Part shown: positions 1-64,000 of the stretch, piece after piece | Position numbering within the stretch: the stretch's first letter is position 1 | Layout of the letters: the number at the start of each line of letters is the position of its first letter | DNA from: a virus | IMG/VR virus record: IMGVR_UViG_3300029454_000001 | Coordinates: 14,344 to 78,343 of that record | Reading direction: 5' to 3' (one strand) | Length of the DNA: 64,000 nucleotides | Notes under the pieces: generated by a model | Seen by the model: the letters and a program-made list of their open reading frames with translations, nothing else | Database searches by the model: none | What the model was told of the DNA's origin: nothing | Program-made: the position numbers and the translations under genes

Positions 1-18
1 ACCTGTTCTTGGGGACAT
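1..18 (-). CDS. 5' end of a leftward gene (MSPRTG..., continues outside window)
   Basis: ATG at 18-16 preceded by AAGGAGGTG (33-25) with a 6-nt spacer; consensus promoter just upstream. Confidence 0.35.
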
Positions 19-53
19 TTTGTTCACCTCCTTATTTTGTCCTTGCATAATTC

Positions 54-82
54 ATTATAATTTATGGGCGTACAAAAGTCAA
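54..82 (-). promoter_or_regulatory. sigma-A type promoter of the leftward gene
   Basis: Minus strand TTGACT (82-77) - 17 nt - TATAAT (59-54), about 20 nt upstream of the SD. Confidence 0.6.
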
Positions 83-732
83 GAGCATTTTCTATTATTT
101 TAGAAAACGTATCAATCAAGGTTCTCGTCATTATGACGAACACCTTTTTTCTAAAATTTTAGTGAAACTAGCTTCCACAAAATAATGGAGCCGAAATTTC
201 GGCGGCTTGGGGTTCGACATGAACGTCAAGCCCCTGCTCCCCATTTTTGAGGTTCGCCACAATGGCAAACGTTAAAATTTACGGTTTGCTATAATCCTGG
301 CGTTTCGTGAAAATCACGATTTGAGCCTCGGACAATTTGACTGAAGTGCTAACCGTCATCAAATTGATGATAGTTCAAAATATCAATCATAGAAATAGGG
401 TGCATCAAATTAGAAGCACCCCTATTAAAAATAAAAGGTGTCGAAATTTCTACGCCTTTTCGCCATGTATGGCTAAAACCCATATAAGCTGCTCAAATTT
501 GTGCACCTTGTATGAATAAACAGTTTGCCATAGTAACGAAAGGTCAATTTGTCCGTTCGCTTCTCATGGCGAAAAACAGCTCCATAAATTTGTGGAACAG
601 CTATTAACCGTCTTGAAATTCACGACAGTTTTTTTTACTGACGAATCGTTATTTTTTTAAATTTCCTATTCCCTTATCCATTTTGGAGTGGTAAAATACA
701 GATATCATACTGATTTAGGGAGGAAAACGCAT

Positions 733-1629
733 ATGAAAAAATCAAAAAAGCTACTGGCAATTTTTACCATAATGTTACTGATTGTCTGTATGGCAGTTCC
801 AGTATCGGCGGCCGGTAAAATTAACAAGAAAGAAGCCACTTTAAAAGTCGGGCAAACATTACAATTAAAAGTGACTGGAACAAAAAGAAAAGTAAAATGG
901 ACAAGTAGCAAGAAGTCTGTTGCAACGGTATCTTCTAAAGGACGAGTAAAAGCTAAGAAAAAAGGATCCGCAACGATTACTGCAAAGGTCGGCAAAAAGA
1001 AATACACTTGTAAAGTTACCGTGAAAAAGGTTTCTAACGGCAATGGTGGTTTTGGAGGAAATCCTAGCACTAACAGTAGCGGTAAGAAGAATATTGTTAC
1101 ATATCATGCAGAATCTACACCGTATGGAGCGGTGGCAATTCTTGAAAATCATTATGATTATGCAGTACGTGTTAGAGTTGAGTTTGTTTATTTTTTGAAT
1201 GGTTCTATGATTGGAACAGATTCTGATAGTATATACGCTTTTGCTCCACATTCAAAATGTGCGCTTCAAGGTTGGAACGCTGACAAGACCTGGGATTCTT
1301 TCAAAGTTAATTTAAAAATTGAAAAAGCTTCTTCGAGCCTTATTTTGAACAATTCCGGAATACACTATTCAGCTAATTTTGGAGCTGGAAATGTTATGGT
1401 AAAAGTAACTAATAATGGAAAAAGAAACTCTTACACAACTATTGCAGTCGTATTTTACAAAGATGGAAGAATAGTTGGATATGATTATCAATTTGCTCAC
1501 GTTGAAAATCCTGGTTCAACTGCTTATCTTGAATTTAGATTCCCTCACGATAGGAATTACGATACAATAACGCCAGATAAATTTGAAGTATATGTTAATG
1601 ATTCTTACACATATAATTGGATGAACTAA
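733..1629 (+). CDS. secreted protein with bacterial Ig-like (Big_2-type) domain
   Basis: SD GGGAGGA at 717-723. Signal peptide MKKSKKLLAIFTIMLLIVCMAVPVSAAG. Big_2-like segment ATLKVGQTLQLKV..SSKKSVATVSSKGRVKAKKKGSATITAKV. ORF-track start 688 trimmed to ATG 733. Confidence 0.7.
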   Translation: MKKSKKLLAIFTIMLLIVCMAVPVSAAGKINKKEATLKVGQTLQLKVTGTKRKVKWTSSKKSVATVSSKGRVKAKKKGSATITAKVGKKKYTCKVTVKKVSNGNGGFGGNPSTNSSGKKNIVTYHAESTPYGAVAILENHYDYAVRVRVEFVYFLNGSMIGTDSDSIYAFAPHSKCALQGWNADKTWDSFKVNLKIEKASSSLILNNSGIHYSANFGAGNVMVKVTNNGKRNSYTTIAVVFYKDGRIVGYDYQFAHVENPGSTAYLEFRFPHDRNYDTITPDKFEVYVNDSYTYNWMN

Positions 1630-1635
1630 AATAAA

Positions 1636-1657
1636 GGCTAGGGAGAAATCCCTAGCC
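1636..1657. terminator. bidirectional stem-loop between convergent genes
   Basis: GGCTAGGGA-GAAA-TCCCTAGCC, perfect 9-bp stem with a tetraloop, between stop 1629 (+) and stop 1666 (-). Confidence 0.7.
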
Positions 1658-1665
1658 TAATCATT

Positions 1666-2592
1666 TTAATACCCTACTTGAGTGACCCCATACTCTGCCT
1701 GTTCAGAAGTAAAGCCATCAAATTCCAATTGCTGAATTAGCCCATCTCTTGAAAAACTTGTAATATCCAAATAACTTTTAGCAGATTTTTCAGCTTGTCT
1801 ATTCCAACTTGCGCCACAAAAGTCTGCTGCATATTTAGCTTCTTCATCTGTATATTGTGAAAATTTCAGTTGTTGAATTATTCCATTATAAGAAAACGAA
1901 TTTATATCTAAATAGTCTATAGCTTCTTTCAGCGCATTTTTCTTTCCAAGCGGTACTTGTGGTGCATCTTCGCATTTTGAGATAGCGCAATCATATATAT
2001 AATCTTGCGTAGAAATTGAATCTGGTTTTAAAAATATTCCCTCAACAGTAACGTAATCTCCCACCTGTAGTTTTAATACATTTGAGTTGTTGCTTCTTAC
2101 GAACATTGCAAATTCATCATATCCTGTATATGTTATAGAATTATCAATTGAAATTTCAACACGATATGCGCCAGCCTTATTAACACTATTTGCTTGCCAT
2201 TCTTGTTCTGTCGGAAGCTCTATGGTCTGTAACACATATCCATTTATTTTTACCTTGTCTCCCATTGAAAAGTCTGGATAATCATTAATTTTTTCTGAAT
2301 ATATTTCTTTGATTACATCTTCGTAGTGGATTTCTGTATCCGCAGAATCATCAGAATCTCCAAATATCTCTGAATGGCTCATTTTATAAGTTTTCAATTC
2401 CAAATCTTCCCACAAATCCTTGCATACAGAAAATACCGCTTCTGTTTCTTCTTCTGTTGCTGGTTCTATTTGTGTTGTTTCTTTAGTTTCTTCCTTCTGT
2501 CCGATTTCCCACTTAAACGCCATGACAGGTGTCGTAGTCACCAAACTCGCCATCACGGTTGCAGCAACAATAACTCTTTTTACTTTCTTCAT
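1666..2592 (-). CDS. secreted protein with two C-terminal Ltp-type repeats (phage superinfection-exclusion lipoprotein family)
   Basis: N-terminal signal peptide. Tandem repeats NALKEAIDYLDINSFSYNGIIQQLKFSQYTDEEAKYAA and SAKSYLDITSFSRDGLIQQLEFDGFTSEQAEYGV match the Ltp repeat pattern A..YL...FS..GLI.QL...GF....A.Y. SD GGGAGG. Confidence 0.7.
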   Translation of the reverse strand: MKKVKRVIVAATVMASLVTTTPVMAFKWEIGQKEETKETTQIEPATEEETEAVFSVCKDLWEDLELKTYKMSHSEIFGDSDDSADTEIHYEDVIKEIYSEKINDYPDFSMGDKVKINGYVLQTIELPTEQEWQANSVNKAGAYRVEISIDNSITYTGYDEFAMFVRSNNSNVLKLQVGDYVTVEGIFLKPDSISTQDYIYDCAISKCEDAPQVPLGKKNALKEAIDYLDINSFSYNGIIQQLKFSQYTDEEAKYAADFCGASWNRQAEKSAKSYLDITSFSRDGLIQQLEFDGFTSEQAEYGVTQVGY

Positions 2593-2655
2593 ACATACGT
2601 ACCTCCCAATAATTGATACCCATATTGTACCACCTTGGGACGTATTCTGGAAGTC

Positions 2656-2871
2656 CTATTTCGCTTTTCTATCAATTTCCGCAGTTACGGCAAACAAAAG
2701 AGCTTCGGCAAATTTCGCGCCGACCGAATCGGAGTATTTATCGTGAATCCGGCTTGCTTCCATGGTGAGATTTTCCCACTGCGGAATATCATCCTTTGAG
2801 ATAAAGGCGTACTTCTTGTGGAGATTCCATATATCTTGCCAGATGGAAAAATAAGTCTGCTTGAAATTCAT
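2656..2871 (-). CDS. hypothetical protein
   Basis: ORF-track 2656..2880 with start moved to ATG 2871, which overlaps the upstream TGA (TGATG). Confidence 0.4.
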   Translation of the reverse strand: MNFKQTYFSIWQDIWNLHKKYAFISKDDIPQWENLTMEASRIHDKYSDSVGAKFAEALLFAVTAEIDRKAK

Positions 2872-3203
2872 CAATACCACTTCTCCGTCAGTTGATTAAT
2901 CGGTGTTCCGGCAACTCCGGCACTTTCTCCGCTGTCTGTTGCCTTGAAGTATGCTCCTTGAATCTGCGGATACATAAACTCAAACATTAGATAATTAGCA
3001 GCGTCACAAAGATATTCTGTATTTCCGGTCTTTCTGTATTTTTCAATGCACAAATCATGTGATTCCAATGCATTAACCAGTTTCTCCCCGAAATTATCCT
3101 TTGCTGTGCCATATTTGTAAAAACTCATCTCAGCCCGATTTTGACGCAATTTATCAAAACGGTCTGAATATTCTGTTGGAAGTTCTGTTCCTATTTTGCT
3201 CAT
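2871..3203 (-). CDS. hypothetical protein (weak all-alpha NTP-pyrophosphohydrolase-like motif KYG...DAANYLMF)
   Basis: 110-aa ORF in a co-directional operon; the motif resemblance is only suggestive. Confidence 0.4.
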   Translation of the reverse strand: MSKIGTELPTEYSDRFDKLRQNRAEMSFYKYGTAKDNFGEKLVNALESHDLCIEKYRKTGNTEYLCDAANYLMFEFMYPQIQGAYFKATDSGESAGVAGTPINQLTEKWY

Positions 3204-3322
3204 ATGTTTTAATTCTCCACAATTAATTAATTTCTTGGCTCAAATTTCAATTTTCTTGGCTTGTGCCTATATTTTATCTGGCAAGAGGTTTTGAAACGTA
3301 TTTGGTTATTTTATCATGTCAA

Positions 3323-3766
3323 TTAATTACCCTCATATGTCTCATAATCAATCGTTCCAAGATCACCGTACACATCTGGATAATAAATTCCAATCCAGAA
3401 GTTATCTTCCATTGCTTTGTAGTAAGTTACTTTTACATTCCATCTCTGTACCTCGTCAATAATTTCTTTGTTGAGAAGTCCGAATTGATCTCGGCAAGCT
3501 TCACTTTCCAGTTTGTAAGTCAATGCTTTGTATTTCTCGGCATTTGCCTGTCTGGTGGCGGTAATATTGGTTTGAGTAAGTAGTAAAATCAATCCAGCTA
3601 CCAGGAACCATACTGCACCGATAAAAGAAATTACCACGCCAAAAGACAATATAAAGCCACTCACATTTGAATACTCATATTCGTAGCTTAAAGATTCGCC
3701 TATTCTATTTGCAATCAGAATAGCAACGCCGACCGCAAAAATGATTACTGATAGCCAAAATATCAT
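3323..3766 (-). CDS. membrane protein (two TM helices)
   Basis: MIFWLSVIIFAVGVAILIA and GFILSFGVVISFIGAVWFLVAGLILLL hydrophobic segments; start overlaps the upstream stop. Confidence 0.5.
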   Translation of the reverse strand: MIFWLSVIIFAVGVAILIANRIGESLSYEYEYSNVSGFILSFGVVISFIGAVWFLVAGLILLLTQTNITATRQANAEKYKALTYKLESEACRDQFGLLNKEIIDEVQRWNVKVTYYKAMEDNFWIGIYYPDVYGDLGTIDYETYEGN

Positions 3767-4827
3767 AGTGTGTCCTCCCTGTCCTCAACTTTCATTAACA
3801 AATTTTTCCGTATGTAGCCAGACATGAAATGCGAATAATGATGATCCGTGTACTCACTAAATGAAGTTCCAAAGTATTCATCAATCACTTTCATGTATGT
3901 TTCAATCTCAACATTCTGGAAATAATCTGGATTTGGCCCGAATCCAAACTTGTCCAGGATATTATCCAAAGCGTCTTGATTAATTTTTATGTGCGGTTTT
4001 CTGGTTCGTTCTTCGTACCTCTTGAAGAAATACTTTGATACTACCAGGAAGCGGTTGGTTGTATATGGGCTTGTCGTATATCCCAATTCTTCAATACGCA
4101 CTGCAACCTGGTTCTTGAATGCAGACCAATTAAAAGATTTACGGTCTATTGGAGTATACTGGATGCTTTCTTCTGTCAACATATTTTTGATATGTTGAGA
4201 ATTGAACCACTCGTTAGAGTGGTATGCATTTTTCTCTTCTTCTTTTAACTCCGTAGGAGATGTAGTATCTGGTTTATCATTAATATCTGAAATATAATCT
4301 CTGTTTGTAGTTTCTGGTATTGCTTGACGGTTTGAATCGTATTGATCGTTCATGAGTGCTTCATTCATTGCGCACTCATGCGCATTGGAAAAATCATCTG
4401 GCAAATTAATTTTGTAATCGCTTAAAGGATAACCTTTTTCTTTAAGTGCTTTTGCTATATTTACAAGGCTAACGCGATATTGTAAAGTTCTGTCCCATTT
4501 GTATTTTGGGTTATTTCTTTTTGAAATAAAGCCCATATTAACCAGTTCATTGATATACCGCCTTACTTGGCTCACAGATAAGCCAAGCATGATTTCATTG
4601 GATAGTTCTTCTGCTGTTTTGTATATCCAGCCATAAAATAATTCCTTTTCTTCTTCTCCATTTTTTCGTGCGATTTCATTTTCTTTTTCAATGAATTTAT
4701 CTGCATCGGAAACTCTTTCAGACCAATAAATAAATTGTTTTAATATGATTGCTTTACGAAAATCTCCTGTAATAGCAAGCAAATCTTCACGCAAAACTAC
4801 TTTTTTAATTTTCTCCATCTTATTCAC
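3763..4827 (-). CDS. winged-helix replication-organizer/initiator-like protein
   Basis: N-terminal wHTH (LSNEIMLGLSVSQVRRYINELVNMGFISKR); C-terminal region resembles DnaD/replication-protein C-termini (KPHIKINQDALDNI..IDEYFGTSF..DHHYSHFMSG). Confidence 0.45.
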   Translation of the reverse strand: MNKMEKIKKVVLREDLLAITGDFRKAIILKQFIYWSERVSDADKFIEKENEIARKNGEEEKELFYGWIYKTAEELSNEIMLGLSVSQVRRYINELVNMGFISKRNNPKYKWDRTLQYRVSLVNIAKALKEKGYPLSDYKINLPDDFSNAHECAMNEALMNDQYDSNRQAIPETTNRDYISDINDKPDTTSPTELKEEEKNAYHSNEWFNSQHIKNMLTEESIQYTPIDRKSFNWSAFKNQVAVRIEELGYTTSPYTTNRFLVVSKYFFKRYEERTRKPHIKINQDALDNILDKFGFGPNPDYFQNVEIETYMKVIDEYFGTSFSEYTDHHYSHFMSGYIRKNLLMKVEDREDTL

Positions 4828-5608
4828 CTGCCGCTCTGTCTAATTTATCGTGAAATTTTCTATGGCAATTTTCGCATAACACTATGAGATCGTTATCTGC
4901 AACTGATCTCATATGTTCTCGTCCGTGATTTTCATATGTTTTATGGTGGACATTAAGTTTTCCACTCTTTCCGCATAGCTGGCAACGGTAATTTGCGCTT
5001 TTTAATTTATAATTCCTAACGCCATCCCAATACGGTGTATGTAAAAAATCGTTATAATCCATATTGCTAATCTCTTTGCATATTTCGTCTTGATCTGGGT
5101 TAGTTCCATATTTTTGATACATGATATAGTTAATTTTGTCTTTTGCAGATACTCCATCTCTAAAGCAAGCTTTAGGATTTAAATACTCCTTGTATCTGAG
5201 AGTAAGATTTGCAAGTTCCTCTTTTCTTTCTTTTTCCCATTTTTCATGAGATATTGATTGTTTGATCTTTATTTGCTTCTGATATTCTGTCTCACATTCT
5301 TCGCATCTGAAATACTCGTTATTAGTGTCTTTATTATTGATACATTTAATCATATTTAAAATTCTAGTTTTAGAAATCATCCGAGTATATATTTTCCCGC
5401 AAATAGGACATTTTATTTGATATTCATATAAAACCTTATCTGTGGGAGTTAAGTTATCATATCTATAAAATGCATTAGTGATTTCTGTTGTTTTTGCATT
5501 CATCAGAATTTTTGTAAGTTCAAAGTCGATAAGATCTCCACGTTTTATTAAATTGTCATTTTTTCGGATATCAGAAAAGACTACATTTTTGATAAATTCT
5601 TTGTTCAT
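4820..5608 (-). CDS. HNH endonuclease with N-terminal zinc ribbons
   Basis: C-terminal YRCQLCGKSGKLNVHHKTYENHGREHMRSVADNDLIVLCENCHRKFH; CPICGK / CEECE ribbons. Confidence 0.75.
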   Translation of the reverse strand: MNKEFIKNVVFSDIRKNDNLIKRGDLIDFELTKILMNAKTTEITNAFYRYDNLTPTDKVLYEYQIKCPICGKIYTRMISKTRILNMIKCINNKDTNNEYFRCEECETEYQKQIKIKQSISHEKWEKERKEELANLTLRYKEYLNPKACFRDGVSAKDKINYIMYQKYGTNPDQDEICKEISNMDYNDFLHTPYWDGVRNYKLKSANYRCQLCGKSGKLNVHHKTYENHGREHMRSVADNDLIVLCENCHRKFHDKLDRAAGE

Positions 5609-5739
5609 ATAGATAACCTCCGTATTGGTTGTTGGCGTACCATGAACCGCCAGAATCCGTAATTATAAAACAGTGGACAGGCGTATTACGGTTTACGCTT
5701 TTCGGCGGCCAACCTAGCCCACTGGTTTTACCGAATTAA

Positions 5740-6036
5740 TTAATCAAACATTTTGAATGTTTCCTTGCAAAATTCCTCATAATCGGTTTTTCCGACCAGT
5801 GGCATTTTATTCCTCAGTTTTTCCATGGCTCTAAAAAACTTGCCTTGGTCTTTATTCCAGATTTTACAGGAAATTAGAAGATACTTCTCTTCTGTATGTC
5901 CAAATTCTTTTCCGAAATTCACTCTAATTTTCTCATTTTTAAAAAGTTGGTCTGCCAGATACTCTTCTGTATCTGCGAAAATGTATTCGCTACGGAATAA
6001 ATGTTTTTGAATTAAGATGTAATTTTTATATGACAT
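5740..6036 (-). CDS. hypothetical protein
   Basis: 98-aa ORF with SD GGGAGGAA, preceded by a terminator. Confidence 0.45.
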   Translation of the reverse strand: MSYKNYILIQKHLFRSEYIFADTEEYLADQLFKNEKIRVNFGKEFGHTEEKYLLISCKIWNKDQGKFFRAMEKLRNKMPLVGKTDYEEFCKETFKMFD

Positions 6037-6049
6037 GATATTCCTCCCT

Positions 6050-6081
6050 TTGAAAAAGGTTCCATTTTAAATCGAACCTTT
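6050..6081 (-). terminator. intrinsic terminator after the Rha gene
   Basis: Minus strand AAAGGTTC-loop-GAACCTTT followed by a T-run. Confidence 0.5.
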
Positions 6082-6122
6082 CCAGACCTCATTTTAAATG
6101 CGGGCTGTCTAAAAATTCAAAA

Positions 6123-6770
6123 TCATGCGGCAATTTTATTAATTCCTTTATTCAGAATAAATTCTTTAATTTCGTTATATCCCCAGCCGTATCCAACCAA
6201 TGCACTTACAAGCATTTCGGCGTTCTGGACTTTCACCAACTCTTCTTCTGAAAAATAATCTCTCATACTTTCTTTCTTGGAAATTCCAAATTCATCTCTC
6301 AGTTGCTTGGCGTTTTTGCCAAATATGGACTTGTAAATAACGTCCGTATATGTAGAATAGGCATGTCCGTGCATTCTTTCATTTTCAGAAGATTGCTGGA
6401 TTGCCTTGGTAAACGCTTGCCTTACTGCAATTCCTTTTTCACGTTCTTTGATTTTTCCAATAAGGAGCTTTTCCATTGCATTGAACTGCCGAATATAGCC
6501 CTCTTTGAATTTCATTGCTTTTTCGCCAGTATAGCCCATAGCTAAAAGTGTAAATCCATCTCTGGTTACATAGTACATTGGCTGTTTCTTATTTTGACAA
6601 TTGACGTAAGAGGACTGCACGAAATTGTGCCTTCTAAAATCCTCACTGCATTCAAGTTCTCTTATATCTTGCAAAACCCTTTTATGTTCTTTCTCAAATG
6701 TCTCCGCAATATCTAGGCTTGTTACAATACTGGTTTCTACTTTTCCAATCATCATAACTTCTACCAACAT
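6123..6770 (-). CDS. Rha-family phage regulatory protein (antirepressor-like)
   Basis: VTSLDIAETFEKEHKRVLQDIRELECSEDFRRHNF matches the Rha N-terminal domain. Start moved from 6818 (inside the tape-measure terminator hairpin) to ATG 6770, which has SD AAGGAGGAA. Confidence 0.7.
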   Translation of the reverse strand: MLVEVMMIGKVETSIVTSLDIAETFEKEHKRVLQDIRELECSEDFRRHNFVQSSYVNCQNKKQPMYYVTRDGFTLLAMGYTGEKAMKFKEGYIRQFNAMEKLLIGKIKEREKGIAVRQAFTKAIQQSSENERMHGHAYSTYTDVIYKSIFGKNAKQLRDEFGISKKESMRDYFSEEELVKVQNAEMLVSALVGYGWGYNEIKEFILNKGINKIAA

Positions 6771-6800
6771 TCTCCATTCCTCCTTATATTGATGGATAAA

Positions 6801-6871
6801 ATAAAAAAGAGCCGCCAAGTAAGATAAAAATTCCTCAAAATCGAGAAATATTAATTTCTTCTTAGCGGCTC
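6801..6871 (-). terminator. strong intrinsic terminator closing the late operon directly after the tape measure gene
   Basis: Minus strand GAGCCGCTAAGAAGA...TCTTACTTGGCGGCTC followed by TTTTTTATTTT; arms at 6857-6871 and 6809-6824. Confidence 0.75.
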
Positions 6872-6932
6872 AAAAATCAAGACCGTGTGTACTTCTTCAT
6901 TGAAGAAATTATACCACACAATCAGTCAAAAA

Positions 6933-9900
6933 TCAATATGCCGGGGACGGTTTGAAACGGCTATCCGTATCGTTCTGTGCTTTTGTTACTGCTTTTGCAA
7001 TCTCGCTTCCGTCCAGAATAATGCTGTTCATAATGTACTGCGGATTGTTATTTCCGCTGTTCATGCTCATTGCCATTGCAACTCCCTGGGCTACTGCTTT
7101 TGTCATTTCTTCTTTTGTAAGTCCCATGCTTCCGTCCGAACTGGAAACAATGCTGTCTGCAATCTTCTTCATGGTTCGTGGATTTTCCAAAGGAAGGACG
7201 GCTTCAGAACCAGCTTCACCGATACCAATTACCTGTGCGCCATTGAAAAGACCACCTTTGGCATACCAATTTGGATAATACCAATTAGGACTATATACAG
7301 GAGTGGAACTAGTCTTTCCTCCTCCAAGATTGTGTTTTTTCCACTCAGAAATTTTGTATGACAGCGTTGGAAAGCTAACGAGCTTCATCCCATTGACATA
7401 AGATTGTGCCGCTTGCTGACCAGCAGAGGTTAGATCAACACTAAATAAGCCTTTTATTTTATCGGAAATTCCAGATAGGTTATTTTCTGTATAGGTCTTC
7501 ATTTTTTGAGTCTCGGTGTCAACTTTACCAGAAGCCTTTTCCCAAATCTGGTTTGTATTGATAAGAACGGAAGACCAATAGCTTTGAATGGTTGTCATAA
7601 CTTTACCCATTACATCTTTTGTATCGGTGTCCATTGTTCCGAGGGCTGTCGATACAGCACTTGCGGAATTTCCCCAGTTTGTTTTTGAATCAGAACTAAT
7701 ATTTTCTGTGGAAGTTTTTACTTTTGTCTGTGCGGCAGACATAGCTTTCTCAGTTGCTGTTTGAATTCCAGACATTGCAGTTCCTGTAGCTTTGGATATG
7801 CTTCCCATTCCAGTTTTTACAAAAGTATTTGTACTGCTGATAGAGGTTTTCGTCTTAGTTTCCATCTCTTTCACGGAATCTGGGAATACTTGTGCAAAAA
7901 TCTTTGCTACAGATTCTGTATTGATTCCGAGTTCCTTGGCGCGCGCCATGATATTATCAAATGCATCCTGTGCAGTGCCACCAGAATTTTCAGCTTCCAT
8001 TAATGCTGTATCAAGAGAAACCATTTCATCTGCGCTAAGTCCTAACTGTGTTTGCAATTGTGGAAGAACAGTGTCATACAAATCATCAATCGACTGTTTA
8101 CTAAGGTCAATACTTCCAGACATATTTGTTGTTTTATCATCCAATGTTTTAATAGAATCAGACAATATTTTAAACATGTCGTCCGTAATAAGACCTTTCT
8201 GGTTTAATTGAGAAAATGCTTGCTCTGCCTGGTCAGATGTAACCCCCATTTCTCCCAACTTGTCAATCAATTTTTGTGTTGCTTTTGCCTTATCCTCGGC
8301 GGTCATCCCTTCTTGCTCAAGGCTTTCTTTTAACTGCCAAATTTCCTCTGCTGATCCAGAAAGAATATCACCTCTTCTCTGTAAAGTTTGAATGAAGTTA
8401 TTCATGGTATTGCCGAATGTGGTTCCAACACCATTACCGCCTTGCATGGTTTCAACAAGACCAGCCAATTGAGAGGTTGCGCCAGCTGCAGCTACTCCTA
8501 CTGCCACGATAAGTCCAGCTTCACCTACAAGAGGGCCAAGTGCTTTAGTAAGAGAGCCAAATTTACTGCTTGAAGAACCTGCCGCATCCCCTAAATCTTT
8601 TATTGCTTCTTTTGCTCCACTTGTGCCATCTCCAAGGACATCTGCTAATTTTTCAGCAATCATTTCAGCGTTTTTCTTTTCAGCTATTTTACTCGCAATA
8701 TGTCCCACAAGTGAACCAACAAGAGTACTGATACCTGTGATATTTGCTATTTTTACTGCAATAAAGGCTTTTCCAAGAATATCAACAAGACTTCCAACAA
8801 GCGGATGGTTTTCTTTTATTCCGTCCACTAATCCGTTAAATGCATCTGATAAACCACCAAGAATCAAATCAGCTGCTGTACTAAGGATTTCACCCCATGG
8901 CAATTCACCAAGGAATGTTCCAACTCCTTGTCCGAACTCATAGAATGTGTCTGTAGTGAGAGAATCTTTTAATGCGGTACACAGGTGAGATATAAAATCT
9001 CCAAGAGCCTGTCCATTTTCTTTCCAGTTTGTTTCTTTGATGAATTTAGCGATTCCATCTCTTATCTTGGTTGCGAGATCATCCCAATTAAATGTTTCGG
9101 TAAATGATTTTAAGCTTTCGAACGCTCCGTTTAATAAACCAGAAAGTGCATCTGCAATTGTGTTCATGTCTATCTTTTTTATTGCACCATTTAAGGCTTT
9201 TCCAATAGCAGTGCCAAGCTTACCCCATCCAGTAATTCCAGCACCATCCTTTTTAGACATATCCTTTACAAAGCCAGAAAGCATTTTCCAAGATGCCATA
9301 AAACTGTTCCCAATTAAGTTTCCAAGACCTGTCCAGTCAATTTCCTTTATAGCACCTTTTAAAAGTTGAGACAGTTTTGCCCCTATTCCGGAAAAATCTA
9401 TTCCTCCATCTCCAAGCAACAGGTTTAGAGTATTTACTGCTGTGTTAATTCCAGCTCCAAGCAATCTTCCCATTAAGTCAAAATCTATACCGCTAACCAT
9501 GGAATTGAATGCCGTGGTAAATGCATTTACAAATTCGGTTATTTTCGGGCCAACATTATTCCAATTAATAACTTCGTATATTTTTTGCATTCCAACATTT
9601 ATCATATCTGCAATAGTAAAGCCTAGTCCCTGCCAGTCTTTATTGATAAATGCTTTTCTGATTTTAGCAGCCCATTTATTGATTGGTGTTTCGTCAACAG
9701 TCAAAACTTCATCCAGTGAATCTTGTATTCCAGCAAAACTATCTGCTAAATCTCCAAGTCCAGAACCAAGACTTTTAGATTCAGTTCCAGAATTATCGGA
9801 ATTATCTGTAAGCTGATTTAATTGGTCGAATGGCAATACAGAAAGTGCCTTTTTTAATTTCTTGGCAGATGATGTAGCGTCATCAAGCCCGGAGGAGGCA

Positions 9901-11624
9901 TCGTCACCAGCTGTTTCTATACCGCCTAAGTTAGATACAATATCACTAACTCCACTCTGCGAGCCTTTTAGTTTCTTACCCATCAATACATACATGAAGT
10001 TGCGGAATGCATTTGCGGCTTGCATAAGCTTTGACATGAGCGCATTAAGTGCTTGAATAGCCGGAAGGATTCCAGCAATTAAGCCTTGCCCGATTACTGC
10101 GGAAAGTGACTGGAAATTCAGAGTGAGTAAACGAACCTGGTTCGCCCATGTGCCAGATGTCCTTGCGAAATCCCCTTGCACATCACCTGTAACTGACATT
10201 AAATAGTTATATCGAAGAGCTACTTTTTCAGCTTGAGACATTGCATTATAAGATGTTGTAATTCCCCTTGAAAGAGCATAAGCCTCCATATTTGCAACGG
10301 ATAAATTAATGCCCAATTGTCTTAAAGGCTCAATTTCCCCGGAAATTCCAGAACGTATTTTCTGAAAAGCAGTATCGGTATCAACATTGTAAAATGATGC
10401 AATATCCCCGGCTAATCCAGCAAGAGAAATTGACATTTTAGAAGCTGCATCTTGCGCAACACCAGATGATTTCATCATTGCCATCATGGTTCCAGAATAT
10501 TGCTTTGCTGCCAATTCTGATAATCCAAATTGTTCTTTGGCCGTAGAAGCAAATTTGTAGGCTTCATCTGCCATGCTTCCAAAGGAAACATCTACAACAT
10601 TTTCGATTTCTGTAATAGCAGAGCCAAAACCAATTGCACTTTTTCCTAAATTTGCCAGACCACGAATAGCCTTAAAACCGATAGCAGTTTTAAGCAAATT
10701 TCCGAGATTAAAAGAAGCGGTTTTAATTCCAGAACTACTATTCCCGAGACGTTGAAACCATCCAATAATGCCTTTTACCCCGGTTCCAATTATAGAAGAA
10801 GTTTTACTAACAATATTACCAAGGCTAGATGTTGCAGATGATAATTTAGAAAACGCACTGGATATAGAATTTGTAGCGGAATTCACTTTACCGCCAGAAT
10901 TTGCCAACTTTGCTAGTGCTTCCGTCATGCGGATTGTGTTATCACTGATTTTAGGTGCAGTTTTCATCACGTCAAAGAAAGATAATACTTCCTTTGCTAG
11001 TGTTCCAAGTTGGCTTGACGTTTGTCCGATTTTATTTCCAGAGCTTGCCAATTGTGCAATAGACTGAACTAACCTATTTACAGGTTCAGATATATCGCCA
11101 ACGCTCGTAAAACTCTCTACGATTGATTTAAGATTTCTTCCAAGCCCAGGCAATTCAGCAGATACATTCGCAATATATTCACCAGAATTGGCTAGTCTAG
11201 CCATTGAATTGACAAAACGATTAACACTGGTAGATACATCTGGAATCTCTGCCAAATTGCTTAATTGATGGATTATTTCTCCAAGTTTCCCAGAATCAAA
11301 TCCACTAACATCAACCTGGCTAAGCCTGTTGATTGAGTTGATAACTGCATTCAGACCAGAACCTTTATAATCTACTCCACCCATTGTCTTTATGGAATTT
11401 GAGAATTTTCCAATTCCATCAGCAATGCTTGTCATTTTCCCTATATCAAGTTCTTTTAGTTTTCCAAGTTCCCTTACACAACTACGTAATCCGTTTGTAT
11501 TAACTCCGCTTAATGCGGAATTAACTTCTGTGAGTTTGTTTGAAAGATTAGTCAGCGCACGTACTGCTTTTTCTGTGCTACTGCTAATCTGTATATCAAG
11601 GGTATCAATGGTATTTTCAGCCAT
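6933..11624 (-). CDS. tail tape measure protein
   Basis: 1563 aa, coiled/helical and Gly/Ala/Ser-rich, follows the chaperone pair; core region FGSMADEAYKFASTAKEQFGLSELAAKQYSGTMMAMMKS is typical of TP901-type tape measure proteins. Confidence 0.9.
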   Translation of the reverse strand: MAENTIDTLDIQISSSTEKAVRALTNLSNKLTEVNSALSGVNTNGLRSCVRELGKLKELDIGKMTSIADGIGKFSNSIKTMGGVDYKGSGLNAVINSINRLSQVDVSGFDSGKLGEIIHQLSNLAEIPDVSTSVNRFVNSMARLANSGEYIANVSAELPGLGRNLKSIVESFTSVGDISEPVNRLVQSIAQLASSGNKIGQTSSQLGTLAKEVLSFFDVMKTAPKISDNTIRMTEALAKLANSGGKVNSATNSISSAFSKLSSATSSLGNIVSKTSSIIGTGVKGIIGWFQRLGNSSSGIKTASFNLGNLLKTAIGFKAIRGLANLGKSAIGFGSAITEIENVVDVSFGSMADEAYKFASTAKEQFGLSELAAKQYSGTMMAMMKSSGVAQDAASKMSISLAGLAGDIASFYNVDTDTAFQKIRSGISGEIEPLRQLGINLSVANMEAYALSRGITTSYNAMSQAEKVALRYNYLMSVTGDVQGDFARTSGTWANQVRLLTLNFQSLSAVIGQGLIAGILPAIQALNALMSKLMQAANAFRNFMYVLMGKKLKGSQSGVSDIVSNLGGIETAGDDASSGLDDATSSAKKLKKALSVLPFDQLNQLTDNSDNSGTESKSLGSGLGDLADSFAGIQDSLDEVLTVDETPINKWAAKIRKAFINKDWQGLGFTIADMINVGMQKIYEVINWNNVGPKITEFVNAFTTAFNSMVSGIDFDLMGRLLGAGINTAVNTLNLLLGDGGIDFSGIGAKLSQLLKGAIKEIDWTGLGNLIGNSFMASWKMLSGFVKDMSKKDGAGITGWGKLGTAIGKALNGAIKKIDMNTIADALSGLLNGAFESLKSFTETFNWDDLATKIRDGIAKFIKETNWKENGQALGDFISHLCTALKDSLTTDTFYEFGQGVGTFLGELPWGEILSTAADLILGGLSDAFNGLVDGIKENHPLVGSLVDILGKAFIAVKIANITGISTLVGSLVGHIASKIAEKKNAEMIAEKLADVLGDGTSGAKEAIKDLGDAAGSSSSKFGSLTKALGPLVGEAGLIVAVGVAAAGATSQLAGLVETMQGGNGVGTTFGNTMNNFIQTLQRRGDILSGSAEEIWQLKESLEQEGMTAEDKAKATQKLIDKLGEMGVTSDQAEQAFSQLNQKGLITDDMFKILSDSIKTLDDKTTNMSGSIDLSKQSIDDLYDTVLPQLQTQLGLSADEMVSLDTALMEAENSGGTAQDAFDNIMARAKELGINTESVAKIFAQVFPDSVKEMETKTKTSISSTNTFVKTGMGSISKATGTAMSGIQTATEKAMSAAQTKVKTSTENISSDSKTNWGNSASAVSTALGTMDTDTKDVMGKVMTTIQSYWSSVLINTNQIWEKASGKVDTETQKMKTYTENNLSGISDKIKGLFSVDLTSAGQQAAQSYVNGMKLVSFPTLSYKISEWKKHNLGGGKTSSTPVYSPNWYYPNWYAKGGLFNGAQVIGIGEAGSEAVLPLENPRTMKKIADSIVSSSDGSMGLTKEEMTKAVAQGVAMAMSMNSGNNNPQYIMNSIILDGSEIAKAVTKAQNDTDSRFKPSPAY

Positions 11625-11671
11625 TTTATTTATCCCTCCTTTTTTACAAAAAAATAAAGGGCAGACAAGAC

Positions 11672-12085
11672 TTATTCATCCTGCCTGCCCTTTTCATGGT
11701 TAAGCTCAAAGCTCGCCTGCATGAGTTGCAAGCTTGCCAAAAGTGCGTTTCTCTGTTTTTTCTTTTCTTCTTCGGAAAGTATGCCTTCCTGTTTACGCTT
11801 TTCTTCCTCTGATGATTCAAGTAAAGGTTTCTTCAAATACTCTGCCTTGGATTTTTTTCCCATTAAAGCATTTGCAACAGCTGTGAATGTGGCTGATGTT
11901 TCATAAATGCCCGCTTGCCAAAGCTCAGCGTCTTTTCTTTTTTGCCGTATCTTTTCAGCTTCGAGATAAGGTTTTAATTCCGCTGGAGTAGAATCCATAA
12001 ATTCTTCTTTAGATACACCAATAGAGAGGTATAAAGGAAGAATCTCTTGGTAAACAGCTTCTCGAAAAGTTAATTTTTCTTTTTG
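11672..12085 (-). CDS. -1 frameshift extension of the tail assembly chaperone (T part of G-T)
   Basis: The -1 frame is open from at least 12100 through 11672 and crosses the G stop; an A-rich slippery run lies at 12085-12073. Confidence 0.6.
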   Translation of the reverse strand, partial: QKEKLTFREAVYQEILPLYLSIGVSKEEFMDSTPAELKPYLEAEKIRQKRKDAELWQAGIYETSATFTAVANALMGKKSKAEYLKKPLLESSEEEKRKQEGILSEEEKKKQRNALLASLQLMQASFELNHEKGRQDE

Positions 12086-12498
12086 TGATCCTGTGGGAGC
12101 TTCGTTGCATTCTTCTCTACTGCCTGTGCTTCTGCTACTGCATTCAGCAGACCGGATAAAAAACCATTTTTCTCCAATTCTTTATCAAGAAGTTGGTATA
12201 AATCAAATCCGCTTTTAGGATTTTCCTCGGTTCCTTCATCTTCGTAATCATCCAAAAGGTCACAGACTTTATCAAGAACAGCTTTTTTTTCAGAATCACT
12301 TTCATACCCAAACTCATCCTTGTGCTTCTTTTGAAGTCCGGCAAGAAGCAGTTCCGGAAGAAGAGAAATCATCTTCTGAAGGCTTCTCTCTTTTCCGTCT
12401 GTAATTCCCTGTACCTTGTCCAGCACATCTGTCTTTGTAAGAAGTCCATATCCAAATACAACCTTATACTCTTTTCCGTGTACATTAAAAGTTACCAT
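12070..12498 (-). CDS. tail assembly chaperone (G-like)
   Basis: 142-aa acidic protein between the major tail protein and the tape measure, ending in ..QDHKKKN on the slippery run. Confidence 0.7.
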   Translation of the reverse strand: MVTFNVHGKEYKVVFGYGLLTKTDVLDKVQGITDGKERSLQKMISLLPELLLAGLQKKHKDEFGYESDSEKKAVLDKVCDLLDDYEDEGTEENPKSGFDLYQLLDKELEKNGFLSGLLNAVAEAQAVEKNATKLPQDHKKKN

Positions 12499-12522
12499 TT
12501 TATAATCCTCCCGACATGTTTT

Positions 12523-13053
12523 TTAGTTAAGTGTCATTGCACCTGTGGAATCTGCTACTGCTTTTGCGGTATCTAAAGCCTGCGTAAGTTCGTCAGAAAC
12601 AACTTTTGTATCAAGGCCTTTATACTCTTGAATAATGAGGGACAGCGGAATTGTTGCTGCTTCATTCTGTCCAATATCAGACAATGGAATATTTTTTCCA
12701 GGGTCTGCGATAACAAAGAATGCATCAGCGAGGTCTGGAAATACAACTTCAAACCAAACTCTAAATCCTTTTGACTTTCCTGTTGCCGCATCAGTCATAA
12801 GCTTCTTTAGTGCCGTGATAACATCAGCGTTAAGATTGAAGGTTACATCCCAAGTACCACCAGTATCCTGTCTACCGGACGCATACTGTGTAATGAAGTC
12901 TTCGAGTGCGGATACGTCAATCTGCTCTGTGTCAAGAGAAATTCCACCGATGGAACTACATCTTTTTAACCATGTGAATGCAGTTGGCTTTGTTCCTTTA
13001 GCGGTTTCAACACCGTAATGAAAAGTTACGCCAAGTGTTGTTAAATCTGCCAT
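12523..13053 (-). CDS. major tail protein
   Basis: 176 aa; position and TFHYGVETAKGTKPTAFTWLKRCSSIGGISLDTEQIDVSALED resemble phi13/TP901-type major tail proteins. Confidence 0.75.
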   Translation of the reverse strand: MADLTTLGVTFHYGVETAKGTKPTAFTWLKRCSSIGGISLDTEQIDVSALEDFITQYASGRQDTGGTWDVTFNLNADVITALKKLMTDAATGKSKGFRVWFEVVFPDLADAFFVIADPGKNIPLSDIGQNEAATIPLSLIIQEYKGLDTKVVSDELTQALDTAKAVADSTGAMTLN

Positions 13054-13128
13054 TTTGATAGGCTCCTTTCTTTAATTCAAGTTTTATGCACGTAACCCTG
13101 TGCCGGGAGATAGCGGATCACCGCCTTT

Positions 13129-13341
13129 CTACTCTTCTTTGTCTGTTTTCAGTTCTGGTAATCCTGCTACAGATGTAAGCAGTGATAAAAAGCCGGAAAG
13201 TAAAGATGCGGATAAAACCATTTTCCAGTCGACACTGCCGATTACAGTTGCGGTTCCAATGGTTGCTATTGCTGTTTGTGCGACTGTTTTTACGGCTCTA
13301 ATTCCTGCTGCTTTCAGCCAAAGTAATTTGTCTGCTTTCAT
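13129..13341 (-). CDS. holin-like small membrane protein (LL-H-type pattern)
   Basis: AGIRAVKTVAQTAIATIGTATVIGSVDWKMVLSASLLSGFLSLLTSVAGLPE. Start moved to ATG 13341, behind SD AAAGGAGAA. Confidence 0.5.
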   Translation of the reverse strand: MKADKLLWLKAAGIRAVKTVAQTAIATIGTATVIGSVDWKMVLSASLLSGFLSLLTSVAGLPELKTDKEE

Positions 13342-13393
13342 TCGACATTCTCCTTTCATATTTTTGAATAAAAAAATAGAAGCATTTCTGCTC

Positions 13394-13798
13394 CTAATCT
13401 AATAAAGTTCCTGTATATATTCGGCTGTATCGGCTTACAAGCTTTTTGATTCCACTGTCACCAAAAAACATAGGTTCCGGTCCGTATGTGCGGCGGAATC
13501 CCATTCTCACCATAGTTATGTGACTTATCTCATCCAATTCATACAATCTGGTTAATGCTTTGCTCCCAGATGTGAAGCAATTTACTTGAAATGATGGCAT
13601 TGTTGCACATTCATCCCCTTCAAGGTCACCTCTTGTAATTGGATTACCAAGCATATAAAGCTGTGCATATGCTTTTTTACCGGAAGCATTTGTTTCACTA
13701 CCATCCATGGAATAATTGTCTGCGCCAGTAATCTTAGAAACAGCCGCTCCCCATTTTGAAAAAACTTCCAGTACAGGGGATTCTATTGTGTCCGGCAT
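13394..13798 (-). CDS. putative tail completion/terminator protein
   Basis: 134 aa immediately upstream of the major tail gene; start ATG 13798 behind GAGGTGA; assigned by position only. Confidence 0.4.
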   Translation of the reverse strand: MPDTIESPVLEVFSKWGAAVSKITGADNYSMDGSETNASGKKAYAQLYMLGNPITRGDLEGDECATMPSFQVNCFTSGSKALTRLYELDEISHITMVRMGFRRTYGPEPMFFGDSGIKKLVSRYSRIYTGTLLD

Positions 13799-13811
13799 AT
13801 CTGTCACCTCA

Positions 13812-13849
13812 CAATAAAAAAATGCACTCACCTTTATAGTGAATGCATT
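13812..13849 (-). terminator. intrinsic terminator inside the neck/tail gene row
   Basis: Minus strand AATGCATTCAC-loop-GTGAGTGCATT followed by TTTTTTAT, 14 nt before the start at 13798. Confidence 0.6.
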
Positions 13850-13876
13850 GCATGTTATACTACAATTTAACACTGT

Positions 13877-13904
13877 AATGATACCATAATTAATTGGTAT
13901 CATT
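13877..13904. promoter_or_regulatory. operator-like 10-bp inverted repeat
   Basis: AATGATACCA-TAATTAAT-TGGTATCATT, with a third half-site ATGGTATC at about 13913-13920. Confidence 0.4.
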
Positions 13905-13925
13905 CAGTATATTATGGTATCTTCT

Positions 13926-14441
13926 TTAGGAATAGAATACCTCTTTGGCAATTTTGCGGATATTCTGAATGATTTCTACGCTTGCCTTATACATTGGCAT
14001 TGTAGCTTCTGTACCGTAAGAACGTACCCATTCGCCGGAATCAGAAATATATACCCAGGAATCGTTTTTTCCTTTTCCTTGTCCGTAAGAACCGATTGTA
14101 TAACCAAATTCTTCTCCTTTTGGATGTGGGCTAGAACCGGCTGCACCATTGTGGTAAATACCAGCGCCGAATTCAATGAATAAAATGCTTTTGCCTTCGC
14201 ATATTAAATGGGCTTCTGCATAGTCCCCAAAACTGTTAATTTTGATGTAAGTATTGTGGTTCTTATCAGAATCGCCTTGTGCTGCCAAAATATTTTGGTC
14301 AATAACTGGAATCCCTAATTCACATAATCTTTTTATGAAAATTTCATTTTTGTTCCTTAAAGATTTTTGATAATTTTTTATTTCATCAATAGCTTTTTGG
14401 ATTGATTTCTGTGATAAGGTACACTTTATTGTCTTACCCAT
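13926..14441 (-). CDS. HK97 gp10-like head-tail joining protein
   Basis: FIEFGAGIYH...GTEATMPMYKA pattern; start ATG 14441 overlaps the upstream stop (ATGGGTAA) behind AGAGGAA. Confidence 0.5.
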   Translation of the reverse strand: MGKTIKCTLSQKSIQKAIDEIKNYQKSLRNKNEIFIKRLCELGIPVIDQNILAAQGDSDKNHNTYIKINSFGDYAEAHLICEGKSILFIEFGAGIYHNGAAGSSPHPKGEEFGYTIGSYGQGKGKNDSWVYISDSGEWVRSYGTEATMPMYKASVEIIQNIRKIAKEVFYS

Positions 14442-14826
14442 CTTCGTTTCCTCTTTTAGAAATTCCGTATCTGGCAATATTGCCTTTTTGTGTGTCTAAA
14501 ATCTTCTTTAGTGTGTAGTCTGGCAATACTGTGGGCTCTTCATCTTTGTTCAAAATAAGGCTTCCGTCCTCGCTTATTTGTGGAATTCTATCTATCCAAA
14601 ATATGTCCGCTTCCTGTGGGTGGAAATTTCGATTAAAGCTTGTAATGTATCTGTCATAATCTGGCACTATTCCAGCTGCAATTTCTTCTGGTGTTCCGGC
14701 TGTAGATGATACAGAAAAAGAGTATAGAACTGGTTTCTCATAAACTTTAATACGGTCTAATCCTTGCGTTTTTTCAGTAATTCGAGACCAATATACTTTT
14801 TGCTTTTGACGGACTAATCCTCTCAT
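14434..14826 (-). CDS. putative head-closure / head-tail adaptor protein
   Basis: 130 aa; assigned by position next to the gp10-like gene only. Confidence 0.35.
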   Translation of the reverse strand: MRGLVRQKQKVYWSRITEKTQGLDRIKVYEKPVLYSFSVSSTAGTPEEIAAGIVPDYDRYITSFNRNFHPQEADIFWIDRIPQISEDGSLILNKDEEPTVLPDYTLKKILDTQKGNIARYGISKRGNEDG

Positions 14827-14870
14827 ATTTCCTCTCTTTCTTAAATTTGGTTGCTTAACTAAAGCATACT

Positions 14871-16922
14871 TTAAGTAATTCCCACATTATCTGCATTAAG
14901 AGATGATGCTGTATTGCCATGAGATGTTTTAGAAAGTTTTGATTCACCGATGACATACTCAAACGAATCTAATCCCATCTCTTCTGAATAGCAAGTGTTA
15001 TTAATTGCTTCTATTTCAAAATTTACGCTGTCTCCAAGATTTCCTCGAATGCTACCGCTATATCCATAGTTACTTGTCATCACACAATTTCTAAGCACAA
15101 GGAGCTGGTTTGGAGCAGAATGATAATTCGATGAATGACACAGAAATGCGCCTTTCCAATTGTCTTTTTTGAAATACTCTTTGCTGCAATTTCTAATCAT
15201 TTCGCAATTTTCAAAAATTATTTTTTGATTCTGATTGACTCCCATTCCAACTGCTGGAAACGCTTCACTGTATAAGGTACAGTTGACGACTCTTCCAGTT
15301 GTTTTTTCGTTGACATCTTTCGAGTTTCCGTCGATGTGCAACGCATATCCGGGATATGTCGCCCATACATTATCTGTGTACTCCGGAACAAAACCTTGTT
15401 CCTCCATCCGAATTGTTAAATTGCGAAGCTCAAAATTTCCGGTTACCATTACGGGAGTATTAGCATATATTCCAGATGTATTTTTGATGATACACTGATC
15501 TCGATTAACTCCAATTATTGATATGTTGTGTTTGTTTCCGAGATACACAATTTCATCGTATACGCCTTCTTGGAGAACTATTGTTGTAGGCGAATCTACA
15601 TCGCCCGCATTCCGAACTGCGTCCATTATTGTTGAGTAATCCCCCGTTCCATCTTTTGAAACGTGAATGATTCCGCTTTTGTACTTTGGAATTTCCTCTT
15701 CCATGTATACATCAATGCACGGATATGTTTTGTTGGTTGATATATTGCCGCTCCAATAGTTTTGTGGCGGAATGTAATTATTGATTTCTACATTGAAATC
15801 TAAAAAATTTCCATACCATGTAAATGGTTCACCGTTAGAATACAGATACAACTGCCCGCTTTGGCTGGTGAATGCACCGCTGTCGTTGGAATAAATTGCA
15901 ATGCTTATATAATCATGTCCTTCAGATGGCGAAGAATCAAACATACTTTCGGAGATATCAATTTCAATTTCGTTTTTTCCTGCTGTTAGCACATACGATT
16001 TCTTAAAAACTAAAATCTGTGTGTACGTAGAGTCTGGTCTATATAAAAAAATCGTTCCGGTACCACCATTTGAGAGTATTGATAACTTCAATTTTTTTAC
16101 ATTTCGGAAAATTCTTGTCTTGTCTCCGAGAGTATATACATAATCGGCATTGATATTCATTGTTGGGGCATTTTTCAGATAATCGCATTTCAGCGATATT
16201 TTGACAGACTCTTCAATTCCCAAGACGTTTATATCTCCCTTTAGCGAACCAATAGCTTCTCCCGTTGCTTTTGCTTCTGCAAGCCCACCTTCTATAGTCA
16301 ATGTAGTGTCTGGCTGTGATACACTCTGGATATCCTTAATAGCTTGTTCTTTTGCGGAATTTACATTTTGAACAGCTTCCGCAGATGTGTTTTTAGTAAG
16401 CTCCAAAAGCTGATTTATAACATCTTTTTCTTCCTGTCCTATCTGTGGTTGATCAATCTCGATACCCTCTAGCACTGGTACTTCCGCTATTGCGGTATTC
16501 CATTCAACACTAATATTTGAATCGGAATCCGTTTTAACAGCGCAAACAATAAAACGTACCGTTCCCATATACCTTGCTGCATTTCTTCCAATCAACCAAG
16601 AAAAAGTTACATTTTCGCCATCTACAGCTACATCATCACAAATGTATTGGTCTTTGATAGAAACATTAAAATCCACACTGCTTACGTTTTCGAAGTTAAT
16701 TCTGACTGAAAATTTGGATAAATCAAGATTATCTCCTACAATTTTGGGACATGAAAATTTAATACGTTCTGCATTCTTGTCAGATTGTACCCCACCAACT
16801 ACGATTGTAGAGGGCACGAAAATAGCCCTTGTCTTATCGTCAATTGTGCATATATCGGATTCTTCAGAAAGCAAATTAACATCTTCTTTTGCGCTCATAA
16901 GTAAATCAAGTGCTGTTGCCAT
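14871..16922 (-). CDS. tail fibre / receptor-binding protein with C-terminal right-handed beta-helix (pectin-lyase fold, pectinesterase-like start)
   Basis: The N-terminal ~150 aa resemble BppU-type baseplate/fibre N-domains. IIHVSKDGTGDYSTIMDAVRNAGDVDSPTTIVLQEGVYDEIVYL..NISIIGVNRDQCIIKN resembles the start of pectinesterase-like beta-helices. Confidence 0.6.
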   Translation of the reverse strand: MATALDLLMSAKEDVNLLSEESDICTIDDKTRAIFVPSTIVVGGVQSDKNAERIKFSCPKIVGDNLDLSKFSVRINFENVSSVDFNVSIKDQYICDDVAVDGENVTFSWLIGRNAARYMGTVRFIVCAVKTDSDSNISVEWNTAIAEVPVLEGIEIDQPQIGQEEKDVINQLLELTKNTSAEAVQNVNSAKEQAIKDIQSVSQPDTTLTIEGGLAEAKATGEAIGSLKGDINVLGIEESVKISLKCDYLKNAPTMNINADYVYTLGDKTRIFRNVKKLKLSILSNGGTGTIFLYRPDSTYTQILVFKKSYVLTAGKNEIEIDISESMFDSSPSEGHDYISIAIYSNDSGAFTSQSGQLYLYSNGEPFTWYGNFLDFNVEINNYIPPQNYWSGNISTNKTYPCIDVYMEEEIPKYKSGIIHVSKDGTGDYSTIMDAVRNAGDVDSPTTIVLQEGVYDEIVYLGNKHNISIIGVNRDQCIIKNTSGIYANTPVMVTGNFELRNLTIRMEEQGFVPEYTDNVWATYPGYALHIDGNSKDVNEKTTGRVVNCTLYSEAFPAVGMGVNQNQKIIFENCEMIRNCSKEYFKKDNWKGAFLCHSSNYHSAPNQLLVLRNCVMTSNYGYSGSIRGNLGDSVNFEIEAINNTCYSEEMGLDSFEYVIGESKLSKTSHGNTASSLNADNVGIT

Positions 16923-16925
16923 GTT

Positions 16926-17243
16926 CTACCCCCTCTGTGATACTTTAGTTTTACCAGTGGTTATAATGTATTTTCCGTTATCTTTTACGCCAGTGACAGA
17001 TACAGAAAAATAATCCCAAGTAAGGGCTTCCGTTGGAATTTCACATTGATTGTTTTTCAGTATTACTGGGTATTCTTTTTCCATTCTCCAAAATGAAGCA
17101 GCTGTTTTACATCCGTTCCACTCTGGTGAAAAGATAAACAATGCTTTAAGATATCCAGTCGTGCCCTTTACCAGTCCAGAGAAATCACACTTGGGATCTG
17201 GATAAATTCTTTGATTATTTACAATAAATCTTAATACTCTCAT
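16926..17243 (-). CDS. small fibre-associated protein
   Basis: Start at ATG 17243 (ATGA overlap with the upstream stop); 105 aa directly upstream of the fibre gene. Confidence 0.4.
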   Translation of the reverse strand: MRVLRFIVNNQRIYPDPKCDFSGLVKGTTGYLKALFIFSPEWNGCKTAASFWRMEKEYPVILKNNQCEIPTEALTWDYFSVSVTGVKDNGKYIITTGKTKVSQRG

Positions 17244-17626
17244 GCAGTCATCCTTTCCATTCCAACAGGGGCTACATATGTGAATTGGTTTCCCAAAATA
17301 TCTCTGGCTGTGCCAATCACGAAATGGCTGTAGTCTGCCAGAATATTGCATATAAATTCCTCTGCGTCAACCCAATATCGTTTCTTGACCATGCGGTGGA
17401 GCTCTGGTAATAGACCATAGCTGAACATTACACAATGTCCTAACTCATGGATAAATACACGGTTTAGAAGTTCTCCATGTAGGTTGTTCGCAATCGAAAT
17501 AATATGGGTGGAATAATCCGATACTCCAAGTGTTCTGTTTCCTGTGCGGTCAATTAAAACATCATCTTGTGGTGGAACAAACTGCACTCTCCATAAATCT
17601 CCATTCATGTAGAATTGTCGTAGCAT
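17240..17626 (-). CDS. small zinc metallopeptidase-like protein (HExxH)
   Basis: FIHELGHCVMF motif in a 128-aa protein. Confidence 0.5.
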   Translation of the reverse strand: MLRQFYMNGDLWRVQFVPPQDDVLIDRTGNRTLGVSDYSTHIISIANNLHGELLNRVFIHELGHCVMFSYGLLPELHRMVKKRYWVDAEEFICNILADYSHFVIGTARDILGNQFTYVAPVGMERMTA

Positions 17627-17649
17627 GGTTTATTACCATCCTTTCTACG

Positions 17650-17685
17650 AAAAAAGCCCCTGCCGCATTAATTTGCGACAAGGAC
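17650..17685 (-). terminator. intrinsic terminator closing the low-complexity gene unit
   Basis: Minus strand GTCCTTGTCGCA-AATTAA-TGCGGCAGGGGC (12 bp including 3 G-U pairs) followed by TTTTTT. Confidence 0.6.
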
Positions 17686-17702
17686 TTAATTCATTTATTG
17701 CT

Positions 17703-18335
17703 TTAGTTCATCTGCTGTACAAGTCTGGTCAGGTCAGTTTTCATCTGCTGTCTGAGCGTTGCATCTGCATCCGACCACATTTCCGTGAGATTACGGATAA
17801 TATCAGATGTGTACTCCTTCATGGAATCATCCATTTTTCTTTTGGATTCCGTGTCTTTGGAATCATGATAATGCCTACGATTCTCATCGTATCTATCATA
17901 GGATTCGCCATATCTGGACTTCTTCCAATTCATATTCATACCATCATTTTCCATATCACTACGCTCTGGATGATATCCCATGCGGTACATATTGCGCTCA
18001 AATTCTGGATTGTTTAAATACTCATCCATCCAGTCATCATCCTGCATATACAGATACGGTCTATAGCCTTTTCTGGTTCCCCTACCTTTTGGAGCGAAAC
18101 GCCCATTTGAATAGCGGTAACGGTCATATCCCATGCGTCCAAGATACTTTTCTTCCTGTTCGCATTCGTCCATAGCTTCTACGATTCTGTAATCTTTATC
18201 TGCACAAATCGCGCACTTTACGGATTCCATGCAGTCTTTCAGATCGTCCCAGTCTTGAGCACTGAGATTATCAAAGCCATGTGTTTTGGCTTTTTCCATA
18301 GCCCATTTTCCCATTTCCATTGCAACTTTATGCAT
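17703..18335 (-). CDS. hypothetical R/Y/D/M-rich low-complexity protein
   Basis: 210 aa; GRMGYDRYRYSNGRFAPKGRGTRKGYRPYLYMQDDDWMDEY..; start overlaps the upstream stop. Confidence 0.5.
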   Translation of the reverse strand: MHKVAMEMGKWAMEKAKTHGFDNLSAQDWDDLKDCMESVKCAICADKDYRIVEAMDECEQEEKYLGRMGYDRYRYSNGRFAPKGRGTRKGYRPYLYMQDDDWMDEYLNNPEFERNMYRMGYHPERSDMENDGMNMNWKKSRYGESYDRYDENRRHYHDSKDTESKRKMDDSMKEYTSDIIRNLTEMWSDADATLRQQMKTDLTRLVQQMN

Positions 18336-18760
18336 TACAGTGCCCCCTTTCTAACAGCCTGCGTAACAGGTGCTTCTGTCGTTGGGGCTGTACCATTAAT
18401 TGCTTTCAAATTGTTGCTCGGACTACAAGCCGGATTTCCTAACATCTTGAATACTCCGCCAGTTGCACTTGTAGCTACTCTGGTTGCGTACTTCGTTCTG
18501 GTTCTTATCCCACAAGCCGTAATCTGTGCACAGCAACGATTTTCTAGCGGATACAAAGTTGTTCCTGTTCCTATCTGAATCATTACCGGAGCAGTAATTG
18601 TAGTGGCTTCTGGTATACTTTGTGCAACAACAATACAATATTTTTCTCCATTGTTGTAACTGCCTGCTGGGAGTGTGATTACAAGATTACCTCCTGTAAA
18701 CGCAACAGCTTGGCTTATTACAAGACGGTTGCAGAGCTTACAAACATTTTTACAACTCAT
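18335..18760 (-). CDS. hypothetical Cys-rich protein
   Basis: MSCKNVCKLCNRLV...RCCAQITACG; ATG 18760 behind GAGAGGTAG. Confidence 0.5.
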   Translation of the reverse strand: MSCKNVCKLCNRLVISQAVAFTGGNLVITLPAGSYNNGEKYCIVVAQSIPEATTITAPVMIQIGTGTTLYPLENRCCAQITACGIRTRTKYATRVATSATGGVFKMLGNPACSPSNNLKAINGTAPTTEAPVTQAVRKGAL

Positions 18761-18777
18761 ATTTCTACCTCTCAATC

Positions 18778-18808
18778 AAAATAAGAGGTGAGCCGTAACC
18801 CACCTCTT
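18778..18808 (-). terminator. intrinsic terminator after the Gly/Cys-rich gene
   Basis: Minus strand AAGAGGTG-10 nt-CACCTCTT followed by ATTTTG. Confidence 0.6.
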
Positions 18809-18838
18809 AGAATTAGTCAACCTCTAAGGGCGAGTTAC

Positions 18839-19639
18839 TTAGCAACAACCGTTACCATATGTATTACATCCTGCGTATGCATATGGAGCTGGAACCTGGA
18901 ATGCAGGAATCGGAGCCGGGTTGATTGCATTGATTAATCTCTGAGCCTGTGCGTACATCTCTGTTGTAAGCAATGCAGACTGGCGATCCTGGGATGCAGC
19001 ACGTTTCAGATCAGAGTTCTCTGCCTGTAATGTTGCAATCTTATCGTTAGTCAGGAAGTCAAGGATTGCTCTTGTGTTGCTGTTCTGGTTTTCCAGAAGG
19101 TCTCTGGTGTTGTTATTCATTGTGTTCTGGAGAGCACAAGTGTTGGTAGCAAGGTTGTAGTTGATACCTTGGATTGCTTCTCTTGTTTCACAGCAACAGT
19201 TTGCTAACTGAGACTGTAATGCGTTGGTATTCTGCATACCGGCTACAGTATCAGCATTGATTGCCTGCTGAACGCCGTTGAAGCCTTGAAGCATTCCGAC
19301 ATTCATACCATTAAAGCCACTCTGCATGGTATTGTTAAGAGAATATGTGCTGTCACAGATACCCTGCTGAATACCTCTGATACCATTCTGAATATCATTA
19401 AGGGCGAATTCCTCATTAATATCTGAACGGGTAGCCCATCCTTGGAAACCTGCACCATTTGTACCGTTTCCACCATTGCCACCCCAGCCGCCAAAGCCGC
19501 CGAAACCGCCCCAGCCGAAGATGAGCAATATAATAATCCACCATGCCCAGCCACCGCCAAAGCCATAGCCTTCATCGGCACGGTTATTAGAGCCGCTTAA
19601 TACAGCGACATCGCTTGCTGATAATCCACCATTCATCAT
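18839..19639 (-). CDS. hypothetical Gly/Asn/Gln/Cys-rich membrane-anchored protein
   Basis: GYGFGGGWAWWIIILLIFGWGGFGGFGGWGGNGGNG (TM segment in a Gly-rich context), CCCETRE, C-terminal AGCNTYGNGCC; SD AAGGAGG. Confidence 0.55.
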   Translation of the reverse strand: MMNGGLSASDVAVLSGSNNRADEGYGFGGGWAWWIIILLIFGWGGFGGFGGWGGNGGNGTNGAGFQGWATRSDINEEFALNDIQNGIRGIQQGICDSTYSLNNTMQSGFNGMNVGMLQGFNGVQQAINADTVAGMQNTNALQSQLANCCCETREAIQGINYNLATNTCALQNTMNNNTRDLLENQNSNTRAILDFLTNDKIATLQAENSDLKRAASQDRQSALLTTEMYAQAQRLINAINPAPIPAFQVPAPYAYAGCNTYGNGCC

Positions 19640-19716
19640 AGCGATTACCTCCTTATTGATTTTTGTAATTTATACAAAATCAAAAGACCGCGGCTCTTTT
19701 AATTATTGTAGCGAAT

Positions 19717-19956
19717 TTATTTTATTCCAAACTGGCTCTTAACCTGCGACAGTATATCGTCTGGATTAATATTTCTTTCTTTACAAAGATTTCTTGCAAG
19801 TTTTTCAATTCCTGCATTATCACCTTTTTCCATCATGTTAATTGCATTGTCAATTACAGGATTATTTCCAGACTGTTGTTTCATCATATTGATTATGGCT
19901 TGTTGAGGATTCCCTCCACCACGTATCATCTGCATAAGTTGCATTGGATTCATCAT
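19717..19956 (-). CDS. hypothetical Met/Asn/Gln-rich small protein
   Basis: 79 aa; start overlaps the upstream stop. Confidence 0.45.
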   Translation of the reverse strand: MMNPMQLMQMIRGGGNPQQAIINMMKQQSGNNPVIDNAINMMEKGDNAGIEKLARNLCKERNINPDDILSQVKSQFGIK

Positions 19957-20450
19957 CTCTGTTTACCTCCATTCTGCTTGGGTTCCGGTGTTCCAGACAT
20001 TTGTGTCGGGAACATACTCTTTATTTCGGAAATCTCAGAACAAACATCGTTCCGAAGCTGATTAAACATAGCTTCTATGTCAATCGGTTTTTCTTCTGCC
20101 TTTGGTTGCTGTTGTTCTTCCGGATTTATAAGTCGATAAACAAAAATTCTACTTCTTCCATCTGCCTGTAATTGTTTTCTATATATTTCTGTTCCATCTG
20201 TTTTTGGATAATAAACAGGGTTTCCAGACATATCTACGTCTTTTGCCTTTACGGTATCAATACCATCGACCATCTGTCCTTGCAACATGGGGATTTGTGG
20301 TACTTGTGGCATTTGTTGTATTGGTTGCTGAATCTGAGCCTGCCCGTATGGCATTGCCTGCTGATAACTATTCTGCAATTGTGCTAATCTATCTTGATAC
20401 GGTTGTATTTGTTGAAATGGTTGTGCAAAATACGGATTACCATACTGCAT
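19953..20450 (-). CDS. hypothetical Gln/Pro-rich protein
   Basis: N-terminal QPFQQIQPYQDRLAQLQNSYQQAMPYGQAQIQQPIQQMPQVPQIP; SD GGGAGG. Confidence 0.5.
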   Translation of the reverse strand: MQYGNPYFAQPFQQIQPYQDRLAQLQNSYQQAMPYGQAQIQQPIQQMPQVPQIPMLQGQMVDGIDTVKAKDVDMSGNPVYYPKTDGTEIYRKQLQADGRSRIFVYRLINPEEQQQPKAEEKPIDIEAMFNQLRNDVCSEISEIKSMFPTQMSGTPEPKQNGGKQR

Positions 20451-20508
20451 ATCTCAAACCTCCCTTGTTTTTATAACTATATTTTACAATAATAAGAGGT
20501 TAATTAAC

Positions 20509-20537
20509 ACGCCATGATAACGCCATAAATACGCCAC
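20509..20537 (-). promoter_or_regulatory. three helically phased direct repeats upstream of a TAAAAT -10 element
   Basis: Plus strand ACGCCAT/ACGCCAT/ACGCCAC starting at 20509, 20520 and 20531 (11-nt period); on the minus strand TGGCGT x3, then TAAAAT at 20486-20481. Confidence 0.45.
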
Positions 20538-20540
20538 ATT

Positions 20541-20780
20541 TTATGAATACAAAGAAAAGCCCCGACAATACATCGGGGCGACTTTCATAATTTTCTTCTT
20601 TAATTTTCTGTTTATGCGGTCTACTGTTCTTGTGCTGTAACCCATGATTTCTGAAGCTTCTGCAAGTGTTTTTTCTTCGTAAACACGCAATCGGAATAAC
20701 TCTTTTTCTCTGGAATCAAATCCAGCTTCACGCAAATAGAAGATTCTTTCATCTTCCGAAAAGTCTTTATAATTATCCAT
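20541..20780 (-). CDS. sigma-70 region-4-like HTH protein
   Basis: REKELFRLRVYEEKTLAEASEIMGYSTRTVDRINRKLKKKI; start ATG 20780 behind GGGAGGA (ORF-track start 20840 trimmed). Confidence 0.55.
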   Translation of the reverse strand: MDNYKDFSEDERIFYLREAGFDSREKELFRLRVYEEKTLAEASEIMGYSTRTVDRINRKLKKKIMKVAPMYCRGFSLYS

Positions 20781-20811
20781 TCCACCGTCCTCCCTGTTAG
20801 TGGAATCAATA

Positions 20812-21123
20812 TTACACCGGGAAAATGCCTTTAAGGGCAAAGCCTAAAATAATACCGATTATGCCAGTTATGACATAAGCAATAATTTTGTCCTGTAATT
20901 TTCCTGGTTTTTCCATGAGTGCTTTTAAATTGTCGTTCATTTCGTCAACTGTATCTTTGATGTGTCCCAGATCGTTGTTGTATAAAGCAATTTTCTGTTC
21001 TAGCGCATTGATACGATTAAAAAAGCCTTCATCCCTTTTGGAATGCTTTTCTTTCATCTCACGGACGGCATTTTCCAATTCTTCCAAGCGGTGTTCGTTG
21101 ATACACTCGTGTTCACATCCCAT
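20812..21123 (-). CDS. XhlA-like protein (coiled coil plus C-terminal TM)
   Basis: 103 aa; N-terminal coiled coil (LEELENAVREMKEKH..INALEQKIALYNNDLGHIKDTVDEMNDNLKAL) and C-terminal TM IIAYVITGIIGIILGFALKGIF. Confidence 0.55.
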   Translation of the reverse strand: MGCEHECINEHRLEELENAVREMKEKHSKRDEGFFNRINALEQKIALYNNDLGHIKDTVDEMNDNLKALMEKPGKLQDKIIAYVITGIIGIILGFALKGIFPV

Positions 21124-21230
21124 CGCTATTCCTTTCCATCACTCCCATTTTTAAGATATTGCTTCTACCCACCTAATTTGAAGCACCCCTGCGATACGTG
21201 GGAGGATTGACGTATCACGCACACACCATC

Positions 21231-21551
21231 TTAGAATCCGATAAATGGAAAAACACCATGATTTACATAGATTTCAGTTTCGGAATCCCAGCTTCTATTC
21301 ACAGAGGATTCGGAATGTGATCCTTGAAACTCAGCTCCCTGCTTTACTAGAAAGAAAAGAGCCAAATCAAATATGCAGTCATAGCATTTCTCCATATCGG
21401 AATTTATTTTCTCATCACTGTAAGATGAAGGATAATTCCTTTTCTTCTTAAATGAACGAATAGCCCTCTTTACTGAAAGAGGAATCATCCTCGCAGTTTC
21501 TTCATCATCTTCAAGATAATTTGTTAAGTCCTCTATAAGCTGTTCGTTCAT
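21231..21551 (-). CDS. gp6-like head-tail connector protein
   Basis: 106 aa; LIEDLTNYLEDDEETARMIPLSVKRAIRSFKKKRNY pattern; position after the capsid gene. Confidence 0.55.
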   Translation of the reverse strand: MNEQLIEDLTNYLEDDEETARMIPLSVKRAIRSFKKKRNYPSSYSDEKINSDMEKCYDCIFDLALFFLVKQGAEFQGSHSESSVNRSWDSETEIYVNHGVFPFIGF

Positions 21552-21559
21552 TTAATCAC

Positions 21560-21664
21560 CTACCTTTGCTGAGATAAAATCTCTGATATTATTCCAGCCT
21601 TATTCGTTGCTGTCAGGGCATAGCCGTTGTCACTTGCGAGTTGTCTTAACTGAGATACAGTCAT
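21560..21664 (-). CDS. small Rho-N/SAP(HeH)-like protein (34 aa, below the ORF-track cutoff)
   Basis: MTVSQLRQLASDNGYALTATNKAGIISEILSQQR; its stop lies 6 nt before the next ATG. Confidence 0.5.
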   Translation of the reverse strand: MTVSQLRQLASDNGYALTATNKAGIISEILSQQR

Positions 21665-21759
21665 ATTAGACAACTCGCTTTCTGTATACTTGTGTGTTGA
21701 TGTATCATTCACACTTGCTACAGATGGTGACTGGCTGTTTTCGTCGAGACTATGCCCGG

Positions 21760-22797
21760 TTATTCCCCCGCTTTGGTACCGATTACGATACCGCCGTTAG
21801 CTTTCGGTGCGACCGGAACGAACATGCCGGATGCTTTTGTCCATACTGCAACTGGGTCTGGTGTAGCCCACATGGAAAGAGTAACAAAGGAACGATTCTC
21901 TTCCTGTATAAACTGTCTGTATTCAAGCTCTTCTGGTGTCACACCCCATAGGCCAACACCGAAAGAACCGTTAGCATCTGCTTCATACAGAGTAAATACA
22001 TCCTCTTTGAGGTATCTGGCCGTTTTCAGGGTTCCATCTGCTTTTCTGAAATTAAAGTTCTCATCACAACGATCAATTGTGATTCCATATTCCTGCATAA
22101 GCAGATTGGCAAGCTCCTGCTTTGTGAGAAGCCTTTTATTTGCAGCACCCAGAACAGCTGTCTGCATTGCAGTGTTGTTCCGCATGTAGTTAATCATTTT
22201 AAGAGAAGTAACAGCTTTGTTTACTACATAGCCATTGCCTTCTGCTACAGCTACCATTTTCTGGATATCGCCCATGATATCTGCATCTGGCTTAGACCAA
22301 TCAGTAAGCGTTACTTTTGCACTTGCTGGAACGCCATAGTCAATTCCCATGTCAACATGGTTCTCTTTGATTGTTACAGCACCAGTGGAAAGGAACTGTC
22401 CTTTCATAACATTTGCTCTTGTAACAACGCCCTCGAACAGTCTGGCTGCATCATCAAATACAAAGTTTTTCAGTGCTTCATTATCCGGCACACCGTTTTC
22501 AATTGCCTGCCGTAAGTTTTCGGACTGATTGATTTTTCTCTTAATGAAGAGTTTTTCAGTCAGGACTTTTTCAAATCCAGGTCTTGTGCCGATTTCTGCT
22601 TCGCTATCAAGAGCGTGGACGAATGCAACTTCCGGTAGATTCTGTCCAGCCATAAGTCTGTAATACTCTGCTTTCAGATACTGGGTTTTTGTATCTGGGA
22701 AAATGGTATCGAGGATACCTGGTCTTTTAACACTGAAATTCTGAGAGAAATTAAGTCTTTCTTCTTGGGTAATTGATTCCAAAATATTAAATGGCAT
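21760..22797 (-). CDS. major capsid protein (lambda gpE-like, HK97 fold)
   Basis: 345 aa after the scaffold and decoration genes; sequence resembles the phage major capsid protein E family. Confidence 0.8.
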   Translation of the reverse strand: MPFNILESITQEERLNFSQNFSVKRPGILDTIFPDTKTQYLKAEYYRLMAGQNLPEVAFVHALDSEAEIGTRPGFEKVLTEKLFIKRKINQSENLRQAIENGVPDNEALKNFVFDDAARLFEGVVTRANVMKGQFLSTGAVTIKENHVDMGIDYGVPASAKVTLTDWSKPDADIMGDIQKMVAVAEGNGYVVNKAVTSLKMINYMRNNTAMQTAVLGAANKRLLTKQELANLLMQEYGITIDRCDENFNFRKADGTLKTARYLKEDVFTLYEADANGSFGVGLWGVTPEELEYRQFIQEENRSFVTLSMWATPDPVAVWTKASGMFVPVAPKANGGIVIGTKAGE

Positions 22798-22810
22798 TTG
22801 TCATACCTCC

Positions 22811-23155
22811 TTAAAATACTGGGTCTTCTGTGACTACAAAAACAATTCCGGCTTTTTCAAGCTCTGTTTTTGCAGTAGTGTCAACTGTTACTGGAAGTCT
22901 TTTTTCGAGAACACGGCCTGCGACGATCACGGAAATTGGTCTCTTGGTATCATCTGTCATATCAACATCTTCAAATACAATGCCGATTGCGCCTGTCGCA
23001 TTTGTTGGATATACGGAACCTGCTTTGATAATTTTCTTAGTTCCAACTGTTTCAGCATTTGTCTGGTCTGCTGTGTAGGTTTTGAGTACAAGTCCGACCT
23101 CGGATTCAAGAATATTTGGAGTGGACTCATACTGCTCTGTTTTCATAAAAGCCAT
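22811..23155 (-). CDS. head decoration-like protein
   Basis: 114 aa directly upstream of the capsid gene; GAIGIVFEDVDMTDDTKRPISVIVAGRV pattern. Confidence 0.45.
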   Translation of the reverse strand: MAFMKTEQYESTPNILESEVGLVLKTYTADQTNAETVGTKKIIKAGSVYPTNATGAIGIVFEDVDMTDDTKRPISVIVAGRVLEKRLPVTVDTTAKTELEKAGIVFVVTEDPVF

Positions 23156-23173
23156 TATTTATATCTCCTTTAC

Positions 23174-23821
23174 TTAAATATTTACAGGGGCGTTACCGTC
23201 CACTGATTTAGTTTCCTGGTTCTTTTTTGCTGAGTAAGCTTTTGCAAATTCAGCAGCATCACTTTTTACTGTAGCTTTCCCACCGCTACCACCGCCCGGA
23301 TTCGGAGTGTTTTCCAATGCTTCCTTCTCCCAAGCTGCTTTTGCGTTATCAAGTGCTGTTTTATTTGCTTCGGAAACTCCCTTAACAAAAGTTTCGACTT
23401 CTTTCATTGCATCTTCTGGTTTCTCATACGGTGCAGATGCGTATGCTTTAATAGCACTCGCGTATGTTTCGGTTGAAAGTCCTGCATTTGCGAACATAGA
23501 AGTAATTTCACTGGTAAGGGCTTTTTTGTTGGATTCTGCAAGCGCAGCTTTCAAATCAGCTAACTCCTTATCCACTGCTTCCTTTTCTTTCTTGCGTTCA
23601 GCTTCTAGCCGTTCTGCTTCGGTCATGTTCTGCTTTTTCAACTCTTCCAACTCTTTTTCCAGGGAATCTGCTTTTTCAGCTTTTTCCTTCAGAGAAACAT
23701 TTTTGTCTTTCTCTTTCTTAGTTTCAGCAGAAATAGAATCAAGAAGCTTAGAAACCTGTTCCTCGGAAGGTTCTGCAACTCCCATACCGATAAGTGCCTG
23801 TTTTGCCTGTTCTCTTGTCAT
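23174..23821 (-). CDS. scaffolding protein
   Basis: Ala/Lys/Glu-rich coiled coil between portal and capsid; start ATG 23821 behind AAAGGAGA. Confidence 0.6.
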   Translation of the reverse strand: MTREQAKQALIGMGVAEPSEEQVSKLLDSISAETKKEKDKNVSLKEKAEKADSLEKELEELKKQNMTEAERLEAERKKEKEAVDKELADLKAALAESNKKALTSEITSMFANAGLSTETYASAIKAYASAPYEKPEDAMKEVETFVKGVSEANKTALDNAKAAWEKEALENTPNPGGGSGGKATVKSDAAEFAKAYSAKKNQETKSVDGNAPVNI

Positions 23822-23986
23822 TGAAATCTCCTTTCTTCCAGTCCAATACGCTTTTTCAACACGGTTCGCTCCGCACATGGTCTGTACCCGATTTACGCTC
23901 ACGGGCTGTTGCAATTTATTTGATTTTGGGTATTAAAAAAGAAGCCTTAGATTTCTCTAAAACTCCTTAAATAATCGAAATTTGGT

Positions 23987-25480
23987 TCATTCTTCGTTAG
24001 ATGGAGAATTTGCCATTGGTTCTGTTTTGGACGGATTTTGAAACTTTCCGTCAAGTAATTGCTGTGCTTTCTGCATTTCCGCTTCCGGGTCTGCCAGTTC
24101 CGGGTAAATAGTTCCCAGATACGGTAAACTCATTTCGTAGACTTTCTGCGGATCACTAAATAAACCGCAAGTAATCAGTGCAATAAGCGGATGAATTTTA
24201 TTTTTAAACAGATAATCAAGTGCCTGTGCTTTTACAAGCATATTGTCTGTTGGGTTTCTGGTTATCTTCACATCGAAATCTCGTGTTGAGATATTAACAT
24301 CATTTGATGTACCACGGATAATATTCAGAATAATTCTGGCAGATTCCTTTTCAGCTTCCTTGGTGAATGCTTCTACCAATTTTGCATCTCTCTCTGCGAA
24401 ATCCCATCCATTACGAAGGTATACGGCATTTCCTGTATCTCCTCCGCTGTTGCTCTGTCGGTTTGGCATTGCTTCCACAATCAGCATGTTATTGTAGATA
24501 TCATCCTTTGCAACCTGGCTCTCTGATTGATTCAGTTCAGCGGTCATCAGTTCAACATCCGACTGACAGCCATTTCCAGTATCTTTTACAGAGATGGCAC
24601 CAAGTTTTACCATTTTCAAAAACTCGTTTTCATCTACCTCGCAGTTCTTGAACTTCATAAAGGCTTGCACAAACTGTTCAACGCCATTTAATCTATCAGA
24701 CTGGTATTTGTTAATTGCATCAAATAAGGTGATTGCAATTTCAACATCTGAAAGCCTGTCATGATTATTCGGGCATTCAACAATAGGAATTCCTCCAAAA
24801 CCGTTGATGCCATATTCGGTTACTTTTCCATTCGTGATTTTGAAAAACTGGTTCTTTGAATAGCATAAGTAGTATTGTTGCTCATCTTCATCCTTCAAAA
24901 TCTGAACGGACAGCATTGGTTTTCCGTTCCTCTGCGAATATACAATGTAACAATCACCAGGATACGGAATGAAGATTCTAAACGGTGGTAAATCTCCGTT
25001 TTTTGTCCAATCCTCTTCTTTCAGTATGGCCTTATAAGAAGTTCCTGTTGCACTTTGGTATATTGCCCTTTGGATGTTTCTTGCATCTGCATTGGCTTCA
25101 TCCAGATAATCATTCAACAAATCAACTTGCTCATTTATTTTTTTGTCTGCATTTTTTTTGCATACATACTGGATTGGTTCTCCACAAATCTGTCCAGCTT
25201 TAAATTTTACAGTTTCAAATGCGTGATTTTCTACCACTCTGTTATTAACTTCTGGACGGACTATTTTATTTCGGTATAATATCGGCTGATCGCCTTTCAT
25301 GTACCGATACAAGTAATCAATCAATGTTCGGTTTCTATTATGTATGCCAATTGTATCTGATACTACTTTTACTACATTTTGTGGAGTGATTCGGTCAACA
25401 CCTGTGTAGGCTACTTTTCGCCCGAACTCACCTCGGCATAAATCTACAAAATTCATTGTGTTTCTCACGAGCCGAACCAT
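23987..25480 (-). CDS. portal protein (SPP1 gp6-like)
   Basis: 497 aa downstream of terL; YLYRYMKGDQPILYRNKIVRPEVNNRVVENHAFE region is typical of this family; exact start uncertain. Confidence 0.8.
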   Translation of the reverse strand: MVRLVRNTMNFVDLCRGEFGRKVAYTGVDRITPQNVVKVVSDTIGIHNRNRTLIDYLYRYMKGDQPILYRNKIVRPEVNNRVVENHAFETVKFKAGQICGEPIQYVCKKNADKKINEQVDLLNDYLDEANADARNIQRAIYQSATGTSYKAILKEEDWTKNGDLPPFRIFIPYPGDCYIVYSQRNGKPMLSVQILKDEDEQQYYLCYSKNQFFKITNGKVTEYGINGFGGIPIVECPNNHDRLSDVEIAITLFDAINKYQSDRLNGVEQFVQAFMKFKNCEVDENEFLKMVKLGAISVKDTGNGCQSDVELMTAELNQSESQVAKDDIYNNMLIVEAMPNRQSNSGGDTGNAVYLRNGWDFAERDAKLVEAFTKEAEKESARIILNIIRGTSNDVNISTRDFDVKITRNPTDNMLVKAQALDYLFKNKIHPLIALITCGLFSDPQKVYEMSLPYLGTIYPELADPEAEMQKAQQLLDGKFQNPSKTEPMANSPSNEE

Positions 25481-25490
25481 CCTTTCTGCA

Positions 25491-25524
25491 AAATAAAAAG
25501 CACTGGATATTTTAATCCAATGCT
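25491..25524 (-). terminator. intrinsic terminator immediately upstream of the portal gene
   Basis: Minus strand AGCATTGGAT-loop-ATCCAGTGCT followed by TTTTATTT. Confidence 0.55.
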
Positions 25525-25574
25525 CTACTTTATATTTTACACATATTAAAAGTATATTTCAGTATACTTCAGTA

Positions 25575-25997
25575 TCATCTTTCAAAACCTTTTATCTTTT
25601 TTATTTCTGCTATGGCTTTTAAATGCTTTTTTTTAATGTGAATCTCTGAATAACCCATCTCGTCTGCAATGCGAACCAAAGATTTGTACTCAACATAATG
25701 CTTAAATAGTATGTCGTATAGCAACGGGTCTTCAACCTGTTCTATAGTTCGAACTATTTCTTGTCTTTTTTGTATAAATTCAGATATCATTTTTGAAATC
25801 TCTTCTCGCAGATCAAATATCTTTGCAACCATATCTCCCATCGGATCACGTTTTACAGAAGTTTGTACCTTTTCTCCAACAGGGATTGCAGATACACTTG
25901 TGGAAAGAGAACTGAGCTGTTCTTCTTCGATAAGCTTGTTTTTGATTCTGTTATCATAATTTTCAATCTGTCGTAAATATTGAGTTGCAGTCATCAT
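25575..25997 (-). CDS. sigma-r4/DUF1492-like phage transcriptional regulator
   Basis: 140 aa; C-terminal ILFKHYVEYKSLVRIADEMGYSEIHIKKKHLKAIAEI HTH; unusual position between terL and portal. Confidence 0.45.
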   Translation of the reverse strand: MMTATQYLRQIENYDNRIKNKLIEEEQLSSLSTSVSAIPVGEKVQTSVKRDPMGDMVAKIFDLREEISKMISEFIQKRQEIVRTIEQVEDPLLYDILFKHYVEYKSLVRIADEMGYSEIHIKKKHLKAIAEIKKIKGFER

Positions 25998-26000
25998 ATT

Positions 26001-27695
26001 CTATCTCCTTCCCCACATAAAATTTTTGGTTGCTTTTACTTCTGCAAATCTTTTGCCGGCAAGCGTTATTGCAAGCTGCGTAACTCCATCGGCAGCGTCA
26101 TCATGTTCATTATCGCCAATATAGACGAATGTAGTTAATTCATCCATAGCCTTTTGATACTGTTTATCTTGATATTTCGGAGCCAAAAATATAAAATTTT
26201 GCTTAACATCCCCGGAATATTGATTTATTTTTTCTTTTTTTGCTTGTTTTGAAGGTGCTTTTGTACTTGTCGTGCTGCAAGCGTATTTATGTTCTTTCAA
26301 GCGTTCGTTTACATAATAGGCATACATATCTCCACCATTATTTGCTTCAAAATTGATAGATTGAATATTATTTCCCATGATTCTTCCAACAACTAATGGC
26401 AATGTTCCTTCTTTTGGTGCTGTGCTAAAAATCCAATCATAAATATATACATCTCCATTTTCGTATTCTGCACCCACTGGCATTGATAAGCTATCGCCAC
26501 CACCCCACGCAACATCACAGGCAGAAACATTTTTAACAAATCCACCTTCTGGGAGAATGCCGTTATAATATCTCAATTCGTCAGCTGCAAACACAATTCC
26601 TTCACGTAAGAAGGGCTTTTGCTGATATTTGGCTTCCCATTCGTTAGCATCTAACCTAGCTTTCATATCGACATAATATTTTGTTGAAAATCCAACGCCA
26701 TACTCATAATCGAAATTCGATTTACCCTCATCATTCAAAGCTGGAATTTTTCTAAACCGATACATTGGATTATCCCGATTTAGCTTCTCAATTTTCCCAA
26801 GAGGATCATATAAATTCCATCTGGTTCCAACCATAAGCTCTCTTGCGCCATCAATCTTACGGTCAACCATCTTATTCAGATATTCTTGATATGTATTTTC
26901 TAATCGGGTAGGGCTTAATGAATGTTGTCTATCTCTTACAAGGTCATCCACGTACAAATACCCATCAGAAGAAATATCAACGGCACCCGTCCAAGTTCCT
27001 TCAATACCACGGCAAGTCATTGTTGCAAATCTATCTGGCTTGTCCAGGTTTATTTCAAAATCATCAGCACTCTGTTTTTGAAGTTTCGACTGTGGAAAAA
27101 TTTCACTGTAGTTGTATTCCTGTGTATTAATGAGATTAAGAAGTTCTCCGTAAAATCCTTTTGCCAGTTTTCCAGAATGACCGCCCATTGCACTGTGACT
27201 ATTCGGTCTTTTACCCATTATCCAAGACATAAAGAAAATACACATAGTGGATTTTCCAACACGGCTTGGAAGCGATAAACCATAAAACTCTATTTTTCTT
27301 TCTTCCAAATCCTGTAAGTCTTGGGCTACCACATGTAGTGTTTTTCTTCGTGGAATATAAAATTTCTTGCTGTCTGGTCTGTTTTTTTCCATATAAAGCA
27401 AGTAACTTTCAAATAAATGTGGTGCTTCCAGTAACAAATACTGCCAATAGATATCATCAAAGTCACCACTACCAGTTAATGCAGCACACTTCTCTGCTAT
27501 GTTATGTGAGTATTGACTTACTTTCATAGCCATTTTCCGTGCTTCTTGGTTATTGTCGAAAGGAAGGTCAATATTCATGTTCAAGAGCAAATCAAGGCAA
27601 TCTTTTTGGTTCTGATAGATTGTCATATCACTACTGATAATTTGATTCAGTACTGCCCGATACCATTCAAGCGAACCTTCTGTAATTTTTCCCAT
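26001..27695 (-). CDS. terL: terminase large subunit
   Basis: 564 aa; Walker A LPSRVGKST; C-terminal nuclease region; followed by the portal gene. Confidence 0.85.
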   Translation of the reverse strand: MGKITEGSLEWYRAVLNQIISSDMTIYQNQKDCLDLLLNMNIDLPFDNNQEARKMAMKVSQYSHNIAEKCAALTGSGDFDDIYWQYLLLEAPHLFESYLLYMEKNRPDSKKFYIPRRKTLHVVAQDLQDLEERKIEFYGLSLPSRVGKSTMCIFFMSWIMGKRPNSHSAMGGHSGKLAKGFYGELLNLINTQEYNYSEIFPQSKLQKQSADDFEINLDKPDRFATMTCRGIEGTWTGAVDISSDGYLYVDDLVRDRQHSLSPTRLENTYQEYLNKMVDRKIDGARELMVGTRWNLYDPLGKIEKLNRDNPMYRFRKIPALNDEGKSNFDYEYGVGFSTKYYVDMKARLDANEWEAKYQQKPFLREGIVFAADELRYYNGILPEGGFVKNVSACDVAWGGGDSLSMPVGAEYENGDVYIYDWIFSTAPKEGTLPLVVGRIMGNNIQSINFEANNGGDMYAYYVNERLKEHKYACSTTSTKAPSKQAKKEKINQYSGDVKQNFIFLAPKYQDKQYQKAMDELTTFVYIGDNEHDDAADGVTQLAITLAGKRFAEVKATKNFMWGRR

Positions 27696-27742
27696 AAAAA
27701 TAGAGCCAGACCTCCTTTCTTTTTAGGATTTAGTCTGGCTCT
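27696..27742 (-). promoter_or_regulatory. hairpin enclosing the terL SD, followed by a U-run and the start codon
   Basis: Arms AGAGCCAGAC (27742-27733 on minus) and GTCTGGCTCT (27711-27702); GGAGG at 27715-27711; then ATTTTT-ATG. Confidence 0.45.
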
Positions 27743-27885
27743 CGTGTGGCTCTCTTGACTTTTCTTTTTATTTTTTTGTATTCTAAATATTTTTAAAAAC
27801 TATATTTTTCACAATATCTACAATTTTCTAATCCATCCAGTTCTGGATGGATACACGGAATGTTCCTTAATTTGCACCATACCAT

Positions 27886-28089
27886 TTAATCACTTGACTT
27901 TCTGCAAATTTCAATAAAATCTGGCTTACTAAGTTCTTTCAGCTTATTAGCATATTTTGGAAATTCATGTGTATATATCGGATGACCTAAAAGCTTTTCC
28001 GCATATTCATATGCAAGTTTTCGGTCATCCCCTGTAAGCATACAAATTCCTGTGTAGGTTTCAACTACTACGGCTTCTTGTTTTGTCAT
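27886..28089 (-). CDS. hypothetical protein
   Basis: 67-aa ORF in a co-directional row. Confidence 0.4.
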   Translation of the reverse strand: MTKQEAVVVETYTGICMLTGDDRKLAYEYAEKLLGHPIYTHEFPKYANKLKELSKPDFIEICRKSSD

Positions 28090-28110
28090 ACATATCCTTT
28101 CTTGATAAAA

Positions 28111-28305
28111 TCATATTTTTAATTCCGTAAAAATATTTTCAATTACTTTCCACTCTGCGAATACTGCCATTGTTAATAATGGTATTGCTGAAAGTCCCCA
28201 ATTATTTTCAATCATCATTTGTATTGTGGCTATCAAATAATCTGCTACCCATTTGAATATTATGAAATTCGCAATTATCCAACATATTTTTCTGATTTTG
28301 TTCAT
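28111..28305 (-). CDS. small membrane protein
   Basis: Two hydrophobic helices; start at ATG 28305 avoids overlap with the upstream gene. Confidence 0.4.
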   Translation of the reverse strand: MNKIRKICWIIANFIIFKWVADYLIATIQMMIENNWGLSAIPLLTMAVFAEWKVIENIFTELKI

Positions 28306-28309
28306 TTTG

Positions 28310-28897
28310 TCACGCTTTCTTGACTGGCCATTCAAAGCCAAAATCTGAACGTTTGATTTTGCATTGTGGGCTTCCGTCCTTCCAGAAAACTAATCCCTCT
28401 ATCTCGTGTTCGGAAAGATATTTCTTGATTCCATAAAATGTACGCTCGACTTCAACGATATTGTTGCCATGTCTTACTAAAGAATCATCATCGTCATAAT
28501 ATGGATTGCCTTGAAAATGCTTTCCGACAGCTTCATATGTGCCATCTGGTAATTTACAACCTTGATTTGTCCACATTGAAGTTACATAATACGCTTCTAC
28601 AAACCACTTATCAGACGGATTATTCTCATCAACCTTTACCCATCCCGGCCAATGACCTGTAATCGCATCTGGTTCGCAACAGGGAATAAATCCCTCTGGT
28701 GGTATTTTGCCCTTCTTGCAGTCGTATCGTTTATAAAATTTTCCGTCAATTACTGCACAGCAAGAGCCGTCGTATTTGACTGTTGCAATTCCTTCTCCTT
28801 CAAGTACCCATTCCATACCCGGATGCGCTTTCGGTAGAGTCTTTACAATCTTGTGGTCTTTGAATTCTCGCTCAAATAATGTTGGTATCTTTTTCAT
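28310..28897 (-). CDS. minimal ATP-dependent ligase-like nucleotidyltransferase (RNA-ligase-like)
   Basis: Motif I ATVKYDGSC (KxDG), motif IV EGLVFW, motif V CKIKRSDFG; at 195 aa it is too short to carry an OB domain. Confidence 0.55.
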   Translation of the reverse strand: MKKIPTLFEREFKDHKIVKTLPKAHPGMEWVLEGEGIATVKYDGSCCAVIDGKFYKRYDCKKGKIPPEGFIPCCEPDAITGHWPGWVKVDENNPSDKWFVEAYYVTSMWTNQGCKLPDGTYEAVGKHFQGNPYYDDDDSLVRHGNNIVEVERTFYGIKKYLSEHEIEGLVFWKDGSPQCKIKRSDFGFEWPVKKA

Positions 28898-29178
28898 TTC
28901 CTCACCATCTTTCTTTTTGATTTCAAGTATTTTCTGTATTTGCGACTGTATTTACGAAGAATTAAATCGAGCATAATGCTATTTGTCTGTTCTACGTTTT
29001 CTGACATAGTTGTGAGATATGGATAATCTTCTCTATCATCTACTAATGTCTTGAAGATCAAGTCTAAAGCAAACTGAGCACTGACAGGTGGGTCGCACAG
29101 TTCAAAGTCTTTATCCTTGTACCACTCATCAATCTTATTTTGGAATCCATCAAAGGATATTTCTTCGTTCCATATCAT
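28894..29178 (-). CDS. hypothetical protein
   Basis: 94 aa; overlaps the neighbouring gene ends. Confidence 0.4.
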   Translation of the reverse strand: MIWNEEISFDGFQNKIDEWYKDKDFELCDPPVSAQFALDLIFKTLVDDREDYPYLTTMSENVEQTNSIMLDLILRKYSRKYRKYLKSKRKMVRK

Positions 29179-29202
29179 ACATTCACCTCAAATAAATTTA
29201 CA

Positions 29203-29838
29203 TTATTTTCTAAACCACCAAATATGTTTATCAAGAATATCCGCTTTTACATCACCATCAAAATAATATTCACACCCATCATCTGCAAATTCTGCTGGTG
29301 TTGTAAATTGTGGTATTCCATCTGGTTCCAATATGACACACGCCTGTCCAGAAATATAACTTGTTACAACGGCTGGTTCGCTACGCCACCAAACTTTTCT
29401 TCCGATAACATTTTTGTCAAAATCTATTTTGTTTAAGTCCATTGGATGTTCGGAAAAATCATCAATCATGCACTTCGCACGTTCAATACCACCTCTTACA
29501 TCACAGAATTTTTCGCCGTTTCTGGTTATAAACACATTTCCAATTGTTCTTGCTTCAAATTCATCGTGTCTGTATCTTGCATGATTGTACGGCGCATAAT
29601 TTATGCCCCAACATACAGGCTCTCCGTCGAATTGAACCAGATTCTCAAAACTTGGTTTTTCTTCTCTTGGGTAAGCCCATAAGTTATTATCTCCGTATTT
29701 TCCACCAATCGTATGTATATAGTCTTCTATTAGAACAACAAAATAAGGTTTTCCATTAATCACTGTGTCCCAGTGCATTTGATGCATTTTTAATTTGGAA
29801 ATGTCTGTATCTCTATCAATTAGTCTAATACTTTGCAT
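29203..29838 (-). CDS. hypothetical protein
   Basis: 211 aa; no motif recognised. Confidence 0.45.
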   Translation of the reverse strand: MQSIRLIDRDTDISKLKMHQMHWDTVINGKPYFVVLIEDYIHTIGGKYGDNNLWAYPREEKPSFENLVQFDGEPVCWGINYAPYNHARYRHDEFEARTIGNVFITRNGEKFCDVRGGIERAKCMIDDFSEHPMDLNKIDFDKNVIGRKVWWRSEPAVVTSYISGQACVILEPDGIPQFTTPAEFADDGCEYYFDGDVKADILDKHIWWFRK

Positions 29839-29857
29839 TTAATATTTCCTCCAAGTT

Positions 29858-30091
29858 TTATACGTTCACCTCGAACTCTTTCTTGCAGTTGCTACCCTTG
29901 CATTTCAATTTAAGATGCTGAATCTTTGTGTTTGGGCTAATCAAAAGTGCTTTCTTCTGGCAAAAAGGGCAACAGGCGTATTTCACTCCATTGATATTCC
30001 TCAATAATGCCTGTCCATTCCACGGCTCGGGTGGGTTCATGTATTCAGAAAAATCTATTCCTTCGGATTCTAATGCTGACTTAATGCTCAT
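29858..30091 (-). CDS. zinc-ribbon protein (Com-like)
   Basis: CPFCQKK...CKGSNCKKEF. Confidence 0.35.
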   Translation of the reverse strand: MSIKSALESEGIDFSEYMNPPEPWNGQALLRNINGVKYACCPFCQKKALLISPNTKIQHLKLKCKGSNCKKEFEVNV

Positions 30092-30318
30092 TTATTTACC
30101 TTTCTATTTCTTTTATGCTTTATTGGTCTTCCCTCTTTGGCTGCCCTTTTTATCATTCGTCGCACAACAGATTTAAAAACATTATCAAATTTCCGTTTCC
30201 CTTTTCTTCCAGCAATTTGTCTAAATTTTGGCTTTTTATTCATTTTTAAGCAGTTATTTGGTATTTGCCCAAAACCAGTTTTCATGACTTCTTCAATGCT
30301 TATTTTTTCTTGATCCAT
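30088..30318 (-). CDS. small basic protein
   Basis: 76 aa, Lys/Arg-rich C-terminus. Confidence 0.35.
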   Translation of the reverse strand: MDQEKISIEEVMKTGFGQIPNNCLKMNKKPKFRQIAGRKGKRKFDNVFKSVVRRMIKRAAKEGRPIKHKRNRKVNK

Positions 30319-30370
30319 TAAATTTTCCTCCGCTTCGGAATGCCATGCATTTTTCGGAAATTGTTCTGTT

Positions 30371-30556
30371 TTATTCGATCTGGAAAAGCAAAGAGCAAAG
30401 CATTTTCTTTACAGATTCAATCATTACTGATGGTTTACTGTGTTCAATCCACTCTGCTACATCTTTTGCTAAAAACAGTGGTTTCTCTGCTTTTCCATAA
30501 ACACGAAACTGTTTTCCCAACACTTCTTGTTCATTTAATACTTTCAGTTCATTCAT
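30371..30556 (-). CDS. truncated Bro-N/antirepressor N-terminal domain protein
   Basis: FRVYGKAEKPLFLAKDVAEWIEH matches the Bro-N core, but the protein is only 61 aa. Confidence 0.45.
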   Translation of the reverse strand: MNELKVLNEQEVLGKQFRVYGKAEKPLFLAKDVAEWIEHSKPSVMIESVKKMLCSLLFQIE

Positions 30557-30723
30557 TTCTCTCTTTTCTCCCTATGCTTCATCTGACAGGCAATCATTTT
30601 AGCTATGTTTTCACGTTCCTGTTTTATTCCATGCCCCTGCCGGAACAATTCACATTCCAGAATCTGTCCACATTTGGAACATTCGTCTTTGATTTCTTTA
30701 CCGCATACTTCAATCATTTTCAT
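30553..30723 (-). CDS. small Cys-containing protein (56 aa, below the ORF-track cutoff)
   Basis: ATG 30723 overlaps the upstream stop and TGA 30555-30553 overlaps the next ATG; MKMIEVCGKEIKDECSKCGQILECE. Confidence 0.45.
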   Translation of the reverse strand: MKMIEVCGKEIKDECSKCGQILECELFRQGHGIKQERENIAKMIACQMKHREKREK

Positions 30724-31087
30724 CACCACAGTAAATCAATAAGTAATTTGCAATTTTTCTAAGATCATTTTTCCCATACAGACGAATTCCATCTTGCAAT
30801 CCTCTGTCAATCAGCCAATCAGCTAACTTTATTGGTTGTGTAGGTGGTTCATCTTTGGATTTTTCTATCTTAAAATCATCTATTAAACCACCTCTATTTA
30901 TAAGTTCAGAAAGTTCGCTCATCGGTACTATGCCTCCTTGTTTTCCATCTTCTTTTCCCGCCCTAAACTCGCAACAACACCCTGGCTCAGTAAAGTCTGC
31001 ACAATATTCACTATCGCCATTGAAGCAAACACATGTGAAGTTATCATGTTTTCTACAATTCTTGCAACATTTTTCTTCCATAAACAC
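30710..31087 (-). CDS. Cys-rich hypothetical protein
   Basis: 125 aa; CCKNCRKH..CVCFNGDSEYCADFTEPGCCCEF. Confidence 0.45.
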   Translation of the reverse strand: MFMEEKCCKNCRKHDNFTCVCFNGDSEYCADFTEPGCCCEFRAGKEDGKQGGIVPMSELSELINRGGLIDDFKIEKSKDEPPTQPIKLADWLIDRGLQDGIRLYGKNDLRKIANYLLIYCGDEND

Positions 31088-31198
31088 CTCTTGTTAAAAA
31101 AGTCCAGTGCGCCGACTTGAACGGCATAAATCTCCCAACGAGAAACACTGGAACTTTAAGGGGGAAAATGCAACTTCTGGCAATGGCAATTTTCCAGA

Positions 31199-31270
31199 TA
31201 GAAACAACAGGAATCGAACCTGTGTCACATGATATTCAATATCATTGCTCTACCACTGAGCTATGTTTCA
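31199..31270 (-). tRNA. anomalous class-I tRNA with anticodon UGA (Ser codon UCA) and a U1-U72 mismatch
   Basis: Minus strand TGAAACA-TA-GCTC-AGTGGTA-GAGC-A-ATGAT-ATTGAAT-ATCAT-GTGAC-ACAGG-TTCGATT-CCTGT-TGTTTCT-A; short variable loop, no encoded CCA. Confidence 0.6.
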
Positions 31271-31329
31271 TATCCCGCCTGTCACGGACAGTTCTTTTCA
31301 AAGGAACTGGGATGGGTTTCACTTTTGCT

Positions 31330-32781
31330 TCATTCGACAGTAATACAAGCGTATCTTTCTGAATTGATTGTGTTTTCCATAGCTTCAATCGGATTGTATC
31401 CAAGATTCTGTAAGATTTGTTTAAAAACTGTTACAGATTGACCACTTGCAAGTTGTACGCCTTTTCTCTTGGAATCTGCATGGAATACATCATGTCTGCT
31501 GTTTACATTCCAGAAGATAACGTTTGGAATAACATATCCAGATTTATGAAACTTGTTTGCCATCTTATCATAAAATGACCAATCTCGATTTCCACAATAA
31601 TCAATTTCCATATCAGAAATTACGACAATAGCTTTTGGCATTTCTTCCTGTGAAATATTATTTTTTTCTGCGATATCAAGCACCTTTTTAAATGCAGCTT
31701 TAAGGTTTGTACTACCGCCCCAATCTGCCCCTTTAGCATTATTGATTTTCTGTGAAAGGGTTTCACCCTTTAAAACAACTGTTTCTGGATTGCTCGAAAA
31801 TGTCATAAACAAATTGTGGTATGCCCCAACATTTCTTTCGGCAAAGTATATTGCCAATCCGATTGACGTTGCCATTGGTCTTCCGGTCATCGAACCGGAT
31901 ACATCAGCCATAATCAAAGCATTTGTTCCCTGTTCTATGTAATTTGGGAGTGCTTTCCATTGTGCTTCAAGAACTTTATTGTTCTCTCGTCCGTAAATGA
32001 TTTTTTCAACGATGTCATAAGGATACAAAGTTGAAGCGTTGATTTTAACTTCTCCTTTATCAGCCTTATTAATAAAATCATTAAATCCATCTGGATCATG
32101 TTTTGCAAAAGCTCTGCGATAAATCATCATTGCACGGCTCGGAACTTCTGGATATTTAATCTCATTCCATTTACCGGCAGACATAAGGCTTTCAACAACA
32201 CCGATCTGTTTTCTCATACTACGAACAATCCTTTTGAAGTTGTAGACTGGATAACCCAACTTCTGTGCAGTCAAGATTCCTAACTTCCTAGTTTCTCTGC
32301 TACTTGCATCAGCAGTCTTAATCCATTTAGCAAGTAAAGAAATCGCTTTTCCCTCATTAAGATTCTTCAAATCTTCCTCGAACTGAATCTTCATGGTTTT
32401 CCACATATCGTCTTCCATTGGTGTTCCAATCAGTTCATACAGATCATCGTATCTCCCGAATACTCCAATCAAGTCAAGATTCGGTCTAAGTGCTCCTGGA
32501 TGATGTTCAGCCATGTAACGGATAATGGTTCGGAAAGTTTTTCTCTCTCCAAGCCCGTAACGAATATCTCTTGCATAAAAAGCAATCTTTGTGGCAAAGA
32601 GTTTATCCTGTTCAAATGCTTCTGAGAATAAAGTGGTGATTCTATTTTCATCAGCTTCTCTCAATGCGCCAATAGTTCCGAACAGGTCAAGTCTTGCATC
32701 GCTTGTAGTATTCAGCGCAACTGCTCCGTTTTCGGTTCTTGTAAACTTGCTTTCTTCTTTCATTGCATTTGCAAAATCCAT
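31330..32781 (-). CDS. Ro60-like architecture protein: helical N-domain plus MIDAS vWA domain (DUF2828-type)
   Basis: 483 aa; MIDAS residues ADVSGSMTG, GGSTN, VISDMEID; I recognise the N-terminal helical region as DUF2828-like; SD AAAGGAGAA. Confidence 0.6.
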   Translation of the reverse strand: MDFANAMKEESKFTRTENGAVALNTTSDARLDLFGTIGALREADENRITTLFSEAFEQDKLFATKIAFYARDIRYGLGERKTFRTIIRYMAEHHPGALRPNLDLIGVFGRYDDLYELIGTPMEDDMWKTMKIQFEEDLKNLNEGKAISLLAKWIKTADASSRETRKLGILTAQKLGYPVYNFKRIVRSMRKQIGVVESLMSAGKWNEIKYPEVPSRAMMIYRRAFAKHDPDGFNDFINKADKGEVKINASTLYPYDIVEKIIYGRENNKVLEAQWKALPNYIEQGTNALIMADVSGSMTGRPMATSIGLAIYFAERNVGAYHNLFMTFSSNPETVVLKGETLSQKINNAKGADWGGSTNLKAAFKKVLDIAEKNNISQEEMPKAIVVISDMEIDYCGNRDWSFYDKMANKFHKSGYVIPNVIFWNVNSRHDVFHADSKRKGVQLASGQSVTVFKQILQNLGYNPIEAMENTINSERYACITVE

Positions 32782-32934
32782 GTTTCTTCTCCTTTCAGGA
32801 CACGAAAAATATAAAATATACGAATTAGATTTTATTTAAGTGAGTTGCTGTAAGCGTCCCATAAATTTCATGATGCTTTTGTGTTTCATAATTAAAAGTT
32901 ATGCCCAAAATGATTGCTGTAAGCATCACATAAT

Positions 32935-33023
32935 TGCCCCGACAGGATTTGAACCTATAAAATTATTTGCAGTGAAGAACACAAACATGTTCTAATCGGT
33001 TTTCCGTAACCGATAACCGGGGC
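32935..33023 (-). ncRNA. tRNA-like RNA A (89 nt, non-canonical)
   Basis: GCCCCGG acceptor arm, D-like arm ATCGG/CCGAT with a GG loop, T arm ATAGG-TTCAAAT-CCTGT. The anticodon-position hairpin AGAACA-TGTTTG-TGTTCT has a 6- or 8-nt loop. The acceptor plus T stack is one bp short. Confidence 0.45.
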
Positions 33024-33025
33024 AG

Positions 33026-33139
33026 TGACGAGGGATGGGTTCGAACCACCAACCTATGCCTTGTAATGGAGTAAATTGCTGTTATAGTCACAAACATGAC
33101 TAATATTCTCATTGCTCTGTCCAATTGAGCTACCTCGTC
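33026..33139 (-). ncRNA. tRNA-like RNA B (114 nt, extended anticodon-position arm)
   Basis: Canonical GACGAGG/CCTCGTC acceptor, GCTC-AATTGGACA-GAGC D arm and GGTGG-TTCGAAC-CCATC T arm. A 62-nt insert between them ends in hairpin TAGTCA-TGTTTG-TGACTA. It lies 2 nt from RNA A. Confidence 0.45.
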
Positions 33140-33198
33140 TAAAAACCAACAATAGCTATGCTAAAGTCAGATTTCCTATCTACACTTGGTAGATGGAA

Positions 33199-33270
33199 TA
33201 GCAGGAGACGGATTCGAACCGCCGTTTCCATGGATATGAGCCATGTGAGATTCCGCTTCTCTATCCTGCT
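33199..33270 (-). tRNA. tRNA with CAU anticodon (Met-type; could be Ile2)
   Basis: AGCAGGA-TA-GAGA-AGCGGAA-TCTC-A-CATGG-CTCATAT-CCATG-GAAAC-GGCGG-TTCGAAT-CCGTC-TCCTGCT-A. Confidence 0.8.
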
Positions 33271-33429
33271 ATGTACATGTTTGGAAGAACCATTTCAGCA
33301 CGTTCACTTATTGACTACTAGAGGAAGTCACTATATCACCGATAAACAGTACGTATTCGGAACTCGGTTATACATTCCTACGCACTGCTCTGTGCTTTTC
33401 CTACCACCAAACTTTCAGTCTCCAAACAA

Positions 33430-33498
33430 TCGGAAAGGATGGATTCGAACCATCAAGACCTAGTCGACTAGCCCGTTCCCAGTTACTTGCACTTTCCG
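33430..33498 (-). ncRNA. tRNA-like minihelix element D (acceptor plus T arm only)
   Basis: CGGAAAG/CTTTCCG acceptor and GATGG-TTCGAAT-CCATC T arm. The D and anticodon arms are replaced by CAAG...CTTG enclosing the palindrome CTAGTCGACTAG. Confidence 0.4.
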
Positions 33499-33789
33499 AA
33501 TAACCCGGTTCTTCCGGGTTAGCAATAGGTTTATCGTGTTATGCTTTCCACTATCTACAAGTTTTAGTGCTGTAGATTCACTGGATATTTTTATGCGTCT
33601 TAGAACGGCATCTCTTGAAAACTCCTTTTATTAACGTGCGCTGCGTTAATGTTTTTAACTCCGAGACATACCAGCCGGGAAATCAGATCCATTTAAGCTA
33701 CGCCGTATCGCACATAAATTTACCTAATCCACACACTCAACTGGAAGTTTTTTCCACCCATATTACGGATGAATGGCATTTAGAAGAAA

Positions 33790-33862
33790 TGGAAGCTCTG
33801 GGATTCGAACCCAGGACTTACGGCTTATGAGGCCGTTGCTCTTACCGCTGAACTAAGCTTCC
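33790..33862 (-). tRNA. tRNA with CAU anticodon (Met/fMet/Ile2-type)
   Basis: GGAAGCT-TA-GTTC-AGCGGTAA-GAGC-A-ACGGC-CTCATAA-GCCGT-AAGTC-CTGGG-TTCGAAT-CCCAG-AGCTTCC-A. Confidence 0.8.
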
Positions 33863-34011
33863 TGAGATACCAGAAATAAGCCCGCCATAGATTTATTTCT
33901 GGCACTGTTGCAGTTCTTGACCACCAACCGCAACAAAGGTTTTCTGAAACACTTTTAGATTTCAGAAAAGAGTGTTATAAAATGAACTTGCGGCATTAGC
34001 GAAACCGCAAA

Positions 34012-34084
34012 CTGGGCTAACTGGATTCGAACCAGCAAATGCAGCAGTCAAAGTGCTGTGCCTTAACCGTTTGGCGATAGCCCA
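34012..34084 (-). tRNA. tRNA-Gln (UUG)
   Basis: TGGGCTA acceptor with U1-A72 and G73, anticodon arm CAGCA-CTTTGAC-TGCTG, T arm GCTGG-TTCGAAT-CCAGT. Confidence 0.8.
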
Positions 34085-34300
34085 TCAACCCCGGCGCACC
34101 ATTAAAACCGGGGAAGTCGTGATATTAAGCTAAACAAGTATATAAAATAAGAGTTTCCGCTACTCTGGATGCCTCGACTTATCACTTTCATAGGCTTTCC
34201 CGAGCCTACATGGATTAAGTCGAAGCTGCGCTTTTATGAATTTAACCCTTTCGATTAACTCGATCGGGATAATTCCAATTGGAATCGGTAAATACATTTG

Positions 34301-34477
34301 TCACCTCGTGCAAATTAAGAAAATATTCAGTGCAAAACATATTTCTAAACAAATACAGAATAAAATCTGTATTACGCTTGTCTTTCCTTCTTCGTTCAGT
34401 ATTGCTAAAGTGCCAGCTAGAACCAGAACAAAAAATGCAAGATTTACAGCTGTTCCAATTACATTAAGTGCATTCAT
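34301..34477 (-). CDS. small membrane protein (58 aa, below the ORF-track cutoff)
   Basis: MNALNVIGTAVNLAFFVLVLAGTLAIL...; SD GGGAGGA 8 nt upstream of ATG 34477. Confidence 0.4.
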   Translation of the reverse strand: MNALNVIGTAVNLAFFVLVLAGTLAILNEEGKTSVIQILFCICLEICFALNIFLICTR

Positions 34478-34862
34478 TGTCTTTTTCCTCCCCGATTAAG
34501 AAGTCCAGAATTTTTTCTGCAATCTCTTCCTCTGGCTCAAATGGCATTCCACAGTAATTGTAGGATTCTAAAGCCGATTTTAGGCTTGATTTGAAACCAT
34601 TGTAAATCTCTCCATGTTGTAGTAATTCGTGCCTTAAAACACAAATTGCATCAGTAATTGATTGAGAAGTGACACTAATTTGTGCTAGGCACTCCATTTC
34701 AATGTCTGGAACAGCCATCATTTCAAACTCAAATACTGGAATTTCATCTACTGCGGTGTGGAAATCAACTGAGCGTACATTCGGAACTTTATTTCCATCA
34801 ATAAAACATTTTGTTCCACGCCAATCATAGGGGTTGGGGTTTGTGATCTTCACTATCGGCAT
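34464..34862 (-). CDS. hypothetical protein
   Basis: Start moved to ATG 34862 (MPIVKITNPN) behind AAAGGGG. Confidence 0.45.
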   Translation of the reverse strand: MPIVKITNPNPYDWRGTKCFIDGNKVPNVRSVDFHTAVDEIPVFEFEMMAVPDIEMECLAQISVTSQSITDAICVLRHELLQHGEIYNGFKSSLKSALESYNYCGMPFEPEEEIAEKILDFLIGEEKDNECT

Positions 34863-35241
34863 CTTCGTACCCCTTTCTTTTAGTTTCACAGTAGAGAAGA
34901 AGGTGTTTCGCAATCTCTTCCAACTGTAGAATGTTGTATTTTGGAATTTCCCATGTTTTTTGTTTCAATAGTGGGGAAAGTGGAATACCTTCATTTGGTA
35001 GTTCGCAAGTTACTGTGGCATTGATAATCATGGACGCTGTATCAATGGGAGATTCTGGAAAACTATCCTTATTATCACTTATTGGTACGTATAGCATGGA
35101 TAACTTTTTCCATTCTCCGTTTTCCTTTGAAAATATTTCTCCGTTTTGTACTTTAAGTGTTCTAATAGCTTCTCTTGAAATATCTTCTTCTTTTTCACAT
35201 TTACGAACATCATTCCCAATGATGTATAAAAAACAATTCAT
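34825..35241 (-). CDS. hypothetical protein
   Basis: 138-aa ORF; start overlaps the upstream stop. Confidence 0.45.
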   Translation of the reverse strand: MNCFLYIIGNDVRKCEKEEDISREAIRTLKVQNGEIFSKENGEWKKLSMLYVPISDNKDSFPESPIDTASMIINATVTCELPNEGIPLSPLLKQKTWEIPKYNILQLEEIAKHLLLYCETKRKGYEDADSEDHKPQPL

Positions 35242-35663
35242 CCCTCTTCCGCCTCCCCGAAATATTTCTTGTAAAGCTTATGGCTGCAATACCACAGATG
35301 CTGCATCACAAAAATTTTATCAATACATTCCAAGTCATAATACATCACTCTGTACTCGGCGGTTCTGTCTCCGTTTTCATCAACACTATAACCAGTTAAT
35401 TCAGATTTTGATTTTGCGCCAAACCATCTACCGTTCTTTGTAACAAACAAAGAAAGATTCCCATATTCACAAACATATGTGGCGGTTTGAGTATCATACA
35501 ATCTGCCATCAGCTAATATTGCTTTTGCGTGAATTGGCTTCACCAGTTTCCGAATTGCCGGGGATTCCTGTCCAACATTTTCATATGCTTGGTTTGTTTC
35601 CGAAACACCTTTTTTATTTTTTAAGAAAAATTTAAGCACGTCTTTTCCTCCAGAAATATTCAT
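35238..35663 (-). CDS. hypothetical protein
   Basis: 141 aa; ATG 35663; its 5' end overlaps the RHH ORF by about 30 nt. Confidence 0.45.
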   Translation of the reverse strand: MNISGGKDVLKFFLKNKKGVSETNQAYENVGQESPAIRKLVKPIHAKAILADGRLYDTQTATYVCEYGNLSLFVTKNGRWFGAKSKSELTGYSVDENGDRTAEYRVMYYDLECIDKIFVMQHLWYCSHKLYKKYFGEAEEG

Positions 35664-35790
35664 CAACCGCCTGTCTTACAATATCCGATACGCTCCTGTC
35701 TGTTCGGTTCTTCTCTTCCAGGAGCCTTTTTTTCTGTTTTTCGGAAAATCGGATGCGGATGGATTCGGATTGCGGGTTATGCTTTTTCAT
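35632..35790 (-). CDS. ribbon-helix-helix (CopG/MobC-like) protein (52 aa, below the ORF-track cutoff)
   Basis: MKKHNPQSESIRIRFSEKQKKRLLEEKNRTDRSVSDIVRQAVDEYFWRKRRA; beta-strand IRIRFSE followed by two helices; verified codon by codon. Confidence 0.55.
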   Translation of the reverse strand: MKKHNPQSESIRIRFSEKQKKRLLEEKNRTDRSVSDIVRQAVDEYFWRKRRA

Positions 35791-35989
35791 AGGCAGTATC
35801 CATCTTTACGGAAAGAATCGGTTTCTCATCGGCTTTAGCCAGAAGCGTAATACCTTTCCCATTCTCCCAAGATGATGTCATGAGTTGAATATTTGAATTT
35901 CCGGTTTCGTTACAAATATTCAAAAGCTGTTGTGTTACATCCATCAACCTTGACCGAAGGTATCCGTCATTGCTTACTATTTTTTCCAT
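35777..35989 (-). CDS. hypothetical protein
   Basis: 70-aa ORF. Confidence 0.4.
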   Translation of the reverse strand: MEKIVSNDGYLRSRLMDVTQQLLNICNETGNSNIQLMTSSWENGKGITLLAKADEKPILSVKMDTAYEKA

Positions 35990-36023
35990 CTTGTGCCTAC
36001 CTTTCTGCGAATGTTATCAGTTA

Positions 36024-36413
36024 TCACAAATCGTTTATTGCTTTTAATTTCTGATTAGCAATTTCGACCTGAGAAGCAAGTACGCTACGTGTCACATCTC
36101 TTATAAACGATTGTTCTAGTGTCATGCTTTCACTGTAAAACAACGTCGGAGCTGTGAGTACATAGATTTCAATATCCAAATCACAAAGCCGTCTCCATAT
36201 TTCTTCGATTTCATTCTTGGTATTTCCAATATCATCAACTCCGCAAATAATTAATGAATCACCCTTTTTCATGTTTTCACAAAGAAGTCTAAAATTATTA
36301 TTTTCATCTGCCAAATCGAAAATAAACGAGTCAATTTCTTCGTTCAAAAGTATCTTTTTCTTTGCTTCCAACGGGAACCATAATCCAGATTCTCTTGCGT
36401 ATCCTATCTTCAT
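36024..36413 (-). CDS. degenerate serine-recombinase (resolvase) catalytic-domain protein without a DNA-binding domain
   Basis: MKIGYARES.. keeps the Y-x-R-x-S start. GDSLIICGVDDIGNT replaces the conserved DRLGR arginines. There is no C-terminal HTH. Confidence 0.45.
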   Translation of the reverse strand: MKIGYARESGLWFPLEAKKKILLNEEIDSFIFDLADENNNFRLLCENMKKGDSLIICGVDDIGNTKNEIEEIWRRLCDLDIEIYVLTAPTLFYSESMTLEQSFIRDVTRSVLASQVEIANQKLKAINDL

Positions 36414-36880
36414 GTTTTATACCTGCCTTTCTTGGTACTGCCTTATTTAGTGTTGGCAGAGAAACAGTTAAGGCTTACTGCTTTCGTGTTGCAATCACTA
36501 TCCCTGCCATGTTAAGGAGAGCTTTTTTGTTTTTTCGGGCGGTTTCGGTGGTAACTACCGCTGACTGGGGTTTTATATATACCCCCTCCCCGGTCATCCA
36601 GTGCGGACGCTGGCAAGTCAGCCCGCCGCCCCATGGGACCCGCTGCCCTTGCCTGGTCGCTGTCTATCGGATGCCTTCGGCAGTGGTCAAGGGAATGTCA
36701 ATGTCTTTAATATTTTATCTATACGACAAACACAGATTTGTCTTATAGATCTATTTATTTTTCTATACATAATGCACAAATATAATCGTCATTATTGTGC
36801 ATATTGTATGATTCCATGCGTTTACTGCCTTTTGTCCGTCCATCATGTACATTTTTACCGATTCTGTACTCTTCCAGACT

Positions 36881-37471
36881 TTAAAGCTCCGGTTTTTCCA
36901 TCTCTGGAAGTTGTAAAGCGGCTTTGTGCTTCTCTGCGATCTGCTGCGCGGTCTGCTGTGGTACGCCATACTGTTGTGTAGCTTGCACCGGTGCAGTTTC
37001 TGCCATGCCGTATGCGGCTTTTGCAACAAATATCAAATTCGCATTTGTTCCGGTCTGATTATGCAATCTATTGATTGCGCAGTTTTTACAAATATCAAAC
37101 CATTTTTTAGCCGTGTCACCATGTGACGAGTTTGTTCTATACACTCCATTCATCCAGTCAGTAAACGTTGTACGATTAATCCCAACTAAAAAACTAAATA
37201 CCTCCAATGTTGGCAATACATGATATTTACTGCATAATCTCACATAAGTATTAAACATTTTATCTAATAGCTCTATATCATCATTACTTGGTTTTTGTAT
37301 ATGATCTGCAATATAAAAAATCATATCTACAAAGCTGTCTGATACTTCTTTCTTATAATTTTCGTTATCTGGTGATATACATAATACAGTATTTATATAT
37401 TCATCAGCATATATATTAATATTATCTAAATAGATATCTACGTCTTGTATATTTACCGTATTATCTTTCAT
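36881..37471 (-). CDS. terminase small-subunit-like HTH protein
   Basis: PTLEVFSFLVGINRTTFTDWMNG HTH; first gene after a terminator at the head of the late region; the family call is tentative. Confidence 0.35.
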   Translation of the reverse strand: MKDNTVNIQDVDIYLDNINIYADEYINTVLCISPDNENYKKEVSDSFVDMIFYIADHIQKPSNDDIELLDKMFNTYVRLCSKYHVLPTLEVFSFLVGINRTTFTDWMNGVYRTNSSHGDTAKKWFDICKNCAINRLHNQTGTNANLIFVAKAAYGMAETAPVQATQQYGVPQQTAQQIAEKHKAALQLPEMEKPEL

Positions 37472-37502
37472 GTTATCACCTCACTTTAGCACGTTAATTT
37501 GT

Positions 37503-37572
37503 AAATAAAAAAGAGAATGTCACCAGGTAAAGCTTATCCCCGGAAAACTTCCGGGTGTTCGGGTACATTCTC
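37503..37572 (-). terminator. intrinsic terminator 32 nt upstream of the terS-like start
   Basis: Minus strand GAGAATGT...(inner hairpin CCCGGAA-GTT-TTCCGGG)...ACATTCTC followed by TTTTTTATTT. Confidence 0.7.
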
Positions 37573-38051
37573 TAAAACTTAAAATAAAATATTCTGTTTT
37601 CTTTGTTGCTGATACCTTAACACAGTTTTTAATATCTTGTCAAATTTAATTTTGCATAAAATAAAACCCTTTATTTTGTCAGTAATTAATAAATAATATT
37701 TGTGGTATTATATTATAATCTTCATTTATATTTATATTATATATATTATTATACGGTACTGTATAGCATATCTTTTAATAAACTCTAGCTTTAGGAATCT
37801 AGGAAGGGCAGAGAATAATTATATAATTATATATAATATAAGGGCGGCTACATTTTCGCAGATTTGCATAATAAAAGCCAGACCTTCCAGGAGTTTCTAT
37901 CCGGCGTGATCTGGCTTGTTATGCGTGTTATTTAATTAACGATTCTGTGTACTTTCAGCCTCTGCCCTTCCTGAGTTCCGTCAGCTCTCGTTATCTGATA
38001 GCCTAAAGAAGTTTTAGAAAAATGTCAAGCGGTATTTAAAAAAAATTTCTC

Positions 38052-38081
38052 TTGACAATTTGTGAAAAACTGTGTTATTAA
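38052..38081 (+). promoter_or_regulatory. strong sigma-A promoter (extended -10)
   Basis: TTGACA (38052-57) - 18 nt - TGtTATTAA (38073-81). Confidence 0.55.
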
Positions 38082-38087
38082 AATATT

Positions 38088-38205
38088 AACAGGCTCGGCG
38101 GCGGTCTGTACTCTGTCCATAGCCGCCACAAATAAGCATTTTAAAAGCCCCGGGATGATTTCCAAGGGCTTTTTCTTTTGGGTGGGGCGATTGTTCGCCC
38201 CTTTT
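38088..38205 (+). ncRNA. candidate small RNA between a promoter and tandem terminators
   Basis: No SD or ATG. Hairpin GGCGGC...GCCGCC (38097-38127), then AAAAGCCC...GGGCTTTTT (38143-38176), then GGGGCG-ATTGTT-CGCCCC-TTTT (38184-38205). Confidence 0.35.
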
Positions 38206-38207
38206 GG

Positions 38208-38366
38208 TTATTCGTTTTCCTTCGTGGTTTCTTTGAGCAGTCCGGCTGAGTGTTTACGGATTTCGTTGTTCATTTCTCGGACTTCCTCAATGGTTTCGCA
38301 TTTGTCTGTCGCTGTTGTGATCAACCAAGCAATAAACTGTAACTGTTTGTCTGTCATGTTCTCCAT
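38208..38366 (-). CDS. small hypothetical protein
   Basis: Start moved to ATG 38366 (MENMTDKQ) behind AAAGGAGAA; 52 aa. Confidence 0.4.
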   Translation of the reverse strand: MENMTDKQLQFIAWLITTATDKCETIEEVREMNNEIRKHSAGLLKETTKENE

Positions 38367-38430
38367 TTTTTCTCCTTTCTGTGGTTTATAAGGTTCTTTG
38401 TTCCTTACAAGTATTATTATATCTCTATTT

Positions 38431-38694
38431 TTAGTGATTGTCAATATTTTGTTCACATATTTTAGAGATTATTTTTTCTCTATCGTTGTCTGTTTCAACA
38501 TATTTTATAATATCTCTAGGTTGCATTTCAAGAACGGCACAAAGTCTATTCAAATTGTCTAAAGAAATCGTTGTGTCTCCTTTTTTAAATTTTTGCATTG
38601 TAGCTTGTCCGAAAAGCCCTGTATTTTTAGCTTTTGTGGTATTTATACCGACTTTTGCAAGCTCTTCTATAACATTAATTTTATATTGTAGCAT
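38431..38694 (-). CDS. XRE/Cro-CI-type HTH regulator
   Basis: GQATMQKFKKGDTTISLDNLNRLCAVLEMQPRDII HTH pattern; divergent from the plus-strand operon. Confidence 0.6.
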   Translation of the reverse strand: MLQYKINVIEELAKVGINTTKAKNTGLFGQATMQKFKKGDTTISLDNLNRLCAVLEMQPRDIIKYVETDNDREKIISKICEQNIDNH

Positions 38695-38788
38695 TTGTTT
38701 TCCTCCTAATCTTTTACTTTATATATAATGTAGCTTTTTTAATGCTGATTGTCAAGAATATTTTTCTCTATTTTTTGTGAATTATATG

Positions 38789-38817
38789 TTGACATTCTCT
38801 AATTTTAGTGATATTAT
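38789..38817 (+). promoter_or_regulatory. consensus extended -10 promoter of the plus-strand operon
   Basis: TTGACA (38789-94) - 17 nt - TGaTATTAT (38809-17). Confidence 0.6.
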
Positions 38818-39024
38818 AATTACATCAACAAAGGAACAAAAGAAACAAACAACCGGAACCGCCCGAACCACTCAAGCCAATGAGGACATAAGGAAAACGG
38901 ACTGATTAATTGAAAAATTCTAGTTCCCAGAAAATAAAAAAGCCCGGCGATCTTCCAAACCAAACCGGGCACCAAACTAAAAAGAAAGGCAACCCTATTA
39001 TAACAGGGGTAAAGGTGAAAAACA

Positions 39025-39303
39025 ATGAAAAAAATCGAAACATTAGTAATTAGAGGCCGCAGATGGTTTCAAAAATTATATGGAAATACTTATCACACAG
39101 TAACGATTGTCGTAAATGGCCATATTTTAAAAAGTAGTATTCAGTATGGCTATGGAAATCAGTATCTTGTTACCGCCGCTGATCTCCTTCGTGAAAATGG
39201 TTATGATATTCCAGAGAATACCATGGAAGCATTGAGAATGTTAAAGGATCTTTCTGAAAACGATTATGAAGTCATTGACGTTAAGAGAAAGAAAGATCTG
39301 TAG
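39025..39303 (+). CDS. hypothetical protein
   Basis: 92 aa; SD GGTGAAA; RGRRWFQKLYGNTYHTVTIVVNG motif, family not identified. Confidence 0.5.
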   Translation: MKKIETLVIRGRRWFQKLYGNTYHTVTIVVNGHILKSSIQYGYGNQYLVTAADLLRENGYDIPENTMEALRMLKDLSENDYEVIDVKRKKDL

Positions 39304-39314
39304 GAGGTGCGTAA

Positions 39315-39692
39315 ATGGTAACAATCAAGAAAGCAACACAAGCACAGACAATCGCTGCCATAAAAAGCGGCGATTTCTCCGTAATTGATACGATCAATAA
39401 AAAAGCCAGAAAAGAAGCAATAGAAATTTTTGCGTCTGTTGCTGGCGGCGTTATTAAATTAGCTTACTGGGATATGTCCCCGGTAAAGCGCCGGGACGGT
39501 AAAAAGTCTGTAATGCGGTACGCCTTGCACAGATCAACGAAAAAAGAAGACTGTTTACAACTCTCCTGTATGGAGCTTATCGGCGGCGCGATCATCCCAA
39601 CAAGCGACCAACAATTTAAAACAAATGATGATTACGACCGCCGGGAATTTTTCCGCAGTCTTCCGATCGTTACAAAAATGACTTTAAAATAA
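39315..39692 (+). CDS. hypothetical protein
   Basis: 125 aa; SD GGAGGTG 5 nt upstream. Confidence 0.5.
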   Translation: MVTIKKATQAQTIAAIKSGDFSVIDTINKKARKEAIEIFASVAGGVIKLAYWDMSPVKRRDGKKSVMRYALHRSTKKEDCLQLSCMELIGGAIIPTSDQQFKTNDDYDRREFFRSLPIVTKMTLK

Positions 39693-39780
39693 TAAGGGGC
39701 TTAAGATTCCTGGCAAGTTTTTGTACTGTTTATTTTTGGCTTAGCGTATGATATAATAACATAAAATGGGGGTAATACAT

Positions 39781-40209
39781 ATGATAATGTTAAAAATGGA
39801 AAAATGGGAAAATATTGTAAATGAAACTATTAAACATTTTTTTGATAATTATAAAATATTTGATGATAATAACAAGGATTTAGAAAATAAAAGCCTGTAT
39901 CAATATATTAATGATTTTTACGAAGAAGACCCGGAAACAGAAATTCTGCACTTTTTATTTACTGGTGAAAGCGAATATATCCAATTTGCTGGAAAGTACA
40001 ATATTTCTTTGTACGATGAATTTTCACAAGAACTTGAAAACAAATTGATTGATGAATTTTATTCCCTTAATAAAAAGCAATTTTGCGAAGATCTCGAAAA
40101 TTTTACAGATTATTTTTTAAGTGAACACACAATTTTATTGAAAACATATATTTATGATATTCTTGATAGTTTTACGGCTGAAAAGTTAAAAAACCTTATT
40201 TTCAAATAG
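39781..40209 (+). CDS. strongly acidic hypothetical protein
   Basis: 142 aa from ATG 39781; hand count gives 30 D/E, 14 K and no R. Confidence 0.5.
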   Translation: MIMLKMEKWENIVNETIKHFFDNYKIFDDNNKDLENKSLYQYINDFYEEDPETEILHFLFTGESEYIQFAGKYNISLYDEFSQELENKLIDEFYSLNKKQFCEDLENFTDYFLSEHTILLKTYIYDILDSFTAEKLKNLIFK

Positions 40210-40214
40210 TTTTC

Positions 40215-40270
40215 ACCGCTTCCCGGTATCCAGCCCGGCGGCACGTTCACGGCGTGCAAGCGGTTTTTTG
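40215..40270 (+). terminator. intrinsic terminator of the plus-strand operon
   Basis: ACCGCTT...(inner GCACG-TTCACGG-CGTGC)...AAGCGGT followed by TTTTTT. Confidence 0.55.
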
Positions 40271-41251
40271 GCATTCTGCCAGATGCACCTTGCAAAGTTA
40301 ATATAATAAGTCAATCAATTAATGCGCTTTTTTATCCGTAAATGGCTTTTTATGCTGTTAATGTGGATTTATGCCACATTTGCATTATAAGCCGTTTATG
40401 AGCCTTTAAAACGATTTGTAGTGCGTTACATGGTTTATTGACTGTCTGTTGCTATGGGTGTATAATAGCCTTGTATAGCTATGTGCAGCTATGCTTTATT
40501 TGCGTACCGTGTAAATGTGCGTATTATGTCCGCTTATGTGCGTAGCTTGTCCAGTCTTCCCGGTGATCTGTCGCAGTTGACCTGGCTATATATCAATTAG
40601 GGCTATACAACTATATTGTGATATGCTTGTATAACGCCGTATTTGCCTTTTTAAGGCGTTTTATAATCGTAGTCAATAAAATATAGGATAAATACGTTAC
40701 AAGCCATTTAAGAATTATTTTGCAAGAGTATTATTGTATTTTTAATCACTGCATTATATGCTGTTTGATGCTACGATCTATTATCTGTGGGCTTTTGGTT
40801 CTGATCTGCCAGGGCTACGGCTGACGGTCGGCTTTGTTGGTATTCAATTGTTCCCGGCAGATTCCCGGCTTCATCGGTTCGGCGTGGTATCGGTTCCCGG
40901 TGCTGTCCCTTGTTGGTTTGTAGCAACGGAAAAACCGCAGCTGTTAAAGGCTTCAATAGTTGCAACTAACTTGTGGATGATTCCTAAATTCTAACATTAT
41001 TTTGGAAGCCGAAAATCAAGGAAATCTAGAAAAAAAGTGGCAACCAGAAAAATTCTCGCATTTTCTAGCTACCACTTAATTTTTAATTTTGCACAAATAT
41101 TTCTATAGCGTAAAGTTTTAAATGATTCAAAATTCACAATTTATTTAATCCTTCTTTCTTCCGTGTTCCATATCTTCTGTGGGATGATTTCTCTAAACGT
41201 TCAGTCCGCTTCGTTTGGGACTTGGAAAGTTTCTTCTTTCTCTGGTAATTA

Positions 41252-41917
41252 TCAGTCGTTGTTCCCATTCACGCCCTCCTTGTTAATCTTCTGATTCCTG
41301 GTTTCAAAGTTTATAATTTCCGTGTCTGTTTCCAATTCTTCCGGGATTCTTCCAACAATTATAACTCGCAGCGGCTTCAATCTGCGCTCCATTTCCTTGA
41401 AACCAACGCAAAACTCCAACCGTGCTGCCTTGCTCTTTACTCTTCCATTGGTGCAACAGGCAACTGTGCTTCCCTCCGGCAGTCCATCAAAGCACCAGTC
41501 CCAACAGTATTCTGGTAATATGCTTACGTTCGGAATTACTGGAATATCATTCAGGACCATGTAGTGAGCCAGTGCATGATTGCGATATTTGTTCCACAGG
41601 CACATTACCAGTGGCATTCCATTCTTGCCAACTGATATGCTGAAATCCGGCATAATGACTGCATGAAAACATTTTAAATGCTTAATATACTTGTCTGGCT
41701 GATTCCACAATCTTTGAAACTGTACATCGTCCACATAGAAATTTACATCCAGTTCCCGGTGGTTCTTAATCTTCCGGCTAAAGCTCTCCGCAAAGTCTAC
41801 AGTATCTTTTCCAGGATGGATAAAAGTCTTTGGGATTTTCGGGATTTCGTACTTACCATCAAGGTCTGCATCCGTGATTAAAAATTCTTTCATTACGTCA
41901 TAAGCTGTATGTATCAT
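41252..41917 (-). CDS. DUF4417-like protein
   Basis: FYVDDVQFQRLWNQP..VIMPDFS..WNKYRNHALAHYMVLNDIPVIPNV pattern I associate with DUF4417; start ATG 41917 behind GGGAGTGGA. Confidence 0.45.
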   Translation of the reverse strand: MIHTAYDVMKEFLITDADLDGKYEIPKIPKTFIHPGKDTVDFAESFSRKIKNHRELDVNFYVDDVQFQRLWNQPDKYIKHLKCFHAVIMPDFSISVGKNGMPLVMCLWNKYRNHALAHYMVLNDIPVIPNVSILPEYCWDWCFDGLPEGSTVACCTNGRVKSKAARLEFCVGFKEMERRLKPLRVIIVGRIPEELETDTEIINFETRNQKINKEGVNGNND

Positions 41918-41941
41918 TGATTCCACTCCCATTTTTTTCTC

Positions 41942-43654
41942 TTATAGTGCTAAAAGGTACTTATATTTGAAAAATACCATATCTTGTGTCTTAATGCAAG
42001 TTTTCCTACTAAATATCTTGTGTTGTTCTGAATGTAGAGTAAAAATCATATCGTCAGAACGGCGCAAGGGAAACCCCCATTTTTCAAGGCTTCCAGACCT
42101 CAATTGAAATGTCAGTGTTGCACATGTAACCGCCAACGGTTCAACGGTAATCTTCTCAAAAAGTTCATTAACAATCTGCCTGTTAATGTCTTTTTGAGTA
42201 ACGCCTTTGAACTTTTTTAACTGCTCTTTAATAGCATTTAATTGTATTTCTACTGGTTCTGGACTTTTGGTGTTTTGTAGCTCTCGAATATGGCTCTCTG
42301 TCTGTTTTATCTGTTTTACATATTCTTTGTTTCTTGAAACAAATTCATCATCAGATATTTTGCCATCCAGATTATATTCCAGTATTTTTTCACGCTTTTG
42401 TTTTAACAGGTCGATCTGTTTTTCAAGTCTCGTGATTTCGTTTATATTGTCTGGAATGTTTTTAATTGAGGACTGTAAAATTTCAAAATATTCCTCCAAA
42501 ATGCTGTCAATATTTTCAGAAGATTTATTAATCAATTCTGCAATTACTTCTTTTAGCTCTGATTCTGCCAGCCCGAACGAATTGCAAGAAGCTGCTCCAT
42601 TTTTTATTTTATAGCTGCATACCCATCGAACATCTTCTTTTCCTCTGATGTAATGTTGCTTCATCCAGTATGGCGCTCCGTCATTTGCGCAGAAAAGTTT
42701 TCCGGTGAAAATATTTTCATTCTTAAAAGACGTTCTTCTCGATTTTATAGCTTCTCCTCGTTCTCTTAAATATGCATTTGCCTTTTCCCAAGTGGCCTCG
42801 TCAATGATCTGCGGCACTCTGGAGCCATCATCTTTAAACATTACCCATTCTGACTGCGGAAGAAATTCTTGTTTCTTGGTGAACATATCGACAACCTTTA
42901 CTTTTCCTCCACAATAGTATCCTTTGTATTTTGGATTCCGAATAATATTTTTTATGACATCCCGGTTGATTTTCCCACCTTTGAAACTTCTGTATCCCAT
43001 ATCCCAGAGTTTTTTTTCTATTCTTGGCGTAGATATTCCGGAAGCGTAATCTTGAAAAATCATTCGAACCATGTCCGCTTCTTCTGGAACCAGTTCGAGT
43101 TTTCCTTGATTGTTTGAGTATCCATACATTCTGTGCCCGAGAACAACACCATTTTTGATTGACTGTGCGTGTCCAAATTTTACTCTTGAAGAAAGCTTGC
43201 GGATTTCGTCCTGCGCTACCCCAGCCATAATAGTAAGTCTGAACTCACTATCATCATCAATAGTGTTAATTCCATCATTTTGGAACCACACGCATACGCC
43301 GTAAGATAACAATTCCCTGGTATATTGGATGCTGTCAAGAGTATTTCGCGCAAATCTTGAAATTTCTTTCGTAATAATCATGTCAATTTTTCCGAGCTTT
43401 GCATCTCTGAGCATTCTTTGAAATTCTTCTCTTTTATCCGCATGTATTCCAGAAATACCATCATCAATGTAAGAACCAGCAAACTTCCATCTGTTGTTAG
43501 AATGTATCAGCTCTTCAAAATGTTCCTCCTGGTGCTTAATGGATGCTTGCTGTTCAACTTTTTCAGTAGAAACCCTGGCATAATAAGCAACATTTAGTTC
43601 AATGTCGTAAATAGAGCAATTTCTTAATTTTTCTCTGACATAATAAATATTCAT
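41942..43654 (-). CDS. large serine recombinase (integrase)
   Basis: VAYYARVSTEKVEQQ catalytic motif, recombinase domain, zinc ribbon (CANDG..WVCSYKIKNGAASC), coiled coil; start ATG 43654 behind AAGGGAGAA. Confidence 0.9.
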   Translation of the reverse strand: MNIYYVREKLRNCSIYDIELNVAYYARVSTEKVEQQASIKHQEEHFEELIHSNNRWKFAGSYIDDGISGIHADKREEFQRMLRDAKLGKIDMIITKEISRFARNTLDSIQYTRELLSYGVCVWFQNDGINTIDDDSEFRLTIMAGVAQDEIRKLSSRVKFGHAQSIKNGVVLGHRMYGYSNNQGKLELVPEEADMVRMIFQDYASGISTPRIEKKLWDMGYRSFKGGKINRDVIKNIIRNPKYKGYYCGGKVKVVDMFTKKQEFLPQSEWVMFKDDGSRVPQIIDEATWEKANAYLRERGEAIKSRRTSFKNENIFTGKLFCANDGAPYWMKQHYIRGKEDVRWVCSYKIKNGAASCNSFGLAESELKEVIAELINKSSENIDSILEEYFEILQSSIKNIPDNINEITRLEKQIDLLKQKREKILEYNLDGKISDDEFVSRNKEYVKQIKQTESHIRELQNTKSPEPVEIQLNAIKEQLKKFKGVTQKDINRQIVNELFEKITVEPLAVTCATLTFQLRSGSLEKWGFPLRRSDDMIFTLHSEQHKIFSRKTCIKTQDMVFFKYKYLLAL

Positions 43655-43735
43655 AGTGCATTTCTCCCTTAATAAACAGGGAGTGGAATCATATAAAGTA
43701 TAACACCTCATATAACTCCACTCAATACATTTTCG

Positions 43736-43921
43736 TTACTTTCTAATGCTGATTTCAGCTTTAATTTTATCTCTTGTTTTCTCATCTATCAGACCAAGTG
43801 AGAACATTCTTTCGTTTATGGCATACAATATAGCTTTTTCCATTAATTGTCCCTCCATATAATTATCTCGTTTTAAGCGCTGTTTTTCTTTATCTTTTGT
43901 ATGCCCTATAATTTCTACCAT
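43736..43921 (-). CDS. hypothetical protein
   Basis: 61 aa directly upstream of the recombinase gene. Confidence 0.4.
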   Translation of the reverse strand: MVEIIGHTKDKEKQRLKRDNYMEGQLMEKAILYAINERMFSLGLIDEKTRDKIKAEISIRK

Positions 43922-43972
43922 TATTCTCTTTTGAACGATTCTGCACTATTTTAAGTACACAATTATCACGTT

Positions 43973-44185
43973 TCACAACAAATCAAATATATTGACCTGT
44001 CCATCAATCTGAGATTCTTCCAGATTGTAAAATTTGCAAGCTATATAATCTGGGTTCCAATCAATTTCCAGTTCGTATTGTAAACACCGCGGATGCTTAC
44101 CACCACGGAAGAATCTGCATTCCGAACAGGTATGCTGATAAGCTGTACCGCCAGATCGCTTATACATTTCGCTTATCTTCCTCAT
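43973..44185 (-). CDS. Cys-containing hypothetical protein
   Basis: 70 aa; CSECRFF..HPRC. Confidence 0.4.
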   Translation of the reverse strand: MRKISEMYKRSGGTAYQHTCSECRFFRGGKHPRCLQYELEIDWNPDYIACKFYNLEESQIDGQVNIFDLL

Positions 44186-44424
44186 AGAATCACTCGCTTT
44201 ACTCTTGACTTTCCTCTCACTTTCTTCTTGAAGATACCATTTTTAACACAATCCCTCGGATCACATCCTCTGCTATGTTCTTCGATCAAGATATAATCAC
44301 AGGTTGCATTTGTACTCCATGCATTTTCGCTCTTGCTGTAATAGTCGCATTTTGAGCATTGTCTCCGCTTTAAGCCTATAATTTCAGTGCTTTTTAATTC
44401 TCTCCATGGTTTTCTATCTGGCAT
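44182..44424 (-). CDS. Cys-rich hypothetical protein
   Basis: Start moved to ATG 44424 (MPDRKPW) behind GGGAGGTG; the longer ORF-track version overlaps the loader gene. Confidence 0.45.
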   Translation of the reverse strand: MPDRKPWRELKSTEIIGLKRRQCSKCDYYSKSENAWSTNATCDYILIEEHSRGCDPRDCVKNGIFKKKVRGKSRVKRVIL

Positions 44425-44954
44425 TTTTCCGCACCTCCCAATCTGGCAGTATCTATAATTTTTAAAAGGTCTGGACTTAGTTTTCTTCGTTCCTGTTCTC
44501 TCTGCACTTCTGCCCGATACGTCCTTTGAAAATTTGACTGAACTACACTCCACCATGTACCATCCACATTTTCAGATACCGCCCATTCTCTAAGTTGTGC
44601 CGGACTTGATACTGCTTTCTGAATGATTTTTGGAAGCTTATCAAACTCTGCTTCTGCATATAATGCAGAGCTTTGAATGGCTCTGCGTACCTTTTCCCAT
44701 GCTTCCGTTTCATTCAGCTCTTCTTTTTGTGTCTGAAGGCTCTGCGCGCATTGCCGTAATGCAGCTATTGTAGGTTCTTTCCATTCAGTTTGCATATATT
44801 TCTTCAACCCAAAACTTAAAAGCTTGTAATCTATGTCTTTCAAAAGTCCATACCATGTATCAAAAGCATTCTGATCTGGCAGAAATGATGGAGAAGTGTA
44901 CACAGCTTTCATTGCCTTTACCAGTACCGCCCATTCTTCCCTTGTCATACCCAA
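44394..44954 (-). CDS. G39P-like helicase loader/inhibitor
   Basis: EEWAVLVKAMKAVYTSPSFLPDQNAFDTWYGLLKDIDYKLLSFGLKKY resembles the phage G40P loader family; follows the replisome organizer. Confidence 0.5.
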   Translation of the reverse strand: MGMTREEWAVLVKAMKAVYTSPSFLPDQNAFDTWYGLLKDIDYKLLSFGLKKYMQTEWKEPTIAALRQCAQSLQTQKEELNETEAWEKVRRAIQSSALYAEAEFDKLPKIIQKAVSSPAQLREWAVSENVDGTWWSVVQSNFQRTYRAEVQREQERRKLSPDLLKIIDTARLGGAEKCQIENHGEN

Positions 44955-45874
44955 TTATCTACCTCGCTTACCCTGTTTTGAATTTTCTCCATGTAGCTGC
45001 ACGGTCTATTCGTAGACTTGTCTGCGTATTGCCCTTCAAATACTTTTGCGAAATTTCCAGGCTTTAAGAACCAGTCAAACGTAACCATCCAGCCATTTTT
45101 ATTCTGCCCTTGCAAGAAACTACTATGGCGAATGTTCTCAATGGCTTCTAAGATATCATCTATATGGTTCTGACGGATTCTGGCTTTCACCGCTTGTTCT
45201 CGTTTTGGTGTCATTCTTTTTACAGGAGTGATACCAAATTCTTCCAGAGTATTCCATTCATCAATGATTCGTTGGACGTCAGTCTGACGAATAGTATCTT
45301 TAGATACTATTAAATCATTTATATCTTTTTCTTTATCTTTATCTAATTCTGTATCTAAATCTAATTCTAAATCTTTATCTTTATTCTTATTCTGTTCCGT
45401 TACAGTAATGTTACTGTAACGTTTCTGTAACGTTACATCATCTTTCTTGCAAAGCAATGCGGCCTTATTTTTTTGACGTTCACGATATTCTGCAACCCTT
45501 TTTCTGTTTTGATCTCGTATTTTCTCCAATTCGTCTGCACTTTGATGCTCTTCCCAGCCGGGAATAGAAAGCAATTCAGAATCTCTGGTAATCATCCCGA
45601 ACTTTTCCAGAACTGTTAATGCTAATTGAATAATGCTTTCCTCAAAATCCAATTCATCTGCAAGCATTTTTGTTGTGTATGGAATATTTTCAGTGAGGAA
45701 AATAATTCCGTTTGAATTGCATCTGCCAGCCATTGTCAAAAGCATTACCCAAATAAGAACAATATTGTTTCCCTCTGGCATTTTCCTTATTTGCTTAATT
45801 TTTCGGTTGCTAAACATTTCAATCTCAATTTTAATCCAGCTTACTTTAGCCATTAATGTAATTGCCTCCTCCAA
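44945..45874 (-). CDS. phage replisome organizer (N-domain) with DnaD-like C-terminus
   Basis: WIKIEIEMFSNRKIKQIRKMPEGNNIVLIWVMLLTMAGRCNSNGIIFL is typical of the replisome-organizer N-domain. Confidence 0.7.
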   Translation of the reverse strand: MEEAITLMAKVSWIKIEIEMFSNRKIKQIRKMPEGNNIVLIWVMLLTMAGRCNSNGIIFLTENIPYTTKMLADELDFEESIIQLALTVLEKFGMITRDSELLSIPGWEEHQSADELEKIRDQNRKRVAEYRERQKNKAALLCKKDDVTLQKRYSNITVTEQNKNKDKDLELDLDTELDKDKEKDINDLIVSKDTIRQTDVQRIIDEWNTLEEFGITPVKRMTPKREQAVKARIRQNHIDDILEAIENIRHSSFLQGQNKNGWMVTFDWFLKPGNFAKVFEGQYADKSTNRPCSYMEKIQNRVSEVDNWV

Positions 45875-45896
45875 TTCCTGGATTTTTCAAAAGTGT

Positions 45897-47018
45897 TTAT
45901 CTCAATTCAACTTCAATTCCATTGATTTTCAGTTCTCCATTTACCGGAATTACAAGAGATGGAACGCCGTTTATTTCTTTCAGTTCAATCAGAGCAATTT
46001 TATCTGGCTGGATGCAGATTGTTGCATCTGGTGTTACAATTTTTGCAGTTTTTGAATTGTGGATATTGTCAAGGGAAACAGGCTCATTACTGAAATACAT
46101 TTCCCAGTTTTCTTTAAAATCCGATAATTTCTCGCCTGGAATTCCGCAATATCCAAAAATCTGTTCCATTTCATCACATGATACGGTTATCATCTCCGGG
46201 CTATCTTTCTTCTGTTCTCTTACTTCCTGTAATGATTCAATCAGACTTTCCGTGAAATTGAATGTTGTATTTCCTTCGAAATTATTCATGATAAAATCTG
46301 AAAAGACATTGATCTCATTTCCCGGTATACGTGGAATTGGTGTGCCAAGAACATTTTCGATGAAGTCTGGATGAATATTCTTTATGTTTTTGTTGAAATA
46401 CAAGGTTCCATGAATATCAGTGCTTCTATCATTGAATACAGGGAATAAGAATCCTGTTTCTGGTCTTGAGACTACCCAATCACGAATTCTGTCTTTGATG
46501 TTATTTTCAGTCACATCATAGCTAAGACCTGCCTTTGAAAGATTCACCGGACAAATGCTGCACAGAATGTGTTCATAGATTTCTTCTGAAGAATCGTGCA
46601 TTTCAGTTCCATCAGAAGCCTTTCCAGGAATGTCATATACTGCATGAATGAGAACTATATAGTAATTTTCCGGATAATCATAATTTTCAATCACTTTATC
46701 ATAAAATTCATCCAAAAGCTCATCATCTTTAAGCTTACTTGCTCTGATTCGCATAAGAAATTCCTGTGTTCCACCCTCTTTTTCCTGTGCTAATGGAAAA
46801 TCAAAGTTCATAAGGTTCTTTCCAAGTCTGCCAGACATGGTTTTCTTGAAAATGTCAAAATACTTAAACATTTCTTCCTCTGGAAGGGAAAGGAAAGCTT
46901 CTTTAATTTTGGTTTTCTTATTTTTTTCTGCATCCACATAACAACCACAAATACGTGTAATGGAACAATTTGCTGGTGTAAACTGTTTCTTGATCTCTGC
47001 GATTTCTTTCTTATTCAT
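45897..47018 (-). CDS. DUF4317-like protein
   Basis: MNKKEIAEIKKQFTPANCSITRICGCYVD... pattern recognised as DUF4317. Confidence 0.55.
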   Translation of the reverse strand: MNKKEIAEIKKQFTPANCSITRICGCYVDAEKNKKTKIKEAFLSLPEEEMFKYFDIFKKTMSGRLGKNLMNFDFPLAQEKEGGTQEFLMRIRASKLKDDELLDEFYDKVIENYDYPENYYIVLIHAVYDIPGKASDGTEMHDSSEEIYEHILCSICPVNLSKAGLSYDVTENNIKDRIRDWVVSRPETGFLFPVFNDRSTDIHGTLYFNKNIKNIHPDFIENVLGTPIPRIPGNEINVFSDFIMNNFEGNTTFNFTESLIESLQEVREQKKDSPEMITVSCDEMEQIFGYCGIPGEKLSDFKENWEMYFSNEPVSLDNIHNSKTAKIVTPDATICIQPDKIALIELKEINGVPSLVIPVNGELKINGIEVELR

Positions 47019-47020
47019 GA

Positions 47021-47194
47021 TTAGTCCTCCGCTCCAAATATTTTTCTTAAATTGTTCTGGTAATTCTTCACTGTTTGTTCGATAGTGTTATAAGTTTGTC
47101 TTAATCTGCATCTTTCTTTGTAACCATCGCATATTGTTCCAAAAAGAATGGCATTCCGACATATCCCATCTTGACTAGCACAACATTTATTCAT
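47021..47194 (-). CDS. small Cys-rich protein (57 aa, below the ORF-track cutoff)
   Basis: MNKCCASQDGICRNAILFGTICDGYKERC..; ATGA overlap upstream; SD GGAGGAG. Confidence 0.45.
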   Translation of the reverse strand: MNKCCASQDGICRNAILFGTICDGYKERCRLRQTYNTIEQTVKNYQNNLRKIFGAED

Positions 47195-47406
47195 TTCTTC
47201 ATCTCCTCCAACTTCTTCTCTATCGGATTAATAATCTCTTCCAATGCCTGTTGCTCATAATTTTCTTTCCAGATTTTTTCTCTTTTCCAAAATGGAACTT
47301 TTTTAACCTTGTCGATTAAATCAATACACGCCATAGCTGTCAGTGTTCCCCAGCATCCGTCACATGCTCTTTCATTGCACCAGTTTACAAATTCTTTAAA
47401 TTTCAT
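47191..47406 (-). CDS. hypothetical protein
   Basis: 71-aa ORF in the tightly packed early operon. Confidence 0.4.
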   Translation of the reverse strand: MKFKEFVNWCNERACDGCWGTLTAMACIDLIDKVKKVPFWKREKIWKENYEQQALEEIINPIEKKLEEMKK

Positions 47407-47818
47407 TTTTGAACTCCTCCAACTTCTTCTCAGCTTCTTCGCGGGTGAGGAATACTAAAACATTTAATTCTCCGATCCATTCATCATGGTTTGCCCACAA
47501 AAACTGTTTACCATCTTTGCCGCATTCAATTCCGCTTACCACGTTTTCTCGAATATCCATTCCGTATATATCCCATACAGTTGTGCCAATAGGACACGGC
47601 AATCTCACAAGCAAGCCCTGTTCTTCTAAGTCTTTATAAGATTTCAGTTCCTCTAACCATTTCGCAAGCTGTTCGTGTTCTTCTGCACATTTTATACAAT
47701 TAGCCTTCATATAATTTTCTACAGAATCATTTGAGTCAAATTTTTCTGCGTCATTATAATTCATATCTGCTACTTCTTTTGCGTGTTTAATAGCTTCATC
47801 AAGTGTTAATCTCTCCAT
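47396..47818 (-). CDS. hypothetical protein
   Basis: 140-aa ORF in the early operon. Confidence 0.45.
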   Translation of the reverse strand: MERLTLDEAIKHAKEVADMNYNDAEKFDSNDSVENYMKANCIKCAEEHEQLAKWLEELKSYKDLEEQGLLVRLPCPIGTTVWDIYGMDIRENVVSGIECGKDGKQFLWANHDEWIGELNVLVFLTREEAEKKLEEFKNEI

Positions 47819-47823
47819 CTACT

Positions 47824-48036
47824 TCACCTCTTATATACAACCCACTTATCAGAACCTTTGAACTTTACCCTTATCTTTATCGGATGTCCATCACCAACCA
47901 TTCCATTTGGCTTATATTCACCAACAAATGCTGCTCCTTCCAATGACTTATGGCTTTTCTCGCATGCAATAGCCTTTTCTTTATCCGCATAGTTAGTATT
48001 ACAGATTTGACATGTATATAATATTTTCTTAATCAT
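47824..48036 (-). CDS. zinc-ribbon hypothetical protein
   Basis: CQICNTNY...ACEKSH. Confidence 0.4.
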   Translation of the reverse strand: MIKKILYTCQICNTNYADKEKAIACEKSHKSLEGAAFVGEYKPNGMVGDGHPIKIRVKFKGSDKWVVYKR

Positions 48037-48399
48037 CTACTTCACCTCTTCCATCTGACTTTCTACAGTATCTGCAAGTAATAGCATTGATTCAATAACT
48101 TTATCTGTTAATGACATTCTATATTTATTGTCAGCAAAATACTTAACGTGAGCTATTGCTTCCTTAATCTTTTCTTCGCACGCAACAATTTCGGATGTTT
48201 CATACAAGGGCTTATCATCACTGTAATAAGTTACATTTTTGCCATTGTAAAATTTTAACATATTCGGAATCGGAATATTCAGTGCATTTAAATGATTTCC
48301 TCCTTCCCACTTAAATCCCTGTAATTTTGCTATTTTCAGAACTTTCAAATACTCTTCCCGCGTTCTTACAAATATGTTTTTTCCTGTTAAATCAATCAT
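48037..48399 (-). CDS. hypothetical protein
   Basis: Start moved to ATG 48399 (ATGATTGA overlap, SD AGGAGGAA). Confidence 0.45.
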   Translation of the reverse strand: MIDLTGKNIFVRTREEYLKVLKIAKLQGFKWEGGNHLNALNIPIPNMLKFYNGKNVTYYSDDKPLYETSEIVACEEKIKEAIAHVKYFADNKYRMSLTDKVIESMLLLADTVESQMEEVK

Positions 48400-48652
48400 C
48401 AGAATTTCCTCCTGTAATCTCAGCCAAGCACTTATCATATCCATCTTTATATCCAAGGTCATAACCGCTTGTAATTTTTGGTGTTTTGATTTTGTCTGGT
48501 AACGGTCGCATTGGGCACCGCTCAGGTCTATCAGTTGAATTTTCAATTGTTTTACCAGTTATTAAACACTGAAATCTGTGATAGGTATAGCAAAACATAC
48601 AGCAACCCTCACAAGATTCTGGCGTATCAATCACCAATACTGATTTACTCAT
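48392..48652 (-). CDS. Cys-rich hypothetical protein
   Basis: 86 aa; CEGCCMFC. Confidence 0.4.
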   Translation of the reverse strand: MSKSVLVIDTPESCEGCCMFCYTYHRFQCLITGKTIENSTDRPERCPMRPLPDKIKTPKITSGYDLGYKDGYDKCLAEITGGNSDD

Positions 48653-48906
48653 TCAACTCCACCGCCTTTCACGATTCCTACCGCCCTGCTTAGTCCAGCA
48701 TTGTATCCTTGATGTACATCAGATAAGATACATTCGGATTCGATGAATTTATCTCTTTTCAATTCGCCAATAACCTTGTCCACATCAAAAGCTGTCGGCT
48801 GTTCGTCAACAGCTTCACATATAATTTCCGGGCTAAATGTTTCTCTCCCTGTGTTTAAAGAACTATTAATTGCTTCTTTCAGTTTATCTGCATTAATCAA
48901 CCTCAT
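48649..48906 (-). CDS. hypothetical protein
   Basis: Start moved to ATG 48906 (MRLINADKL) behind GGAGGAG. Confidence 0.4.
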   Translation of the reverse strand: MRLINADKLKEAINSSLNTGRETFSPEIICEAVDEQPTAFDVDKVIGELKRDKFIESECILSDVHQGYNAGLSRAVGIVKGGGVE

Positions 48907-49036
48907 AATCTTCACACTCCTCCGCATATTCATAACTGTCCATATCATCACATCTGCACTGGCAGGAATCCTGCTTAGTACAGCAGATGCAGCACTCTGT
49001 TTCACCGTCCGGGCGCTCTAATTTACATCTTCCCAT
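48893..49036 (-). CDS. small Cys-rich acidic protein
   Basis: MGRCKLERPDGETECCICCTKQDSCQCRCDD..; it fills the gap between neighbours, with overlapping start and stop. Confidence 0.4.
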   Translation of the reverse strand: MGRCKLERPDGETECCICCTKQDSCQCRCDDMDSYEYAEECEDYEVD

Positions 49037-49208
49037 TAATCCAGTCGCCCTCTTCTTCGAAATAAATGTATCTGCTGTTTTTCTTGACCGGCTTTGATGT
49101 ATCAATGCCATACTTTATCAGCAGACCTTTCCAAGATTTAAACTCTTTTAGCGTGACCTTGAATCTGGTGTAGGTCTTCCCGTCCTTTTTGAAAATTGAC
49201 ATTTCCAT
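49023..49208 (-). CDS. hypothetical protein
   Basis: Start ATG 49208 behind AAGGAGGA. Confidence 0.4.
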   Translation of the reverse strand: MEMSIFKKDGKTYTRFKVTLKEFKSWKGLLIKYGIDTSKPVKKNSRYIYFEEEGDWINGKM

Positions 49209-49210
49209 GT

Positions 49211-49531
49211 TTAATCCTCCTTGTATGGTTTCGGAAGAGGCTGCCATGCCGTGACGCCTTCACAGTTTAAATGCCACGAACCGTCTATACAATACCCAGT
49301 GCGAACGAATGTTGTTCCCCTTCTGGTTTTGCATGATACAAGAACCGTCGTATCACCTTCCGGCAATCTCTCACTGACAGGAATCCATCCGTTTTCTTTC
49401 TCGTCCTGTTCAAAATCATTTAGAAGAGTATTCACAATATCCAGCGCACTCCCTGGAAGCCCATGCTTATACTGTGATTTCTTTTCTATCTCAGCTTTGT
49501 ATTGTTCTAATCTGGTTCGTACTCTGCTCAT
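49211..49531 (-). CDS. DUF551-like protein
   Basis: GWIPVSERLPEGDTTVLVS...VTAWQPLPKPY. Confidence 0.5.
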   Translation of the reverse strand: MSRVRTRLEQYKAEIEKKSQYKHGLPGSALDIVNTLLNDFEQDEKENGWIPVSERLPEGDTTVLVSCKTRRGTTFVRTGYCIDGSWHLNCEGVTAWQPLPKPYKED

Positions 49532-49746
49532 ACAACCACCTCTTCAAAATGCTCATTTAGTATTTCTTGTGATATCTCAATCCATCTGTTAACATTTACT
49601 CCGTCAAGATGGATTTCTCCATCAATAATTTTTTCATTTCCTACTTCGTAAACTTCGCCAACCTCAATTTCCATGTATCCGTCAACGTAAAATCCATCAC
49701 CATCGTATGTATCTAACGTGAACGCTTTCACGCATTTATACTTCAT
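49528..49746 (-). CDS. hypothetical protein
   Basis: 72-aa ORF; overlapping start and stop. Confidence 0.4.
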   Translation of the reverse strand: MKYKCVKAFTLDTYDGDGFYVDGYMEIEVGEVYEVGNEKIIDGEIHLDGVNVNRWIEISQEILNEHFEEVVV

Positions 49747-50102
49747 GCTTCCACCTCGCTATCCTCTGGCATCTGGAACGTCATTCCTTTTTTGAGCATT
49801 TCTCCAAGTTCTCCCGCATGTGCTTTGTTTTCTTCCGTTTTTGGCTTCATACTTAATATCCTACATACTTCTGGAATTACATATTTTGTGTATTCCGAAT
49901 CTCCATAGGCTTCCTGAATCATATTCAGTACCTTCATGGCTTTTGCTTTGGTGGAATATTTTCCTAAAATAAAATATCCTCCACTTCTCTGTGCATCCTG
50001 CAAACTCCAACATATAACATTCAATGAATCTGATAGTTTTAGATTAACTACAATGTTTTCAAACTTTACCAATGCTGTTTTATCTTGACTTCTAATTAGC
50101 AT
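49743..50102 (-). CDS. hypothetical protein
   Basis: 119-aa ORF. Confidence 0.4.
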   Translation of the reverse strand: MLIRSQDKTALVKFENIVVNLKLSDSLNVICWSLQDAQRSGGYFILGKYSTKAKAMKVLNMIQEAYGDSEYTKYVIPEVCRILSMKPKTEENKAHAGELGEMLKKGMTFQMPEDSEVEA

Positions 50103-50473
50103 TCCGTGTCCTCCTGTTTCTTAAAATCCATCTTCAAATCATAAACAAACTGGCAAAGTTTCTCTGCCACCTCATCGGCGTTTTCTACATTTGCAAGCTG
50201 TCTAACATACTGCTTACCGCAGATAACACAAGCCAACTTTCTGATTGTTTCCCAGACCTGCCATGAGATAATGGAAGAATCAAAAGCAACCGTCATTAGA
50301 GAGCCTCTTCCGTTTCCTTTCTCATCTCTAAACCACTTTTCTCTCGGTGCTTTTAATGTGGTTGCAACATCTTCTCTGGTAAGACAACCTTTGTATTTCT
50401 CGTCCATGCGCTTTTCCAGTTCGTCCAGAAGTTCTTTCTTTTCCTGCTCTGTCATTTCGTCCTCACTTTCCAT
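50096..50473 (-). CDS. hypothetical protein
   Basis: 125-aa ORF. Confidence 0.4.
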   Translation of the reverse strand: MESEDEMTEQEKKELLDELEKRMDEKYKGCLTREDVATTLKAPREKWFRDEKGNGRGSLMTVAFDSSIISWQVWETIRKLACVICGKQYVRQLANVENADEVAEKLCQFVYDLKMDFKKQEDTEC

Positions 50474-50858
50474 ACCTTTTTAAAATCTCAGTAACTGTAT
50501 TAATGTGCTCTGACAGTGTATCTAAATCTTCATCTTTAATTACTCTCAGCCCACGTCTCGACTTAAAATCTTCAATGGCATATACACCATCTCTAATTTC
50601 ATTAAATTTCTTTGCCATTTTGCTTTCTTTTATAGCTTCGGAATCGTATTTGTAAAATGTCTCATATTTATCGTGCTCTCCGAACTTGTCGGTTACGATT
50701 TTGGTTCGTTTAGGAGTTATGCGAATAATTTTTGCCGGATACACCATGACGTGTCTAAAACTTGCTCCCCATCCGCACCGTACTTCTCTTGCAATTCCAA
50801 CCACATCTCCGACTTTTAAATCATCTTTATTTATCGGGTTTAATTTTCCTATTACCAT
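50463..50858 (-). CDS. hypothetical protein
   Basis: 131-aa ORF. Confidence 0.4.
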   Translation of the reverse strand: MVIGKLNPINKDDLKVGDVVGIAREVRCGWGASFRHVMVYPAKIIRITPKRTKIVTDKFGEHDKYETFYKYDSEAIKESKMAKKFNEIRDGVYAIEDFKSRRGLRVIKDEDLDTLSEHINTVTEILKRYGK

Positions 50859-50924
50859 CCTCTTATCATCCTCACTTTCCCCATGTAAGTAACTGACATG
50901 CTATTGTGCAGTTGGTACATGATT

Positions 50925-51815
50925 TTAATACTCAATAAAATCAGATAATTCCATCTGACCAACTATATTATTGTCTTGCATCCACCATAGATATACTTCT
51001 TCGCCACAACTCCACTTTGTATCTTTCCCACGCTGCTTGCGTTCTTCAATCATTCTGTCAAAAGAACGTATATATGCTTGCTTGTACTTTGGAAAATCAT
51101 ACATTTCCTTTTCTCTTTGTTTCTTTGAAGCAAGCGGACAGCCTAAACAACCTAATCGGTCATATCCGCATTGATATAGCTCACATACCTTAATATCTTT
51201 CTCACCAATGAACTGTCAGATATTCTGATCTGTCCAATCAATAATTGGATTGACTACTGTTTTTTCTTTCATCTGACAATTTTCGAATAACCTTCTAGTG
51301 TTATCATTGTCAGTGGTAAGCATTTTCTCATCAGAAACACCGATGCTTTTACTTGCTGTCTGCCCCAATACTTCAAATTGGCTTCTGTTACTTCTTTTTT
51401 TGCTTTCTGCCCATCGAACACCTGTTGCAATCAACCTGTTCGGATTACCGCCCTCTTTTAATTCTGAACAACAATACCGAACGATTCTAGTCGGTGGCAT
51501 TAGTTTTCTGGGAATGAGATTCCACATTGTAAGGCATTTTCCGTTTTTCTGAAGGTGATAGTCGATCTCGCATCTAATTCCATCTGCTGATAATTTATTG
51601 AAAGTGTCTTTGATATGTCTTACTGTCTGCGGCGCATCCACTGTGGTATGAGAATTATGTACCTCGAACGGGATTCCAGACATTTTGAACAGCCTAAGAA
51701 GCACATCTGAATCCTTTCCACCGGAATACTCACATACAAGTGGTTTGTTATAATGTTTCAACGAGAGATCAGACGCAAGCCGGATTCTTTCAATTGCTTT
51801 TTGTTCTAAATCCAT
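50925..51815 (-). pseudogene. PAPS-reductase/PP-loop family gene interrupted by a single in-frame TGA (read-through, recoded or recently inactivated)
   Basis: N-part (ORF track 51216..51815) carries the PP-loop EYSGGKDS. After TGA 51218-51216 the same frame runs 96 more codons (QFIGEKDIKVCELYQCGYDRLGCLGCPLA...) to TAA 50927-50925. Confidence 0.6.
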
Positions 51816-51820
51816 AATAT

Positions 51821-52207
51821 TTACACTCCAAATCTTCTAACTAATTCTTTATTCAAATCTGGGATTCTTACATCTGTTTCAGATTCCAATTCCTCAATCA
51901 TGCTCATAAAGCTTCTTTCGCCACGGTTCGCTTGTCCCACAAACTCATTTGCACAATTGATTACATCCAAAAGTCTTTTGGTTGAAAAGCCATGCAATTC
52001 CCGTAATGCCAACATAGTTGTTACCGTGTTAATTGTATTCGCCCAGTCATCACCAGTATTGAATCCATCGTTATAGGCTTGATCTTGCATGATTTCCAAC
52101 TCTTTACGTGAGTTCTGCATGGCTCTGGCGAATGCCTGTGACATTTGATTATCGCATTCCAACACCCTATTTTTCTTTGGTGCTTTCATCTTTAATTTGC
52201 TTCCCAT
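51821..52207 (-). CDS. hypothetical protein
   Basis: 128-aa ORF. Confidence 0.4.
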   Translation of the reverse strand: MGSKLKMKAPKKNRVLECDNQMSQAFARAMQNSRKELEIMQDQAYNDGFNTGDDWANTINTVTTMLALRELHGFSTKRLLDVINCANEFVGQANRGERSFMSMIEELESETDVRIPDLNKELVRRFGV

Positions 52208-52466
52208 ATTTTTTCCTTTCGTATCTGTATTCCGTCAAACGGTATGCTCTTGATACTCCCGGATGTTCTGTGGCAATCAGAGAATCCATCTCCAATTGCC
52301 GCATATGTCTCTGTACGGTACACTTTGTGAGGTCTGTTCCATCCATGATTTCTTCGTAAGAAGGCATGTATCCGTGTTTCTCAAAATACTTGACAAGAAA
52401 TCCGTAAATATCATTTCTTGCAGATTGTCCCTCATTATATTTCCTCTGACGGTAATTCATAGGCAA
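52167..52466 (-). CDS. LexA-N-like winged-helix DNA-binding protein (no peptidase domain)
   Basis: YGFLVKYFEKHGYMPSYEEIMDGTDLTKCTVQRHMRQLEMDSLI. Confidence 0.4.
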   Translation of the reverse strand: MPMNYRQRKYNEGQSARNDIYGFLVKYFEKHGYMPSYEEIMDGTDLTKCTVQRHMRQLEMDSLIATEHPGVSRAYRLTEYRYERKKYGKQIKDESTKEK

Positions 52467-52774
52467 AACGGATTTTCTTCCGCAGTATTGCTTTTTTCTG
52501 CACGCATTTTATTTAATCTTTCCGCAGCTTTCTTTTTCGCTTCATCGGAATATTTCCTTGGTGGATTGATTTTAATGTAGGAATACGGCAAGTGAGCGAA
52601 AATAGATCCATCATTATTTCTGGCAAAAATTTTCACATCATCTGGAAATTCCTTTTCTAATTCCTCACATCTGTTCTTCCAGGTACTCCCATTCTTAGCA
52701 GTAAGCCCTACATAATCTCTTCTTGGAATCCACTCAATTACGCATTCGTTTGTGTTTTCTGACACAAAACTCAC
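52457..52774 (-). CDS. hypothetical protein
   Basis: GTG start 6 nt after AGAGGTGA. Confidence 0.4.
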   Translation of the reverse strand: MSFVSENTNECVIEWIPRRDYVGLTAKNGSTWKNRCEELEKEFPDDVKIFARNNDGSIFAHLPYSYIKINPPRKYSDEAKKKAAERLNKMRAEKSNTAEENPFCL

Positions 52775-52838
52775 CTCTATTCATTTTTTTATTTTTTATC
52801 TTTGGAATTTAGCCAGTAGAACTACTGGTGTGTTAGAA

Positions 52839-53426
52839 TCAGTGATAGTTTTCTTCATTGAGTAAGTCGTTGAATTTTTCCAACGCCTTAATAGATACTT
52901 TGTTATTTGCTTTTTCTGGTTTGATTGATACTTTTAAGTGAGTATCAATGATGTGTTTTAGCTCTCTTGCAAGTGTTTTCTTGCCTTGCTGAAGTCCCTG
53001 TCTGTATGTCTTGGGCTGTTTATATTGCCCTGTTACTTGCTTTCCAGCTAACTGGCCACCAGCTGTAATGTTGTACATCTGGAAGCCTTTATCTGCAAAA
53101 GCCTTGATTGTTTCAATTTCTTTCTGGTCAAGTTCATCCTTTCTACATGTTCTATATGAAAGTTTCCATCCAGTAGGATTACTTTCACTGTAAAACTTAT
53201 GCTTTTTAAGGCTTAATGCTATATGGTCATATTCTGCTAAATGGCTCGCACATCTCTCACGAAGTCTAAGCGCTTGTCCCACGTAGCTGCGTCGAATCCC
53301 TGCTTCGTCTATCCTATAAAAAGCATATATGCCACTTGTATTTGGTATCGAAGGGCATATTGATTCAATCATTTTTTCTCTCGCATTTTTCATTGCATAT
53401 ATTTTTTTATAATTTACTTTTTGCAT
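52839..53426 (-). CDS. GIY-YIG endonuclease
   Basis: GIYAFYRIDEAGIRRSYVGQALRLRERCASH. Confidence 0.6.
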   Translation of the reverse strand: MQKVNYKKIYAMKNAREKMIESICPSIPNTSGIYAFYRIDEAGIRRSYVGQALRLRERCASHLAEYDHIALSLKKHKFYSESNPTGWKLSYRTCRKDELDQKEIETIKAFADKGFQMYNITAGGQLAGKQVTGQYKQPKTYRQGLQQGKKTLARELKHIIDTHLKVSIKPEKANNKVSIKALEKFNDLLNEENYH

Positions 53427-54345
53427 TTCTCCTGCCCCTTAACGGTGTGGTTAGTATTTCTTCGATAGACCATCCTAATTCTTTTCTATGATATAAACAG
53501 TGTGCGTTTATGCCTATAATTTCAGCCCATTCAAGAACTCTATGCTTTTCTCCATTGTATTCCCATATTGCAGATTCAGATAAATTCTTACATCTCTTGC
53601 TACAATAAACAGCGTCATTGAAATGTCCACCTCTCTTGGCATTAAAAGGTTTGTTACAAATTGGGCATATTTTTGTATAATCTTTAATAGTTGGGTGATC
53701 TTTGTAATAAAGAATTTTACCGCATCTTGGACTGCACGTCTTTTGCCCTTTTCTTTGCTTTAGTTCAAATTGTTTTCCACAAACAGGACATATTAAATAC
53801 TTGTTTTCTTTTGGTATAGAGTTTCTTTTATTTTGTGCCTGCTCAGCATTTGTAATAAAACGGCAGTTATCTGGTTCATAATTTCCGTTTACGTCTATTC
53901 GGTCAATGGTTAAGATATTTATTCCATTACTTGTTTTTTCTTCCTTATATCCATTCTCAATTGCCCATTTGTAAAATAATGTGAAATTATTTTTCCATTC
54001 ATCACACATTACTATTCCACGCCCGCCGTAATTTTTGTACGATTTACATGTTTTACAATAGCAACGATATTTAATACTCTTCCAAAGTGGGTACAGCCTT
54101 CCACAGTTATTAGATAGCCCATGTTTTCTGCTCATATTGCCAATAATTTCTCTATGCAGACATCCACATGACTTCGTTGTTCCTCTTTGTAACCCTGCTT
54201 GTCTTACAATAGTTTTATTTCCACAATCACAAATGCATTCCCAGCGCTTTGTTCTAACCCCTTTGTCTGAAATAGTATCTTCTGCTCTTTTTATGACGGT
54301 GAGTCTCCCGAATTTCTTGCCTGTCAAATCAATATTTTTACGCAT
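53407..54345 (-). CDS. homing-endonuclease-like DNA-binding protein (HNH_3/AP2-type) with zinc ribbons
   Basis: LTGKKFGRLTV..WECICDCGN..SCGC and TIDRIDVNGNYEPDNCRFITNAEQAQNK. Confidence 0.5.
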   Translation of the reverse strand: MRKNIDLTGKKFGRLTVIKRAEDTISDKGVRTKRWECICDCGNKTIVRQAGLQRGTTKSCGCLHREIIGNMSRKHGLSNNCGRLYPLWKSIKYRCYCKTCKSYKNYGGRGIVMCDEWKNNFTLFYKWAIENGYKEEKTSNGINILTIDRIDVNGNYEPDNCRFITNAEQAQNKRNSIPKENKYLICPVCGKQFELKQRKGQKTCSPRCGKILYYKDHPTIKDYTKICPICNKPFNAKRGGHFNDAVYCSKRCKNLSESAIWEYNGEKHRVLEWAEIIGINAHCLYHRKELGWSIEEILTTPLRGRRNAKSKL

Positions 54346-54389
54346 TAAAAACTCCTTTTTCTGCACACTTCCTCATCACGAAAACTTTT

Positions 54390-54833
54390 CTATAATTCCT
54401 CTAACATCCCCCCTTTTTCAATCTGGTCAATTAGTTTCTTGCATTCATCTTTAACATAGGCAAGTGAACGAATTTTGCAATCTGGATCTTTATTTAATTC
54501 TCGCCAGCAATCTCCCATTATTTTAAGCATTTTTTTGAAGCCTGGTTCTTCCCCGAAATACTGTTCTGCTGTCTCAATATCATAACCATCGAAACAATGA
54601 GCGCAGTCAAATCCAATCCACCATATATCATCATCGTCACAATCGTGTAAAAATGGTTCTGAATAAGTAACTCCACCATGGCAGTCAAGATAACCTAAAT
54701 CATCAACACTTTTCTTTGCTAGCTTATGGCTGTTAGGTATTCCAACGTATCCGCATCTGTATGCTCCTGGCATAAACAGAACCACATATGGATAACCTTT
54801 GTATGTAGACTTTGTTTCTAAAACTGGTTTCAT
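54390..54833 (-). CDS. hypothetical protein
   Basis: 147 aa; CHGGVTYSE..WWIGFDCAHCFDGYD motif, family not identified. Confidence 0.45.
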   Translation of the reverse strand: MKPVLETKSTYKGYPYVVLFMPGAYRCGYVGIPNSHKLAKKSVDDLGYLDCHGGVTYSEPFLHDCDDDDIWWIGFDCAHCFDGYDIETAEQYFGEEPGFKKMLKIMGDCWRELNKDPDCKIRSLAYVKDECKKLIDQIEKGGMLEEL

Positions 54834-54837
54834 TTAA

Positions 54838-55254
54838 TCACTCCCATTCACTCTCGTATTCATCTTCGCCCTCATCATAGTAACCATTTTCCATGATTTC
54901 TTTAAATGTAGCGATTGCTTTTCTAAACCTGTCGCGTAGAACCTCTTCTTTTTGCTCAAGATTTGCAATTACCTTTTTACGTTCTTCGATTTCTTTAAGC
55001 AGCGCTGCGTTCTCTTCTTCAAGATTGTATCTGGCAATACGTTTCATGGTTGTTGGGTCAAGTTTTACAAGTTCCTTTCCAGTGACAATAAGAGTTGTTG
55101 GATTCATCATTGCCGGTACATATGTTCTTGTTTCACCATAAACCGGTGTAGTTTCTATTTGTTCTGGTGGTTCAGTAATATCCTCAATGGATTCAACATC
55201 AAAGCACATTATTTTCTGATTGCTGAAATAAATAATCTGTCCTGTTTGTACCAT
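54838..55254 (-). CDS. hypothetical protein
   Basis: 138-aa ORF with a C-terminal coiled coil. Confidence 0.4.
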   Translation of the reverse strand: MVQTGQIIYFSNQKIMCFDVESIEDITEPPEQIETTPVYGETRTYVPAMMNPTTLIVTGKELVKLDPTTMKRIARYNLEEENAALLKEIEERKKVIANLEQKEEVLRDRFRKAIATFKEIMENGYYDEGEDEYESEWE

Positions 55255-55265
55255 TTCATTACTCC

Positions 55266-55688
55266 TTAATTAAACGGAAGTTCATCGTCCATAATTGACG
55301 GCATATCCATAAATCCACTTGTGCCCTGTTCTGGACTTGGAACTGGTGGCTGCAACTGTTCTTCTGGCTGGCTCTTCTTGTTCTCCGCAAACTCATGTGT
55401 TTCCACAAGGCAATCATTTGTGTAGACTTTCCTTCCGTCCTTGTCAGTGTAATTTCCAGTCTTCCAAGTTCCGATAACTGCAATCTTCATTCCTTTATAC
55501 AGATATTTTTCGGCAAACTCACCATTCTTTCCAAGTGCAACACAATTTATGAAGTCTGATGTGCGTTCATTGTTTTTGCGATACTGTCTCTCAACTGCAA
55601 GTGTGTATCTGGCAATCGTTGTATTGTTTGTTCCCATTCGGATGTCTGGGTCTTTTGCCAAACGTCCGATCAAAATTACTTTATTCAT
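55266..55688 (-). CDS. ssb: single-stranded DNA-binding protein
   Basis: MNKVILIGRLAKDPDIR... OB fold and acidic tail ending DDELPF; start moved to ATG 55688. Confidence 0.85.
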   Translation of the reverse strand: MNKVILIGRLAKDPDIRMGTNNTTIARYTLAVERQYRKNNERTSDFINCVALGKNGEFAEKYLYKGMKIAVIGTWKTGNYTDKDGRKVYTNDCLVETHEFAENKKSQPEEQLQPPVPSPEQGTSGFMDMPSIMDDELPFN

Positions 55689-56055
55689 GTTTGTTCTCCT
55701 TGTACGGTTCTGGCATAGCTGGCAAAGGCATCCATGCAATTACTTTCAATTTTTCGAAACCGTCTGTAAAATATTCTCCATTCCACATTGCTCTGAATGG
55801 AATTGTTCCTTTTTCGGCAGCAATCAAATATATGTCTCCTTTAAAATTATGATTAGGTTTTGGTTCCGGCGGCAATTTCACATCTACTGGAATCCACATA
55901 TCCGATAAGCTATAGGAATTAATCAGTTTCTCAACCTTCTCTATTGCATCATTCCAGCCCTTATTGTACCGACAGAACAACGGGTCAATGTCTTCTGGAT
56001 TACTGTGAGTTGACGGCTTCTTTAATTTGCTCAACATTTTCAAGAAAACTTTCAT
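55681..56055 (-). CDS. DUF551-like protein
   Basis: MWIPVDVKLPPEP...VIAWMPLPAMPEPY. Confidence 0.5.
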   Translation of the reverse strand: MKVFLKMLSKLKKPSTHSNPEDIDPLFCRYNKGWNDAIEKVEKLINSYSLSDMWIPVDVKLPPEPKPNHNFKGDIYLIAAEKGTIPFRAMWNGEYFTDGFEKLKVIAWMPLPAMPEPYKENKHE

Positions 56056-56450
56056 GTTTCATCCTCCCTCTTTTTATCTTCAAAGAAGCTTTCATAATCA
56101 AACCAATCATCTTTGATAAAATTTCCAATGATTTTTACACTATTTCCCCATCCTTTTGTAGCAACCCTAACATGTTTTCCTTTGAGATTAATCAAATCAT
56201 CGACTCCAACTATGTCCATAATTCGCATGATTGCTTCAAGCCCAGATGCATAACCTTTAAATTCTCTTGCACCGAGATAACCATTTCCAAGTGCATATCC
56301 GCCGTATACGCATCCCCATCCACCACCGGAAAGAGATAAGTCAAGTGTAAGTACTCCGTGGTCTCTGAAGTTCAATGATACACATGTGATTTCGGCATTC
56401 ATAAGTTTATATCCCTCTGCGGCAAGAGATTTTTCTGACCATTCTTTCAT
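56052..56450 (-). CDS. hypothetical protein
   Basis: 132-aa ORF. Confidence 0.4.
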   Translation of the reverse strand: MKEWSEKSLAAEGYKLMNAEITCVSLNFRDHGVLTLDLSLSGGGWGCVYGGYALGNGYLGAREFKGYASGLEAIMRIMDIVGVDDLINLKGKHVRVATKGWGNSVKIIGNFIKDDWFDYESFFEDKKREDET

Positions 56451-56551
56451 ATATCTTCCTCCTCATAATCGTTACAGTAAAGTGAACCGTAATCCCATGC
56501 TAACGTACAGCAATTACGGAATCTACATTTGTCACAATCGGTCATTTCCAT
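56447..56551 (-). CDS. small Cys-rich protein (34 aa)
   Basis: MEMTDCDKCRFRNCCTLAWDYGSLYCNDYEEEDI; SD AAAGGAGAA; its stop overlaps the next ATG. Confidence 0.4.
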   Translation of the reverse strand: MEMTDCDKCRFRNCCTLAWDYGSLYCNDYEEEDI

Positions 56552-56564
56552 GAAAATTCTCCTT

Positions 56565-57332
56565 TCAGAACGGGCATAAATTCAAGTCAACTTCCAGTCC
56601 AGCCCGTCCAATCTGAACCAGAACATCATCCCCAACAGTTTCTTTGATTTCTTTGAGCATTTTTTTAGCATCCGATGCTTTACCGCTCAAATGTACCAGT
56701 GTTACTGTTCGAAGCGATTCTGTGCGGTTTTGCTTAATGAATTGCTTACAAGTTAGCAAAGAACAATGTCCTTTTATTCGGTGCCTGTAGTTAGCTTCTG
56801 TCATGTCTACCAATTCTTCACAGTAGTTACACTCAATTACCATATGCTCAACTTGCATCTTTTGGAAACTATATATGCAGTACTCAAAATCCGTCATGTA
56901 CAGAAGCTTTCCCATTTCTTCATATTCCACGATATAGCCATAGTTGAAGCACGGAATAAGTTGCCCTGTGTCCTTGTCCCTTGTAGTATGTGGCAAATAA
57001 AACGGTATTACTGTGAATGAGCCAACACGAAACGGTCTTTTTTCTGGAACGCCTTTCATCAATTCACCAGTGATGATTTGCAGATGCTCCACTGTTTCAT
57101 CATTGGTGTAAATCTGAATGCCTAAATTCATCAGATTTTTAAATGATTCACGGTGATCACCGTGTTCATGCGTCAGAAGCACACCAGAAACATCACTTGT
57201 CCTGTAGTCAATAGCTTTCAGAATGTCTTTGTATTTGCATCCGCAGTCCAGAAGAAGCATTTCTCCGCTGTTCGATTTCAAAACATAGCAGTTTCCGTGT
57301 TGGCTTCCTGTGTTTACTACTCGCATGAACAT
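56565..57332 (-). CDS. metallo-beta-lactamase-fold hydrolase
   Basis: LLTHEHGDHRES (HxHxDH) and downstream His/Asp positions. Confidence 0.7.
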   Translation of the reverse strand: MFMRVVNTGSQHGNCYVLKSNSGEMLLLDCGCKYKDILKAIDYRTSDVSGVLLTHEHGDHRESFKNLMNLGIQIYTNDETVEHLQIITGELMKGVPEKRPFRVGSFTVIPFYLPHTTRDKDTGQLIPCFNYGYIVEYEEMGKLLYMTDFEYCIYSFQKMQVEHMVIECNYCEELVDMTEANYRHRIKGHCSLLTCKQFIKQNRTESLRTVTLVHLSGKASDAKKMLKEIKETVGDDVLVQIGRAGLEVDLNLCPF

Positions 57333-57354
57333 TTTTTGTCACCTCGCTTTCTGT

Positions 57355-57564
57355 TTATTTGTAGCTATTTAAAATTGAAGAAGCAGTTTCTCCAATCATA
57401 TTTTTATCGTCCTGCTGATATGGAGGAGCTCCGCGCCATAATTCTTTCATATCTTTTAAATCTGTAGCCACCATTGCGTCCCTTATTAATTGAAGCTCTT
57501 TAAGCGATAATTCCACAGTCACAATAGAATCCCAATTAATTCTCTTTCTTCCTATCTCTTTCAT
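57355..57564 (-). CDS. hypothetical protein
   Basis: 69-aa ORF. Confidence 0.4.
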   Translation of the reverse strand: MKEIGRKRINWDSIVTVELSLKELQLIRDAMVATDLKDMKELWRGAPPYQQDDKNMIGETASSILNSYK

Positions 57565-57800
57565 ACTTCATCATCCTTTGGAAATTGAAATGTGGTAATA
57601 TTTTTTAAATTAATACTTATGTTGTATGCTTCGTGTAACTGGTTCATAACCTGTTCTACTTTTTGCCTTGAAGAGTATGTTGCTAAAGTCCACGCTCCAA
57701 GCCCTACTACTTTTGCAATAATTCTATTATCGTCTGTCTTTACTACGGTGCATTCATCATATGGGATATCAAGCAATCCACTCTGACTTGCTAATCTCAT
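57561..57800 (-). CDS. hypothetical protein
   Basis: 79-aa ORF. Confidence 0.4.
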   Translation of the reverse strand: MRLASQSGLLDIPYDECTVVKTDDNRIIAKVVGLGAWTLATYSSRQKVEQVMNQLHEAYNISINLKNITTFQFPKDDEV

Positions 57801-57846
57801 TCCTACTCACCTCCGAAAAAAGTTTTCTCTTATATTGTTACTTATG

Positions 57847-58131
57847 TCAGTTTTCCTCATTTACGACAATACCGCCATGGATAATAACTCTTTTTCCGTC
57901 CGAATCGTCAAAGTAAACTTCATTCTCGGATTCAGAAACATCAAACTTTCCAGACCAGGACTTTATTTTACCGCCATTGTAATCGTAAACAGTTACGGTA
58001 CGGTTCAGACCACCGTCAATATCACTGGATAGCGATTTTAATAATCTACTACAGCAAAAACAAGCATTAAACATTATGATTGCTATAGCCACTGTGACTA
58101 ATACTGCTGTCTTAATACATTTATGCTTCAT
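57847..58131 (-). CDS. membrane-anchored/secreted small protein
   Basis: N-terminal hydrophobic helix TAVLVTVAIAIIMFNACFCC. Confidence 0.4.
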   Translation of the reverse strand: MKHKCIKTAVLVTVAIAIIMFNACFCCSRLLKSLSSDIDGGLNRTVTVYDYNGGKIKSWSGKFDVSESENEVYFDDSDGKRVIIHGGIVVNEEN

Positions 58132-58144
58132 TTTGACTCTCCTT

Positions 58145-58306
58145 TTACATTGTAAGTCGGATTATAATGAGTACAACAAATATAATAACATTTAAAAGAA
58201 TAATTAAATTGGTTCGATTGTATTCATTTTTTCGAATAAAAGTTACTATCCATCCCAAAAGTGCTATTGAAAGCAAAATAATAAGCACAATTGTGGAAGT
58301 TTCCAT
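58145..58306 (-). CDS. small membrane protein (53 aa, below the ORF-track cutoff)
   Basis: METSTIVLIILLSIALLGWIVTFI...; SD AGGAGGAA. Confidence 0.4.
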   Translation of the reverse strand: METSTIVLIILLSIALLGWIVTFIRKNEYNRTNLIILLNVIIFVVLIIIRLTM

Positions 58307-58307
58307 C

Positions 58308-59414
58308 CTACATTTCCTCCTGGCTCATAAATGACGGAATCTCTGTTTCAGCCGGCTCTGCTACCGGGATTGGTTCTTTTTCTGCTGTTTTTACGTCTTC
58401 AGCTACGGTTGGCTGATTAGGCTTTTCTTCGATTGCTTCTGGTTCTGGAATGAATTCCTCTTTGTTGGCATTCTGTTCGATTTCTTCCTGCACTTCTCTG
58501 TATGTAGCATCCATCGTGTTATATTCATAAGCCTGCACCGGATTATCCCATTTCTTAGGAATGGACTTCATAATGTTGTTACGCATTTTACGAACAATCA
58601 TAGATTCTCTCGACTGTGTTTCGTAGTATGACGGGGAAATGTACGGTCTTAATTCTTCGCAATCAATAATTGCTTCCAGTTCCCCAATATCAGCAACCTT
58701 TTTCATAACTTCTTTTTTCTTTGTTTCAATCTGAGCTTTCTGTGCATCTGTAGCTTTATATCTGTCTGTACAGATACCGAATGTTTCGTTCTGTAGATTA
58801 TTCTTGATGTGCGCTGCAAGATTCTTCAGTACATCTGCTCTTTCACAAGAAAGGTATTCAATATGTCCGTCCTTATACTGAATCGGATATACGATACGGA
58901 CTACCTTACCTACACCAGATTCTTCCCATTCTGGCGGTGTGATTTCCACACCTTTATGTCTTGGTGGGATATACTTATCACCTTCTCTGACTTTCCAGTA
59001 CGGGAATACTTTAGCTACATCGACACCATATCTACTTACAAGAGCGTCATTTCCATCACCCTCAATCGCAAACTCGATTTTCTTCTCCCACTGTGCCGGC
59101 TTCCCTTTTCCTGCTACGTTTACGTTTCTGATCTGGAAATAGCATTCTCTTGGCTGCGCATTTGCATTCAGTTTTAATGCTGCTACTTTACTCAGAATGA
59201 ATTTAAGGTTAGAGCCATTGATTGCTTCAAAACTTGTGCCGCTCTCATGTACCATCTGAAAAATAGATCCCATTGCTGCCACTACGCAATCCTTTGAATA
59301 GGAATCAAATTCCATTCCTCTTGAAGTTAAATCTCTTTCCATTAAATCAACATACCGATTTGTGTAATAAGAAAGCTGTGTGTTAAAATTTGCTACCTGT
59401 GTTGTTTCTGCCAT
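58308..59414 (-). CDS. putative single-strand annealing protein (RecT-like)
   Basis: 368 aa between the SbcC-like ATPase and the SSB region; acidic C-terminal tail; weak resemblance to RecT-type cores. Confidence 0.4.
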   Translation of the reverse strand: MAETTQVANFNTQLSYYTNRYVDLMERDLTSRGMEFDSYSKDCVVAAMGSIFQMVHESGTSFEAINGSNLKFILSKVAALKLNANAQPRECYFQIRNVNVAGKGKPAQWEKKIEFAIEGDGNDALVSRYGVDVAKVFPYWKVREGDKYIPPRHKGVEITPPEWEESGVGKVVRIVYPIQYKDGHIEYLSCERADVLKNLAAHIKNNLQNETFGICTDRYKATDAQKAQIETKKKEVMKKVADIGELEAIIDCEELRPYISPSYYETQSRESMIVRKMRNNIMKSIPKKWDNPVQAYEYNTMDATYREVQEEIEQNANKEEFIPEPEAIEEKPNQPTVAEDVKTAEKEPIPVAEPAETEIPSFMSQEEM

Positions 59415-59432
59415 ATCAATTCTCCTTTTCTA

Positions 59433-59669
59433 TTAATCACAATAAGTTCTATTACAAAATGGACATCCTGTAATTAATTCCTTTGATGCTCTCTCAACAG
59501 AAATTCCATTCCGTTCTTTTCCGCTTCTTGTTCGTCCTTTTTCAGAATAGATATTCTGTTTACAACTGAAACATTTTCCGTTATGTGGTGCAAAATGCGG
59601 ATAACCTTTTTCGGCACAATATTTTTCTTGTGCTTTTGTTGCTTTTGAAATGTCGTAAGTTTCTGCCAT
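59433..59669 (-). CDS. zinc-binding hypothetical protein
   Basis: CFSCKQ...CPFCNRTYC. Confidence 0.4.
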   Translation of the reverse strand: MAETYDISKATKAQEKYCAEKGYPHFAPHNGKCFSCKQNIYSEKGRTRSGKERNGISVERASKELITGCPFCNRTYCD

Positions 59670-59955
59670 TTTAATTCTCCTTTTCTTTTTTTATATTTGC
59701 TAACACGCTGTTGCGTGATTGTATGTTTTGTACCTATGTAGATTTGCAGATATCTCAAACCTCAATTTCCAATATTCGGTTTTACATAGGTTCTTGTGAG
59801 TGAAATATCCTCCTCACATTCCAGGTGCAAAATCACCTGTGACTTGATTAAGCCAATTATTTCTGTTATTCTAATAATAAATATAGTTTGTTCTATATTT
59901 CATATGGAGCAGCCAGTTTGTTGCCAAACAAGTTACTGGCTGTTCCTTTCTTTTT

Positions 59956-61983
59956 TTAAAGCTCTTTCGCCGTCAAATCTCTGTCCGTCACTCTTAGTAC
60001 AATCATCTGCCTGTCTAAAATAGGGATTCTGCTTTTGTCAATGCTCTCCGAATCATCAATCCAAATCGGCAGATTCAGACCATTCATTTCCTGTAATCCA
60101 TTCAGTAAATCAACCTCGCAAAGAATTTTGTCGGAATGATTTAATCCGCTATTGTAGTCGATTCCATTACAGATCATCTTGCAAGTTTCCACTGGATTTC
60201 CCTCAATCGTGTAATCAAGGAAACTGAACTGGAAATGATGGAAAAATGGATTGATTTTCTCTGCCAGTGCCTTATTCTTCTGGATTGAGAAGTTAAGAAC
60301 GGTATCAATGTTCTTTTCAATATCAGCTTGAACCTGTCCAAGGCTTTTCAGTTCCTCATTCAGTTCGGCTACTCGCTTTTCTTTTTCTGTGACTGCTGCC
60401 TGTGCAATCTTAATGTCTGCATCCACATTGGAAATCTGTTTCATAACATTGCTGATCTGCATTCTTAATTCCTGTTTCTTTCCAGGAACATCATCAAATG
60501 ATTTCAGTTTCTCTTCAAGTTCTGCAATTCTCGCTGTAACCGCAAGATATTCTTCATCATTTGTCATATCTACAGATTCTGGAAGCTCCGTAAATTTGGA
60601 CTGTTCTTCCTCAATCTGCTTAGTGAGTTCAGCAACTTCATCCTGTGCTACGCCGATTTCTGACTGTAATTTGCTGATTTCCTCGTTAGTTTTCTTTAAT
60701 TTTGCAGAAGCAGAATTTCCAAGGTCGCAAGTTCCTTTTAACTGGTTCTGTTTTGCTGATTCCCAGTTTTGCTTTTTGGTTAATTCATTTTCAATTCTGA
60801 ACTTCTTCTTTTCTTCAAAGGAAACTCTCAATTCGGCAACCTGTTCTTCTGGCAATTCCTGTCCACAAGTCGGGCAAATAGTATCAGAATCATTGAATGT
60901 TTCAGCTTCAATAGTTTTCAGTCCAGAATCATCCCACTCCATTTCTTTGATTCTCGGATAGTCCTGTCTGGCTCTATCCAAGTCAGCTTTTGCCTGTTGT
61001 GCTTCCCTTATGTGGTTGTCCAGTTCCATTCCAATAATACGAACGCTTGATTCCTTTTCTGATTTTTTTAACCTAAGTTCGGAAACTGTATCAGAAATGA
61101 ATTTTTGTCTGGCTCTTAACCATTCATTCGCCTTGCTAACAAGTCCATCCTTGGAAGATTTCAGTCCTCGGATTTCATATGAAAGACTGTCATAGCCTTT
61201 TGCTGAATCTTCAAGAATCTTTTCCTGTTCTTCCAGTTTGGAAAGCTCCGCATTAAGCTCCTGTTTTTTGGATTCTAGGGAGGAAGTATCTTCTGCTTCA
61301 ATGCTTCGATTGGTTTCATATGCAATCTCCGTGTTTTTGGCATCCACCTTTTTCTTCTGTGCATTCAGTTCCTTTCGGAGCTTCTTCAAGGTATCCTCTA
61401 CGGAATGCCCTTTTGTGATTTCTTCCACATGAGCGTACTGTGGATTTTCTTCCATAAACTGTGCAATATCAAAACCAGACATCTTTTCCAGTACCTTTCT
61501 GGATTCTGCTGTTGACTTCTGCAATGTGTCCAGAAATGGTTTTGGGTTACTGCACATCAGAAGCGTTGAAGGTTCTGCTATTGACTGGATGAACTCGGTA
61601 TAATCCTTTGATTTAGCCGGGAATCCGTCAATTTCATAAGAAGTTTCATTTCCATCGAACACCTCTTCGGATTGTCCCCTCGGTTTTCTCCACTTCTGTT
61701 TTGTGATTTTGCGGATCACTTTTTCTTTTCCATCAATCGCAAGCGTAAGCTCTCTTATAACATCAACTTTTGGCACTTCCAAGCCATTTTCTTTTCTTCT
61801 AATAGAAGTCGGTTCTGTACCATTTGCCATCTTTCCTGTCAGAACGTCCAAATATGCGTCCTGCAATGTGGATTTCCCTTCTCTGTTTCTGCCAGAAATC
61901 TCTGTTCTCGGAAACAAATCTACAGACTTACTCGGAAACTTCTTGTAATTCTCCAACGAAATCTTTTTTACTTCCACTTTCAT
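59956..61983 (-). CDS. SbcC/Rad50-like AAA ATPase with long coiled coil and zinc hook
   Basis: Walker A GRNREGKST, about 350 aa of coiled coil with a central CPTCGQ hook, C-terminal IWIDDSESID (Walker B/D-loop). Confidence 0.6.
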   Translation of the reverse strand: MKVEVKKISLENYKKFPSKSVDLFPRTEISGRNREGKSTLQDAYLDVLTGKMANGTEPTSIRRKENGLEVPKVDVIRELTLAIDGKEKVIRKITKQKWRKPRGQSEEVFDGNETSYEIDGFPAKSKDYTEFIQSIAEPSTLLMCSNPKPFLDTLQKSTAESRKVLEKMSGFDIAQFMEENPQYAHVEEITKGHSVEDTLKKLRKELNAQKKKVDAKNTEIAYETNRSIEAEDTSSLESKKQELNAELSKLEEQEKILEDSAKGYDSLSYEIRGLKSSKDGLVSKANEWLRARQKFISDTVSELRLKKSEKESSVRIIGMELDNHIREAQQAKADLDRARQDYPRIKEMEWDDSGLKTIEAETFNDSDTICPTCGQELPEEQVAELRVSFEEKKKFRIENELTKKQNWESAKQNQLKGTCDLGNSASAKLKKTNEEISKLQSEIGVAQDEVAELTKQIEEEQSKFTELPESVDMTNDEEYLAVTARIAELEEKLKSFDDVPGKKQELRMQISNVMKQISNVDADIKIAQAAVTEKEKRVAELNEELKSLGQVQADIEKNIDTVLNFSIQKNKALAEKINPFFHHFQFSFLDYTIEGNPVETCKMICNGIDYNSGLNHSDKILCEVDLLNGLQEMNGLNLPIWIDDSESIDKSRIPILDRQMIVLRVTDRDLTAKEL

Positions 61984-62590
61984 GCTCGATTATCCTCCCT
62001 ATTGATACCTCATATGCAGTTCTAATCTCTATTTCATCACCAGATAATTTTTTCTGATAAATTCGGCTCTGGATTCTTCCGATTATTTTTACGAAATCTC
62101 CAACCTTGAAATCAGCAGCTTCTCTGGCTTCTTTCCACCATGCTATACATGGGATATAATCTGTTCTTCGCAAGTCATATTCATTGCAAGCAATCATCAA
62201 ATCACAGATTTCTTTTCCTCTTGGTGTTCTGCGGTAAATAGGAGGCTTGCAAAGATAACCTTCCAGAATGATTTTGTTTTCACCTTCTGCACTCCCATCA
62301 CCATCTCCACACCAGATTGTTTCCGCTTTGATTTTAAGAATCAAATGTGACTTTCCACTTTCATGTTTGTTTGAAGAACTGTATCTTCCTTCAACATAGA
62401 CGTGTTTTCCAATCTTTAAGCCTTCCGTCTGCTTTTCTTCAACAATTACTGGAAGCAAATCTACGTTCCCACTGGTACGCTTTGCACCAATATAGAATCT
62501 TACGAATTTTTCTCCGTCCTTGAAAAACGTTCCTGGCTGAATATCCATTATTACGCCATATATCTGAACTTCATTCTTATTATTCTTCAT
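61928..62590 (-). CDS. double OB-fold SSB-like protein (paralogue 2)
   Basis: LEGYLCKPPIYRRTPRGKEICDLMIACNE..DYIPCIAWWKEAREAADFKVGDFVKIIGRIQSRIY. Confidence 0.5.
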   Translation of the reverse strand: MKNNKNEVQIYGVIMDIQPGTFFKDGEKFVRFYIGAKRTSGNVDLLPVIVEEKQTEGLKIGKHVYVEGRYSSSNKHESGKSHLILKIKAETIWCGDGDGSAEGENKIILEGYLCKPPIYRRTPRGKEICDLMIACNEYDLRRTDYIPCIAWWKEAREAADFKVGDFVKIIGRIQSRIYQKKLSGDEIEIRTAYEVSIGRIIEHESGSKKDFVGELQEVSE

Positions 62591-63197
62591 TCTCCAATTT
62601 CTCCATTTCTTTTACGGAAATCTCATATACACTTTCCGTTTCTTCCCCATTAACATAAACATCACGGCTCATTAACCTGCCAGTTACTTTAATGTAATCA
62701 TTTCTTTTAACCTCTACCGCCAGATCAGCACCTTTTCCCCATAAAGTACAGCGAATAAAATCCGCTCTTTCTGAATACTCTCTTGGAATTGCTACAAAAA
62801 GATTTGAAACTTTTCTGTGCGTTACTGATGTAAGTTTTGCATATGGCTCTTTCGTGCAACTTCTGGCAATAAACTCTACTTTGTTTATATCGCCATCTGG
62901 AACCTGTTCATCCAGGATTTCCACCTCGTCAGCTGCGATATAATTAACATTGTGGTGCTTATTTGGATTTTTAGAAGTGTCCATGCTTCTGATTGCTCCT
63001 GTTACCACAACTTCTTTTCCGTTATAATCATTGTCACGCACAACGGAATCTTCTATAACTATTAGAAACATATCTACTGCACCGCTTTTACGAATGACTG
63101 TCAGCATGAATTTGTAATAGTATCTTCCGTAATGTTCGTGGCTAAATACTATTTCCCCGGCTCTGCCGGATAATTTTACTTTATTTAATCTTTGCAT
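62580..63197 (-). CDS. double OB-fold SSB-like protein (paralogue 1)
   Basis: NKVKLSGRAGEIVFSH..VVVTGAIRS and ADFIRCTLWGKGADLAVEVKRNDYIKVTGRLMSRDV. Confidence 0.5.
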   Translation of the reverse strand: MQRLNKVKLSGRAGEIVFSHEHYGRYYYKFMLTVIRKSGAVDMFLIVIEDSVVRDNDYNGKEVVVTGAIRSMDTSKNPNKHHNVNYIAADEVEILDEQVPDGDINKVEFIARSCTKEPYAKLTSVTHRKVSNLFVAIPREYSERADFIRCTLWGKGADLAVEVKRNDYIKVTGRLMSRDVYVNGEETESVYEISVKEMEKLENEE

Positions 63198-63374
63198 TTA
63201 CTTTTCCTCCATTTCTAATATAATAGGAAGAAACACCATTAAGAATAAGACTGTTGATACGAAGAACACCCCGATAACATCAAATGATGTAAGCATCCAT
63301 GTGATTGAGAAGATTACTGTAAACATCCCTATCCCTACAAATATTTCTCCTATTGTCTTTACCACCTCTTTCAT
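63198..63374 (-). CDS. small two-TM protein (58 aa)
   Basis: MKEVVKTIGEIFVGIGMFTVIFSITWMLTSFDVIGVFFVSTVLFLMVFLPIILEMEEK; its stop abuts the next ATG. Confidence 0.45.
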   Translation of the reverse strand: MKEVVKTIGEIFVGIGMFTVIFSITWMLTSFDVIGVFFVSTVLFLMVFLPIILEMEEK

Positions 63375-63381
63375 TTTGCCC

Positions 63382-63513
63382 TCACTTTCTTCTGGAAGTT
63401 ACTACAAGCGCAGTTGCCAGAATAGCGATAATTATATTTCTTGCCATCAGCTTTTCTTCCAGATCAGCAATGATTTCACTGGAAAGTGGCTGATTTTCGC
63501 CATTTTTTTGCAT
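63382..63513 (-). CDS. small single-TM protein (43 aa)
   Basis: SD AGGAGGA; ...NIIIAILATALVVTS. Confidence 0.4.
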   Translation of the reverse strand: MQKNGENQPLSSEIIADLEEKLMARNIIIAILATALVVTSRRK

Positions 63514-63641
63514 AAAAAGTCCTCCTGTTATATTTTTGTTTGTCAAATACAGGAGGTTGTGTTATAATAATCCTGTATTTAACTAACTCATTCTTAGTTA
63601 GATACCGTCCTGGTTGGTGTGACCGCACCTTCCAGGGCAAC

Positions 63642-64000
63642 TTAATCTGCTTCTACAAATTTTCCATCTTTCAGCGTATAGAAAGTATCTTCCTTGATAT
63701 TTTCCCCATCTACTTTTGCGGACTTAACGTCTACAATATGATATTCATTATCAATTTCTTTCCACTCTGCTAAAACAATAAAACATCCAATTTTTCCTTT
63801 AGCTTTTGAATCAATTCCTGTAGCTAATGCAATACTTTCTTTTCCTTCTACAATTGCCGCTGACCGATATCCGGTATTGGTTGCCGCTGACTGATTTCCG
63901 GTATTGGTTGCCGCTGACTGATCTCCGGTATTGGTTGCCGCTGACTGATATCCGGTATTGGTTGCCGCTGACCGATATCCGGTATTGGTTGCCGCTGACT
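63642..64000 (-). CDS. 3' part of a gene encoding 9-aa tandem repeats (SAATNTGxx) plus a C-terminal domain; the 5' part lies outside the window
   Basis: Open minus-strand frame from the window edge to TAA 63644-63642; the repeats resemble YadA-head/Hep_Hag-like fibre repeats. Confidence 0.55.
   Translation of the reverse strand, partial: SAATNTGYRSAATNTGYQSAATNTGDQSAATNTGNQSAATNTGYRSAAIVEGKESIALATGIDSKAKGKIGCFIVLAEWKEIDNEYHIVDVKSAKVDGENIKEDTFYTLKDGKFVEAD
63855..64000 (-). repeat. 27-nt in-frame tandem repeat, at least 5.4 copies, running off the window
   Basis: TGCCGCTGAC[CT]GAT[ATC]TCCGGTATTGGT with units starting at 63855, 63882, 63909, 63936, 63963 and 63990. Confidence 0.9.

Follow-up and report, generated by a model that had tools for sequence, protein, structure and literature searches.

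In bacteria, the Ro60 protein (Rsr), which combines a TROVE and a vWA domain, is accompanied by the Y RNAs YrlA and YrlB (Chen et al. 2014, PMC4201824), and Thermus phage phiLo encodes a Ro60 together with Yrl1 and Yrl2 (PMC12135203). Here, we analyzed 64,000 nt from a gut phage (positions 14,344 to 78,343 of IMGVR_UViG_3300029454_000001), a stretch we refer to as the window, in which a gene for a vWA protein lies within an array of tRNAs and tRNA-like RNAs. This locus resembles the Ro60/YrlA/YrlB system in 1) the protein, which has a helical domain followed by a C-terminal vWA domain with a MIDAS, 2) the layout, with one to several small RNAs flanking the gene on the same strand, and 3) the RNA, which consists of a terminal helix, a short conserved motif by the 5' arm, and a module that varies between plain and tRNA-like forms. 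Phages carry both systems. Unlike in the Y RNAs of Ro60, where the motif is GNCGAA or GGUCCGA, the motif here is (A/G)CAGCAA.

The vWA protein and its relation to Ro60

The coding sequence (31330..32781, minus strand, as are all the features described below) specifies a protein of 483 residues, in which Pfam, PHROG, and an AlphaFold (AF2) model delineate a helical N-terminal DUF2828 domain and a DUF7788 vWA domain with a complete MIDAS. Both domains exceed the curated Pfam thresholds (DUF2828, 4.6e-40 and 138 bits for a cutoff of 29; DUF7788, 8.6e-39 and 133.5 bits for a cutoff of 27.1), VWA_2 is matched at 5e-7, and PHROG 850, "RNA-binding protein," matches over the full length at 8e-137. The MIDAS residues D292, S294, S296, T357, and D389 are invariant in 62 representatives of the family. 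A sequence-only reading of this DNA had recognized both a DUF2828-type protein and a vWA domain with a complete MIDAS, and these results bear it out on both counts. The DUF2828 family is large: clustering at 50% identity gives ~6,500 clusters, and 703 records of cultured phages contain matches. GenBank already labels homologs as "Ro-like RNA binding protein." Our literature search found no functional study of this family.

When the full-length model (pLDDT 87.6) was compared to the PDB using Foldseek, the top five matches were all Ro60/TROVE structures (9kop, 9nfa, 1yvp, and both chains of 9l5y), with E values of 8e-7 to 3e-5, 505-568 aligned columns, and TMq of 0.47-0.54. The remaining PDB matches covered the vWA domain only, with TMq ~0.2. 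In BFVD, the DUF2828 family ranked first and TROVE proteins next. In Ro60, a ring of HEAT-like helical repeats is closed by the vWA domain. The Ro60 architecture proposed from the sequence is thus supported by the whole-protein fold but not by the N-terminal half on its own. Indeed, when the N-terminal 283 residues were modeled alone, which gave a weaker model (pLDDT 78.7, pTM 0.65), Ro60 was outside the top 50 matches, the best of which were generic ARM/HEAT repeats with an E value of 0.29. Unlike Ro60, neither the protein nor any of the 62 family members was matched by the Pfam TROVE domain (PF05731) using HMMER at E <= 10, and a family profile searched against PDB sequences found no Ro60 chain. 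Alignment to the TROVE profile with hhalign was restricted to the vWA domain and ~50 preceding residues, which form helices (Prob 59.5%, E 9e-5), and it pairs the MIDAS residues of the family with the Ro60 MIDAS site. Since the full-length fold matches Ro60, while the N-terminal half and the sequence tests do not, we describe the protein as Ro60-like in overall architecture and as a putative, rather than established, member of the TROVE family.

tRNA-like RNAs and leader stem-loops at the locus

RNA genes bracket the coding sequence on its own strand, as the sequence-only reading had it, although that strand is corrected here to minus. The six tRNA or tRNA-like units it had counted upstream are all present (32934-34084), and one odd tRNA lies downstream, 59 nt after the stop codon. 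ARAGORN and Rfam identify a tRNA-Gln(UUG) (34012..34084), a tRNA-Met(CAU) (33790..33862), and another tRNA-Met(CAU) that is an ordinary member of the array (33199..33270). A degenerate unit (33430..33498), which scores 27 bits with Rfam tRNA and is below threshold, has an intact acceptor stem and T arm but no proper D arm, anticodon arm, or anticodon loop. Found sporadically, in 5 loci only, and most like the Thr(UGU) tRNA of relatives, it is, judging from its sequence, probably a decayed tRNA. The 1 kb of heavily structured spacer that had been noted in this region showed nothing beyond the ordinary hairpin-rich spacers found between tRNAs. The downstream tRNA (31199..31270; ARAGORN and Rfam), class I in shape, with UGA as its anticodon and U1-U72 mismatched, is where it had been placed, but it is probably not a cognate RNA because its slot is polymorphic between close relatives. 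Likewise, the ligase-like gene seen 2.4 kb downstream of the coding sequence is indeed there (28310..28897; KxDG motif, phrog_14301 at 2.6e-55, and a weak Pfam match to RLIG1), inside a variable accessory block, but this RNA ligase is not a conserved partner since it occurs within 4 kb of the gene in 12/80 close loci and in 0/80 genome loci.

The two units closest to the gene are different. RNA 1 (33026..33139), which is not called by ARAGORN, matches Rfam tRNA with 46.7 bits and carries a 51-nt insert. Its acceptor stem is 7 bp long, GCUC/GAGC forms the D arm, and GGUGG UUCGAAC CCAUC forms the T arm. In place of the anticodon loop there is a 51-nt module made of an A-rich linker, the hairpin UAGUCAUGUUUGUGACUA (33085..33102), and then, two nucleotides 3' of that hairpin, ACAGCAA (33076..33082). 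In the RNA 1 family, 97.8% of cells are paired and 19 of the 23 pairs show compensatory changes, with covariation extending to the D and T arms; the covariation score is 0.64, compared with 0.17 when columns are shuffled and 0.05-0.12 when partners are slid. The hairpin has a conserved CAUG...GUG core and covarying outer pairs (96.8% paired, five of seven pairs with compensatory changes), and the helix that would close the insert has no statistical support. Members of this family were found upstream of the gene and on its strand in 13/15 IMG/VR loci by Rfam scan and in at least 56/80 GTDB loci with our model R1, often with 2-4 copies per locus.

RNA 2 (32934..33024) was noticed on visual inspection, and its conservation confirmed it. 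UGCCCCG and CGGGGCA pair as its acceptor stem, a T arm is present, a stem-loop takes the place of the D arm, and there is no anticodon loop. Its hairpin AGAACAUGUUUGUGUUCU (32976..32993) precedes a variant motif, ACUGCAA (32967..32973), located 3' of it. There were ~60 blastn matches to RNA 2 across the loci gathered by that stage; distant copies have the canonical ACAGCAA and a covarying D-replacing stem, and RNA 2 is retained in loci that lack RNA 1. Both RNAs persist while the true tRNAs in the array are exchanged.

These RNAs recall several known tRNA-like molecules. While the Infernal/Rfam scan of the locus recovered tRNA matches, YrlA (RF02553) had no match in the window even at E <= 10. 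RNA 1 is like YrlA in having tRNA-like D and T arms. In contrast to YrlA, whose body is permuted (T arm, closed acceptor stem, D arm) and whose 5' and 3' termini make the Ro-binding stem, the RNAs in the window begin and end with the strands of the acceptor stem, between which the D arm, the insert, and the T arm follow in that order. Their 7-bp acceptor end is free, and the motif occupies the anticodon position. They do not have GNCGAA(N0-1)G near the 5' end, with (A/G)CAGCAA taking the equivalent position. A normal arm order with a long insertion is also seen in Deinococcus Yrn1-type RNAs and in the RNAs beside two canonical Rsr genes (L171 and L172), the latter likewise forming a tandem array upstream of a Ro-type gene. 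However, the proteins at those two loci are true TROVE proteins and their RNAs repeat GAGGGUUAUC, with no ACAGCAA found. tmRNA also combines a tRNA-like acceptor stem and T arm with a large internal insertion, but ARAGORN calls none here, the insert is only ~50 nt, and, as read from the sequence, the GCA of the motif starts no stop-terminated tag reading frame. The position of the insert in the anticodon arm and the RNA ligase gene 2.4 kb away would fit an intron-containing tRNA, in which the 51 nt are spliced out, possibly via that ligase, to yield a decoding tRNA. We give this next to no chance, since no anticodon loop can be reconstructed from the flanking sequence, the hairpin-ACAGCAA module also occurs outside any tRNA context, and the ligase is not conserved. 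Moreover, 51 nt is far below the length of group I introns.

The leader of the gene contains two exact copies of ACAGCAA, one in each of two stem-loops. Stem-loop 1 (32870..32929), GUGAUGCUU-ACAGCAA-(~35 nt)-AAGCAUCAU, is conserved in relatives and has a Y-RNA-like stem with the motif immediately 3' of its 5' arm. Stem-loop 2 (32797..32860), GGGACGC-UU-ACAGCAA-(~41 nt)-CGUGUCC, which we identified from sequence and conservation, has a 3' arm that stops 4 nt short of AAAGGAG, the ribosome-binding site of the gene. Across 149 related loci, the gene strand, and only that strand, shows a ~40-fold enrichment of ACAGCAA in the 200 nt preceding the gene: the three upstream 200-nt bins contain 191, 119, and 35 copies, versus 0-1 on the opposite strand in the same bins and a background of 1-9 per bin. 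No copy was found within 1200 nt upstream in 13/149 of these close loci. In the whole window, an intergenic position and a strong stem are combined only at three ACAGCAA sites, all in this locus. Folding z-scores of the individual elements are modest, and we found no promoter or terminator evidence delimiting transcripts at the locus, with no predicted terminators between the elements. Taken together, the sequence and its conservation suggest that the likely partner RNAs are the upstream insert-bearing tRNA-like RNAs and the leader stem-loops, which we regard as candidates.

The gene and its motif in distant phages

As anticipated by the sequence-only reading, homologs of the gene are found next to RNA elements. 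In nine of 10 distant cultured phages (30-41% protein identity), which include Felix O1 and phages of Listeria, Staphylococcus, Campylobacter, and Mycobacterium, ACAGCAA occurs behind a stem in the flanks of the DUF2828 gene, on the strand of that gene and in one to five copies each. The exception is Acinetobacter phage ME3, with no ACAGCAA in the flanks examined. Nearly all the copies are behind a 6-10 bp stem (p = 2e-10 versus random positions), and the flanks of all 10 phages together contain only two copies on the opposite strand. In 46 independent environmental loci, we counted 71 copies on the gene strand versus 8 on the opposite strand, for 8.3 expected, and 18 of these loci have no ACAGCAA in the flanks examined.

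In Mycobacterium phage UPIE, EfV12-phi1, and KP13-26, the motif or a one-base variant is immediately 5' of sub-threshold Rfam YrlA matches (32-45 bits, with 30-45 bits across relatives' loci, versus a gathering score of 69). In these phages, it is a permuted YrlA-like form that adjoins the DUF2828 gene, which is a further likeness to the Ro60 system. This bears on whether ACAGCAA might act in DNA, either as an operator or promoter element or, to shuffle tRNA genes, as a recombination or cassette-junction site, with a vWA protein unrelated to RNA. Such a role would suit a short, strictly conserved motif that recurs in intergenic DNA beside highly polymorphic tRNA slots. We nevertheless find it quite improbable because the strand bias is strict (71 versus 8 and 27 versus 2 copies) and the motif is set in RNA helices whose arms vary between copies yet remain complementary. 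Furthermore, phages of four bacterial phyla, whose transcription machinery is unrelated, keep it, and in the YrlA-like RNAs it holds the position of the Ro-binding motif.

The gene lies inside or beside a tRNA array at the present locus and in Felix O1, KP13-26, CP81, LMTA-34, EfV12-phi1, and PJN02, which recalls the tRNA arrays by which phages supply codons or replace tRNAs cut by host nucleases. This raises the question of whether the locus is simply a codon-supply island with decayed pseudogenes and an unrelated vWA gene, encoding for example an assembly co-chaperone. It does contain real tRNAs (Gln and two Met) and a unit, 33430-33498, that resembles a decayed tRNA, and the composition of the array differs between relatives. 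However, RNA 1 and RNA 2 have no anticodon loop and cannot decode, and yet they stay conserved and covarying as true tRNAs are gained and lost. In addition, the motif association persists in phages such as UPIE and Vibrio phage nt-1, where neither annotation nor Rfam places a tRNA within 3-5 kb of the gene. Already contradicted by the covariation, the upstream enrichment, and the environmental strand counts, this explanation is in our opinion very improbable.

A different possibility is that a single long tRNA-mRNA transcript contains the stem-loops and tRNA-like units, which would act in cis as processing signals, stabilizers, or an autoregulatory leader, with no separate stable particle and no effector recruited. 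Several observations are in line with this: stem-loop 2 lies right against the ribosome-binding site, in nt-1 the start codon is covered by the 3' arm of the stem, the Felix O1 elements come directly after tRNA 3' ends, and the elements are all on the strand of the gene, uninterrupted by predicted terminators. However, the element arrays in phages of Listeria, Enterococcus, and Klebsiella have their own strong TTGACA/-10 promoters ahead of them, elements are found downstream of the gene in several phages, there are two to five copies per locus, and tRNA-like modules with covarying acceptor stems exceed the needs of a leader. Since autoregulation is also compatible with, and part of, a particle model, we view a purely cis-acting role as unlikely. 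These findings show that a DUF2828 gene, whose product has a defined fold class, co-occurs with RNAs of defined structure that carry a common motif, and they point to a widespread and apparently undescribed protein–RNA particle.

A candidate Ro/Y-RNA-type particle

We think it probable that the locus encodes a ribonucleoprotein of the Ro60/Y-RNA type, formed by a divergent DUF2828-DUF7788 vWA protein and its own class of small RNAs. The sequence-only reading had also preferred a Ro/Y-RNA-like particle to codon supplementation, and that remains the better fit because the whole fold is nearest to Ro60 and the gene is tied to tRNA-like RNAs, with YrlA-type neighbors in relatives. The RNA signature is a helix followed within 0-3 nt by a single-stranded (A/G)CAGCAA and then by a variable module. 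That module can consist of a plain loop, which is what both leader stem-loops have at this locus and is comparable to YrlB, or it can be a tRNA-like body. The body found in this clade has the normal tRNA arm order, with the helix and motif in place of the anticodon loop. In other phages it is a circular permutation as in YrlA (T arm, closed acceptor stem, D arm), and the motif is found at the 5' end, the site of GNCGAA in canonical YrlA.

From the co-occurrence that links protein and RNA, we infer binding, RNA processing, and function as follows. The protein would recognize the helix and ACAGCAA, and the tRNA-shaped module may present the particle to enzymes that recognize tRNAs or to RNA decay or repair enzymes. 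The free acceptor end could be matured by RNase P, RNase Z, and the CCA-adding enzyme, and through the copy beside the ribosome-binding site the protein might control its own translation. Since the gene is inside or beside tRNA arrays in most lineages, the job of the particle is likely to be the surveillance, protection, or decoying of tRNA-like substrates during infection.

A broader reading, which we put forward only tentatively and regard as doubtful, is that DUF2828 and the (A/G)CAGCAA RNAs constitute a separate, phage-wide system that is a sister to Ro60/Y RNA. Its tRNA-shaped RNAs would act on host tRNA biology during infection. It would be carried by hundreds of cultured phages, for example Felix O1, the Listeria P100 group, Staphylococcus 6ec, Campylobacter CP81, KVP40-like vibriophages, and the Mycobacterium phages UPIE and relatives, in which the homolog is annotated as a "Ro-like RNA binding protein." If true, the RNAs could, for instance, decoy or tether anticodon nucleases or else enzymes of tRNA repair or decay, which would make this an RNA-based counter-defense or a tRNA quality-control module.

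The pairing of the DUF2828 family with a precise RNA signature (stem and ACAGCAA, with or without a tRNA-like body) offers a directly testable system and extends the Ro/Y-RNA paradigm to a second protein lineage with a recognition code of its own. At present, such RNAs are missed by annotation or called as tRNAs with odd inserts. The pairing also shows that tRNA mimicry recurs in both arm orders, and it suggests that some phage "pseudo-tRNAs" are protein-binding scaffolds.

tRNA-like RNAs and stem-loops upstream of the DUF2828 gene

The 483-aa DUF2828/DUF7788 vWA protein is encoded from 32781 to 31330 on the minus strand, as is every other feature of the locus, in a Caudoviricetes phage with a genome of approximately 77–85 kb as judged from near-identical IMG/VR contigs. 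Related copies are harboured by Lachnospiraceae genomes. The six tRNA or tRNA-like units counted upstream of the gene in the sequence-only reading are all there: a tRNA-Gln(UUG) (34012–34084) and two tRNA-Met(CAU) (33790–33862 and 33199–33270), each found by both ARAGORN and Rfam, and three tRNA-like units. The first of these, RNA 1 (33026–33139), scores 46.7 bits as a tRNA in Rfam, only with a 51-nt insert at the anticodon-loop position skipped. The second, RNA 2 (32934–33024), was recognized by reading the sequence and combines a T arm with a perfect 7-bp acceptor stem. The third, a degenerate unit (33430–33498), was matched in a permissive scan (27 bits); it is found in five loci, resembles a decayed Thr-type tRNA, and is outside the system. 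Elsewhere in the window (5657–5724, minus strand), Rfam matched an int-alpA RNA with 49 bits against a gathering score of 35.8.

A plain tRNA island is an unlikely explanation for such a locus. When 15 related IMG/VR loci were scanned with Rfam, the ordinary tRNAs differed from locus to locus, and an insert-bearing "tRNA" of ~114–127 nt recurred 150–370 nt 5' of the gene. Using a covariance model (R1) built from 16 copies (alignment A3), we detected the RNA 1 family in at least 56 of 80 GTDB loci (65–85% protein identity), on the gene strand and nearly always upstream, frequently as two to four tandem copies per locus. In 93 distinct sequences, 97.8% of cells are paired and compensatory changes are seen in 19 of 23 pairs, with a covariation score of 0.64 vs. 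0.17 for shuffled columns and 0.05–0.12 for slid partners. This supports the acceptor stem, D arm, T arm, and insert hairpin, the last with outer pairs that covary freely around a conserved CAUG...GUG core. A near-invariant (A/G)CAGCAA lies 2–3 nt 3' of the hairpin. An intron-bearing tRNA, with the insert in the place of the intron, is a very unlikely reading of RNA 1. A helix closing the insert was rejected, as its duplex energies did not surpass those of shuffled controls (mean z −0.2). RNA 2 carries a hairpin as in RNA 1 followed by ACUGCAA, displays the canonical ACAGCAA in more distant copies, and is retained in loci with a tRNA-Tyr in place of RNA 1. A mini-tmRNA was ruled out since no in-frame stop codon follows. 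Thermodynamic z-scores of single elements are weak (−0.3 to −2.6), and the case therefore rests on covariation and recurrence. Matches to promoters and terminators were no more numerous than in shuffled sequence.

The leader of the gene contains two further ACAGCAA copies, each immediately following the 5' arm of a stem. Stem-loop 1 (32870–32929) has arms GUGAUGCUU/AAGCAUCAU, and stem-loop 2 (32797–32860) has arms GGGACGC/CGUGUCC, with its 3' arm ending 4 nt before the ribosome-binding site. The presence of an ACAGCAA copy next to the ribosome-binding site suggests that the protein autoregulates; a less likely reading is that the elements are leader or processing signals acting only in cis. 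ACAGCAA occurs 20 times across the 64-kb window; a strong stem and a location between genes coincide at just three of these sites, all in the locus. Gene-strand copies in 149 distinct related loci number 191, 119, and 35 in the three 200-nt bins preceding the start codon, against a background of 1–9 per bin and 0–1 on the opposite strand in the same bins. At least one gene-strand copy is present in 136 of these loci. A DNA-level element is a further, unlikely alternative.

Fold of the DUF2828 protein

The vWA domain with a MIDAS described from sequence was borne out by Pfam matches to DUF2828 (4.6e-40), DUF7788 (8.6e-39), and VWA_2, and by MIDAS residues that are invariant in the family alignment. 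A match to PHROG 850, annotated as "RNA-binding protein," spans the full 483 residues (8e-137), and homologues are already labelled "Ro-like RNA binding protein" in GenBank records. An AlphaFold2 model of the full protein produced with 50 homologues was confident (pLDDT 87.6 and pTM 0.88). Its best five PDB matches are all Ro60/TROVE (9kop, 9nfa, 1yvp, and both chains of 9l5y), with E 8e-7 to 3e-5, 505–568 aligned columns, and TMq of 0.47–0.54, while all matches ranked below cover only the vWA domain (TMq ~0.2). In BFVD, phage and giant-virus DUF2828/DUF7788 proteins rank first (TM up to 0.91), and TROVE proteins from a crAss-like phage and a Gordonia phage come next. The giant viruses of eukaryotes with this fold include Pithovirus, Marseillevirus, CroV, and mimivirids.

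The match to Ro60 held for the full-length model but not for the N-terminal half. When modelled alone (pLDDT 78.7), the N-terminal 283 residues gave no significant PDB match, only generic ARM/HEAT proteins (E ≥ 0.29), and we therefore dropped the specific TROVE claim for this half. Pfam TROVE was absent (E ≤ 10) in all 62 family members scanned, and neither phmmer nor the 62-sequence family profile found a Ro60 chain among PDB sequences, only a generic vWA match. Against a single Ro60 sequence, the alignment of the DUF2828 profile is confined to the vWA domain. After confirming the human Ro60 sequence against PDB 9nen, we built a 23-sequence TROVE alignment, with which hhalign aligned 198 columns (Prob 59.5%, E 9e-5) comprising the vWA domain and ~50 residues before it, a gain of only ~50 residues over the single-sequence alignment. 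Within these residues, TLYPYDIV of DUF2828 lies opposite RIHPFHIL of Ro60. Taken together, the architecture of the protein is Ro60-like and its C-terminal half is probably homologous to Ro60, while membership of the N-terminal half in TROVE is unproven.

ACAGCAA elements in distant phages and in Rsr loci

The DUF2828 family was matched by tblastn in 703 cultured phage records, and we examined ten very distant ones with 30–41% protein identity. Gene-strand ACAGCAA copies are found in the flanks in Felix O1 (five, four of them within 1.1 kb of the gene), Mycobacterium phage UPIE (three, two within 260 nt), Listeria LMTA-34 (three), Vibrio nt-1 (one), Staphylococcus 6ec (three), Campylobacter CP81 (two), Bacillus PJN02 (five), Enterococcus EfV12-phi1 (three), and Klebsiella KP13-26 (three). 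Opposite-strand copies amount to two over all ten loci. Almost every copy is preceded by a 6–10 bp stem whose 3' arm lies 20–105 nt downstream (Mann–Whitney p = 2e-10 vs. 3,300 random positions). A prospective test covered 46 diverse IMG/VR loci, for which a family member of 39% identity was the query. Their flanks contain 71 gene-strand and 8 opposite-strand copies, with 8.3 expected from base composition, and most copies have perfect 7–9 bp stems. The motif is present in nine of the ten distant phages and in 28 of the 46 loci; the flanks of Acinetobacter ME3 have no gene-strand copy. In Felix O1 (L161, 7705–8450), the conserved element has an extended form, CAGAAGACC-N4-ACAGCAA, and the first two elements start ~20 nt past the 3' ends of tRNA-Glu and tRNA-Met.

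In UPIE, EfV12-phi1, and KP13-26, the stem encloses a T arm, a closed acceptor-like stem, and a D arm. These modules score as sub-threshold YrlA in Rfam (32–45 bits vs. a gathering score of 69), with ACAGCAA or a one-base variant at the position of YrlA's GNCGAA. The window RNAs are an exact circular permutation of this design, with the break in the tRNA body placed at the acceptor stem and the terminal stem capped to form the hairpin preceding ACAGCAA.

Two canonical TROVE Rsr loci, L171 and L172, served as negative controls. Neither has a gene-strand ACAGCAA in the intergenic DNA adjoining the Rsr gene; L172 has one copy inside a CDS 1.4 kb downstream. Both have tandem tRNA-like RNAs 5' of the Rsr gene (~990–1290 in L171 and ~930–1300 in L172), each with normal tRNA arm order and a long insert in the anticodon arm. 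These RNAs, for which Rfam gives no more than weak YrlA or insert-containing tRNA matches, repeat another motif, GAGGGUUAUC or AAGGGUUAUC, also found in adjacent spacers.

Seven lineages have the gene within or adjacent to a tRNA array: the window clade, Felix O1 (with the gene at the head of the array), KP13-26 (with the gene embedded in the array), CP81, LMTA-34, EfV12-phi1, and PJN02. UPIE, nt-1, and ME3 have no tRNA within 2.5–5 kb of the gene, and the only one near the gene in 6ec is a tRNA-Pro 1.7 kb downstream. In LMTA-34 (L163, KJ668715.1; 1465–2016 and 5844–7055), the array 1 kb upstream of the gene includes a ROOL RNA match (82.7 bits, E 3e-15, below the gathering score of 99.1), and a gene for RtcB, a "tRNA-splicing ligase," lies 1.3 kb downstream of the DUF2828 gene. 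In Bacillus phage vB_BsuS_PJN02 (L167, OM634653.1, 25–2300), the 2.4 kb 5' of the gene, for which the record annotates just one small CDS and no RNA gene, hold ~14 unannotated tRNAs interspersed with stem-ACAGCAA elements and one YrlA-like unit with the variant ACAGCTA.

Neighbouring genes and a proposed Ro60/Y-RNA-type particle

Two neighbours pointed out in the sequence-only reading fell away. The tRNA downstream of the gene (31199–31270, 59 nt past the stop codon), a class-I-shaped tRNA with a UGA anticodon found by ARAGORN and Rfam, is probably outside the system, and its slot is polymorphic. This slot (~5500–5680 in the fetched loci L001–L070) is hypervariable among near-identical phages, displaying on a common scaffold the anticodon loops AUUGAAU (UGA), ACUGAAU, and ACUCAAU (UCA), the UCA form being an opal-suppressor anticodon with C at the near-universal U33. 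Other occupants are a 69-nt aberrant "ACA" form with a shortened anticodon arm, Thr(UGU), and type-II Ser(GCU). Stop-codon recoding was rejected as an explanation for UGA/UCA, the ORF statistics of the window being consistent with the standard genetic code. Between the stop codon and this tRNA, a short hairpin (CUGUCCGUGACAG GCGG, 31271–31329) is conserved at the equivalent position in L001–L070, even where the tRNA behind it is swapped.

The ligase-like gene in the same transcription direction, an RNA ligase (phrog_14301), was rejected as a conserved partner, since 12 of 80 close loci have it and none of 80 genome loci does. Immediately upstream of it, a 94-aa ORF (28894–29178, minus strand) encodes a homologue of Tad8 (Pfam Tad8, 2.6e-30), an inhibitor of type II Thoeris, which places anti-defence cargo 2 kb from the RNA island. 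Both genes belong to a variable accessory block and are outside the system.

We found no paper on this RNA class or on any DUF2828 function; literature searches with ACAGCAA returned primers only, those with YrlA plus phage nothing relevant, and Rfam 15 has no family for ACAGCAA RNAs. The best-supported reading of the locus is a Ro60/Y-RNA-type particle, in which we infer that the protein binds the RNAs. The protein would recognize a helix followed by (A/G)CAGCAA, RNase P, RNase Z, and the CCA-adding enzyme would process the RNAs, and the particle may act through an effector. The plain stem-loops of DUF2828 loci parallel YrlB and the tRNA-bodied RNAs parallel YrlA. The system has its logic in common with Rsr/YrlA (PMC4201824) and phiLo Ro60/Yrl (PMC12135203), although it uses another protein lineage, another recognition motif and, in the window clade, an RNA topology unlike theirs.

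Follow-up and report, generated by a model that had tools for sequence, protein, structure and literature searches.

Two abutting tRNA-like RNAs with a shared hairpin-ACAGCAA module, candidate Y-RNA-type partners of a Ro60-like phage protein

The locus analyzed here lies in a 64,000-nucleotide stretch of the virus record IMGVR_UViG_3300029454_000001 (the window) and comprises two tRNA-like RNAs, RNA B and RNA A, followed on the same strand by a gene encoding a Ro60-like protein (Table 1). An earlier note on this DNA had described two abutting, oversized tRNA-like RNAs, and both were confirmed, on the minus strand. Its placement of RNA A also held, with small corrections to length and spacing: RNA A measures 90 nt rather than 89 nt when the U1-A72 pair is counted, and it begins 1 nt, not 2 nt, past the discriminator base of RNA B. 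The two hairpins that the note had written out are present. Their assignment to the anticodon position is correct for RNA A, in which the hairpin takes the place of the anticodon arm, but not for RNA B, in which the hairpin belongs to a 40-nt insert and the true anticodon loop lies downstream. Between RNA A and the start codon of the downstream DUF2828/vWA gene lie 153 nt. An RNA ligase gene in the same gene block, 2.4 kb away, may belong to the same RNA-repair neighborhood.

Table 1. Features of the locus, with positions in the window (a slash marks a junction)
Feature	Positions	Strand	Description
RNA ligase gene	28310-28897	minus	195 aa; PHROG 14301 'RNA ligase' (E=2.6e-55); weak Pfam RLIG1 match
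Ro60-like gene	31330-32781	minus	483 aa; DUF2828 and DUF7788/vWA (Pfam)
Leader of Ro60-like gene	32844-32929	minus	Two half-modules, GUGAUGCUU-ACAGCAAUC and GGGACGCUU-ACAGCAAC
RNA A	32935-33024	minus	tRNA-shaped; 90 nt with U1-A72 counted
RNA A T arm	32942-32958	minus	UUCAAAU loop
RNA A motif ACUGCAAA	32966-32973	minus	
RNA A module hairpin	32976-32993	minus	AGAACA-TGTTTG-TGTTCT; replaces anticodon arm
RNA A acceptor stem and D-like hairpin			7-bp acceptor stem; 7-bp D-like hairpin, loop keeps GG
RNA B	33026-33139	minus	114 nt; tRNA-Val(UAC)-type gene interrupted by 40-nt module
RNA B anticodon loop AUUACAA	33061-33067	minus	7 nt; anticodon UAC at 33063-33065
RNA B insert	33070-33109	minus	40 nt; intron-like; in 5' strand of anticodon stem
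RNA B motif ACAGCAAU	33075-33082	minus	4 nt past P2; candidate recognition element of the Ro60-like protein
RNA B module hairpin P2	33085-33102	minus	UAGUCA-UGUUUG-UGACUA; top pairs C-G, A-U, U-G
RNA B exon-exon junction, if insert removed			GAGCAAUG/CCAUUACAAGG; shorter form GAGCAATG/CCATTACAAGGCAT
RNA B exon-insert junctions			5', GAGCAATG/AGAATATTAG; 3', AATTTACT/CCATTAC

RNA B has standard acceptor, D, and T arms and an A as discriminator base. It matched the Rfam tRNA model RF00005 with 46.7 bits (gathering score, 29), and in this match 51 nt of RNA B replace 11 anticodon-arm positions of the model. The insert sits between tRNA positions 29 and 30 and splits the anticodon arm, which is not continuous in the RNA as encoded; the AUUACAA loop is located wholly 3' of it. 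Both ends of the insert pair with each other to form a helix, P1, that carries the module. ARAGORN called neither RNA in the 64-kb window as encoded, and it called a 74-nt tRNA-Val(tac), with U33 and A37 present, once the insert was deleted from RNA B. Running ARAGORN after deletion of all possible intervals was too permissive for boundary assignment, and boundaries were instead set by a stricter stem/loop rule, for which the RNA B insert has a single solution yielding a 5-bp stem and a 7-nt loop. The rule fails on a related Pro-type RNA (6-nt variable loop), whose boundary was placed by hand. No Rfam 15 family matched the insert of RNA B or RNA A, and none of the Rfam intron families matched at the RNA B insert.

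RNA A is without an anticodon stem-loop and did not match the Rfam tRNA model up to E=10. Related loci yielded 19 distinct variants of RNA A, including a divergent one in locus L008. In an alignment of 18 of these variants, 97% of cells in paired columns were paired, and two pairs changed on both sides; a third compensatory change, in acceptor pair 7-66 (G-C to A-U), was recognized by inspection and is masked by an alignment shift. The GG of the D-like hairpin is invariant among the aligned variants. The RNA A module scored 39.5 bits against R1, a covariance model of the gut-phage module. Since RNA A has the module and no anticodon arm, the module has a role independent of tRNA production.

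In both RNAs, the module consists of a covarying hairpin with a CAU/GUG top, followed after ~4 nt by single-stranded ACNGCAA. The exact 10-mer CATGTTTGTG occurs within the 64-kb window only at the RNA A and RNA B sites. By our own estimate, its chance expectation is ~0.1, and a chance origin of the shared element is excluded because the module is conserved across related loci. A pattern scan of IMG/VR identified 119 loci, 83 of which have the module inside a tRNA-like RNA, and the module was found in 93 distinct tRNA-like RNAs on gut and rumen phage contigs. These RNAs form tandem arrays of at most five complete copies just upstream of a DUF2828+vWA gene. Covariation in the related loci supports the hairpin stem: in alignment A2, 96.3% of cells were paired, four pairs changed on both sides, and none of 500 shuffles scored as high. 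ACNGCAA is found in all module copies and was part of the search pattern; the first pattern fixed ACAGCAA and CATGTT.GTG, so part of their invariance in that set is circular. Model R1 also recovers copies that do not exactly match the search pattern. Divergent copies retain the closing pairs C-G, A-U, and U-G and the downstream ACNGCAA, but not the loop, which inside the closing pairs ranges from 4 to 18 nt of unrelated sequence among relatives. Selection on the loop itself, for which the earlier note had argued, thus needs restating: the shared element is under selection, but its loop interior varies, and it is the CAU/GUG top and ACNGCAA that stay constant.

Homologous inserts were present in Val, Pro, Ile, Gly, and other tRNA bodies. 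They measure 40-56 nt in relatives and enter at positions from 26/27 to ~32/33. Every insertion site is within the 5' strand of the anticodon stem, at the stem base, or where the loop begins on its 5' side; counted by eye, 11-16 nt separate the 5' junction from the module, and 5-13 nt separate the module from the 3' junction. The anticodon arm of RNA B and of several relatives is perfect, with a 5-bp stem, a 7-nt loop, U33, and a purine in position 37, and the stem shows compensatory changes between lineages (ATGCC/GGCAT versus GTACC/GGTAC). Decoding is unlikely for some positional orthologues of RNA B, in which position 33 is A, the loop has 6 nt, or the anticodon is switched (GGU versus GGA). 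Exact-junction scans for insert-free alleles (Val, Pro, and GCU) found none in 2.9 million viral contigs, with patterns strict enough that diverged alleles could escape. A literature search retrieved no published description of such RNAs, and no relevant mention of DUF2828 as judged by title or abstract.

The 483-aa protein has a clear vWA domain by Pfam and matches PHROG 850, 'RNA-binding protein'; its mycobacteriophage homologues are annotated as 'Ro-like RNA binding protein'. The DxSxS residues D293, S295, and S297 do not vary across 13 diverse homologues. When a low-confidence model of the protein (pLDDT, 58) was searched against the PDB with Foldseek, the top eight matches were all TROVE/Ro60 structures (~490-560 aligned columns; E, 2e-6 to 5e-4; TM-scores, 0.36-0.48), among which the Ro60 of Thermus phage phiLo was the best structural match. 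Sequence and profile searches of the PDB with the protein retrieved no Ro60. Pfam TROVE (PF05731), at E up to 10, matched neither the protein nor three homologues, all of which match DUF2828 and DUF7788. The DUF2828 family has 710 matching phage records from many host genera. Searching for homologues with a profile of 13 diverse sequences retrieved almost solely the same gut-phage clade and did not deepen the alignment.

Module and gene are linked. The Ro60-like gene was present in 73 of the loci fetched at that stage, and the divergent module loci L008, L081, L103, and L119 also carry it, at 60-67% identity. A scan of bacterial genome contigs gave six real module matches, on Lachnospiraceae MAG contigs, and in all six the gene follows closely downstream in the same orientation. 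The gene's own leader contains two half-modules, of which GUGAUGCUU-ACAGCAAUC forms the 5' strand of a 9-bp stem closing on AAGCAUCAU (32870-32878). This layout of helix strand, ACAGCAA, and loop matches that beside homologous genes in cultured phages. In the divergent loci L008 and L119, the fetched parts did not show the RNA ligase gene beside the module; in Listeria and Klebsiella phages, homologous genes have RtcB or RNA ligase genes as neighbors.

In 14 cultured phages representing at least 10 host genera, ACAGCAA occurs in 37 copies on the strand of the homologous gene versus 3 on the opposite strand, and shuffles gave 6.9 +/- 2.6 copies (maximum, 16). The copies cluster in non-coding DNA next to the homologous gene, and 62% of them come after one strand of a Watson-Crick helix, 7 bp or longer, whose partner strand lies downstream, versus 7.8% of random sites. 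Only the bare ACAGCAA motif links these phages to the gut-phage module, model R1 having found nothing in six cultured-phage loci. In mycobacteriophage UPIE, a YrlA match lies directly after the gene (39.8 bits, below the threshold of 69), and its 5' end abuts CAGCAAUU. Lak phages have a distant DUF2828 homologue (27% identity), with ACAGCAA and ACCGCAA just upstream of that gene. ACAGCAA beside a helix is a candidate RNA signature of the DUF2828 family and makes the function of the family testable.

Ro60, a major autoantigen in lupus and Sjogren syndrome, has been conserved together with its Y RNAs from bacteria to humans. We consider it probable that RNA A and RNA B use a tRNA scaffold to serve as Y-RNA-type partner RNAs, with the module as the putative binding site of the Ro60-like protein. 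Of the three ideas raised in the earlier note (a protein-binding site, a nuclease decoy, and an expanded-loop decoder), the protein-binding site appears to fit best, with a neighboring protein that is Ro60-like in its model and homologues in unrelated phages that are flanked by predicted ACAGCAA RNAs.

Bacterial YrlA Y RNAs mimic tRNA and are encoded on the Ro60 strand, at most 4 kb from that gene (PMC4201824). Several traits of YrlA (RF02553; Chen et al. 2014, PMC4201824) recur here: a noncoding RNA is encoded beside a gene of the Ro60 type and in the same orientation, both RNA A and RNA B have T and D arms on a tRNA-like body, an element that binds protein (here as proposed) emerges from the tRNA fold on its anticodon-arm side, more than one RNA can occur per locus, and RNA-repair genes are often near. 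There are also clear differences. YrlA builds its Ro60-binding stem from the 5' and 3' ends and has a loop closing its acceptor stem, whereas RNA A and RNA B end in a normal acceptor stem and have a hairpin-capped module. The phage module carries ACAGCAA (ACNGCAA) and YrlA carries GNCGAA(N)G. The protein encoded here is of the DUF2828 type without a Pfam TROVE match, unlike the YrlA partner Ro60 (Rsr), and the Rfam YrlA model did not match RNA A or RNA B (window positions 30500-35000, up to E=10). RNA B also keeps a full anticodon arm, which is absent from every described Y RNA. The occurrence of module-bearing tRNA genes with full anticodon arms next to arm-less copies suggests a route by which tRNA-like Y RNAs could have originated, with the phage RNAs as an intermediate form.

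Another parallel is the Ro60 of Thermus phage phiLo, for which binding to Y-like RNAs from just the upstream side of its gene has been reported (PMC12135203). As proposed here, a phage Ro60-type protein is preceded by its partner RNAs, Yrl1 and Yrl2 (PMC12135203; PDB 9KOP and 9L5Y). Those RNAs, however, are described as stem/bulge/stem RNAs with a CGAA motif and not as tRNA scaffolds (PMC12135203), and the phiLo Ro60 and the 483-aa protein share ~16% identity in the structural alignment. We also considered AcrIIIA1, a phage protein found to co-purify with tRNA fragments, and dropped it, as the paper makes no mention of Ro60, vWA, or TROVE.

From these observations we infer physical binding between protein and module, and its consequences may be sketched as follows. 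The tRNA cluster, RNA B, RNA A, and the mRNA of the protein would be co-transcribed, and host RNase P and 3'-end enzymes would excise and stabilize the two RNAs by virtue of their tRNA shape, as the behavior of YrlA suggests. The protein, with its helical repeats and vWA domain, would then bind the helix/ACAGCAA junction projecting from the anticodon-arm side, and this docking junction would be located where canonical YrlA carries the Ro60-binding stem. More speculatively, the tRNA body might tether the protein to exonucleases, to the RNA ligase, or to host anticodon nucleases, and the two half-modules in the mRNA leader might permit feedback control by the protein.

A role as scaffold only is not an obvious explanation for the perfect anticodon arms and the compensatory stem changes, which splicing would explain. 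It is possible, although we doubt it, that the RNA B insert is a true tRNA intron, with the precursor cut at both junctions and religated into a functional tRNA-Val(UAC). In that case, the module would be a handle for splicing machinery, for example, the Ro60-like protein with an endonuclease and the nearby RNA ligase, and RNA A and the leader copies would be regulators or competitors. Exact removal of the insert gives a canonical tRNA with one pair of boundaries, as it does for Pro(UGG), Ile(GAU), Gly(CCC), and others, and pairs 27-29/41-43 are compensatory across the insert between lineages. No ordinary Val(UAC) tRNA was found in the fetched loci, and ordinary Pro(UGG) and Ile(GAU) tRNAs were found once each, in L119. 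The RNA ligase gene near RNA B and the RtcB or RNA ligase genes near homologues in the Listeria and Klebsiella phages would also fit. The partner-RNA and spliced-precursor readings of RNA B are not exclusive.

Known splicing signals are absent from the insert, however. Archaeal tRNA introns can occupy non-canonical positions, and the bulge-helix-bulge consists of two 3-nt bulges with the splice sites and a 4-bp helix between them. Like the archaeal and eukaryotic introns of this kind, the inserts are short, would depend on protein, and lie in tRNA anticodon arms; unlike them, they show no such geometry at their junctions, and their hosts appear bacterial. No bulge-helix-bulge was found in the minimum-free-energy folds of some relatives, which are energy-based predictions, or by inspection in RNA B; none is visible because P1 is flush at the junctions in the predicted folds. 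The variable insert position and module distances leave no simple ruler apparent. A splicing endonuclease gene was not found among 10 neighboring ORFs scanned, nor was an endonuclease or ligase gene found with the module in the fetched parts of L008 and L119. A group I intron has a catalytic core of ~200 nt or more with conserved paired regions, far above the size of the insert, and was ruled out on this size and the lack of an Rfam intron match. The A33 or 6-nt loop of some orthologues and the failure to find insert-free alleles also speak against splicing, and RNA A cannot be a tRNA precursor.

Phage tRNA introns do have a precedent in Lak megaphages, for which Devoto et al. 2019 (PMC6784885) describe interrupted tRNA genes with 'enigmatic introns'. 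These too are oversized phage tRNA genes with short conserved inserts and without a known splicing mechanism (PMC6784885). The tRNA-Tyr intron shown there is 93 nt long and occupies the canonical site after position 37 (PMC6784885), whereas the insert of RNA B interrupts the anticodon stem on its 5' strand. The accessible portion of the Lak intron table (Table S6) contains no ACAGCAA or ACCGCAA, and we therefore do not equate the Lak introns with these inserts; the same absence counts against the intron reading. In its broadest form, the intron reading would make the inserts a new, protein-dependent class of tRNA introns of bacterial viruses, in which the Ro60-like protein licenses cutting and religation through the helix and ACAGCAA, the tRNAs are stored as inactive, nuclease-resistant precursors, and YrlA-like Y RNAs descend from such interrupted tRNAs; we regard this as unlikely. 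If the inserts were indeed spliced, they would represent a new tRNA-splicing route in the bacterial world.

A very unlikely explanation is that the module-bearing tRNAs are decoys or baits whose intact anticodon stem-loops attract host defense nucleases that target tRNAs, with the attached Ro60-like protein sequestering the nuclease or directing repair. The anticodon arms of class-I bodies match the phage's own long-arm tRNA-Ser, GGUCUUGAAAACC is common to the module-bearing RNA of L008 and the phage tRNA-Ser(UGA), anticodons switch between orthologues, and RNA-repair genes are near. The Ro60-like gp130 of phage Bas63, which is encoded directly upstream of its tRNA genes, is reported in a preprint to counter the Ppl defense system (PMC11482910). 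Ppl, however, is proposed to target DNA rather than tRNA (PMC11482910), RNA A offers no anticodon loop, no nuclease target was identified, and the case for decoys is purely circumstantial.

That the insert is a DNA-level element without an RNA role (a miniature transposon, homing site, or integrase target) is highly improbable. Such an element could account for a short palindrome in many different tRNA genes, but the insert-free scans revealed no empty sites, and there is no target-site duplication because the insert boundaries are unambiguous. Compensatory changes in the hairpin, including G-U pairs, indicate selection at the RNA level. In addition, the orientation follows the neighboring gene (the 37-versus-3 bias in the cultured phages), and the insert sites are restricted to the three parts of the anticodon arm given above. 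Unusual decoding, with the shared hairpin as an 8-nt expanded or 6-nt contracted anticodon loop, is almost certainly wrong: by inspection, the 8-nt loop AUGUUUGU does put U at 33 and a purine after a 4-nt anticodon, but removal of the 40 nt restores the tRNA-Val(UAC) arm with a canonical 7-nt loop, U33, and A37, so the 6- or 8-nt loop is not the anticodon loop and the quadruplet idea is baseless; moreover, the hairpin sits on a side helix outside positions 27-43, the related loop interiors vary in length and sequence, and the module also occurs in the mRNA leader, with its 3' motif beside homologous genes outside any tRNA.

A tractable system for module RNAs is offered by the cultured Aeromonas phage Aeh1, in which a 122-nt RNA annotated as 'tRNA-Val', at record positions 96384-96505, contains a module of the same kind. 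Such modules may also explain oversized or pseudo tRNAs in some other phage annotations.

Two abutting tRNA-like RNAs with a common hairpin, as described in the earlier note, were confirmed on the minus strand of the window; the 10-mer CATGTTTGTG occurs there at two sites only, one in each RNA. RNA B scored 46.7 bits against the Rfam tRNA model (gathering score, 29), with normal alignment of its acceptor, D, and T arms and 51 nt in place of the 11 anticodon-arm positions. ARAGORN, run on the window, gave no call for RNA B as encoded. Removal of exactly 40 nt joined AUG to CCAUUACAAGGCAU and gave the perfect arm AUGCC-AUUACAA-GGCAU, and the product was called by ARAGORN as a 74-nt tRNA-Val(UAC) with U33, A37, and discriminator A. 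The insert boundaries are unambiguous, and there is thus no target-site duplication. By inspection, the ends of the insert pair together as a helix (P1), which bears a hairpin (P2), then UAUA, and then ACAGCAAU. Minimum-free-energy folds of RNA B and related precursors contained P2 in all cases and P1 in several relatives. The hairpin is therefore not the anticodon loop of RNA B, since the 7-nt loop AUUACAA is restored elsewhere. The proposal that the hairpin might be a quadruplet decoder was rejected: P2 lies in the insert, the canonical arm returns when the insert is removed, and the P2 loop is constant in neither length nor sequence.

RNA A comprises a 7-bp acceptor stem, a 7-bp D-like hairpin that keeps GG in its loop, the hairpin AGAACA-UGUUUG-UGUUCU, a 17-nt single-stranded stretch, and a T arm. 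It matched no Rfam family, even at E=10. Its structure is kept among the 19 variants collected (97% of cells paired on 18 aligned), and both the D-like stem and P2 contain pairs changed on both sides; by reading of the alignment, acceptor pair 7-66 has a further both-side change, masked by an alignment shift.

Features of the window and of related phage loci (window coordinates unless a locus is named)
Feature	Position	Strand	Remarks
RNA A	32935-33024	minus	starts one base past the discriminator of RNA B
RNA B	33026-33139	minus	114 nt; Rfam tRNA model
RNA B insert	33070-33109	minus	40 nt, AGAAUAUUAG...AUUUACU; between tRNA positions 29 and 30, 5' strand of anticodon stem
Leader copies of ACAGCAA	32914-32920; 32845-32851		each after a G-rich helix strand
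Ro60-like gene	31330-32781	minus	483 aa; ORF start 153 nt downstream of RNA A
RNA ligase-like gene	28310-28897	minus	195 aa; strong match to PHROG 14301 'RNA ligase'
Class-I tRNA	31199-31270	minus	72 nt; directly downstream of Ro60-like gene
Weak tRNA-like RNA	33430-33498	minus	27.1 bits, just below tRNA threshold
int-alpA RNA (RF02996) match	5657-5724	minus	49 bits (threshold 35.8)
Aeromonas phage Aeh1 tRNA-Val(CAC)	L131 7184-7305 = NC_005260 96384-96505		122 nt
RAGATH-21 RNA match, related faecal phage fragment MT838775	L003 1782-1858		86.9 bits (threshold 70.3); adjoins tRNA cluster
Near-threshold ROOL RNA match, Listeria phage LP-083-2	L124 2465-3016		87.4 bits (threshold 99.1)

Homologous oversized tRNAs are present in three human-faecal phage fragments in GenBank. 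Scanning IMG/VR for the pattern CATGTTNGTG-N6-ACNGCAA gave at least 119 loci; among the matches listed, 83 of 119 lay inside a tRNA-like RNA, and the remainder were chance matches (coding DNA). On 27 distinct sequences of the module (P2, about 4 nt, then ACNGCAA), the P2 stem was 96.3% paired, with four pairs altered on both sides across 40 cells. None of 500 shuffles did as well, and sliding the pairing by 1-3 columns gave a paired fraction of 25-48%. The P2 stem thus covaries in homologous loci, where the earlier note had advised looking. With R1, a covariance model of the module, as many as six matches were found in one locus: five complete modules plus a half-copy in the leader. Many of these copies deviate from the exact original search pattern. 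In total, there were 93 distinct module-bearing tRNA-like RNAs in about a dozen classes of our own grouping, namely Val(UAC), Pro(UGG), Ile(GAU), and Gly(CCC), a UCC type, GGG types, a Thr(GGU)/GGA type, the RNA A type, and class-I bodies with GCU or UGA anticodons.

Across the family, inserts are at positions between 26/27 and about 32/33, in every case on the 5' side, and the anticodon loop is therefore always downstream. P1 is variable in length: by our count, the conserved core is separated from the 5' junction by 11-16 nt and from the 3' junction by 5-13 nt. Among distant copies, the P2 loop differs greatly in its interior (GUUY, UUCU, GCGACC, GGUUGACAGGA, and an 18-nt version), and the constant parts are the helix top (C-G, A-U, U-G) and ACNGCAA. 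The inference that the loop is under selection thus needs revising: constancy of a shared element holds for the helix top and ACNGCAA but not for the loop interior. Motif invariance in the first locus set was partly imposed by the search pattern; the R1, cultured-phage, and MAG-contig evidence is independent of the CATGTT part, and that from cultured phages is independent of the hairpin altogether. Orthologues by position in related phages (L020 3000-4000, L031 6150-6900, L036 650-1500, and relatives) differ in their anticodon loops, which include AUGGUAA (GGU) and CUGGAAA (GGA) with a compensatory stem change, AAUCCAA with A33, and one 6-nt variant. The anticodon arms of class-I module bodies match the phage's own long-arm tRNA-Ser, and GGUCUUGAAAACC is common to these bodies and tRNA-Ser(UGA).

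The 483-aa protein encoded downstream of RNA A matched Pfam DUF2828, DUF7788, and VWA_2 and PHROG 850 'RNA-binding protein'. An AlphaFold model from a shallow alignment had low confidence (pLDDT 58), and its eight best PDB matches were all Ro60/TROVE structures, over about 490-560 columns with E values of 2e-6 to 5e-4. They included Thermus phage phiLo Ro60, Deinococcus Rsr, Xenopus Ro60 with and without bound RNA, and a Ro60/pre-5S rRNA complex; vWA-only proteins ranked lower. Sequence methods detected no TROVE domain in the protein, and for this reason we use the term Ro60-like, as the model suggests, and do not assign it to the Ro60 family. The protein has homologues in 710 phage records, some from mycobacteriophages being annotated 'Ro-like RNA binding protein', and 13 diverse homologues all keep the vWA metal-site residues D293, S295, and S297. 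The gene was present in 73 of the loci fetched up to then and also in four divergent module loci (L008, L081, L103, and L119; 60-67% identity). An independent scan of bacterial genome contigs found seven real modules, and for all six in Lachnospiraceae MAG contigs the Ro60-like gene lay just downstream, which makes Lachnospiraceae the likely hosts. A rumen Paludibacteraceae MAG (L142) has a module-bearing tRNA-like RNA near the end of a 3.3-kb stretch; this contig comes from a Bacteroidota bin, not from the Lachnospiraceae-associated group.

The upstream leader copy of ACAGCAA in the window lies just inside a predicted 9-bp stem, GUGAUGCUU/AAGCAUCAU. We surveyed the homologous gene and its flanks in 14 cultured or assembled phages, all chosen with the gene, of Bacillus, Listeria, Mycobacterium, Escherichia, Fusobacterium, Prevotella (Lak), Enterococcus, Vibrio (two phages), Aeromonas, Campylobacter, Ralstonia, Staphylococcus, and Klebsiella. 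ACAGCAA occurred 37 times on the gene strand and three times on the opposite strand, compared with 6.9 +/- 2.6 (maximum, 16) in block shuffles. Copies clustered in non-coding DNA next to the gene, often amid tRNA genes; Vibrio phage MS02 has five in a 600-nt gap upstream of the gene, Listeria LP-083-2 has three upstream, and the Staphylococcus phage has three on the downstream side. At 62% of the sites, compared with 7.8% of random sites, the motif comes directly after one strand of a Watson-Crick helix that is 7 bp or longer and closes 19-130 nt downstream; sites lacking such a helix are mostly within coding sequences. In mycobacteriophage UPIE, a YrlA match below threshold (39.8 bits vs gathering score 69; E=1.7e-7 in local search) lies immediately after the gene, with three copies of the motif flanking and abutting it. 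Cultured T4-like Aeromonas phage Aeh1 has, 2.7 kb downstream of its DUF2828 gene, an annotated tRNA-Val(CAC) with encoded CCA; its anticodon arm contains the hairpin GAAUC-UGAUUAA-GAUUC followed by UUU and ACCGCAA; an experimental system is thus available. From the strand bias, non-coding clustering, helix context, and the UPIE and Aeh1 cases, ACAGCAA appears to be a signature of the RNA neighbours of the DUF2828 protein family in phages with the gene. It would, by analogy, play the part of GNCGAA, the corresponding motif of canonical Ro60 and YrlA (PMC4201824; PMC12135203). The ROOL match of LP-083-2 is located about 1 kb upstream of the DUF2828 gene, in a stretch of tRNA genes, with RtcB-like 'tRNA splicing ligase' and phosphohydrolase genes just downstream.

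The best-supported reading is that RNAs A and B are probably Y-RNA-type partners of the Ro60-like protein on tRNA scaffolds. The module, placed where YrlA has its Ro60-binding stem, is the predicted docking site. Both RNAs may be co-transcribed with the tRNA cluster and the mRNA and released by tRNA-processing enzymes, and the RNA-protein complex could have a tethering or feedback role. These functional statements draw on sequence, predicted structure, gene context, and a weak protein model. The system would work in the same way as Ro60/YrlA; however, RNAs A and B lack the GNCGAA stem that YrlA forms from the RNA ends and do not match the YrlA family model, and the protein fails the TROVE sequence test. 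We therefore regard it as related to Ro60/YrlA but not a member. Phage tRNA 'introns' have been reported in Lak megaphages (PMC6784885); in the portion of that source considered, the intron example is longer than the present insert and at the canonical site, and the module motif is absent from the examined part of the intron table. A preprint notes that phage Bas63 has a Ro60-like gene, gp130, directly upstream of its tRNA genes, and guesses that some of them might be Y RNAs (PMC11482910); this fits the present finding but offers neither motif nor structure. A literature search returned no account of the module, motif, or tRNA-embedded arrangement, although an earlier description is possible.

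RNA B might also be spliced, which would be compatible with a Y-RNA-type role, but we consider this doubtful. Canonical anticodon arms are exactly restored in several lineages, with compensatory stem changes across the insert (AUGCC/GGCAU in the window vs GUACC/GGUAC in L001, a related phage locus), an RNA ligase gene is nearby, and ordinary tRNA counterparts in the fetched loci are limited to one for Pro(UGG) and one for Ile(GAU), both in L119, and are lacking for Val(UAC). Against this, no splicing signal or ruler was recognisable, no endonuclease or ligase gene was found with the module in those parts of divergent loci that were fetched, and no insert-free alleles were found in IMG/VR. Some orthologues by position carry A33, have a loop of 6 nt, or have switched to another anticodon, and RNA A is unable to yield a tRNA. 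The ligase-like protein also has a weak match to Pfam RLIG1 (human RNA ligase 1 family) in the C-terminal part of that model, its own length being well below the 324 positions of RLIG1. A DNA-level mobile element is an unlikely identity for the insert given the strand bias of the motif, covariation tolerant of G-U, and the lack of empty sites.

Other RNAs lie near the locus. The class-I tRNA has the serine anticodon UGA on a body without a long variable arm, with a U-U mismatch as the first pair of the acceptor stem; in six related loci (L030, L049, L052, L091, L094, and L107) the same tRNA has UCA (opal-suppressor type) and C33 instead of U33. The weak tRNA-like RNA has good acceptor and T arms and the palindrome CUAGUCGACUAG in the anticodon-arm position, and L001, L014, and L024 contain an RNA whose acceptor stem is almost identical to it and which ARAGORN called as tRNA-Cys(ACA).

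Follow-up and report, generated by a model that had tools for sequence, protein, structure and literature searches.

A phage tRNA island holding three independently inherited non-coding RNA modules, two of them possibly released by tRNA processing

Layout of the tRNA island

The locus studied here belongs to an uncultured human-gut phage and consists of a 519-base gap between two tRNA genes, in a 64,000-nt stretch of DNA (the window) that also encodes an SPP1-type portal and a serine recombinase. The gap is made up of three separate non-coding RNA modules, B, TL and A1, all on the minus strand and independently inherited, and on that strand the island reads tRNA-Met1, B, TL, A1 and tRNA-Met2 (Table 1). 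Met1 is invariably found directly 5' of module B, with its discriminator base abutting B nucleotide 1, and A1 exactly fills the interval from TL to Met2, its 3' end, as mapped in relatives, lying a few nt from the Met2 5' end. Position 1:72 of Met2 is A-U in the window and C x A in relatives.

As the preliminary description of this DNA had proposed, no credible ORF lies between the tRNAs: the ORFs of at least 40 aa are two, both on the plus strand and both entering tRNA sequence. A coding reading of B was also rejected, given that an SD-like AGGAG followed by AUG and two codons is present in the window only, that the alignment contains no conserved start, and that indels are not multiples of three. 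Scanning the island for promoter- or terminator-like signals yielded none above chance. When run in intron mode, ARAGORN proposed that 33767-33430 is a tRNA-Ile(GAU) gene interrupted by 251 nt of intron. We discarded this call, as three mismatches occur in its acceptor stem and that of TL alone is perfect. A pattern scan of 185,579 genomes for a host-chromosome homologue returned a single chance match, located at the end of a protein-coding ORF in a Desulfomonilaceae MAG.

Table 1. Features of the island and of its surroundings, in window coordinates.
Feature	Position	Strand	Basis or remark
tRNA-Met(CAU) Met1	33790..33862	-	ARAGORN; Rfam 71.5 bits
Module B, 288-nt conserved multi-pseudoknotted non-coding RNA	33502..33789	-	Comparative
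P0	33786-33782 (CUUCU) / 33626-33622 (AGGAG)	-	Own helix scan
P1 hairpin CCAUUC/GGGUGG, conserved loop AUCCGU	33754..33776	-	7/8 pairs compensatory
Long arm P2-P3-P4, loop AUACGG	33671..33744	-	16/17 pairs compensatory
P2	33744-39/33676-71	-	
P3	33730-24/33686-80	-	
P4	33712-09/33702-699	-	
P5	33669-63/33614-08 (33608..33669)	-	7/7 compensatory
P6 hairpin, loop CAGCGCA	33650-44/33636-30	-	Many compensatory variants
3' H-type pseudoknot	33553..33582	-	P7 AGUG/CACU, 33582-79/33569-66
B 3' module: near-invariant block UAGUGGAAAGCAUAACACGAUAAACCUAUUGCU (33553-33521), then terminal hairpin P8	33502..33553	-	
P8	33520-14/33508-02	-	
Module TL, degenerate tRNA-like element, 69 nt	33430..33498	-	Rfam tRNA (RF00005) 27.1 bits
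Module A1, 158-nt structured RNA	33272..33429	-	RNAalifold and homologues
tRNA-Met(CAU) Met2, initiator-like	33198..33271	-	ARAGORN; Rfam 58.7 bits
ORF, 101 aa	33158..33463	+	Extends into tRNA sequence
ORF, 71 aa	33615..33830	+	Extends into tRNA sequence

The modularity of the stretch is evident from a map of 80 related loci, in which B occurs in nearly all relatives and in every one that carries Gln-Met1, TL and A1 occur together in few, A1 is found without TL after tRNA-Tyr, and TL is found without A1 as well. One relative (L001) lacks TL and A1; in another (L002), A1 is 97% identical to that of the window and the flanking tRNA-like element is a different one, with the adjacent tRNA being 86% identical, that is, below the identity of A1 itself. 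The island is, in fact, a mosaic in which cassette swaps are frequent.

The 69-nt element that had been noticed for its perfect 7-bp acceptor stem (CGGAAAG/CUUUCCG) and T arm (GAUGG-UUCGAAU-CCAUC) does have both of these features. Its RF00005 score falls short of the gathering threshold of 29, and the element is not called by ARAGORN at default settings; no D stem could be aligned to the tRNA model, and the anticodon arm has collapsed to CUAGU-CG-ACUAG. Relatives of TL are 72 nt long, likewise score below gathering, and have a 7-nt loop, UCAUAGA or UCGUAGA, compared to which the window copy has undergone a 3-nt deletion that removed the anticodon. In most related loci a true tRNA-Tyr, tRNA-Met or tRNA-Arg stands in the place of TL. 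Instead of a minihelix designed as a sub-domain of a large RNA, as initially suggested, TL is a decayed tRNA-like gene, visibly a recent derivative of the 72-nt form with its full loop.

Conservation and structure of modules B and A1

Members of the B family range in length between 282 and 374 nt and were found in at least 119 IMG/VR contigs, with 113 unique sequences among the matches listed. Among the same listed matches, tRNA-Met(CAU) is immediately upstream of B in 140 of 141 unique contexts. At the other end, the 3' terminus of B stops 2-5 nt short of the next tRNA wherever ARAGORN calls one, and the identity of the downstream gene varies (Tyr, Met, Arg or tRNA-like) while B remains constant. 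The 3' module of B, composed of the invariant block and P8, also occurs by itself, devoid of the 5' domain and directly upstream of tRNA-Tyr, in a different group of roughly 45-kb phages. When searched alone against Rfam 15 with lax filters, B had no match. B is a conserved, highly structured non-coding RNA, probably stand-alone, with strong evolutionary support and outside the catalogued RNA families.

The case for its structure is built on comparative evidence; the energy of the 288-nt fold is unexceptional, the single-sequence prediction having a z of -1.5, which is not significant alone. Across 20 representatives, 92.1% of cells were paired, compared to 32-44% in slid controls, and compensatory (double) changes were seen in 35 of 48 pairs; the observed pairing was reached by none of 500 shuffles, a statistic that overstates significance because there are only ~13 effective lineages of B (the effective number of independent lineages at 90% identity), whereas the slid controls are unaffected by this. 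RNAalifold returned 43 pairs for B, 31 of which were compensatory. Long-range helices were obtained from a scan for stacked helices, as all-against-all covariation was too noisy at an effective n of ~13. In addition, because MAFFT mis-registers the pseudoknot region and P6, the pseudoknot was counted in a fixed register and P6 was anchored on its loop. The structure was assigned to the transcript of the minus strand based on the presence of G-U pairs in the stems.

In this model B has about 10 helices and two pseudoknots, with a domain order of long arm, second domain, H-type pseudoknot, conserved single strand and terminal hairpin. P0 crosses P5 to form pseudoknot 1, and shows changes on both sides in four of its five pairs, with 85% of cells paired. 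P5 encloses the SD-like AGGAGUUUUCAAGA motif along with hairpin P6, which corresponds to the TTAACG/CGTTAA pairing recognized earlier at 33631-33649. The CTACA/TGTAG pairing at 33555-33575 that had been reported as a plain hairpin is also real, although it is actually stem 2 of the H-type pseudoknot, in which the loop AUCUACA (33577-71) pairs with UGUAGAU (33559-53) and the connecting loop is A-rich. In the core of this pseudoknot 115 of 120 cells are canonical, compared to 24-53 of 120 when slid, and each pair is represented by two to four Watson-Crick/wobble types. The block that follows, 33 nt in length, is near-invariant over more than 100 unique sequences. The final hairpin, P8, which had been seen at 33502-33520, is real and conserved, and its loop is free to vary in length; in L042 and L056 the stem reads CCGGC/GCCGG through compensatory change. 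A U-tract after P8 is absent in most variants (UUCC, UUAU), and a reading of P8 as a terminator or promoter was rejected for this reason, together with the lack of conservation of the -10 and the empty scan. Short complementarities between the invariant block and A1 (CGAUAAAC/GUUUAUCG), and between the same block and a motif of the tRNA inserts (AUUGCU/AGCAAU), were judged compatible with chance.

Module A1 has a closing stem formed by UGUUUGGA/UCCAAACA and a second stem, GAGACU/AGUC, followed by a variable inner arm and by the hairpin GAAC..GUUC; RNAalifold predicted 39 pairs, with compensatory changes in nine. The family is present in at least 70 IMG/VR phage contigs, mostly in the order tRNA-Tyr, A1, tRNA. 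Distant members, ~280-360 nt in length and carried by unrelated phages, share the 5' core GGCGACUGAAAGUUUGG and the 3' cores AGUAGUCAAUAAGUGAACGUGC..AUGGUUCUGCC, and their closing stem covaries (GGA/UCC, GGC/GCC, GGU/ACC). No match to A1 alone was found in Rfam 15 with lax filters, RF00391 and the self-cleaving ribozyme models included. A1 belongs to a second family of highly structured, probably stand-alone non-coding RNAs with strong evolutionary support. Dozens of compensatory substitutions maintain the helices of both B and A1 at sequence identities of 48-80%.

Proposed processing and competing explanations

We consider it probable that B and A1 are tRNA-punctuated, trans-acting RNAs that are separated by TL and set free by RNase Z and RNase P; both look trimmed to size by cellular tRNA-processing enzymes. 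The island as a whole would be transcribed as one polycistronic precursor, in which every upstream tRNA or tRNA-like element would be cut after its discriminator base, by host RNase Z or by 3' trimming, and every downstream one at +1, by RNase P. Such cuts would free B and A1 as discrete RNAs with defined ends, possibly protected by the terminal hairpin P8 in the case of B and by the end-to-end closing stem in the case of A1, and TL would serve as the punctuation mark between the two. An acceptor/T-arm minihelix is a minimal substrate for RNase P and RNase Z, and tRNA punctuation is an established phenomenon; the t-elements of plant mitochondria, the mascRNA of MALAT1, and mitochondrial tRNA punctuation are all examples of tRNA-like processing signals. 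TL resembles them in that it keeps an acceptor stem and a T arm and sits between two RNAs, but differs in being visibly a recent derivative and not an old dedicated signal. RNase P, moreover, cleaves a tRNA-like Y RNA with a 7-bp acceptor stem (Chen et al. 2014, PMC4201824). B and A1 would then probably act in trans as folded RNAs during infection, serving as scaffolds or decoys that bind protein, or else assembling from RNA only; ROOL, GOLLD and the stable non-tRNA products of the T4 cluster would be parallels. The modularity, the conservation, the pseudoknotted secondary structure and the exact junctions with the tRNAs are demonstrated by the comparison, whereas the processing route and the stability of the products we infer on grounds of geometry only; the action in trans is equally our inference. 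In a broader and more tentative version of this reading, which we regard as possible, B founds a mid-sized (~290-370 nt), multi-pseudoknotted class of "ornate" RNAs in an abundant group of human-gut phages and A1 a second, wider-spread one, with the flanking tRNAs acting as processing signals. Both would be trans-acting during infection and would alter host translation or RNA metabolism in the form of ribozymes, RNP cores or assemblies of RNA only; Rfam 15 so far contains neither class.

A role in cis for B, or for its 3' block and P8, as a leader of the next tRNA (an attenuator, a riboswitch-like sensor, or a guide for processing or folding) seems unlikely to us. It would account for the constant 2-5 nt spacing of P8 from the following tRNA, and the solitary near-invariant block with P8 ahead of tRNA-Tyr in another phage group would also fit a role in cis or at the level of DNA; being palindromic, the P8 stem makes dyad-symmetric binding of a protein to the DNA possible for this piece. 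The order of domains in B, furthermore, loosely resembles that in the leaders of T-box and pseudoknot riboswitches. Against such a role, most variants have no U-tract after P8 and the terminator scan is empty there, the models of T-box, preQ1 and other riboswitches were unmatched, the P8 loop varies freely in length, and B stays the same regardless of the gene that follows. Ribozyme activity of A1, B or both, whether derived from group I introns or belonging to a new class, self-cleaving or tRNA-processing, through which the neighbouring tRNAs mature, is very unlikely. The layout of A1, in which the junction core is conserved and an inserted domain varies freely, is indeed typical for small ribozymes, A1 shares CUCUAGUAG.CAAU...CGUGCU.AAAU with the group I intron of T4 td (whose sequence was verified), and a tRNA 5' end lies within a few nt of the terminus of both A1 and B. 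Furthermore, as not even the T4 td intron is detected with the Rfam group I model, the absence of a hit to A1 or B says nothing about introns of the phage type. However, what borders these modules is a complete tRNA or tRNA-like element and not an exon, A1 at 158 nt is below any known group I core, and known self-cleaving ribozyme models remained unmatched. The GUAGUC segment of A1, in addition, pairs at long range with a 5' GACUG and covaries with it (GCCUG/GUAGGC), whereas its td counterpart presumably lies in a local hairpin. We rejected A1 as a group I intron as the structural mapping does not fit.

That the stretch is a decaying spacer, made of dead tRNA remnants and recombination scars with no function of its own, is highly improbable. 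Such a reading fits TL, which is clearly degenerate and has lost its anticodon, and would be in line with a mosaic island prone to cassette swaps and with the unexceptional single-sequence fold of B. It is contradicted for B and A1, however, by the covariation that preserves their helices, by the near-invariant block of B, and by the higher identity of A1 than of the adjacent tRNA in L002. Hardly any credence can be given to the idea, raised in the preliminary description, that the whole 519 nt form a single large ornate RNA, of the type of ROOL or GOLLD, in which a tRNA minihelix is embedded. What was said there of the setting and of the nature of the stretch holds, as the locus is within a phage tRNA island, where ROOL and GOLLD are also found (PMC12286853), and is non-coding with genuinely structured RNA, including many hairpins and pseudoknots. 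Nonetheless, its three parts are distributed independently among related phages, the conserved unit is 288 nt and not ~580 or >800 nt, and TL has the boundaries of a tRNA gene, a true tRNA taking its place in most relatives. No Rfam 15 family matched at gathering thresholds, and a covariance-model search over 32700-34400 gave no match at E<=10, the models for ROOL (RF03087), GOLLD (RF01998) and other large RNAs included. B and A1 taken singly with lax filters also failed to match ROOL, nor did B match GOLLD at gathering or at E<=10. Membership in either family is thus refuted by the absent model matches and by the independence of the modules.

Relation to known RNAs and the Ro60-like neighbour

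The large structured RNAs of phage tRNA islands, such as ROOL and GOLLD, are a long-standing puzzle with few known classes, and this locus adds to them two covariation-supported RNA families from very common phages of the human gut, with over a hundred unique sequences of B and dozens of A1 available, enough for covariation modelling at R-scape grade, chemical probing and cryo-EM. ROOL and GOLLD occur in phages and prophages, often beside tRNA islands, contain no ORF and form multiple pseudoknots, and their protein partner and function are not known (PMC12286853). B is alike in being covariation-supported, multi-pseudoknotted and located within a phage tRNA island, but at 282-374 nt it is smaller than ROOL (~580 nt) and GOLLD (>800 nt), and is precisely bracketed by tRNAs; its resemblance to them is in setting only. 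The tRNA cluster of phage T4 also yields stable non-tRNA RNAs, species 1 and 2 (rnaC and rnaD), that are ~120-140 nt long, have no known function, share a transcript with the tRNAs and mature through the same enzymes as these. B and A1 are similarly non-tRNA RNAs among phage tRNA genes, but come from uncultured gut phages whose genes are Firmicutes-phage-like. A small RNA known as rtT (RF00391) originates from processing of the transcript of the E. coli tyrT tRNA-Tyr operon; A1, too, usually follows tRNA-Tyr, but it is encoded by phages, differs in its conserved core, and precedes a further tRNA. The production rule suggested here, where a tRNA or a minimal tRNA-like punctuation flanks an RNA on both sides, could be used to find hidden non-coding RNAs in other phage tRNA islands.

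The island ends in a DUF2828-VWA protein, encoded ~650 nt downstream, for which Ro60 and Rsr are the top structural matches over the full length (Foldseek, 1yvp_B, E 5.6e-6, obtained on a weak model with a pLDDT of 62); a profile search against PDB sequences recovered the VWA domain only. YrlA and YrlB, the bacterial Y RNAs, are tRNA-like, lie just upstream of a Ro60-type gene, and are processed from one precursor (PMC4201824). The arrangement seen here is similar in that the tRNA island ends in a gene for a Ro60-like protein. It differs, however, because tX and tY are better candidates for Y-like RNAs than B, TL or A1, and because B occurs without the Ro60-like protein in most loci. The Y_RNA and YrlA models had no match in the region, either at gathering or at E<=10. 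An obligate partnership between B and the Ro60-like protein was ruled out by co-occurrence, as 51 of 73 loci have no copy of the gene close to B; loci L073-L082 also tell against it. Beside the Ro60-like protein, the same island also harbors tRNA genes with a common 40-nt insert, among them the tRNA-Val(UAC) gene tX, and these represent a second lead on phage RNA biology.

Composition of the stretch between the two tRNA-Met genes

The 519-nt stretch between Met1 and Met2 had been proposed, on sequence alone, to be one large ornate RNA, possibly of the ROOL or GOLLD class. When window segments were mapped onto 80 IMG/VR loci fetched via the neighbouring 483-aa protein, the stretch resolved into three minus-strand units, B, TL and A1, rather than one, because these occur separately in relatives. 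On this map B follows Met1 in every relative with a Gln-Met1 pair (67–100% identity), TL and A1 are found together in just three of the Gln-Met1 loci, other loci have A1 but no TL, behind a genuine tRNA-Tyr, and TL without A1 is seen in two (L043 and L044). The slot 3' of B is taken in most relatives by tRNA-Tyr(GUA), tRNA-Met or tRNA-Arg; in one contig (L001) a tRNA adjoins B directly, and another (L002) carries an A1 segment 97% identical to that of the window, preceded by a tRNA-like element of different sequence. As the preliminary description stated, the ORFs between the two Met tRNAs run into tRNA sequence.

Features of the window and of its tRNA island, the latter in transcription order
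Feature	Position	Strand	Remark
int-alpA RNA motif (RF02996)	5657-5724	minus	49 bits; gathering score 35.8
SPP1-type portal gene	23987-25480		
Serine recombinase gene	41942-43711		
tRNA-Gln	34084-34012	minus	first in island (ARAGORN/Rfam)
tRNA-Gln/Met1 spacer	33863-34011	minus	149 nt; 82-99% conserved across many relatives
tRNA-Met(CAU), Met1	33862-33790	minus	before 519-nt stretch
Module B	33789-33502	minus	
Module TL	33498-33430	minus	
Module A1	33429-33272	minus	
tRNA-Met(CAU), Met2	33271-33198	minus	after 519-nt stretch
Rfam tRNA with long insert	33139-33026	minus	46.7 bits
Odd 91-nt tRNA-like gene	33024-32934	minus	
483-aa protein gene	32781-31330	minus	tRNA-Ser next

The window comes from an uncultured human-gut phage, and almost all of its genes lie on the minus strand. 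Among GenBank phage records, its sole close DNA relatives are human-faecal contigs that are labelled 'Bacteriophage sp.' and carry no annotation, and Firmicutes-phage portals are distant relatives of its portal protein.

Membership in ROOL or GOLLD found no support. At gathering thresholds, Rfam 15 returned nothing from the whole window besides tRNAs and one int-alpA RNA elsewhere; at E<=10 no hit in the 1.7 kb around the stretch overlapped it credibly, and A1 and B, each searched alone at E<=10 with the laxest filters, had no credible match. The ROOL, GOLLD, group I, T-box, Y RNA and self-cleaving ribozyme models were all silent on the stretch. Such silence is no argument against a phage-type group I relationship, since Rfam 15 at E<=0.1 also gave no Intron_gpI match on a T4-type td intron with a homing-endonuclease ORF (L203, from Escherichia phage Pu-Krd-SF4). 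A likeness between an A1 segment and the T4 td intron gave a lead only: the td sequence was verified as genuine, but its mapping to A1 fails because in A1 the string common to both is engaged in long-range pairing with the 5' end.

TL is the 69-nt element in which a perfect acceptor stem and T arm had been noticed, and both are indeed there, although its tRNA-model score of 27.1 bits is below the 29-bit threshold. Its relatives are 72 nt long, with an anticodon arm CCUGG-UCAUAGA/UCGUAGA-CUAGG and anticodons AUA or GUA, and, lacking a D stem, they too fall under the Rfam tRNA threshold; the window copy, which at least seven contigs share unchanged, is 3 nt shorter, the anticodon being among the lost bases, and its arm has closed into the palindrome CUAGUCGACUAG. 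What RNase P and RNase Z minimally require, an acceptor stem and a T arm, is perfectly kept. We interpret TL as tRNA-like punctuation whose decoding function is decaying. Further non-canonical tRNA-like genes, e.g. GUGGAAUGU...GGUUCGAUUCCGGGCGUUCCAC, on which ARAGORN and Rfam make no call, occupy the slot after B in other contigs (L084 9860-9932, minus; L002, L060 and L003), and decayed or unusual tRNAs seem to abound in the island.

Structure and spread of modules B and A1

A single-sequence fold of the 288-nt part was unremarkable (z = -1.5), so structure beyond chance had to be judged by comparing relatives. A 22-nt pattern from the invariant block of B matched at least 119 IMG/VR contigs. 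Across bacteria and archaea, represented by one genome from each of 185,579 species, its only match was a chance one, located where a protein-coding ORF ends. All loci together yielded 113 unique B sequences of 282-374 nt, starting directly after the discriminator base of tRNA-Met(CAU) in 140 of 141 unique contexts and ending 2-5 nt ahead of the next tRNA wherever ARAGORN calls that gene a tRNA. They form 21 clusters at 93% identity, 48-80% identical to the window copy, and 20 of these entered the structural analysis, one being cut off at its locus end.

With these 20 representatives RNAalifold predicted 43 pairs, 31 of them with compensatory changes, to which our own stacked-helix scan added the long-range helix P0 (CUUCU with AGGAG); P0 crosses helix P5, so that B contains one pseudoknot there. 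Counted on alignment A3 with P0 included, 92.1% of cells hold standard pairs, compared with 32-44% when the 3' partner is slid by 1-3 columns, both sides have changed in 35 of 48 pairs, and none of 500 shuffles reached the observed value. G-U pairs in several helices indicate that the structure belongs to the minus-strand RNA. The three hairpins listed in the preliminary description are all found in the sequence. TTAACG/CGTTAA corresponds to helix P6, with at least eight different compensatory stems and a conserved AGCGCA-type loop; CTACA/TGTAG does pair, not as a plain hairpin but as stem 2 of an H-type pseudoknot, in which the loop of hairpin P7 (AGUG/CACU) pairs with sequence just 5' of the invariant block. 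Over 24 unique sequences in fixed register, 115 of 120 cells of this pseudoknot core are canonical versus 24-53 of 120 when slid, each pair being represented by 2-4 pair types.

The final 52 nt of B consist of a 33-nt almost invariant block and the terminal hairpin P8, which shows one compensatory variant (CCGGC/GCCGG). Because this 3' module is also found alone, lacking the 5' domain and placed immediately before tRNA-Tyr, in another phage group of roughly 45 kb, B seems to consist of a conserved 3' core to which an ornate 5' domain has been added. In three contigs of that group (L204, L213 and L214) the intergenic leader before tRNA-Tyr-A1-tRNA-Met ends in the 3' block and P8 of B; in a further conserved region of this leader, GGAGGU and ACCUCC pair over a long range and a hairpin covaries. 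The leader may be yet another leader RNA.

For A1, twelve variants from the first loci gave a consensus of 39 pairs, 9 of them compensatory. Its 16-mer GTAGTCAATAAGTGAA occurs in 70 IMG/VR contigs, usually in the order tRNA-Tyr (or TL), A1, tRNA (Met, Arg, Asp or Thr), with A1 filling the inter-tRNA spacer almost exactly in most of them. Four distant members (L205, L226, L233 and L245), found on contigs of unrelated phages, are far longer (~280-360 nt) and retain the 5' core GGCGACUGAAAGUUUGG and the 3' core AGUAGUCAAUAAGUGAACGUGC...AUGGUUCUGCC; the closing stem covaries among distant members (GGA/UCC, GGC/GCC, GGU/ACC), as does the next stem (GACU/AGUC versus GCCU/AGGC). The shared cores and covarying stems make A1 a second real RNA family, with a conserved three-way core and a variable inserted domain.

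Proposed production and role

Each of B, TL and A1 directly abuts (0 nt) a tRNA or tRNA-like element at its 5' end and is followed by another after 2-5 nt; they carry no ORF, and their extensive structure is kept via compensatory change. A scan for promoter-like or terminator-like signals inside the island found none above chance. We propose that the island would be transcribed as a single precursor, from which host tRNA-end machinery would free B and A1 as discrete RNAs, the new ends being shielded by P8 in B and by the end-to-end stem in A1, and that both might then act in trans. Among specific ideas on their function, the most plausible would be that they serve as scaffolds or decoys for proteins, or form RNA-only assemblies as ROOL and GOLLD do. 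The main rival, in which the 3' module of B, lying just ahead of a tRNA, serves that tRNA in cis, strikes us as unlikely, and a ribozyme role as very improbable.

Ornate non-coding RNAs in phage tRNA islands are an already known kind of RNA. By every test applied here, B and A1 are unrelated to known classes, and a full-text literature search found no description of either. A large IMG/VR screen reported motifs of 29-151 nt only, and its 8,495 candidates may include fragments of B or A1 (PMC10690425).

The 483-aa protein and the insert-bearing tRNA genes

The 483-aa protein has DUF2828, DUF7788 and VWA domains, matches PHROG 850 'RNA-binding protein' (E 8e-137) and belongs to a family with 6,553 representatives at 50% identity. 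A sequence-profile search found the VWA domain alone; with a weak AlphaFold model (pLDDT 62), the best and sole full-length PDB matches were Ro60 and Rsr (1yvp_B, E 5.6e-6; 2nvo, 1.8e-5). Together with the two tRNA-like genes just upstream, which carry the insert module described below, the gene resembles an Rsr-Y RNA locus. That B might be an obligate partner of this protein was considered and rejected, since 51 of the 73 B loci whose downstream sequence was long enough lack the gene; conversely, in phages L073-L082 the gene is present and B absent.

The Rfam tRNA with a long insert is a tRNA-Val(UAC) split within the 5' strand of the anticodon stem (AUG, ~40-nt insert, CC-AUUACAA-GGCAU), and removal of the insert gives a perfect 5-bp stem, for which relatives show the compensatory GUA|..|CC-AUUACAA-GGUAC. 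The insert consists of a hairpin, AGUCA-UGUUUG-UGACU, followed by ACAGCAAU. Short inserts of this non-group-I kind are, to our knowledge, not described for tRNA genes of bacteria or phages. In most loci the adjacent 91-nt tRNA-like gene is kept immediately before the 483-aa gene; it has an acceptor stem, a T arm and a D stem of 5 bp, and the same module (AGAACA-UGUUUG-UGUUCU + CACUGCAAAU) replaces its anticodon arm. The more distant phages L073-L082 carry three to five further tRNA-like genes with the hairpin and ACAGCAAU module (for instance L076, 2924-3249); one such gene resembles tRNA-Thr(GGU), and its insert follows the D arm and precedes the anticodon stem. Bacterial initiator tRNAs are marked by a weak or mismatched 1:72 pair; in Met2, position 1:72 is A-U for the window copy and C x A for several relatives, L002 among them.
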